DNA of 30,186 bases from Archangium sp. (GTDB taxonomy: Bacteria > Myxococcota > Myxococcia > Myxococcales > Myxococcaceae), in the NCBI GenBank assembly GCA_031367385.1, contig JANLPS010000256.1:1-30186 (forward strand), read 5' to 3'. The notes below the pieces were generated by a model, which saw only the letters and a list, made by a program, of their open reading frames with translations, was not told the origin of the DNA and searched no databases. Below are positions 1 to 30,186 of the stretch, piece by piece (position 1 is the first letter of the stretch; each line of letters opens with the position of its first letter). The position numbers and the translations under genes were made by a program.

Positions 1-1
1 A

Positions 2-66
2 TCTCATGGTGAGCCTGTCGAACCACGAACCACGAACCACGAACCACGAATCACGAACCACGAACC
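2..66 (-). repeat. REP-like element copy 1: 23-bp core plus six tandem 7-mers (ACGAACC, one ACGAATC variant); may continue beyond the window edge
   Basis: Positions 2-24 (TCTCATGGTGAGCCTGTCGAACC) are the exact reverse complement of 23678-23700. Heptamers occupy 25-66, and the element lies 8 bp past the stop of the minus-strand gene ending at 75. Confidence 0.92.
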
Positions 67-74
67 GAGCACCC

Positions 75-3000
75 TCACTCCACGTCAGCGTGAAAGGCAT
101 GAAACAACTTCAGCAAGTTCGGCATCACCCGAGGCTTGAACTGCGCCGACGACGAGAGCGGCAGCACCGGCTTGGCGGCGGTCAACCGCTGCTTCACCGT
201 TCGCGTCACGAAGATCGGGTTGGTAAAGGCATACGGCGTCACCTGCTGCGAGGGGTCTGGCTTGTACTTGCCGAACTTCGCTCCGAACCCGAAGGCATCG
301 GCCAACACTCGAATCGCATCGGAGATCTGCAGCGAGGGCACCTCGTGCGGCGTGAATACCGGCCACATCGCCTCTTCTCCGAATGCCTCGACCACGATGA
401 ACGAATCGTCGGGTATGCCGGTGTACGTCTTTGTGACGTCGAGCCGTACGACGCCGTCGCGCGTGGTCACGGGTATCGTCTCGAGCGTCTCAGGCGTCAG
501 CTTCTGATCGCGCCCACCCCTCCGCACGACCACCCGCTTCACGTCGACCCACGGCGCTGCCTGCACCTTGATCTTCACCGAGATCGACCCGTCGGGGGCC
601 ACCACGGTGCGCCCCAGGCCCTGCCCATTCACCGTGACGTCGAGAAACGGCCCATTGGTCACCACTGCGCGGCCCGCTCGAACGGCATCGGGCACGGCAT
701 CGGGGTCAAGGGCTCGCATCGAGCCATTCGCCGACTCGCCAACCTCGAGGTAAGTGCGCGGCAACCCCGCCTCGGCCTTGTCGGTGTGCGAGTCGCTGTT
801 GCCGGTCGCGGTCACGTGCTTGCCCTGCGCCAGCATGGTGAACCAGTCGTCCTGCGCGCCGGGGAAAGCGGGCTGCAAGGTGGTGCGCTTGATGCCAGCA
901 GAGTCGGTGTACTCCGCGACCCGCTCGAAGATCTCTCCCACCGCGGGCAAACAATCTTGGTCCTTGGTCGGCAGGCCAGCGCCACAGGCCGGCAACTTGG
1001 GCTCGTCTCCCACGGGCGAAATCGCAGGGCGGCGGTAACTCTTGATCAGCTCCTGCCGCTTGCCGTTGAACACCTCGACCGCGTCGAAGTCACCCGAGTA
1101 ATTCACCGCCGCGTACGGCGACGGCGTGCCATCTGGCTGAGGCGATTGGTCGACGTCGAACGACGAGAGCGGCTCGGTCGGAGCGCCGGTGTACGTGCCG
1201 TAATTGAACGCGTTGAGGTACCCGAGAATCGTGTCTCGCGGGTGGTTGATCTGCACCACCGTCTTCGCCGGGTCGCGACCGAGGCCACGCAGCTGCGCGA
1301 AGAGCTCTCCCGGAGGCCGGTAGAACCACCTGAAGCTGCCGTGCCCAACCGGCCCCGCCTGGAGCTGAATCGGAAAAGCATTGAAGTGCCCCATCTCGAG
1401 CGTGGTGAGCTCGAGCCCAATCGTGCTGCTCACCCAATCGCGAAGATCGAGCGCGTCGATCGTCGGCGCGAAGTCAGTCACGTAGTTGTGATCGGTCGCC
1501 GCCATGTAATCGACGCCTTCAATCGCGAAGCTCGCCACCCGCTCACGCAGCGCGAAGTCTGAATCGACCGAATTGATCGAGTGCACGTGAAAATCGGCCG
1601 AGACCCAATTCGGCGTGTCGAGCACGTGGGTCAAGGTGAGCACCACCGTCGCGGTCGCTCCCGGCTTCACGTCGATCACCTGGCTCTGCAGGTCGTACTC
1701 AGGGCCACGCGATGCGTACACCGTATATTTGCCGGGCCGAATCAATGACCCCGCGCTGCCATGGGCCGCCTGCAGCACCTTTTCGAGGTAGCGGCGCGAT
1801 GACGGGTCGGCCTGATCATCGGGCGTGAGATCAGACTGCCGGTAGCGCTCGCCGACCTTGAGGTCATAGAGAAATTGCCTCGGCAACTTGCCCGTCTGCG
1901 CGTCGTAGATCGCCTCGATCGAGATTTTCGAAGGCAGCGCGCGGCCTTGCTCATCGCGCACGACGATCTGCACTGAACCCGGCTGCGAGAGCTCGAGGTT
2001 CAACTCGGCCGACGACCCCTCACTGACCTCGACGAACGCAGGGCTTCGCACCACCGAGCGATTCTTGTCGACCGCATACGCCACGTATTTGCCTGGAGGC
2101 AGCGGCGCGGTCCACCGGCCGTTGGGCAGGGTCACCGCTTGCGACACGTAGTTGCCCGCCTCGTCTTGCAGCACCACCGAGACCCCGCTCAGCGGTTGCT
2201 GCGTCGGCGTCTCACGAACCAGCCCCGAAGCCGTGCCATAGGGCACCTTGTCTCGCTGTACGAACTCCTTGCCGTTGGGGCGCAGAATCGTGTCTCGCAG
2301 CTCGTACACAACCTTCTGTGCCGAGGCCACGTCACCCGAGCCCACCGCGAGATACCCCGTGTACGAGAACGTCGCCTTCGGAGCCAACGAGGTCGGTGCC
2401 TTCGCCCAGAAGCTGCCCAAGAAGCTCGATGAGGCCACCGGTATCAGCAGCGAGTCGGGCTTCGCGGTCGGGTAATATTTCGGTTTTCCCTCGAGGTAGT
2501 TGCCGTCGAGCGGGCGGGCAGCCACCATCGCGTAGCTCACGCCGTCACCCGACGTCGTCCACATCGGAGTCACTTCGCCAGGTATCGCGTCGATCGCCGT
2601 GGGCCGTTTGTAGACCGTGTCTTCGAGGTGAAAGCGCATGTCGAAGCCCGCGCCGCCGGGCACGAAGAGGCGCTGGCCTTCTCCGAGCAGAGTCACGAAG
2701 CCGAAGGGCACCGTCAACAGCCAGGCCGCGTTGCTCGTGCCCGGGTTCGTCACCGACACGACGATCTTCAAGTACTGCTTGCCCGGCTCGAGAATGTAGT
2801 CGCAGGCGTACTCAATCGGCGCCGAGGGGTTGACGAGATCGGTGAGCGACTTGGCCACGGTGATGAAGTTGCCGGCGCGGCCCGAGACGCGAATGACCGC
2901 GGGGCCTCCGTCGCTGCCGTCTTTGAGCACCTCGACCTTCGAAGGCTCGATCGCCGTTAAGAAGAACGCGGGGAACATCTCAGTGAACCAGTCATTGCCG

Positions 3001-3278
3001 ACAGGACCTTGCGCGCCACCGGTGCCGTTGCCGCGAACGAGATCGACGTCGATGAGGCTGCCGCCGAAGGCGCCGAAGCCACGCGAGGTACCGACGTCTT
3101 GAATCACCGCGTGAATCAGCCCATTGCTCAGCTTGAAGTCACCGACTTCGCCGAGCGCCCGCTTGCCGCCGATGAGATCAGCGCGGCTCTGCACCTTGAA
3201 GGCGCGTGACGGCTGCTCGGTCTTGCTGCAGGCCGCGAGCACCAGAATCAGAAAAATTCGACGCATGGCAAACCTCAC
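75..3278 (-). CDS. Large lipoprotein: CehA/McbA-type PHP-family metallohydrolase with carboxypeptidase-regulatory-like beta domains
   Basis: Lipobox LAAC after a hydrophobic signal (alternative ATG at 3266). PHP motifs DFHVHS, TDHN, LELT, GHFNAF, INHP and NSDSH. The GTG start overlaps the porin stop (GTGA). Confidence 0.85.
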   Translation of the reverse strand: MRFAMRRIFLILVLAACSKTEQPSRAFKVQSRADLIGGKRALGEVGDFKLSNGLIHAVIQDVGTSRGFGAFGGSLIDVDLVRGNGTGGAQGPVGNDWFTEMFPAFFLTAIEPSKVEVLKDGSDGGPAVIRVSGRAGNFITVAKSLTDLVNPSAPIEYACDYILEPGKQYLKIVVSVTNPGTSNAAWLLTVPFGFVTLLGEGQRLFVPGGAGFDMRFHLEDTVYKRPTAIDAIPGEVTPMWTTSGDGVSYAMVAARPLDGNYLEGKPKYYPTAKPDSLLIPVASSSFLGSFWAKAPTSLAPKATFSYTGYLAVGSGDVASAQKVVYELRDTILRPNGKEFVQRDKVPYGTASGLVRETPTQQPLSGVSVVLQDEAGNYVSQAVTLPNGRWTAPLPPGKYVAYAVDKNRSVVRSPAFVEVSEGSSAELNLELSQPGSVQIVVRDEQGRALPSKISIEAIYDAQTGKLPRQFLYDLKVGERYRQSDLTPDDQADPSSRRYLEKVLQAAHGSAGSLIRPGKYTVYASRGPEYDLQSQVIDVKPGATATVVLTLTHVLDTPNWVSADFHVHSINSVDSDFALRERVASFAIEGVDYMAATDHNYVTDFAPTIDALDLRDWVSSTIGLELTTLEMGHFNAFPIQLQAGPVGHGSFRWFYRPPGELFAQLRGLGRDPAKTVVQINHPRDTILGYLNAFNYGTYTGAPTEPLSSFDVDQSPQPDGTPSPYAAVNYSGDFDAVEVFNGKRQELIKSYRRPAISPVGDEPKLPACGAGLPTKDQDCLPAVGEIFERVAEYTDSAGIKRTTLQPAFPGAQDDWFTMLAQGKHVTATGNSDSHTDKAEAGLPRTYLEVGESANGSMRALDPDAVPDAVRAGRAVVTNGPFLDVTVNGQGLGRTVVAPDGSISVKIKVQAAPWVDVKRVVVRRGGRDQKLTPETLETIPVTTRDGVVRLDVTKTYTGIPDDSFIVVEAFGEEAMWPVFTPHEVPSLQISDAIRVLADAFGFGAKFGKYKPDPSQQVTPYAFTNPIFVTRTVKQRLTAAKPVLPLSSSAQFKPRVMPNLLKLFHAFHADVE

Positions 3279-4492
3279 CAGACCGCGTGCAGCATCAGGT
3301 CGACGCTGTCATTGGCGTAGCCGACGGCCGCGTCTTCGCCACGGTGCGTGTACTGCGCGAGCACGCGAAAGGGCAAACGAAAGGGCCTCCAACCGAGCAT
3401 CGCGGTGAATTCAGTGACCTCGTCTGAGACCTGCTGCGAGCTGGGCTCGTAGTACGCCAGGCGCACCGCGGCCTCGAGCCCCGACGGCTCGTGCAGGTAC
3501 CGCAGCTGCCCCATCACACCCAACGCCGACTCCGCCGGCAGGCCCGCGAAGCTGTAGGTCGAGCTTCGACCCAACATGACGAACATCGCCGAGAGCACGT
3601 GCGCATCGAGCACCGTCTTGTGCGCCTCGACATCGAAGCCGTAATTGACCTGGTTGGTGGAGAGCCGGTTCGGGCGCGTGCCCTGCGAGACGACGTTGTA
3701 CGAGGCGTTGAGGCCGAGCGAGACGGTGTCGAACACATCGAGCACCACGCGGCCTACGGGCATCACGCTGTTGTTATCGTTGAACAATTGGTTCGGGCCC
3801 GCGCCGTTGAAGAGACCGACCGCGTACTTGATGCCGAAGGTGTGGCCTCCGAACCGCTTCGAGCCGATTTGCAGCCCGACCTGGCGATCAGGAGCGAGCG
3901 CCTGCCGCGGCCCATACGCGTCGGGAGGGTTGAACCCACTCGCCAACACCGACCGCGAGGTGAACGGCAGCGAGCCGTCGGCCATCAACATCTCGGCGTC
4001 GTACGAGGGGCGAAATTGGCCCACGCGCACCAGCAAGCCCGAGCACACGTCGTATTGCACATAGGCATCACGCAGCTCGACGATGCGGCGGCCGGTGAGC
4101 GGGTCTTCAGGGGTCACCAAAGGCGCCGCGAGCTCGATCGACGTGTAGATGGTCAGCTTGTCGATCGGCTTGAAGTCGAGGTTCAAGCGAAAGTCGGCCA
4201 CCCGAAACCCGCCGTTGCCTCCGACCAGCTGCTCGTCTTGGAGCGGAAACGTGTAGCCGACCTGCACCCGCGCGAAGCCGCCAATCGAGACCCGCTGGTA
4301 CCAGGGCACCTCGTTCGACGGCACCCGCGGCTGCTCGGTCGACTTCGATTCGACGCTCGGGGTCAGCCGCTCGGTGTTCGGGGTGGTCGTCGCTTCGAAC
4401 TGCGCGTCGATCGAGCCTCCGTCGAGCGCGACTGCGGTCGACTCGGGGCTCTGAGCCAGAATGACGACGAGCGTGACGGCCAATGAGGTCAT
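3275..4492 (-). CDS. Outer-membrane porin, phosphate-selective porin O/P-like beta-barrel
   Basis: Signal peptide; motifs LRDAYV, RVGQF, DRQVG and GLFNG; amphipathic beta strands; C-terminal aromatic residue (W). Confidence 0.75.
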   Translation of the reverse strand: MTSLAVTLVVILAQSPESTAVALDGGSIDAQFEATTTPNTERLTPSVESKSTEQPRVPSNEVPWYQRVSIGGFARVQVGYTFPLQDEQLVGGNGGFRVADFRLNLDFKPIDKLTIYTSIELAAPLVTPEDPLTGRRIVELRDAYVQYDVCSGLLVRVGQFRPSYDAEMLMADGSLPFTSRSVLASGFNPPDAYGPRQALAPDRQVGLQIGSKRFGGHTFGIKYAVGLFNGAGPNQLFNDNNSVMPVGRVVLDVFDTVSLGLNASYNVVSQGTRPNRLSTNQVNYGFDVEAHKTVLDAHVLSAMFVMLGRSSTYSFAGLPAESALGVMGQLRYLHEPSGLEAAVRLAYYEPSSQQVSDEVTEFTAMLGWRPFRLPFRVLAQYTHRGEDAAVGYANDSVDLMLHAVW

Positions 4493-4511
4493 GACGTTTT
4501 CCTAAGTGAAA

Positions 4512-6047
4512 TCAACGCGGCTGGAGATCAAGGGCGTGCCCACGCGAGGCCGCCGGAGGAGGAATCGAGAGCAACTTCGAGAGCGTCGGCGCGACGTCGA
4601 CCGCTTCGGCGCTGCCCGCGGCAAATTTCTTGAGGCCGCCGCCGAAGAACAGCAGGGGCACCTCGCGGTCGTACAAATACGCCGAGCCGTGGCTGCCCTG
4701 TGCTTCGGCGCCGGAGATCCAGTACGGGCGGGTGACGACGATGAAGTCAGGTGACCGCTCGTCGAAGGCACCCGTGCGGTAGAGCTGCGCGAATTGGCCG
4801 CCGTACGACCCGTTCATCACCGACGGCAGCGGCAGCAAATCGAGAATGCCCGGCTGTTTGCGGGCCACGGCTCGGAGCCGCTCGTCGATCGCGTGAATCT
4901 TCGCCCGCGAAACCGTCGAGACGTAGAACCCTGGGTATTTGAACAGCGAGAACCACTCGCCCTTGCCCAGCGCGGCGTTGGCCTCTTGCTCGAGCGCCGC
5001 CTTCAACGCGATCACGTCGATGCGGCCTGCGTCGAGACGCCGCGTCTTGGCGAGCTCGGGCAGCGGAGCCATGCCGTGATCGGCGGTCAGCGCGACCACG
5101 TACTTGTCTTTACCGACCTTCGCGTCGAGCCCCGCCAGCAGGCGGCCGATCTCGAGGTCGATGACTGCGTACTCCGCGAGGGCGTCAGCCGAGTCGGGCC
5201 CGAAGCGATGACCCGTGCGGTCGTGCCCTGAGAAGCTCACCACCAGCAGGTCAGGCGCGTCGTCTTTGCCCAGCTCGAGCGAGGTGACCGCTGAGAGCGC
5301 CAGGTCGACCTCGAGCCGGTCGAGAATCGGTTGCAGCTCGGCGCGCTCGGCGAGCAGCTCGGAGTCTCCCGCTCGGTGCACGGGCTCCGGGTTCTTGCCC
5401 GTGATGCCACCACCCGGCAGGCCCCAGGCGAAGGCCCCAGAGAGCATCAGCTTCGAGAGCTCCGCGTTGGTCGACGTCACCCAGGAGGGGATCTCCTTCG
5501 CGTAAAACGTGCTGGTCGTGAAGATCGGGAGCAGCGAGTCGAACCACACCGCGGCATCGGCCGAGCGCCCCGCCGTCAAGATCGCCGAGCGGTCTTTGCC
5601 CGAAATCGTCACCACCTTGGCGCGCGGGTCGAAAAGCTTCACCGAGTCGCCGAGCGTCGGGGCGCGCAGCATCGTCGGCGCCGTGCCGTCTCGCGCGGAG
5701 GGGCGGCCGAGCACCTGATACCCAGGGTCTTCAGTCGACAGCACCGGCAGGCCGGTCGCATGGTCGACCCACTCATTGGCCACGATGCCGTGCACTTCGC
5801 CGTACGTGCCAGTCACCAGGGTCGAGTGGCCCACCGAGGTGATCGTCGGGGCCGCCTCGTACCGGCATTCGCGAAAGCGCACGCCCTCGGAGATCATTCG
5901 CTTGATGCCGCCGTTGAGCTTCGAAACCCGCGCGTCGAACGCGTCGAGCGAGAGCTGATCGATCACCACCAGCACGCCAAGACGGGGCCGCTCGGCTGCC
6001 CAGCCAGATGACGCGATGAGCGATGCGACCACGGCCAGTCGAAACAC
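4512..6047 (-). CDS. Secreted alkaline phosphatase superfamily enzyme, PafA/PhoK-like
   Basis: Signal peptide; VIDQL; PTITSVGH (Thr nucleophile region); SGKDRSA; DRTGH; TADHG; HGS. Confidence 0.88.
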   Translation of the reverse strand: MFRLAVVASLIASSGWAAERPRLGVLVVIDQLSLDAFDARVSKLNGGIKRMISEGVRFRECRYEAAPTITSVGHSTLVTGTYGEVHGIVANEWVDHATGLPVLSTEDPGYQVLGRPSARDGTAPTMLRAPTLGDSVKLFDPRAKVVTISGKDRSAILTAGRSADAAVWFDSLLPIFTTSTFYAKEIPSWVTSTNAELSKLMLSGAFAWGLPGGGITGKNPEPVHRAGDSELLAERAELQPILDRLEVDLALSAVTSLELGKDDAPDLLVVSFSGHDRTGHRFGPDSADALAEYAVIDLEIGRLLAGLDAKVGKDKYVVALTADHGMAPLPELAKTRRLDAGRIDVIALKAALEQEANAALGKGEWFSLFKYPGFYVSTVSRAKIHAIDERLRAVARKQPGILDLLPLPSVMNGSYGGQFAQLYRTGAFDERSPDFIVVTRPYWISGAEAQGSHGSAYLYDREVPLLFFGGGLKKFAAGSAEAVDVAPTLSKLLSIPPPAASRGHALDLQPR

Positions 6048-6083
6048 GGTGACGGCTTCTAGCCGTTTCGCCCCCGCAGTCGC

Positions 6084-6641
6084 TCAGAATCGACGCGCCG
6101 CAGCTCCCCTGCCCGCGCGCAGCTCGTCTCGGGCCCGGGCGAAATGCAGTGTGAAATCAACTCCGTCGATGATCAACGCACGGCCTTCGAAGCACCCGCG
6201 GGCGTAGCCCCACTCGATCAAGGTGGCCTGTTGTTCACAGTTGAGCGCCTCCCACCGCTTGCCCTCGCGCAGGCCCTTGGCCAGGTCGTAGCCATCACCC
6301 AACAGCTGCGCGTGAATCGAATCGCCAATGTAGGCATAGCCCCCGTTCTGAAATTGCCAGGCGTGCGTCGCCTCGTGCACCAGCGTCGCGTCGGCCAGCG
6401 GCAGGTACGAGCGCGGCACGAACAGCGTGTTCTCGATCACGAACGCGCGCCGGCTCAAGTTCACCAGGCCGGTCACGCCCTCGCAGAGCTCGAGCACGTC
6501 GAGGTCGAGCGATGCCTCGAACACTCCCTCGAGTACTGAACGCTCGCGGGCGTTCAAGGCTCGGTGCTCGCCGTCACTCACACGCTCTGCGAGGCGCACG
6601 ACCCGAGCCGCGATCTCACCCACCGTCGCGCGCCAGCCCAT
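6084..6641 (-). CDS. Small HExxH zinc-metallopeptidase-like protein (DUF4157-like)
   Basis: LVHEATHAWQ motif followed by a downstream EQQA. Confidence 0.65.
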   Translation of the reverse strand: MGWRATVGEIAARVVRLAERVSDGEHRALNARERSVLEGVFEASLDLDVLELCEGVTGLVNLSRRAFVIENTLFVPRSYLPLADATLVHEATHAWQFQNGGYAYIGDSIHAQLLGDGYDLAKGLREGKRWEALNCEQQATLIEWGYARGCFEGRALIIDGVDFTLHFARARDELRAGRGAAARRF

Positions 6642-6739
6642 GCAGCGGTGAATAGCCCACGGAAACCCGACCGTCGACCACGCGCCCGCGGTCGATTCAG
6701 GGGAGGTTCGCGCCTCGCGCGTGCGGTTCCACTCGACGG

Positions 6740-8161
6740 CTACTGACCGCAGGTCTTCAGCGCCACCTTGCGCATCTGCTCGACGAACGGCTGCGGCGCC
6801 AGGTACCCGGTCACCCGGGGGTCTTTGAGCGTCGTCCCCGTCGGGTCGATGAACGCCACCGTCGGTAACCCGTGAATGTCGAAGCGCCCGTACAGCTCGG
6901 TGAGCACGTCATTGTCTTCGGTGACGTCGACCTTCACGCGCACGAAGCGCTCGGCCTCGGCGGCGACGTCTTTCGAGGTGTAGGTGCGCGCATCGAGCTC
7001 CTTACAGGCCGCGCACCAGTCGGCGAAGAAGTCGATCATCACGGGTTTGCAGTCGGCTGCGGCCTTCTTCAGTGTCTCCTCGAGCCGCTTGCCATCGGTG
7101 TGCTCGGCCGGGTTGAACGTCAGGGACCATTGAAACGCAGTCGCCGCCGCGACCTGCCCGTTGACGACCTCGTGCGTCTGCACCGGCGCGAGATCTTGCA
7201 CCGACACCCGCAGCAAAAACGCGCCGATCGCCAGCAGCACCCCCATCGACTTGGGTAGCCACTGCTGGCCTTCTTTGAAGCTTAGGTGCACCGCGCCCAT
7301 CACCACCGCGACGAAGGCCATCACCGACGAGATGGCGACGCCCGGGTTCTTGCCGATCACCGTGCCGACGTTCGCCACCACGGTTCGAAACGCGGGAAAC
7401 GAGTCGCGCAGGTACGAGGCCGCCAGCGCCAGCAACGCGATCCCGAACACGCTCTTGACCCACTCCATCCACACGCCGCTCTTGGGCAGGCGAACCGTGA
7501 AGACGCCAATGAGAAAGAACGGCACGCCGATGCCCAGCGCGTAGATGAAGAGCAGCAGGCCACCGAGCACCGGGTCTTGCGTTCGCGACACCCACGCCAG
7601 CACGCCGGTCAGCACCGGCCCCGTGCACGGAGCCGCCAAAAACCCGGCGACGCTGCCCATCAGCAGGGCTCCGATGAAGCCGCCGCCGCCGACGTTGTTC
7701 AGCTTCATCGCCAGGCCCGAAGGCAAGGCCAGGTCGAAGGCTCCGAACATCGAGCTCGCCAGCACCACCAGAAACACGGCCAGCCCGACGGTGACCCACT
7801 GGTTGCCCAACGATGACCCGAACGCCTTGCCAGAGAGCGCCGCCACGACCCCCAGGGTCGCGAACACCAGGCCCATGCCCACCACGTACGCCGCGGTCAG
7901 AACGAAGGCCCGCCCCTTCGAGTCAGCCTGTCGGGCCCCAAACACCCCGACCGTGATCGGTATCAACGGGTACACGCACGGCGTCAGCGAGGTCAGCAAG
8001 CCGCCCAAAAAAATCACGCCCGCCGCGATGAAAAACTGGCCCTTGTCGAGCAGGCCCGTCGCATCGAGGCTGTTCGACGGGCCCGTCGGCAGAATGGAGG
8101 GAATCAGGGCGAGGGCGATGGCCGACAGAAACGCCAGGCCGAAGACGCGGTTGCGACTCAT
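6740..8161 (-). CDS. dsbD: Thiol:disulfide interchange protein, DsbD/CcdA transmembrane domain plus C-terminal thioredoxin
   Basis: TPCVYP and APCTGP transmembrane cysteines, several hydrophobic helices, and FFADWCAAC. The true start is probably ATG 8161; the ORF extension to 8623 overlaps another gene. Confidence 0.88.
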   Translation of the reverse strand: MSRNRVFGLAFLSAIALALIPSILPTGPSNSLDATGLLDKGQFFIAAGVIFLGGLLTSLTPCVYPLIPITVGVFGARQADSKGRAFVLTAAYVVGMGLVFATLGVVAALSGKAFGSSLGNQWVTVGLAVFLVVLASSMFGAFDLALPSGLAMKLNNVGGGGFIGALLMGSVAGFLAAPCTGPVLTGVLAWVSRTQDPVLGGLLLFIYALGIGVPFFLIGVFTVRLPKSGVWMEWVKSVFGIALLALAASYLRDSFPAFRTVVANVGTVIGKNPGVAISSVMAFVAVVMGAVHLSFKEGQQWLPKSMGVLLAIGAFLLRVSVQDLAPVQTHEVVNGQVAAATAFQWSLTFNPAEHTDGKRLEETLKKAAADCKPVMIDFFADWCAACKELDARTYTSKDVAAEAERFVRVKVDVTEDNDVLTELYGRFDIHGLPTVAFIDPTGTTLKDPRVTGYLAPQPFVEQMRKVALKTCGQ

Positions 8162-8249
8162 GGTGCGCTTATATGTCGCCGGGGCAGACCGCGTTTCAGA
8201 CGATTTTGAAGATGTTGATATTGTTCGCGCTTTGATGCGCGGGGCCGTT

Positions 8250-8639
8250 TCAGACCGACGCCGACGAAGAGGTCTCTTCAACACCTTTTCGCACGTACTG
8301 CGACTGCTCGAGCACGCCATCGTCTGACCATGAGCGCCAGACGCCGTCTTCTTGCCCCAGCACGTAGTGACCTTCGGCCGAGCGCTGGCCGTTGGGGTGA
8401 AAGTCAGACCATTGGCCCGTCTCGAAGCCGTCTTCGTACTGCCCCATGCACGCGACGAAGCCGTTCGGGTGGTAGGCCACGAACAACCCGTGCCGCACCC
8501 ACTCGCCGGTCGGCGTCTTGTAGCGCGAGTACCGAAACCGAATTTCGCCGGTGTCGTAAAAAATTTCGGCCAGCTGGAGCTCCACGCGGGGGGGCTGTAG
8601 CACGGGTTGAAAATCGTTCGCAAAGCCCCGGGCCGTCAT
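8250..8639 (-). CDS. MORN-variant repeat protein (YwqK-antitoxin-like)
   Basis: Repeats YHPNG..GQYEDG..GQW and FHPNG..GHY..G..DGVW. The start overlaps the hydrolase stop (ATGA). Confidence 0.75.
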   Translation of the reverse strand: MTARGFANDFQPVLQPPRVELQLAEIFYDTGEIRFRYSRYKTPTGEWVRHGLFVAYHPNGFVACMGQYEDGFETGQWSDFHPNGQRSAEGHYVLGQEDGVWRSWSDDGVLEQSQYVRKGVEETSSSASV

Positions 8640-9409
8640 GCGACCTCGGCCAGCGCCTCAAGCACCGCCTTCGGTGCCTCCTCGGGCAGGCAGTGCCCAA
8701 CCCCTGTCAAGACCTTGAAGTCGGCGCCGATCGCCAGCGCCAGCCGCTCCCCCTCGATGACCGACACCAGGCGATCGCGGTCGCCCCACAGCACGTGCTT
8801 CGAAAAGTGCGCGCTCCGCAGGGCCTCGTGGGGCAATTGAAACTCGGCGATCGAGCGCATCGACTCCAACATCGAGCGCAGAAACCCCGGGTTCTTCGCG
8901 TTCTCGACCGACGCATCAATCGCCGCTTCGGTGACCGCGCCTGGCTCGCCCCACAGCCATTGCAGGTAGGCCTTCACCACCGCGCGCGGCACGGGCAAGC
9001 GCACGCCCTGGAGCCACTGACTCATCACGTCGAGCGCGGGCTGCTTGAGCGTCTTCTTTGCGTCAGCCGTCAGGCCCAGTGCCGGCGCGTTTGCGATCAC
9101 CAGGCCTTCAATCGCCGACGGCCGCTCGGCCGCGAGACAGATCGCTACCAACCCACCGAAGGAGTGCCCGAAGAGGCGGTACCGGGTGAGCCCCAGCGTG
9201 GTCAGGTGGTCGCCCAATGCGGTCGCGATGTGGCGCGGTTCGGCGCCCGACGCCCAGCTCTGCGACCCGCCGACGTTGGGCAGATCGATCGCCAGAAAAC
9301 GGTAGCCGCCGAGTCGAATCAGCGCATCGAAGGTTCGGCTCGAGGCGCCCAGACCGTGCACCAACACGACCGGTGCCCCCAGCCCTTCATCGCGACAGAA
9401 AATCTTCAC
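8636..9409 (-). CDS. Alpha/beta fold hydrolase
   Basis: LVHGLG oxyanion motif, GHSFGG nucleophile elbow, WGDRD acid and GVGH histidine. Confidence 0.9.
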
Positions 9410-10800
9410 CCCAGGGCCGTGCGGAGCGAGGCGCCAATCTCCTCCGCGTATTGGCGAATTTTCTTCGCGTCGGGCCCCTCGACCAGCACCCGTACTTTCG
9501 CCTCGGTGCCCGAGTAGCGCACCAAGACCCGGCCGGTCTTGCCCAGCTTCTTCTCGACGCCGGTGATGACCTTCTGCACCTCAGGCAGGTTCGACAGCTC
9601 GCGCTTCTCACGCACCTGCAGGTTGAGCAGCGTCTGCGGCACCGGCTCGAAGATCTTGGTCAAATCGCTCATCGGCCGGCCAGCGCGGCAGAGCACCGCG
9701 AGCACTTGCAGCGCGGCGAGGGTGCCGTCACCGGTGGTGGCGTGCTCCATGAAGACCAGGTGGCCCGACTGCTCACCGCCCAGTGAGTAGCCGTGCTGGC
9801 GCATCGCTTCGACCACGTAGCGGTCACCGACCTTGGTGCGCACCACGTTGACGCCCCACTTCTGCACCGCGCGCTCGAGCCCGACGTTGCTCATCACGGT
9901 GGTGACGAGGGTCTTCTTCTTCAGCGCTTTGCGCTCGACCAGCTCACCGGTGCAGATCGCCATGATCGCGTCGCCATCGACCACCTGACCCTTTTCATCG
10001 ACGACGATCAGCCGGTCGGCGTCGCCGTCGAGCGCCAGGCCGAGGTGGGCCTTGTGCTTGAGCACCGCTTTTTGGAGCGACTCCGGGTGCATCGCGCCGC
10101 ACCCGGCGTTGATGTTCTTGCCGTTGGGGTCGACGCCCAGGGTGATGACTTTCGCGCCGAGCTCTTCGAGCACCTCGGGAGCGACCCGGTACGCCGCGCC
10201 GTTCGCGCAGTCGACCACCAGGGTCAGCCCCTCGAGCGTCAACTCGCGGGGAAAGGTGTTCTTGAGGAAGACGATGTACCGGCCCTTGGCGTCATCGAGG
10301 CGAACCGCGCCACCGATTTTTTCGGCGGTCGGCCGCAGCGAATCGAGGGCCTTCTCGAAGATCAGCGTCTCGATCTTGGTCTCGGTCTCGTCTGGCAGCT
10401 TGAAGCCGTCGCGCCAGAAGAACTTGATGCCGTTGTCTTCGTAGGGGTTGTGCGAGGCCGAGATGACGGCCCCGGCGTCGGCGCGCATCGAGGTGGTCAG
10501 ATTGGCGATCGCCGGAGTCGGCATCGGCCCGACCAGCGCCACGTCGACCCCCATCGACATGATGCCCGCCGCGAGCGCGTGCTCGATCATGTAGCCCGAG
10601 AGCCGGGTGTCTTTGCCAATGATGATGCGGTGGCGGTGTGGGCCGTTGCGAATGAGGTACGCCAGGGCGCGGCCCAGGTGCATCGCCATCTCAGCCGTCA
10701 TGGGAAAGATGTTCGCGACGCCGCGCACGCCATCGGTGCCGAACAAACGCGGGTGGCCGTTGCCGTTGATTGCCGAATCACTTGCCATGGCGCGGCTCAT
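9406..10800 (-). CDS. glmM: Phosphoglucosamine mutase
   Basis: [25 protein letters not shown] (phosphoserine), DGDADR, GGEQSGH and RYSGTE. Confidence 0.97.
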
Positions 10801-10859
10801 AGCCGAAACGAAGCGCCACCGTCGCGAGAGTAACGCAGCAGATTCGCTACTGAATCATC

Positions 10860-11474
10860 GTGTACGAAACCGACGCTGAGCTCTCGGCGCGCGAAGACCC
10901 CGCCCGCGTTGGGGCCTCCTGGGCCGCGTATCAGGCCTCCTCGAAGGCGCTGGCCGAGGCGGGCATCGCTCGACGCCCAAGAGCCAGCTCGGTGGTCGGA
11001 GCAGCTCATTACCGAAGCCGAGGCGCTTCTCCGGCGAGCGTTCACGCTTGGCCGCATCGGGCCCTGTCAGCTCGAAGCAGCGCTCCAGTCGCGGGACGTC
11101 GAACGGGCGTCGTCGATCATCAAGGCGTGCTGACCTTGAATGAGGGGCTGGCCCGGCTTGCGCCCTCGCCTGGCGCACTCGTCGGTTTTGCGGCAGCGCT
11201 CATTGCGGGTCGCGGGCCAGCCGCCGCCCTCGAAGTTCTCGGTGACCTCGATCGCGCACTGGCCGACGAGTATCAGCCCTCTGGGGCGGTGCGGGCCGAC
11301 GCGCTGCGTGTGGCCGGGCGGGTCGCCGAGGCCCACGACGCCTCCGAGAGAGCCGTCGGCTTGACCGAAGACAACGCTGTTCGGCGTTTTCTGATGGCTC
11401 GGGCCGCGAGCATGAAGAACGACGTCAGCAACAGCGAGAGCCACCCCGAAGCCCGGAGCAGGGCTCTCAAGTGA
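10860..11474 (+). pseudogene. Remnant of an ECF42-type (DUF6596/TPR) RNA polymerase sigma factor, with large deletions and frameshifts
   Basis: One frame reads LDAQEPARWSEQLITEAEALLRRAFTLGRIGPCQLEAALQS. Another frame continues RRTGVVDHQGVLTLNEGLARLAPSPGALVG..GPAAAL..YQP..AVRADAL..ERAVGLTEDNAVRRFL. The frame switch is at ~11088-11091, and no intact sigma2/sigma4 region is visible. Confidence 0.75.
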
Positions 11475-11532
11475 TCACCGCTGCACGGCTCTTGATGTGA
11501 AGGGCGCGGTGGCTGCACGCAACCGCGGTCGA

Positions 11533-11799
11533 CTACAGCTTGATGCACACCTTCGCACCCGAGCAATCGGTCGCGCAGTCAGCGGTGGCGCTGATGCTCG
11601 CGCAGTCGGCCTTGGTCGTGCAGGTCTTGTTGCAGGTCGAGCCCTTCGGCCCGCAGGTCGAACCCGATTGAACCAAGCTCGGTATGCAGCTCAACCCGCC
11701 GGTGCAATCACCTGCAACGGTACACGGGTCATGAAATGCACCCTTGGGGCCGCACGACACAGCCATCATCACCATCACCACCAGCCAGCTCATTCGCAT
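11533..11799 (-). CDS. Small cysteine-rich lipoprotein
   Basis: Hydrophobic signal ending in AVSC, then 10 more Cys in ~70 aa with CGPKG repeated twice. ATG at 11799 or 11793. Confidence 0.75.
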   Translation of the reverse strand: MRMSWLVVMVMMAVSCGPKGAFHDPCTVAGDCTGGLSCIPSLVQSGSTCGPKGSTCNKTCTTKADCASISATADCATDCSGAKVCIKL

Positions 11800-11858
11800 G
11801 GGGCGAAATATGACCTGGGCGCCGCGACCGCTCAATATTTTTGAAGGGGAGCCGAGGC

Positions 11859-12713
11859 TCAAGGCGTGCGAGCAAGCAGCTCGGCCGCGTTGGCCGCCCG
11901 AATCGCATCGGCCACCGACAGCGCCTGTCGCGTCGCCGCCACGTCATGTACCCGCACCAGGTCAACGCCACCCATCGCGGCGGCGATCGCGACTGACGCC
12001 ACGCTCGCGTTGAGCCGGTCGGCGGCGGTCGTGACTCCGCTCAGCGTGCCCAAGAACGCCTTGCGGCTGGTGCCCAGCAGCACCGGCAGCCCCAGCACCC
12101 GAAGCTCGGGGAGCCGCGCGAGCAGCGCCAGATTGTGCTCGAGCGTCTTGGCGAAGCCGATACCCGGGTCAACGACGAGCCTCGTGCGGTCCACTCCCGA
12201 GCGCTCGACCGCGTCGCGCAGGGCCTCAATCACCTGCGCGACCACATCAACGTAGACCGCCTCGGCCTGCATCGACCGGGGGGTGCCCTTCATGTGCATG
12301 ACGCAGGCAGCGACGCCCGTTTTACGCACGAGCGCCGCCATCGCGGGGTCACGCAAACCAGTCACGTCATTGACCATCGCCGCGCCGGCCGCGATCGCCG
12401 CCTCGGCCACGAGGGCCTTCGAGGTATCAATCGAGAGCGGCACTCCAGGGCAGGCCGCGGCCAACGCCTTCACCACCGGTATGACCCGCGCAAGCTCGTC
12501 AGTGACCGAGACCTCGGCCGCGCCAGGGCGGGTCGACTCGCCACCGATGTCGAGAAGGTCAGCGCCTTCACCAGCCAACCGAACACCGTGTGCGATCGCC
12601 GCCGCGGGGTCGAAGAACCGCCCACCGTCAGAGAACGAGTCGGGCGTGACGTTCACGATGCCCATCACGAAGGTGCGGGTGCCCCAGGTGAAGGTTCGAT
12701 CGCCCACTTGCAT
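11859..12713 (-). CDS. folP: Dihydropteroate synthase
   Basis: MGIVNVTPDSFSDGG, DIGGESTRPG, SIDT, DPGIGFAK, GTSRK and RVHDV. Confidence 0.97.
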   Translation of the reverse strand: MQVGDRTFTWGTRTFVMGIVNVTPDSFSDGGRFFDPAAAIAHGVRLAGEGADLLDIGGESTRPGAAEVSVTDELARVIPVVKALAAACPGVPLSIDTSKALVAEAAIAAGAAMVNDVTGLRDPAMAALVRKTGVAACVMHMKGTPRSMQAEAVYVDVVAQVIEALRDAVERSGVDRTRLVVDPGIGFAKTLEHNLALLARLPELRVLGLPVLLGTSRKAFLGTLSGVTTAADRLNASVASVAIAAAMGGVDLVRVHDVAATRQALSVADAIRAANAAELLARTP

Positions 12714-12729
12714 CGGCAGAGTGCTCCAG

Positions 12730-12763
12730 AAACAAAACACCCTCCGAGGGTCGCTCGGAGGGT
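12730..12763 (-). terminator. Intrinsic terminator after ftsH
   Basis: Perfect 10-bp stem ACCCTCCGAG (12739-12748) / CTCGGAGGGT (12754-12763) with a 5-nt loop, followed on the minus strand by GTTTTGTTT. Confidence 0.85.
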
Positions 12764-12790
12764 TCGTGCTGAACAGAAACGAAGTGCCGC

Positions 12791-14728
12791 TTAGACCCCG
12801 CCCGGCTCCATCTTGCCTGGCAGCCCTTCGAGCGCGTCCAAGATGCGCTTGTCTTTCTTCTTCTCGTCTTTCGGAGGCGCCGCCGTCACGCGCGGAGGCG
12901 GCTTCTCGCGGGTCATCAAGTTGCCCTGAATCAAGGTCTCGAGGTCAGCCGCGTCGATGGTTTCGTACTCAATGAGCGCCTCGGCGACCTTCTTCAAGGT
13001 CTCGATGTTCTCAGAGAGCAGCTTGCGAGCGCGCTCGTACGCACCCATCACGATGCCGCGAACTTCGGCGTCGATCTGGCGGGCGGTGTCTTCGCTGTAG
13101 TCGGCGCGGGCACCCATGTCGCGGCCCAAGAAGGGCTCGCTGTCACGGCTGCCGAACGCGAGCGGCCCGAGCTTCTCGCTCATGCCCCAGCGCATCACCA
13201 TCGCGCGGGCGGTGGCGGTGGCGCGCTCGATGTCATCTGAAGCGCCAGCGCTGATCTCTCCGAACACCAGGTCTTCGGCGATGCGGCCACCGAGCGCCAT
13301 GCAGAGCTGATCCATCAGCTTTTTCTTGTAGTAGCTCAGCTTATCTTCAGTGGGGATGAAGCTGGTCATGCCCAGCGCCTGCCCACGGGGAATGATGGTG
13401 ACCTTATGCACCGGGTCGCAGCCGGGCAGCATCTTGCCGACCAGCGCGTGACCCGCTTCGTGCACCGCGGTCAACCGCTTCTCAGCCTCGGTCATGATCA
13501 TCGACTTGCGCTCGGGGCCCATGATGACCTTGTCGCGCGATTGATCGAAGTCGTGCTTGCCCACGCGGTCTCGGTTGTTGCGCGCCGCGAAGAGCGCTGC
13601 CTCGTTCACCAAGTTCTCGAGGTCAGCGCCGGTCATACCGGGCGTGCCACGCGCGATGATGTCGAGGTCGACGTCGTCGGCCAACGGCACCCGGCGGGTG
13701 TGCACCTTCAAGATGCCGATGCGGCCCTTCAAGTCGGGGCGGGGCACCACGATGCGACGGTCGAAACGGCCGGGGCGCTGCAACGCGGGGTCGAGCACGT
13801 CGGGCCGGTTGGTGGCGGCGATGATGATCACGCCTTCGTTCGATTCGAAGCCGTCCATCTCGACCAGCAGCTGGTTCAAGGTCTGTTCGCGCTCGTCGTG
13901 ACCGCCGCCGAGGCCTGCGCCACGGTGACGACCGACCGCGTCGATTTCGTCGATGAAGATGATGCACGGCGCGTTCTTCTTGCCCTGCTCGAACAAGTCA
14001 CGCACGCGGCTCGCGCCGACGCCGACGAACATTTCAACGAAGTCAGAGCCCGAGATGCTGAAGAAAGGCACGCCCGCTTCGCCAGCGACGGCCTTCGCCA
14101 GCAAGGTCTTGCCGGTACCCGGAGAGCCCATCATCAGCACGCCCTTGGGAATGCGGCCGCCGAGCTTGGTGAACTTCTTCGGGTCTTTGAGAAACGCGAT
14201 GATCTCTTCGAGCTCTTCTTTGCACTCGTCGATGCCGGCCACGTCAGCGAAGGTGACCTTGTTGTGGCTCTCGCTGAGCAACTTGGCCTTCGACTTGCCG
14301 AACGTCATCGCCTTGCCGCCGCTGCCTTGCAGCTGACGCATGAAGAAGATGAAGAACAAGAAGAGCAGAACGACGGGTATCCACTGGCTTACGATTGACA
14401 ACCAGAGGCTGTTCTCGTCTTTGCCCTCGATGTTGTAGTTGACCTTTTTCGCCCGAAACGAGTTCAACAGCTCGGTGTCAGGCGACGGGCCGGTGGCGCG
14501 AAACTTCTGATTCGTGCTCGCGATGACGCCCGTGTAGAGGTTGTTCGACTGAGGGCTGCCCTTGATCGTCACCTTCGAGGTGATGTGGCCCTGCTCGACG
14601 TGATCTTGAAACTCCGCGAAGGTGATGTCGGTCACCTCGTCGGTGGTGTGATTGAAGAATTGATAGAAGGCAACGAAGAGGATGATCAAGATCACCCAAA
14701 TGCCAATGGTCTTGTAACTTGAACGCAC
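12791..14728 (-). CDS. ftsH: ATP-dependent zinc metalloprotease FtsH
   Basis: Two N-terminal transmembrane helices, Walker A GSPGTGKT, Walker B IFIDEID, the second region of homology RPGRFDR, and HEAGH. Confidence 0.98.
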
Positions 14729-14815
14729 GGTGGGGAAACCCTTTCTCCCGGCTTGAGAACACCAAGCCTTGTTGCGACGCGACAGCCGATTCTGAACCTG
14801 TTTCGCCCTTATAAC

Positions 14816-15844
14816 TCATGAATTCTCGCCGCGCCCGTGCGCGCTTGATGAAGTTTGGTGAATGCGGCGAGCGGGCGCGGGCACCACCCAGACCCTGCCA
14901 TGTGCGCACCTGAGTACCTGGTCATTTGGCAGCGCCGTGTCGCGTTGTTGCGCGGCCGCCAGCAGCACCTCGGCCACCAGTTCGCTGTCGAGCTCGAGGT
15001 CATGGGCGGTCAAGAAGAGCGCGACAACGCGGCGGGCGATGGGCCGCTCCAGCGTGCAGAGCGCAACCCGGTCGAGAGAACCGTCGTCGGCCCATCGAAT
15101 TCGCGCCAACGCGGCGGCCGCGTGCCGATTCAGCAGCTCGTCGTCTTCGCTCGCGAGCTCGGCAAAGCGGGCCATGGCGCGCGTGGCTCCGGGGGCTGCC
15201 GCTTCGATCACCGGCAGCACTGTTTGCCGAACTTTGACGCGTTGAAACCGCGGGTCGTCGTTCATGGCGTCGTGTACCCAGCTGGCTCCAAGCGCCTTGA
15301 GATAGGCCTCGATGTCGTCGCGCGACGCGAAAAGCAATGGCCTCGCGACGCCATCGGCCCGGGTGGTTCGAACCGCACCGACGCCGGTCATCGAGCTGCC
15401 ACGGCTCAGCCGCATCACCACGGTCTCTGCTTGATCAGAGGCGGTGTGCGCTGTGATCAGCCACGCCAAGCCTTGTTGCGCCTTGATCTGGAGCAACGCT
15501 GCATAGCGTGCGGCTCGGGCCCGGGCTTCGAGGGCGGGGCCCGGCGCGAGGTCGACCTTCGCAACCCGGGCCACGAGGCCCGCCGCGTCTGCCGCATCGA
15601 GCACGAGTCGGGCATCGGCCGCCGCCTCCGGGCGCAGCCCGTGATCCACCGTTGCGACTTCGCACCGGAGCGACAGCCGTGCTGCGACCCGGGCGAAAGA
15701 GACGAGCAGCGCCATCGAGTCGGCACCTCCCGAAACCGCCAGGAGCACACCGGTGCCCTCGAGGCCCAAGCGCCGGGCCGACCTGATCAGCGCCTGATCA
15801 AAGGCCTCAACCAGCTGATCTGTCTCGGGAATAGTCGGGATCAT
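14816..15844 (-). CDS. tilS: tRNA(Ile)-lysidine synthetase
   Basis: PP-loop AVSGGADS, VDHGLR, ARAARY, TAHTASDQAET and RPLL; canonical position upstream of ftsH. Confidence 0.95.
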   Translation of the reverse strand: MIPTIPETDQLVEAFDQALIRSARRLGLEGTGVLLAVSGGADSMALLVSFARVAARLSLRCEVATVDHGLRPEAAADARLVLDAADAAGLVARVAKVDLAPGPALEARARAARYAALLQIKAQQGLAWLITAHTASDQAETVVMRLSRGSSMTGVGAVRTTRADGVARPLLFASRDDIEAYLKALGASWVHDAMNDDPRFQRVKVRQTVLPVIEAAAPGATRAMARFAELASEDDELLNRHAAAALARIRWADDGSLDRVALCTLERPIARRVVALFLTAHDLELDSELVAEVLLAAAQQRDTALPNDQVLRCAHGRVWVVPAPARRIHQTSSSAHGRGENS

Positions 15845-15862
15845 TTTATGCTTGACGACGCC

Positions 15863-15890
15863 TTGCCGAAGAGGGTGGCGGTGTTATGAT
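15863..15890 (+). promoter_or_regulatory. Sigma70-type promoter with extended -10, driving the putative sRNA
   Basis: TTGCCG (15863-15868), 16-bp spacer, TGn-TATGAT (-10 at 15885-15890). Confidence 0.6.
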
Positions 15891-15896
15891 GTCTGC

Positions 15897-16027
15897 TCTA
15901 CCGGCCGTTGGTATTCGAGGGGTTTCGCCAGCGTTGCCGTGCACAATTTCTATGTTGGGCCCAGGGGTCCCCCCTCCCCCTCTGGGCTCACGGAGCGGGT
16001 CGGTTCGTCCGGCCCGTTCCTCTTTCT
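15897..16027 (+). ncRNA. Putative three-stem-loop small RNA with a C-rich loop
   Basis: SL1 at ~15902-15939 (bulged). SL2 at 15956-15990 has a 12-bp stem and loop UCCCCCCUCCC. SL3 at 15992-16020 has a 12-bp stem followed by UCUUUCU. A promoter lies upstream and there is no credible ORF. Confidence 0.65.
15992..16027 (+). terminator. Intrinsic terminator ending the putative sRNA
   Basis: GGAGCGGGTCGG-TTCGT-CCGGCCCGTTCC followed by TCTTTCT. The G-U pairs only work on the + strand transcript. Confidence 0.7.
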
Positions 16028-16060
16028 GGGGCGCTCTTCAAATCCGCTCGAAGGCGCCCC
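16028..16060 (-). terminator. 3' hairpin of the convergent 682-aa lipoprotein gene
   Basis: Minus strand reads GGGGCGC-CTTCGAG-CGGA-TTTGAAG-A-GCGCCCC, 7 nt after the stop at 16068. There is no U tract. Confidence 0.45.
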
Positions 16061-16067
16061 CCTCGTT

Positions 16068-18116
16068 TCATGGTTGAGCGGAGTACCACTGCACTGAGCC
16101 GATCGTCAGGTCCGGGCTGCATTGCAAGCTGCCGCCGGTCTGCCGGTACCCGAAGCGTGACACCTGGGGGCTGATCACCCGCCCCGTGCCATCGGCGCCC
16201 GGCACCGAGATGATCGGGGCTGGGGTGCCGCCATCAGGCAGAGACCCGATGGCTGAGTTGGCGGGCCAGGCGACGTCGGCGACATGGAGCACTTGGCACG
16301 GCGCTCCGATGGCGAGCAGATCAGGGGGCATCAGCATCTCGAGGGGTATGGTCTTGGCCGGGGCGATCGCGCCTTTGATGAAGAGCCGAACCACCGGCTG
16401 CGGAGCGGTGAAGCACTTACCGGTGCCGATGCCCGCGTCGCCAACGGGCGCAGAATCAGCGACGCAGCGTTGGGTCGCGCCGCAGCTGCAGGCCTGGCCA
16501 TCGCGGCAATCGACTCCGCCGTCGACGATGCAGCCAGTGGGCGCGCTGAGGCGCTGATCTTTGAAGTAGTGAACGTACACGCCGTAGGTGCATGACGCGG
16601 TCGCGCAGGCGGGGTCATTCTCGGGTGAGTTGAGTGAGACGTTTTCGAGCAGCGGGCCCGCGCCGGTGTCGTCGACGTTCAGCGTCGGGTCGTCAGAAGA
16701 GCCCGCTTGACCCCAGTCGAAGTTGAACCCCGCCCCTGGGTTGGCCTTGAGCGTGCTGACGGCGTACCCGTTGATGTCGCCCGCGGTCTTCGACGGAGCG
16801 TCGAAGAACGAGAACACCCCTGCAGCAGGGCGCACCAGATGAATGTCGAGATCGATGTCACCGAAGCCGGGCCACTGAAGCTGCGCCACCAGGTCTTGCT
16901 TGATCGCCACCGAGAACCGCAGCTGCACCTTGGTCTCGCGCTGCTGTGTGTCTTTCACCGAGAGCTCGAGCTGGTACTCACCGGTCACGACGGGTCGCAG
17001 CTGAACCTGCGAGGTCGCAGCGCCTGACAGCGAGAGCGCGGTGACCCCGGCCGGAGCGAGAATCAGCTTCCACGCATAAGTAAGGCCTGTGCGGCCATCT
17101 TCTGGGTCGCTGGTGCACGCCGAGACGGTGCTCGAATCAGAGATGGCCGAGAACACCGCGAGGTCGCCGGGGCGCACGTCTCGGGTCAAGGTGAAGTCGT
17201 ACCCCGTCACGGGCGGCACGAGCAGCGGGGCCCACTGCGCGGCGGAGCCATAGTCGCGGGGGCCATCACCGCTCGAGGGAGGGACCGCGCGCACCAGGTT
17301 CGCGCAGACCACCGGGGCCGCGTTCGGAGCCAGCGTGCCGCGCAGCTCGACCACCACTCGCGGGTGATCAGGGTCGTCTGACGCGATCACCAACTGCGCG
17401 GCGTAGGTCATCTGCGTCAACGCCGTGGGCTTGAACTGCAGCTGCAGGTTGCGCCCCTCTGAAGGCTCGAGCACCAAGCCCGCCGCGGGGAACATCGAGT
17501 TGCCGGCGAGTGAGAACGCCGCGGCGTCGGTGCCTTCGAAGGCGGCCTTCGAGATCGTCAATGCCACCGGGCCAGAATTGACCAGGTTCACGGTGGGTAG
17601 CTTGCTGGGGTCGACCGCCGCGGCACGGGTGAAGGGCTCCGCTCCGAAGTCGACGCTGGGGGGCAGCACCACGACCGCGTCGGTGCAGCCGCGCGCGGTC
17701 AAACACTCGGGCGTCACCTCGAGAATCGGCTTCGCGCCTTCTCCCACGAGGGCGATTCGCAAAGTCGGTGAGTCGGCGTCGGTACTCGTGATCACCAGCG
17801 TGCCCGTGTACGCCTGCAGCGCGGTGGGCGAGAACGTCACCACCATCGGGGCCGTGCCGAGGGCGTCGATCGAGGTGGGCGCGGTGCCCAAGGTGAAGCC
17901 CGATGCGTTTTCGAGCTTGGCGCTCGAGAGGGTGACTGGCGCATTCGTACGCGCCGCGAAGGTCAACGTGATCTGCGCGGAGGTGCCGGTTTTCACCTGG
18001 CCGAAGTCAGCGCCCACTGGAGAAACGCCGAGTGACGGGCGAATCTGGGTGACGTTGGGGCGACAGGTGCACCCACCGATCGAGAGAAAGAGCACTGAAA
18101 TAATCAGGTGGCGCAT
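16068..18116 (-). CDS. Surface lipoprotein with tandem choice-of-anchor-D/ASH-type Ig-like domains, a PKD-like segment and a Cys-rich C-terminal region
   Basis: Lipobox GGC; repeated DFG.V...F.PT....Y.G.L.I.S.D.D.P...L.G units; YAWKL..AP; DIDLDIHL and LNVDD..GP..EN motifs. Confidence 0.8.
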   Translation of the reverse strand: MRHLIISVLFLSIGGCTCRPNVTQIRPSLGVSPVGADFGQVKTGTSAQITLTFAARTNAPVTLSSAKLENASGFTLGTAPTSIDALGTAPMVVTFSPTALQAYTGTLVITSTDADSPTLRIALVGEGAKPILEVTPECLTARGCTDAVVVLPPSVDFGAEPFTRAAAVDPSKLPTVNLVNSGPVALTISKAAFEGTDAAAFSLAGNSMFPAAGLVLEPSEGRNLQLQFKPTALTQMTYAAQLVIASDDPDHPRVVVELRGTLAPNAAPVVCANLVRAVPPSSGDGPRDYGSAAQWAPLLVPPVTGYDFTLTRDVRPGDLAVFSAISDSSTVSACTSDPEDGRTGLTYAWKLILAPAGVTALSLSGAATSQVQLRPVVTGEYQLELSVKDTQQRETKVQLRFSVAIKQDLVAQLQWPGFGDIDLDIHLVRPAAGVFSFFDAPSKTAGDINGYAVSTLKANPGAGFNFDWGQAGSSDDPTLNVDDTGAGPLLENVSLNSPENDPACATASCTYGVYVHYFKDQRLSAPTGCIVDGGVDCRDGQACSCGATQRCVADSAPVGDAGIGTGKCFTAPQPVVRLFIKGAIAPAKTIPLEMLMPPDLLAIGAPCQVLHVADVAWPANSAIGSLPDGGTPAPIISVPGADGTGRVISPQVSRFGYRQTGGSLQCSPDLTIGSVQWYSAQP

Positions 18117-18230
18117 GGCGATTCCTTCTAACCATTCAACAAACGTAGGGAAATGGTTGACCCAGGAGGAACACTGTCAGATATTTCCGCTGGTCTGGTT
18201 TCTCGTCGTACGCGTCCGGAGATTTCCCAC

Positions 18231-18431
18231 ATGTCAGGCACCGACAAGCGCAAGCAATCGCTGTATTTCCCCGAAGACATGCTCAAAGAGATTCAGGAAG
18301 AGGCGAACCGTCAAGATCGGTCGCTGTCCTGGGTTGTCCAACAAGCATGGAAAATTGCGCGTGAGCGCATCAAAGCGTTCCCTGCCGTCAATGACGTCAG
18401 TGGTTCGCCCGACCCGAAAGAGGAGCGTTGA
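18231..18431 (+). CDS. MXAN_4361/MXAN_4362-family (TIGR04563-like) small ribbon-helix-helix-like protein, copy 1
   Basis: MSGTDKRKQSLYFPEDMLKEIQEEANRQDRSLSWVVQQAWKIAR; GGAGA upstream of ATG 18231. Confidence 0.88.
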   Translation: MSGTDKRKQSLYFPEDMLKEIQEEANRQDRSLSWVVQQAWKIARERIKAFPAVNDVSGSPDPKEER

Positions 18432-18658
18432 TGTCGACTACCGACCATCGCAAGCAGTCCCTGTATTTCCCCGAAGAGATGTTGGGCGAGATCGAGCACG
18501 AGGCGCAGCGTCAAGACCGCTCCTTGAGCTGGATCGTGCAGCAGGCCTGGAAGGTCGCGCGCACTGACCTGCGCAAGATCCCTTCTCCCAACGATGTCTT
18601 CGACGCGAGCAACGCGGCGAACGCAGCGGCTGCGGCCGCCGCCAACACCCCTCGGTAG
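18431..18658 (+). CDS. MXAN_4361/MXAN_4362-family small protein, copy 2
   Basis: MSTTDHRKQSLYFPEEMLGEIEHEAQRQDRSLSWIVQQAWKVAR; AGGAG ribosome-binding site at 18421 and a TGATG overlap with copy 1. Confidence 0.88.
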   Translation: MSTTDHRKQSLYFPEEMLGEIEHEAQRQDRSLSWIVQQAWKVARTDLRKIPSPNDVFDASNAANAAAAAAANTPR

Positions 18659-18685
18659 TTTCGAAGGGTTTCAGCACAGCGTCTT

Positions 18686-18719
18686 CGCCCTCCCCGACTC
18701 GTTTCGCGGAGGGCGTTTT
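18686..18719 (+). terminator. Intrinsic terminator after the small-protein pair
   Basis: CGCCCTCC (18686-18693) / GGAGGGCG (18708-18715) followed by TTTT. Confidence 0.7.
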
Positions 18720-18726
18720 CGTGTGC

Positions 18727-19011
18727 TCAGCGGGTGACGTGAAAGCCACTGAGCGGCTCGATCATCGGCTCGTCAGTGACTTCGACCGAGCTGACGCGAG
18801 CGCCTTCGGGCCCGCGATGACACCAGGTCGTGAGCTCGGCGAGTGCATCGCCATTGCCCTGCGCGACTGCCTCGACTGAACCGTCGGAGCAGTTTCGAAC
18901 CCACCCATCGAGACCGAGGCGCTGGGCTTGAGTCGACGTCGACGCTCGGTAGAACACGCCTTGAACGAGACCTCGAATGCGCAGCCTGATTCGTTTCACG
19001 ACGGCGAGCAT
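18727..19011 (-). CDS. acyP: Acylphosphatase
   Basis: GLVQGVFYR, GWVRN..DGSVE and GP..ARV. Confidence 0.93.
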   Translation of the reverse strand: MLAVVKRIRLRIRGLVQGVFYRASTSTQAQRLGLDGWVRNCSDGSVEAVAQGNGDALAELTTWCHRGPEGARVSSVEVTDEPMIEPLSGFHVTR

Positions 19012-19082
19012 GGCCTGATCTTCGACGCAGGTCTCAAAAGTTGCCCCCCTGGTGACCCCGTGGGACCGTCACGGTGGCCCCG

Positions 19083-20699
19083 ATGCGCACGTCGCTTTCT
19101 CTGCAGCAGTCGCTCTTTCGGCACCAGCAGCGTCAGATTGATCGCATCGTCGCGGGTGGGTCGGCGGCTTTTCGGGCGTACGAGCGGCGCTACAAACGGG
19201 CCACCAGCCGGTACACGCGCCTGTTGCAGCCGAGCGATCTTCGACGCCGGGTGCAGCGCAGCGACATCGTGTACGTCGGCGACTACCATACCCTCAAGTT
19301 GGCGCAGGCGGCGTACCTCGAGCTGGTCGAAGACGCGCTGAGCACCGGCCGACGCGTGGTGCTCGCCCTCGAGTTCGTCGAGCAGCAGCATCAGAAGGCG
19401 ATCGACTCGTTTCTCGCCGGCAAGCTGAGCGAGAAGCGGTTTCTCGACCGAATCGGGCACCCCTACCGCGGGCCTTTCGACATCTGGCCGCACTTTCGCC
19501 CGATCTTCGAGCTCGCCAAGAAGCGTGGGCTTCGCATTCACGCGATCGATTCGCGCGGTCGTGGGTCGCGATCGCTGGCGCAGCGAGATCTCTCGGCCGC
19601 GAAGATCGTCAGCGGGCTGGCCGCAGCCGACGACTCGCCCTTGGTGATGGTGCTGATGGGCCAATTTCACATCGCGCCAATGCACCTGCCCGCGCTGGTG
19701 AACGAGGCGCTGCGCACCGACACCCGGCGCTCGTTGATCGCGTACCAAAACGCCGAGGGCATCTGGTGGAAGCTGGCGGAGCGAGGGCTCGCGCATCGGG
19801 CCCGCGCGGTGGAGATCGACGCCACCACGGTGTGCTTGATCAACGCGTCTCCGGTCGAATGCCAGCGCAGCTTTCTCGATTATGTCGAAGCCGAAGCGGG
19901 TGACGCGCCGATCGATGACCGCGGCATCGCCTCGTCGGTCAAGCACCTGGCGCAGCGCATCGGCCGCTGGGCCGGAGTTCGGGTCAGCGCTCCCCTGGCC
20001 CACCTCGAAGTGGTCACCAGCGGCGACTGGTCGGTGATGCAGCGCATCTCGAAGCGCGCGAACTTCGACCGCCGAGAACTGCGCCACCTCGAGAAGCACG
20101 TGCTCTCACGAGAAAGTGCGTTCATCGCCGAGGCCAACACCATATGGCTGGCCTCGCTCTCGCTCAACCACGCGGCCGAAGAAGCGACCCACTTCGTGCG
20201 CCACTGCGCAATTGGCGATGCGATGATTCGAGAACGTTCACGGGTCGACTCGTTTTGGTCGCGCTGCCTCGAAGAAGCGCTCGGGTTCTTCGGCTCGAAG
20301 CTGGTCAACCCCGCTCGCCAGTGCCCCACCTTGGGCACGTGGACGACGCTGTTTCAGACCGGCACCGAAGAGCAGCAGCAGATCGCGGCGTTCGTACTGG
20401 CGATTTCGGCGGCTGAGGGCGAAGGGCCTGAGGCGTTGAACCGCTTGCTGCCGCTCAAGAACGTCGCCTTGTTCGACGGGGTCAGCCACGGGCTGGGGTA
20501 CCTGTTGGGCGACGCGGTGTACCGGGCGTTCGAGAACGGGCGCCTGCGGCAGGCGGCGGTGCGGGCGATGTTCAATGACCCGCTCGAGGCTCCGCTCGAG
20601 TCGTGGTTCGAGTGGAGATCGATCGTGCGTCATGCGCGCCCCGACGCCTCGGCTGACGGCCCGATGACGAGACATTGGCGGCTGCGAAAGGCCGGTTGA
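19083..20699 (+). CDS. ChaN/Tiki-superfamily domain protein with an uncharacterised C-terminal domain
   Basis: IVYVGDYH, LALEF, RD..AA and GQFH fit the EreA/ChaN-like fold. No signal peptide is evident. Confidence 0.65.
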   Translation: MRTSLSLQQSLFRHQQRQIDRIVAGGSAAFRAYERRYKRATSRYTRLLQPSDLRRRVQRSDIVYVGDYHTLKLAQAAYLELVEDALSTGRRVVLALEFVEQQHQKAIDSFLAGKLSEKRFLDRIGHPYRGPFDIWPHFRPIFELAKKRGLRIHAIDSRGRGSRSLAQRDLSAAKIVSGLAAADDSPLVMVLMGQFHIAPMHLPALVNEALRTDTRRSLIAYQNAEGIWWKLAERGLAHRARAVEIDATTVCLINASPVECQRSFLDYVEAEAGDAPIDDRGIASSVKHLAQRIGRWAGVRVSAPLAHLEVVTSGDWSVMQRISKRANFDRRELRHLEKHVLSRESAFIAEANTIWLASLSLNHAAEEATHFVRHCAIGDAMIRERSRVDSFWSRCLEEALGFFGSKLVNPARQCPTLGTWTTLFQTGTEEQQQIAAFVLAISAAEGEGPEALNRLLPLKNVALFDGVSHGLGYLLGDAVYRAFENGRLRQAAVRAMFNDPLEAPLESWFEWRSIVRHARPDASADGPMTRHWRLRKAG

Positions 20700-20735
20700 G
20701 ATAAGGTCGCCCCGATTTTGAAGTCGGGAGGCCTC

Positions 20736-23276
20736 GTGACGGAAGAAGCGCTCACCTTACGCCCGGTGAATGACCCCGCGCTCAAGCACGAATTCGGCCC
20801 GATGGGTCGCTGGCTCGCGCAGCGCTACTTCGAAGACGTTCGCTTTCCCCAGTCGGCTGAGAAAGAACTGAGCGAGCTCTCGAAGCGGGGCTTCGTGGTG
20901 CACGTGATGCGCACCGACGCGTGGGTGAACTTTCTCTACCTGACGTGGGCTCTGATTCGACGGCGGCTGCCCACGATTCGGGCGGTGGCGAACCTGCGGC
21001 GGTGGTTCACCCGGCCCTTCACCCTGAATCGGCTGAGCGGAGACTTCGCCGAGCGCTTTGCCTACGCGAAGAAAGAGAACGCCAGTGCGCTGATTTTCTT
21101 ACGAAAAACGGCCTTCAACTCGGCGCGCGGCGTCGATGCGAGTGACGACCCTTTTCCCGCGTTGGTCGAGCTTGCGCGCAGCTCCGAGCAGAGCGTGTTC
21201 TTGGTGCCTGAGCTCTTCGTCTGGGAGAAATGGCAGCAGAAAATCTCGCCCAGCCTCTTCGACCGCGTCTTCGGGGCCCCCGAGGCGCCTGGGTTTCTGC
21301 ACTCGGTGGGCGCGTTCATGCGCAACTACAAGCGGGCGCAGTTTCGGGTTGGAGAAGCGATTGATCTGAAGAAGGTGATCGCCGATTCGCCCGGGGAGTC
21401 GACCGCGCTGATCGCTCGCAAGGTTCGCAGCACCCTGCACCACCACCTGGCGCGTGAGACCAGGGCGGTGTTCGGGCCTCCGGCGAAGTCGACTGATCGG
21501 CTGATCGAAGAGGCGATGCGCGACAAAGGCTTTCAAAAAGTCGTGGAGGCGATCTCGAAAGAGAAAGGGCGGCCGCTGGCGTCGATCGAGCGGCAGGCGC
21601 GCAGCAACTTCCATGAAATCGCGGCCCGGTACAGCCCGACCTGGGTTGGTTTTTCGGGCCCCTTGCTCGACGGCATTTTCAACCGCATCTACGACGGCGT
21701 CGAAGTCGACGAGGTGGGTCTCGAACGGGCGATGAAGGCGGCGTCACACGCGCCGATGGTGCTGACCCCGAGTCACAAGAGCCACATCGACTACATGATC
21801 ATGAGCTACGTGCTGTTTCAGCGTGGCTACCAGGTGCCGTTGGTGGCCGCGGGCGCGAACCTGAGCTTTTTCCCCCTCGGTATTTATTTTCGGCGGGTGG
21901 GCGCGTTTTTTCTGCGCCGCAGCTTCAAAGGCGATGCGCTCTACACGGCGGTGTTCAAGGCGTACTTGAAGAAGCTGGTGCATGACGGCGTTCACCACGA
22001 GTTTTTCCCCGAGGGTGGCAGGTCTCGCACGGGCAAGCTGCTCGCTCCCAAGCTGGGCATGTTCACCTGGCTGGTCGAAGCGGTGCTCGATGGCGCTCGC
22101 AATGATCTGCTCTTCGTGCCGACGGCCATCGACTACGAGCGCGTGGTCGAGGGCTCGAGCTACAAGGCCGAGCTGCAAGGTGGAGAGAAAAAACCCGAGG
22201 ACATCAAGGCGCTGCTCTCTGCCCCGAAGGTGCTCACGCAGAAATACGGGCGAATTCACCTCTCGTTCGACGAGCCCGTGTCGCTCGCGGCGTTGATGAA
22301 AGACCGAGGCCTGGTGGTTGGCCAAGAGGTCAGTGAAGACGACAAGCGCAGCCTGGTGCGCGCGCTGGCGAACCGGGTGATGTACGGCATCAGCCGGGCG
22401 TCGACGGTGACTCCGCATGCGCTGCTCGCTTCGGCCTTGTTGGCCCACCGGCGGCGCGGCATTTCGGTGCGTGAGGTGACTGATCGAATCGTGCTGTTGC
22501 GCAGGTTGGTGAGCGAGCTCGGGGCGTCGCTGTCGAAGCAGCTGACCGATTCGCCTTCTTCACCCGTGGTGTTGGGGTCGATTCACGACGCGATGCACGG
22601 GTTCGCTTCAGACGGGTTCGTGCGCATCGTCGAGGCGCGTGGCGAGCCGATTTATCAAGTCGATGACGAGCACCGCAGTGAGATGTCGTTCTACAAGAAC
22701 ACGCTGCTGAACCTGGTGGCGGGGCGCACCATCGTCGCGGCGGCGTTGCTCGCGTCTGAGCCCGACAGCCACGTTGCGGCAGTGCGTGAGAAGGCGTTGT
22801 TCTTGTCGCGCCTGTTCAAGCTCGAGTTCATCTACCCGGTCGGCAAGAGCTTCGAGGTCATCTTCGACGAGACCGTCGAGCACCTGCACAAGCTCGGGCT
22901 GGTGGTTCGAGATGACGAGAATATTGCGATCGCCCCTGAGGCCCACGCGCGCCCACAGGTTGAATTCATTGGCGATTTGATTCGCGATTACCTCGAGTCG
23001 TATTTGATCGGCGCGCGCCAGGCCGCCGAGGTGACCGCTGCCGGGCAAGAGAAGAAGGAGTTCGTGAAGAAGGCCCTCGAGAATGGCCGGGCCGATTACC
23101 TGGCCGGTGTCGTCACCGCCGCTGAGGCGCTCTCGAAGACCAACCTCGACAACACGGTGCTGTTTCTGGTCGACCAGGGGTACCTGGTTGATCAGGGCAA
23201 GCGGGTCGCTCCGGGGCCAAAACCGGTGGCTGAGCTGGTGGCGCAGATTCGGGCGTTTCTGCCTGACTCGCGGTGA
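20736..23276 (+). CDS. plsB: Glycerol-3-phosphate acyltransferase (PlsB/DHAPAT family)
   Basis: PSHKSHIDY (HxxxxD), GAFFLRRSF, FPEGGRSRTG and IDYE; GGAGG precedes GTG 20736. Confidence 0.88.
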   Translation: MTEEALTLRPVNDPALKHEFGPMGRWLAQRYFEDVRFPQSAEKELSELSKRGFVVHVMRTDAWVNFLYLTWALIRRRLPTIRAVANLRRWFTRPFTLNRLSGDFAERFAYAKKENASALIFLRKTAFNSARGVDASDDPFPALVELARSSEQSVFLVPELFVWEKWQQKISPSLFDRVFGAPEAPGFLHSVGAFMRNYKRAQFRVGEAIDLKKVIADSPGESTALIARKVRSTLHHHLARETRAVFGPPAKSTDRLIEEAMRDKGFQKVVEAISKEKGRPLASIERQARSNFHEIAARYSPTWVGFSGPLLDGIFNRIYDGVEVDEVGLERAMKAASHAPMVLTPSHKSHIDYMIMSYVLFQRGYQVPLVAAGANLSFFPLGIYFRRVGAFFLRRSFKGDALYTAVFKAYLKKLVHDGVHHEFFPEGGRSRTGKLLAPKLGMFTWLVEAVLDGARNDLLFVPTAIDYERVVEGSSYKAELQGGEKKPEDIKALLSAPKVLTQKYGRIHLSFDEPVSLAALMKDRGLVVGQEVSEDDKRSLVRALANRVMYGISRASTVTPHALLASALLAHRRRGISVREVTDRIVLLRRLVSELGASLSKQLTDSPSSPVVLGSIHDAMHGFASDGFVRIVEARGEPIYQVDDEHRSEMSFYKNTLLNLVAGRTIVAAALLASEPDSHVAAVREKALFLSRLFKLEFIYPVGKSFEVIFDETVEHLHKLGLVVRDDENIAIAPEAHARPQVEFIGDLIRDYLESYLIGARQAAEVTAAGQEKKEFVKKALENGRADYLAGVVTAAEALSKTNLDNTVLFLVDQGYLVDQGKRVAPGPKPVAELVAQIRAFLPDSR

Positions 23277-23298
23277 GTTTTTTGGTGAAAGGCACCGC

Positions 23299-23619
23299 AT
23301 GACTCTCAAAATTGAAGACTTGAAGGTCGGTACGGGCGCCGAGGCGAAGACCGGCAACAACGTGTCGGTGCACTACGTCGGCACGCTGACCACCGGCAAG
23401 AAGTTCGACAGCTCGCGCGATCGCAACGAGCCGTTCGAGTTTCAGCTCGGCGCGGGCATGGTCATCGAGGGGTGGGACAAGGGCGTCGTCGGCATGAAGG
23501 TCGGCGGGCTTCGCAAGCTCACGATTCCTCCTGAGATGGGGTACGGCAAGATGGGGTACCCGCCGGTGATTCCTCCCAATTCGACGTTGGTGTTCGAGGT
23601 GGAGTTGGTCGGGACGTAA
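23299..23619 (+). CDS. FKBP-type peptidyl-prolyl cis-trans isomerase
   Basis: VHYVGTL..GKKFDSS, VIEGWDKG, GYG and IPPNSTLVFEVEL; ATG at 23299. Confidence 0.96.
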   Translation: MTLKIEDLKVGTGAEAKTGNNVSVHYVGTLTTGKKFDSSRDRNEPFEFQLGAGMVIEGWDKGVVGMKVGGLRKLTIPPEMGYGKMGYPPVIPPNSTLVFEVELVGT

Positions 23620-23621
23620 GG

Positions 23622-23802
23622 GGTTCGTGGTTCGTTGTTCGTTGTTCGTGGTTCGTGGTTCGTTGTTCGTGGTTCGTGGTTCGACAGGCTCACCATGAGA
23701 GCTCACCATGAGAGCTCACCATGAGGGCTCACCATGAGGGCTCACCATGAGGGCTCACCATGAGGGCTCACCATGAGGGCTCACTATGAGGGCTCACCAT
23801 GA
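23622..23802 (+). repeat. REP-like element copy 2: eight 7-mers (G/T)GTTCGT, core GGTTCGACAGGCTCACCATGA, and nine tandem 13-mers G(G/A)GCTCACCATGA
   Basis: Heptamers at 23622-23677. The 13-mer units run 23686-23802; the first is shared with the core and one unit reads CACTATGA. The element sits between convergent stop codons. Confidence 0.95.
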
Positions 23803-23825
23803 GAGTGGGCCTGTCCCCGGCCCGG

Positions 23826-24725
23826 CTACGGCGGGGCGACTTTCTTGGCGATCTGGAGCTTGCGGGCCTCGACTCTGAGGCTCGCGGCGTCGACCATTTC
23901 GTCGTCGATGGCGATTGCTCCCAGGCCTTCGGTGTTGTCGGCCTTGGCGTAGGCATCGATGATTCGCTGGGCGCGGGCGAGCTCGTCGGCGCTTGGGGTG
24001 AAGGCGGCGTGAATCGCGGGCAACTGCGCCGGGTGAATCGCCCACTTGCCATCGAACCCGAGCATCGCCGCGTGCCGCGCATCGGCCTCGACCTGTGACA
24101 GGTCTTTGAACTGCACCGTCACCGAGTCAATCGCATCGAGGCCCGCCGCCCGGGCCGCCGTCAAGAGATGCTGCCGCGCGTACGAGAACACGCCTTGGTG
24201 GTTCTCGCGAAAGTCACGGGCGCCGACTTCGCCGGCGAAATCGGCGACTCCGAAGATCAGCGAGTCGAGCCGGGCTGACGCCTGGGCGATCGCCTCGGCC
24301 TGCAGCAGTGCCTTCGAGGTCTCAATCAGCACCTCGAGGCGAATTCGGCCCACTGGCAGCCGGTTGGCCTGCTCAATCTGCGTCACCAACCGGTCAACGA
24401 ACTTCACGTCGTCGGCCGTGCGCACCTTGGGCACCACGATCACGTCGACGAACGAGCCGCTGGCCTCGAGCACGTCGACCAGATCTCGGTAGCACCAGGG
24501 CGTCTCGACTCCATTGATTCGGTACGCGCGCACCTTGCCGTTGGTGAACCCGCAGGTGCGCAACGCCTCTGCAACCACCCTTCGCGCCTCGACTTTTTGC
24601 GAAACGGCACAGGCATCTTCCAAGTCGAAGATCACCTCGTCGGCCTCACTGGCGGCGGCCTTCTGCATCATTTTGAGCGAGTGACCGGGGCAGGTCAGCT
24701 CGGAGCGGCGAATCGGGCGATCCAT
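23826..24725 (-). CDS. CitE/malyl-CoA lyase-like CoA-ester lyase (HpcH/HpaI aldolase/citrate lyase beta family)
   Basis: RRSELTCPG, FDLEDA, RIN, VPKV, LIET, FGVADF, GFDGKWAIHPAQ and MVD; ATG at 24725. Confidence 0.9.
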   Translation of the reverse strand: MDRPIRRSELTCPGHSLKMMQKAAASEADEVIFDLEDACAVSQKVEARRVVAEALRTCGFTNGKVRAYRINGVETPWCYRDLVDVLEASGSFVDVIVVPKVRTADDVKFVDRLVTQIEQANRLPVGRIRLEVLIETSKALLQAEAIAQASARLDSLIFGVADFAGEVGARDFRENHQGVFSYARQHLLTAARAAGLDAIDSVTVQFKDLSQVEADARHAAMLGFDGKWAIHPAQLPAIHAAFTPSADELARAQRIIDAYAKADNTEGLGAIAIDDEMVDAASLRVEARKLQIAKKVAPP

Positions 24726-24755
24726 TCGGCGAGTGTACGGGGTAGACCCGCCCGC

Positions 24756-26234
24756 GTGAACCCTGAGAACGCGCTGAACACCAACGTCGGGCACCGGCTG
24801 AGAACCCTGCGGCTCTCGAAGAACATCAAGCAGGCCGATGCCGCCCGCGATCTCGGAGTCAGCCCGGCGTACTTGAACTTGATCGAAAAGGGCAAGCGCA
24901 TGACGCCCTTTCCCCTGCTGTGGAAGGCGCTGCGGTTCTTCAACGTCGACCCCGAAGAGTTCATGTCGCAGCTCGGTGAAGGCCGCGTCGACCAGGCCCT
25001 GGCCAAGCTGCTCGACGAGCCCCTGCTCAAGACGTTGGACCTGGACCAGGAGTCGCTGCAGTCGCTCTCGGCCGAGCCCAAGCTCGCCGGCACCGTCGCC
25101 GCGCTGTTCAACCTCTACAAGAACACCCGCACCCAGCTCGAGAACGTGATGGCCCAGCTCTCGAGCAAAGAGCGCGCGCCGGGCACCGAGCCCGATGGCC
25201 GGCTCGACTATTCGCCCTTCGATGAGGTCACCGATTTTCTGCAGGCGCACCAAAACTACTTCCCCGAGCTCGAAGAGGAGGCCGAGGCGTTGCGGGCCGA
25301 GTTCAAGCTCGAGCGCGAGGTCTTGAGCTCACAGATGAGCCGAATGCTCGAGAGCCGTTTCGGGGTGGTCACGCGCTTCGAGCAGGGCCCCGAGGGCTCA
25401 TCAGTGGTGCGCCGCCTCGACCTCGAAGGCAAGGTACTGAGGCTCTCACCCACGCTCACCGAGCAGATTCTGAAATTTCAGCTGGGCGCCACGCTGGGCC
25501 TGATGGTGCTCGACAAGACCCGGCTGGTCGACCGCATCGTGGGCTCGAAGACCCGGCACGCCGAGACGCCGACGCTCATCAAGGTGAACCTGGCGAACTA
25601 CTTCGCCGGCGCGCTGATGTTGCCTTATGGAGACTTCTTCAAAGAGGTGCAGCGCACCCGCTACGACATCGAGCTGCTGACCAACATCTTCAACGTCAGC
25701 TACGAGACGGTCGCGCACCGGGTCTGCAACCTGGCCGACCCCAAGCGCACCGGCCTGCCCTTTCACTTCATTCGCACCGACATCGCCGGCAACATCTCGA
25801 AGCGGTATTCGGGCACCGGCCTCAAGTTCGCCTCGATGGGCTCGTGCGGCAAGTGGGCAGCGCACCTCGCCTTTTTGAACCCGCATCAAATCACCCGCCA
25901 GTACTCGCAGATGCCCGACGGCACGACGTACTTCGACTTCGCCAAAGTGCAGCTGCAGTCGGTCGAAGGGTCGATCGTCAGAGGCACCGCGTACTCGATT
26001 GGTCTTGGCACCCATGCCGAGAACGCGAAGTACCTGGCCTACGGCCTGCCGGTGACCGACTTGAAGCGCGAGGCGGTACCCACTGGGGTGTCTTGCCGCT
26101 TCTGCGAGCGCACCGACTGCAACCAGCGCGCGGCCGCCAGCTACCGGTTCGCCTTCTCATTCGATGAATACACCAAGAAAGACTGCTTTTTTTCGCCGCT
26201 GGTCACCTACGACCTGGGCGGCAAGAAGCGGTAA
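24756..26234 (+). CDS. XRE-family short-chain fatty acyl-CoA regulator (ScfR; RamB/PrpR/PccR-like)
   Basis: N-terminal HTH (LGVSPAYLNLIEKGKR), NYFPELE, ANYFAGALMLPY, VSYETVAHR, DIAGNISKR, and C-terminal CRFCERTDCNQRA. Confidence 0.92.
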   Translation: MNPENALNTNVGHRLRTLRLSKNIKQADAARDLGVSPAYLNLIEKGKRMTPFPLLWKALRFFNVDPEEFMSQLGEGRVDQALAKLLDEPLLKTLDLDQESLQSLSAEPKLAGTVAALFNLYKNTRTQLENVMAQLSSKERAPGTEPDGRLDYSPFDEVTDFLQAHQNYFPELEEEAEALRAEFKLEREVLSSQMSRMLESRFGVVTRFEQGPEGSSVVRRLDLEGKVLRLSPTLTEQILKFQLGATLGLMVLDKTRLVDRIVGSKTRHAETPTLIKVNLANYFAGALMLPYGDFFKEVQRTRYDIELLTNIFNVSYETVAHRVCNLADPKRTGLPFHFIRTDIAGNISKRYSGTGLKFASMGSCGKWAAHLAFLNPHQITRQYSQMPDGTTYFDFAKVQLQSVEGSIVRGTAYSIGLGTHAENAKYLAYGLPVTDLKREAVPTGVSCRFCERTDCNQRAAASYRFAFSFDEYTKKDCFFSPLVTYDLGGKKR

Positions 26235-26244
26235 GAAGGCGCCC

Positions 26245-27582
26245 ATGATGCGAAGCCTTGCGCTGATCTGCGGTCTGGTGCTCGTGGCCTGTGGGCCTCC
26301 CAAAGTGGGGGGCATCGACGCCGGAGTCGTTGGGCCGAAGGTCAGGGTCAGCCCCGAAGCCGGGCCGTTCACCGGCACCGTCACGTTGACCTTCACCGCC
26401 GACCAAGACGCGACGGTGTTCGTGAGCCTCGATGGCAGCGACCCGCGCACGACGTCGAAGGGGCGGTTGCAGGGCGATTCTCCGTTCACGGTGAAGCTCT
26501 CGAAGACGGCGACGGTGAAGTACTTCGCCTCGGCGCAAGGCCACGATGGAGACCTGGCCCAAGGCACCTGGCTTCGCGTCGGGAGCCCGCCGGGTGAGAT
26601 CTCCGGAGTGGTCGTCGTTGGCGCGTTCGCCACCAAGAAATTGGTCGCCGTCTCGCGGGGGCCCGGGCAGCTGACCGACCTCGGCAAGCCCGACCTGCCA
26701 AGTGAAATACCGTTCACCTACACCGACGTGCGCAGTGGCACCTACCGGCTGACCGCGTATTCAGATCGCAACGACGATGGGCAGATCATGCCGTTCATCG
26801 ACTTCAATTCAGACCCGGTGACGGTGACCATCGACTCGACCGACCCGGCGAAGGCGGGCGCCGAGGGCGTGCGGCTGTACCTCGGGTCGTCAACCACGGG
26901 GTTGGGCACGCTGCGGGGCATCGTGACGTTGCCGAACCCTCCGTCGTTTCAGAATTTGCAGATCTCACTGCTCTCGCCCGACGCGCTGGCGGCTGGCTTC
27001 GACCCGATGGCCTTGCTGCAGCAGTTGCAGGGTGGGTACCGCATCTTCACCAACACCACCGACACCGAATACCCGTACGTCATCACCAACTTGAAGCCGG
27101 GGCCGTACCTACCGGTGCCGTCGCTGCTGGGCTTCGGCAACGGGGGCATTGCGCTCAATTTTCTGGCGAACCCGCTCAAGCTCGCGACCATCGAGGCCGA
27201 CCAGGAGACGGTGCAGAACCACGCCTTCGGGCCGGTGAACATCTCTGGGCAGGTGACGGTCAGCAAGGCGACCTCGATGCCGCTGACCGCCTTGAGCTTC
27301 GGAGTGGTCGCGGGCCGAGTGACCTCGCTGAGCTCAGGCATTCAAGCGGTGCTGATGCCGGTGATTCTCACCAAAGACATGAACACCGGTGAGGCCAAGG
27401 CCTCCTACGCGGGCTCGGCGATTCGCGAGAATCAGACCGTGGCGCTGCGGGTGTTCTTGAACCCGCAGACCGCGTTGGTCGACGCACTGACCTGGGTGGT
27501 GAACCCGTTCGCTCCGCAGGCGGCGCACACCACGCTGATGACCCAGTCGGTCGATGCGGTCAAAGACATCGCGGTGCCTTGA
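26245..27582 (+). CDS. Lipoprotein with an Fn3-associated/chitobiase C-terminal-type domain and beta-sandwich repeats
   Basis: Lipobox LVAC; SPEAGPF..TVTLT..ATVFVSLDGSDP..PFTV...TVKYFA; an EF-hand-like DRNDDG. Confidence 0.75.
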   Translation: MMRSLALICGLVLVACGPPKVGGIDAGVVGPKVRVSPEAGPFTGTVTLTFTADQDATVFVSLDGSDPRTTSKGRLQGDSPFTVKLSKTATVKYFASAQGHDGDLAQGTWLRVGSPPGEISGVVVVGAFATKKLVAVSRGPGQLTDLGKPDLPSEIPFTYTDVRSGTYRLTAYSDRNDDGQIMPFIDFNSDPVTVTIDSTDPAKAGAEGVRLYLGSSTTGLGTLRGIVTLPNPPSFQNLQISLLSPDALAAGFDPMALLQQLQGGYRIFTNTTDTEYPYVITNLKPGPYLPVPSLLGFGNGGIALNFLANPLKLATIEADQETVQNHAFGPVNISGQVTVSKATSMPLTALSFGVVAGRVTSLSSGIQAVLMPVILTKDMNTGEAKASYAGSAIRENQTVALRVFLNPQTALVDALTWVVNPFAPQAAHTTLMTQSVDAVKDIAVP

Positions 27583-27583
27583 A

Positions 27584-28498
27584 TCAGGTCGCGGCAGCGG
27601 CGGTGAGCCTGGCCACGTTGACCACGGCGGTCGCCGGGCCCTCGGGGCAGACGTCGAGAAACTTGAGCTTGGCGCGCGAGGTGAAGCTGTTGCGGCGAAT
27701 CATCGAGCCGAGCTGCTGCAGCACGATGCGCGTCTTCTCGAGCCCTTGATCGAGCGCGGCGAAGACATCGGTGCCCGGCCCTCGGTAGAGCTCGCGCGTC
27801 GCCACGTTGGTCTGCGGCAACGACTTGAAGCGCCCCAGCGGCGAGCCCAGCGCCAGCGAGTACAGGTAGAGCCCGCGCATCCACCCGTCGACTTGCAGCT
27901 TGGTCGGCGCTTCACCAAATGCGTCTTGCGACGAGACCCGCATCAGCTCGTACAGCCCGCGCCCGATGCCCTGCCCGCCTCGCTCTTTTCGAATCTGCAG
28001 CTTGGCCCGCACGGCCGGCGTGCCCACCAAGGGGCTCCCGTGCAGGTCTTGCATGAGGAGCAGGGCCTGAGCCCACTCGATGCGGTTGCGCGCGGCCACC
28101 ATGCTCTCGCGCGGCTTGCGGTGGCTCACCAGCAGCCGCTGCATGGTCGGCTCGAGCTCGCGTTCGACGATCAATTGGGTGAAGTAGCCGGCGATGAAGG
28201 CAAGGCCGGCTTCGACGCCGACCAGGGCCCCGTTCGAGACCAGCTCAGCGGCCTTGAGGCCAAATGCCACGGGGGCGGTGTCACGCAGCAGCCGTGAGAA
28301 GTGTGGGGGCTCAGACTGCCCGAGCCAGGCATTCACGCTCAGCTTGAACCCACCGTACCAGGGCAACTCGGGCAGCGCGGCGCCGAAGCGGGCGTACTCG
28401 AGGTCTTCGCCGAGGGCTTTCGAGAACTCAGCCGGGAGCTTCGTGATTTGGGCCGAGAGCCGCTCGACCGCGGTCAGAGAGGTCAACAAAGAAGGCAT
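27584..28498 (-). CDS. Zinc-dependent phospholipase C-like protein, apparently catalytically degenerate
   Basis: Motif order MP..L / GA.LP(E) / AFIAGYFTQL.VE..LEP / RNRIE parallels Zn_dep_PLPC proteins but without the His/Asp ligands. Confidence 0.55.
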   Translation of the reverse strand: MPSLLTSLTAVERLSAQITKLPAEFSKALGEDLEYARFGAALPELPWYGGFKLSVNAWLGQSEPPHFSRLLRDTAPVAFGLKAAELVSNGALVGVEAGLAFIAGYFTQLIVERELEPTMQRLLVSHRKPRESMVAARNRIEWAQALLLMQDLHGSPLVGTPAVRAKLQIRKERGGQGIGRGLYELMRVSSQDAFGEAPTKLQVDGWMRGLYLYSLALGSPLGRFKSLPQTNVATRELYRGPGTDVFAALDQGLEKTRIVLQQLGSMIRRNSFTSRAKLKFLDVCPEGPATAVVNVARLTAAAAT

Positions 28499-28583
28499 TG
28501 CAGAGCCAATGTACCTTTCCTGTGGCCCTTCTGAAGCCGTTCGCTAGGGTACCGGTGCTTTTTTCCATGGAGCAGGCCCCAAC

Positions 28584-30149
28584 ATGAATTTCGTTTTCGG
28601 CTCCGGCGACGCCTCCAAGGCGCGCGCTGACGTGCTCGTTCTCCCTGTTTTCGATACCGATCTCACCGACCGCAAGGCGCCCCCGAACGCGGTGCAGCGG
28701 CTCGACAAGAAGCTGCGTGGGTTGCTGCTCAAGCTGAGCGCGCAAGAGGGGTTCAAGGGCAAGACCGATCAGGTCAACGTGGTGCAGACCCACGGCAAGC
28801 TCGCGGCGACCCGCGTGCTGCTGGTGGGGCTCGGCTCACGCGCGAAATTCACCAACGAAACGTTGCGCTTGGCGGCGGGCCAGGCGGTCAAGGCGGCCAA
28901 CCGGCTCAAGGCGCGAAACGTCGCGGTGCAGCTGCCGGTGTTGCGCGAGGTCGATCAGGCCCTGCGCGCGGTGGTCGAGGGCTTCGAGTTGGGCGGCTAC
29001 AAGTACGATCGCTGGCGCACGACGAACGCCGAAGAGAAGAAGGCGCCTCGCACCGAGCGGGTGCAGCTGCTGCTGCCGGTTGGCGTGAAGAAAGACAAAG
29101 CGCTCGAGGCCGCGGTCAAGCTGGGTCAGTCGATCGCCACCTCGACCAACTGGGCACGAGATCTGGTCAACGAGCCCGCGGGCACGATGACGCCGACGAT
29201 TCTGGCCGATGAAGCCAAGCGCATGGCCAAAGAGGCTGGCCTCGCGATTCACGTGCTCGATCGAAAGAAGATCGAAGAGCTCAAGATGGGCATGTTTCTC
29301 GGAGTCGCCCGCGGCAGCGTCGAGGAGCCCAAGCTGGTGCACCTCTCGTACGTGCCGAAGAACGCCGAGCAGGCGAAGCAGCCGCCGGTGTGCATCGTCG
29401 GCAAGGCGATCACGTTCGACTCCGGTGGCCTCTCGCTCAAGCCGTCAGACGGCATGCTCGACATGAAGACCGACATGGCTGGCTCGGCCGCGATGCTCGG
29501 CGCGATGCGGGTGATCGCCCAGATTGCGCCGCCTTTCCCCGTGTTTGGGTTCTTCGGGGCCTGCGAGAACATGCCGGCGGGCAATGCGTACCGGTTGGGT
29601 GACGTGCTCGTCTCGCGACTGGGCAAGACGGTCGAGATCACGAACACCGACGCCGAGGGGCGCCTGGTTCTCGGTGACATTCTCGCCTACGCGAATGAGT
29701 TCAAGCCGGCGGCGCTGATTGACCTGGCGACGTTGACGGGTGCCTGCATCGTCGCGCTCGGCAATTACATCACTGGCGCGTTCGGTGATGACGACCAGCT
29801 GATGTGGAACGTGCTCGAAGCCGGCCGCACGTCGGGCGAGGCGCTGTGGCGCTTGCCGATTTCTGACTTTCAGAAAGACGTGCTCAAGAGCGACGTGGCC
29901 GACATGAAGAACTCGGGCGAGCGCTGGGGCGGTGCGATCAACGCCGCGGTGTTCTTGAAAGAGTTCGTCGGGAACACGCCATGGGTGCATTTGGACATTG
30001 CCGGCCCCTCGCAATCGCCGCGCGACCGCGGGTACTTCAGCAAGGGCGCCACCGGCGTCGGAGTCAGGACGTTGGTCGAGCTGGTGATGCGTCGCACGCA
30101 GGAGATCAGCGTGATGCAGACGTCGACACCGGTGCTCACCGAGACCTGA
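28584..30149 (+). CDS. pepA: Leucyl aminopeptidase (M17)
   Basis: GKAITFDSGG, MKTDMAG, NTDAEGRL, DLATLTGA and WVHLDIAG; GGAG ribosome-binding site. Confidence 0.96.
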   Translation: MNFVFGSGDASKARADVLVLPVFDTDLTDRKAPPNAVQRLDKKLRGLLLKLSAQEGFKGKTDQVNVVQTHGKLAATRVLLVGLGSRAKFTNETLRLAAGQAVKAANRLKARNVAVQLPVLREVDQALRAVVEGFELGGYKYDRWRTTNAEEKKAPRTERVQLLLPVGVKKDKALEAAVKLGQSIATSTNWARDLVNEPAGTMTPTILADEAKRMAKEAGLAIHVLDRKKIEELKMGMFLGVARGSVEEPKLVHLSYVPKNAEQAKQPPVCIVGKAITFDSGGLSLKPSDGMLDMKTDMAGSAAMLGAMRVIAQIAPPFPVFGFFGACENMPAGNAYRLGDVLVSRLGKTVEITNTDAEGRLVLGDILAYANEFKPAALIDLATLTGACIVALGNYITGAFGDDDQLMWNVLEAGRTSGEALWRLPISDFQKDVLKSDVADMKNSGERWGGAINAAVFLKEFVGNTPWVHLDIAGPSQSPRDRGYFSKGATGVGVRTLVELVMRRTQEISVMQTSTPVLTET

Positions 30150-30186
30150 GAAGCGCTTCGCCGTGGGGGCGTGGGCCGCGGGCGCC

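Follow-up and report, generated by a model that had tools for sequence, protein, structure and literature searches.

The gap upstream of tilS in a 30,186-nucleotide stretch of Archangium sp. DNA (the window) holds a real, unannotated unit that lies beside tilS in most myxobacteria of the order. We think that it probably encodes a stand-alone, trans-acting anti-Shine-Dalgarno (SD) small RNA (sRNA) of a new family. Its main hairpin exposes a conserved, unpaired C-rich seed complementary to GGAGG, and the unit has its own promoter motifs and terminator without a conserved reading frame; these are among the features by which C-rich anti-SD sRNAs are recognized. An original prediction, made from the sequence of the window, had already suggested a stand-alone structured RNA on the plus strand, either a distant Pxr-like RNA or a new family; the conserved C-rich loop and the lack of a matching Rfam family agree with a new family. 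The RNA family is new and its mechanism is likely one that is already known. The locus comprises the following features.

14816..15844, minus strand: tilS (TIGR02432), divergent neighbor of the RNA, followed by ftsH, folP and glmM (all minus strand)
15863..15890, plus strand: sigma70-type promoter, TTGCCG (15863-15868), 16 nt, TATGAT (15885-15890), with a predicted start near 15897
15910..15935, plus strand: second promoter, of ECF sigma type, GGTAT-N18-GTT, resembling the SigR/SigH consensus
15945..15951, plus strand: A/U-rich stretch before the hairpin, a candidate processing site
15954..16027, plus strand: conserved sRNA core of about 74 nt (z -5.3), seed hairpin plus terminator
15956..15990, plus strand: 12-bp seed hairpin with the single-stranded loop UCCCCCCUCCC at 15968-15978
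15992..16027, plus strand: intrinsic-terminator hairpin with U-rich tail (12-bp stem at 15992-16020, tail UCUUUCU; z -5.6)
16028..16060, strand unassigned: further hairpin (z -3.4)
16068..18116, minus strand: 682-aa Ig-like (choice-of-anchor D) gene, convergent, here between the RNA and cdbA
18231..18431 and 18431..18658, plus strand: cdbA and cdbB (TIGR04563), behind the convergent 682-aa gene

A conserved seed hairpin followed by a terminator

Folding recovered two of the three hairpins of the original prediction, namely the 12-bp stem-loop with its single-stranded C-rich loop (then called SL2) and the 12-bp terminator with its U-rich tail. The core fold reaches z < -2 in 33 of 34 diverse homologs, and our covariance model (R1) scores the core of the window at 79.7 bits, this core being part of the model's training set. 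Among 33 diverse sequences, 98.7% of the 396 cells of the seed stem are paired, versus at most 67% in slid controls, and 5 of the 12 pairs show two-sided changes. Shuffles did as well in 0 of 500 cases for cells and 7 of 500 for pairs, counts of a kind that kinship inflates. The 372 cells of 31 distinct seed hairpins include 66 G-U pairs versus a single A-C. Such an excess of G-U over A-C indicates conservation of the RNA type, on the plus strand, and bears out the suggestion that the stems favor the plus-strand transcript.

The loop reads U-C(6-8)-U-CCC in 31/31 distinct hairpins, a motif that the search pattern itself required. It shrinks to CCCCUCCCC in distant homologs that the covariance model recovered. 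Even the most distant homologs retain this core, which contains CCUCC, the exact complement of GGAGG; the stem varies, and the C run has anywhere from 4 to 8 residues. Because runs of 6, 7 and 8 do not differ by multiples of 3, a conserved reading frame is excluded. Two small plus-strand ORFs (15852-16097 and 15908-16174) were rejected as genes: they have no Pfam match and their frame is not conserved. The terminator varies freely in sequence and keeps its pairing; its loop is not invariant, as is normal for terminator loops. Its tail has just three Us in 69 of 136 first terminators. Neither a tRNA nor a tmRNA was found in the window, and no alternative anti-terminator fold was seen at the element. 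The Rfam check that the original prediction had called for, Pxr included, gave no match at gathering score in the window, where sub-threshold C-loop look-alikes alone were found.

In the 7.97-Mb source genome the loop motif occurs once. The RNA is duplicated in tandem, with both loops intact, in two genomes from other families (L027:1498-1671 and L030:1496-1667). A hairpin similar to that at 16028-16060 (GCGCCC..GGGCG) is present in 84 of 135 homologs and is possibly a back-up terminator or the terminator of the convergent gene. This hairpin, the ECF-type promoter at 15910-15935 and the downstream plus-strand cdbA-cdbB pair had been overlooked in the original prediction.

The proposed bulged hairpin SL1 did not survive. 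The stretch at 15897-15953 is no more stable than its shuffled versions (z -0.24), a z below -2 was seen in just 2 of 24 leaders from homologs, and none of the 34 best BLAST matches extended back into it. The leader before the hairpin spans 56-177 nt and is not conserved. We therefore rejected SL1 as an RNA structure, since it is neither significant nor conserved; the stretch overlaps the second, ECF-type promoter. The three-hairpin, Pxr-like layout of about 130 nt is likewise unsupported: two hairpins are conserved, and the Pxr-like gene of this genome lies elsewhere. Just before the seed hairpin, the A/U-rich stretch shows as A in 49-51% of 138 loci at -11/-10 and as T in 58-61% at -8/-7.

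Distribution among myxobacteria

A BLAST search with the gap found the core at E <1e-3 in 34 of 40 relatives. A pattern of the loop and the 3' arm matched at least 120 loci; 80 of them bear titles, among which are Myxococcus xanthus, Corallococcus, Pyxidicoccus, Archangium, Cystobacter, Hyalangium and Anaeromyxobacter. The pattern left the 5' arm unspecified; among the matches listed, this arm is complementary except in two chance matches and one locus cut by a contig end. We also searched 300 genomes of the phylum, one of them unpublished, with a shortened version of the loop pattern. It matched 171 of 194 genomes of the order, a count that includes chance matches (3 of 8 inspected order-level loci lack the hairpin and tilS). 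Elsewhere in the class it matched 2 of 3 genomes and, beyond the class, 3 of 103, where both inspected matches lack the hairpin and tilS. The covariance model recovered 11 of the 23 order-level misses, 10 of them beside tilS. Of the 3 other genomes of the class it found the element in 2, each time beside tilS, and in 0 of 19 genomes outside the class. SL2 and its loop, whose conservation upstream of tilS the original prediction had wanted checked, are kept in most genomes of the order.

Three small genomes (2.1-2.7 Mb) form a lineage of the source family in which the copy is strongly diverged, doubtful or not found. Viral contigs gave no match to the element. It also turns up, in myxobacterial gene context, in records labeled Comamonas sp. 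and Proteobacteria bacterium, and these labels are probably wrong.

A fixed place beside tilS, usually ahead of cdbA

Gene coordinates confirm the arrangement first described for this gap, divergent from tilS and facing a convergent gene. The RNA element lies in the 223 bp between the start of tilS (15844, minus strand) and the stop of the convergent 682-aa gene (16068, minus strand). We counted contexts in the 96 of 141 loci that have at least 900 nt on each side, leaving out duplicates, two chance matches (L067 and L143) and the locus cut by a contig end (L140). A divergent tilS lies upstream in 96/96 of these full-length loci. Downstream, 64/96 have cdbA on the same strand at a distance of up to 600 nt, the 682-aa convergent gene is the next gene in 25/96 (the window included), and neither is found in 7/96. 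The 682-aa gene seems to have been inserted into a tilS-RNA-cdbA-cdbB block that is otherwise constant. Since the unit is kept with an intervening convergent gene or without a nearby cdbA, it needs no downstream gene.

According to the available text of one study, the cdbA-cdbB pair has been reported solely from Myxococcales, with MXAN_4361/4362 as CdbA/B (PMC7156744). The M. xanthus copy of the RNA sits between MXAN_4360 and cdbA (RS21165 is tilS and RS21170 cdbA), at a derived position of about 5,367,555-5,367,633 in DK1622 numbering. The strongest MrpC ChIP peak of the M. xanthus genome, with cooperative FruA binding, is inside tilS at 5366818, and in the available text its authors assigned it no upstream gene (PMC4320627). 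From the positions given there, this peak is 736 bp upstream of the 5' end of the RNA, and a peak of rank 1375 is 45 bp upstream of it.

Two promoter motifs point into the unit

The TTGCCG-16-TATGAT promoter of the original prediction is present, one such site being found versus 0.1 expected. Across loci, a -10 hexamer of the form TAnnnT, from a set picked after the sequences were viewed, occurs on the plus strand in 66/96 and on the minus strand in 8/96, with a shuffle mean of 15. A TTG lies 16-18 nt upstream of this hexamer in 56 of the 66 loci, versus 8 of 66 when sought ten bases further. The extended TG exists in the source genome and is private to it (1/66), so that we rejected it as a conserved feature.

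Most homologs have the second promoter as GGAAT-N17/19-GTT. A GGAAT-like box, a motif picked after viewing and widened to admit the GGTAT of the window (one mismatch to GGAAT), is present at -75..-30 in 114 of 138 loci, compared with a shuffle mean of 15 and maximum of 26. The GTT follows 22-25 nt after the start of the box, with a mode of 23. Farther out, at 100-150 nt before the hairpin, 36 of 138 loci have another GGAAT-like box, which exceeds the shuffle level of the near stretch and is possibly an additional ECF promoter.

The consensus of SigR is GGAAT-N18-GTT (PMC2375139), and the second promoter has the form of the SigR/SigH (ECF12-type) regulon, the copy in the window with one mismatch. 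In 4 of 5 genomes we found a SigH/SigR-like sigma gene with a score of 175-195 bits, below the family cut-off of 251.55, and the SigH-like gene of the source genome is cut by a contig end. GGAAT-N17/18-GTT lies upstream of 3 of the 5 top SigH-like genes versus 0 of 5 other ECF genes; the M. xanthus and source copies showed no GGAAT-type promoter upstream. The ECF12 passages of two reviews do not tie ECF12 to myxobacteria, and our assignment hence rests on the SigR consensus and on the SigH-like genes and their promoters. From these we infer that a SigR/SigH-like sigma factor would read the second promoter.

5' ends and expression in M. xanthus

Table S2B of a Cappable-seq study, of which we considered all 83 cdbA rows, lists plus-strand 5' ends at -287, -294, -301/-302 and -307 from cdbA (PMC8844925). 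The end at -287 is missing from the 0-h list; its scores are 32/16 (6 h), 30/39 (12 h), 24/18 (18 h) and 22/10 (24 h) (PMC8844925). Our mapping of these ends leans on the equal intergenic length, 455, in both strains. It places the ends 4-10 nt past the GTT box, in the A/U-rich stretch and, for the one at -287, one base before the conserved GUUGG at the hairpin base. The scores over the element are low by comparison with the main start of fruA (about 8000), and Cappable-seq cannot here tell whether an end marks initiation or processing. The predicted sigma70 site (-365) has no entry, but the rows considered reach -307 at the furthest, and the site may lie beyond the range of the table.

A stranded raw-read RNA-seq run of unstated condition shows no peak at the element: the sense depth is 17-29, like background, versus 500-990 over cdbA in the same run. 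Three other public runs consist of contigs and carry no expression level. Ordinary RNA-seq libraries lose short, GC-rich RNAs, and a developmental RNA would escape samples from the growth phase. Apart from tilS, no transcript starts or ends within 5367300-5367799 in a Rockhopper list of those newly detected in growth and predation (PMC9548883). Taken from the low-scoring 5' ends, the picture is that of a small RNA probably induced during development.

A model of action and its candidate targets

The two promoters, sigma70 and SigR/SigH-like ECF, would produce precursors with variable leaders, possibly including a long one from the sigma70 promoter. Trimming at the A/U-rich stretch, or initiation there, would then give an RNA of 75-80 nt. 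Its rigid stem would present the C-rich seed without the help of Hfq, which M. xanthus lacks (TRIC-seq preprint, 10.1101/2025.09.11.675593). The exposed loop could pair with the G-rich SD sites (GGAGGG) of other mRNAs and block their translation, an HU-family nucleoid-protein mRNA being one candidate target.

Our genome-wide target scan used rough gene calls and compared start regions with coding controls. Pairing of start regions with the loop is weakly enriched at -14 kcal/mol or better (143 vs 81) and stands at 6 vs 8 at -18 kcal/mol. Duplex energies point to an HU-family mRNA as the best target lead, represented in the source genome by the following gene.

Contig C68, 25822..26091: HU/IHF-family gene with an unusually G-rich ribosome-binding site

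Among HU-family orthologs, 16 of 20 reach a duplex energy of -14 kcal/mol or better with the loop, a lead chosen post hoc from the top of the pairing list and carried by orthologs that are kin rather than independent. The same threshold is reached by 0/24 groES, 0/28 rpsL and 5% of all source-genome genes. GGAGGG occurs in the ribosome-binding sites of 12/20 of these orthologs versus 52/6694 genes (0.8%) of the source genome. The pairing fails in both of the homologs from other families. The Pxr loop pairs with the HU-family start nearly as well, and HU could be a target of Pxr instead. A second lead is carD, with pairing in 9/28. The start regions of cdbA (3/48), cdbB (8/61) and ftsH (1/17) are not consistent targets, and a pattern-based target search in 5 genomes returned too many matches to rank.

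Alternative explanations

The RNA could act by a different route, with its C-rich loop binding and titrating a protein, possibly the factor of the Pxr loop, or an RNA at a site other than an mRNA start. We consider this unlikely. The loop is near-invariant across the order, yet our target searches brought up none that is clearly conserved over that range; for Pxr, whose loop is similar, TargetRNA3 predictions mostly missed the regulated genes (PMC11928866). Against this, the C run itself varies while the core that is retained is the SD complement, no candidate protein was found in the present analysis, and Pxr makes contacts near SD sequences in TRIC-seq (10.1101/2025.09.11.675593). A cis-acting role is less probable still. 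The unit, transcribed from the upstream promoters, would then serve cdbA, an essential nucleoid gene, as a leader or attenuator, and the hairpins of the unit would control read-through, as the frequent position of cdbA shortly downstream on the same strand, the weak tails of the first terminators and the filing of the 5' ends under cdbA by Kuzmich et al. (PMC8844925) could suggest. However, unit and loop are intact in the 25 loci where cdbA is behind a 2-kb convergent gene and in the 7 without a nearby cdbA. Moreover, cdbA has its own starts at -44/-54 (PMC8844925), RNA-seq depth climbs just about 25 nt before its start codon, and an attenuator's alternative fold was not seen.

Finally, the element could function as DNA, either as a dyad bound by a protein or a C/G-tract, or as a pair of terminators insulating the tilS promoter, without any functional RNA. 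The missing peak in standard RNA-seq, the tilS promoter that always adjoins and the low-rank MrpC peak just upstream (PMC4320627) fit such a role. We regard it as very improbable, given that the substitutions in the stem are RNA-type and strand-specific, that two conserved promoters point into the unit, and that its invariant loop is unlike those of terminators, the neighboring one included, which varies. A trans-acting anti-SD sRNA is thus the reading that we prefer.

Novelty and implications

Full-text literature searches returned no paper on the tilS-adjacent RNA, and there is some chance, well short of even, that published lists of M. xanthus noncoding RNAs hold it as an uncharacterized entry. 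The available text of two reviews does not mention it (PMC8538405, PMC12288465). Pxr is the sole myxobacterial sRNA with functional studies that our literature searches found, and its targets were long unknown. A second, near-invariant sRNA in the tractable M. xanthus, with a Pxr-like seed and apparently opposite timing, would provide a direct test of Hfq-less riboregulation and of the origin of Pxr. Its position has practical consequences as well: promoter fusions and deletions made upstream of cdbA, beside tilS-ftsH, may have carried or removed the RNA.

Comparison with known systems

Cuckoo RNAs, RsaE/RoxS and RNAIII have C-rich seeds that pair with G-rich ribosome-binding sites. The cuckoo RNAs (ar14, RF02344; ar7, RF02342) are the best resemblance in Rfam, sharing a hairpin with a C-rich, anti-SD-like loop. 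Their model scores 16.3 bits in the window and 31.6 bits (E 3e-4) at the M. xanthus copy, for a gathering score of 58.8. Cuckoo RNAs carry CCUCCUCCC on several hairpins and belong to another phylum and context, whereas the tilS-adjacent RNA has one loop, C(4-8)UCCC. Membership was rejected on these grounds: the scores are below the gathering score, and CCUCCUCCC loops on two or more hairpins are absent. With RsaE/RoxS and RNAIII of Firmicutes, the RNA likely shares the UCCC seed mode, in hosts that lack Hfq or can do without it. It differs from them in having a single seed, and there is no sequence or model match and the hosts are unrelated. MXnc1 is an intergenic M. xanthus sRNA candidate that is reported to bind near the SD of several mRNAs (10.1101/2025.09.11.675593). 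Identity with MXnc1 or with the RS10995 candidate was rejected, as these adjoin MXAN_RS24205 and MXAN_RS10995.

The closest comparison is with Pxr, for which we draw on PMC5684412, PMC5568312, PMC10217877 and PMC11928866. The source genome has a Pxr-like gene of its own on another contig (C314, 14995-15102; 56.7 bits, E 1.2e-8). Together with the cdbA-cdbB pair, this gene marks the host as a myxobacterium, in line with the original prediction. Such genes are found in 22 of 24 genomes of the source family, with one weak match in 16 others. Just 4 of 41 genomes pass the Rfam cut-off for Pxr, and the RF01812 model thus under-covers the family. Identity of the tilS-adjacent RNA with Pxr was rejected: RF01812 has no match in the window (gathering score 80 bits) and reaches 19.5 bits (E 0.37) at the M. 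xanthus tilS locus, off the seed hairpin. Conversely, Pxr loci reach no more than 14 bits with the model of the tilS-adjacent RNA.

What the two RNAs share is a C-rich first loop, GGUUCCCCCCCACC in Pxr, where it is nearly invariant among Pxr-like genes, and GGGGUCCCCCCC(C)UCCCC in the tilS-adjacent RNA, similar without being identical. A C-to-A change in this first loop abolishes the function of Pxr (PMC5568312). Both also have the same hosts, an end at an intrinsic terminator and tandem paralogs in some genomes (PMC5568312). They differ in locus and promoter (downstream of pxrR/nla19 with a sigma54 promoter for Pxr, beside tilS with sigma70 and ECF-like promoters for the tilS-adjacent RNA), in structure (three hairpins with a bulged stem versus two with a perfect stem) and in range, which is narrower for Pxr and spans the order for the tilS-adjacent RNA, both coexisting in one genome. 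Their timing differs too: Pxr-S falls on starvation (PMC5684412), whereas the 5' end of the tilS-adjacent RNA appears then. One could speculate, and we do so with considerable doubt, that the tilS-adjacent RNA is an older, order-wide sibling of Pxr, possibly its ancestor, that starvation and stress induce, and that the two form a switch with shared G-rich targets, HU included. If this were true, the tilS-adjacent RNA would take over as Pxr-S disappears, and a switch of two sRNAs on one class of seed would set the entry into fruiting-body development.
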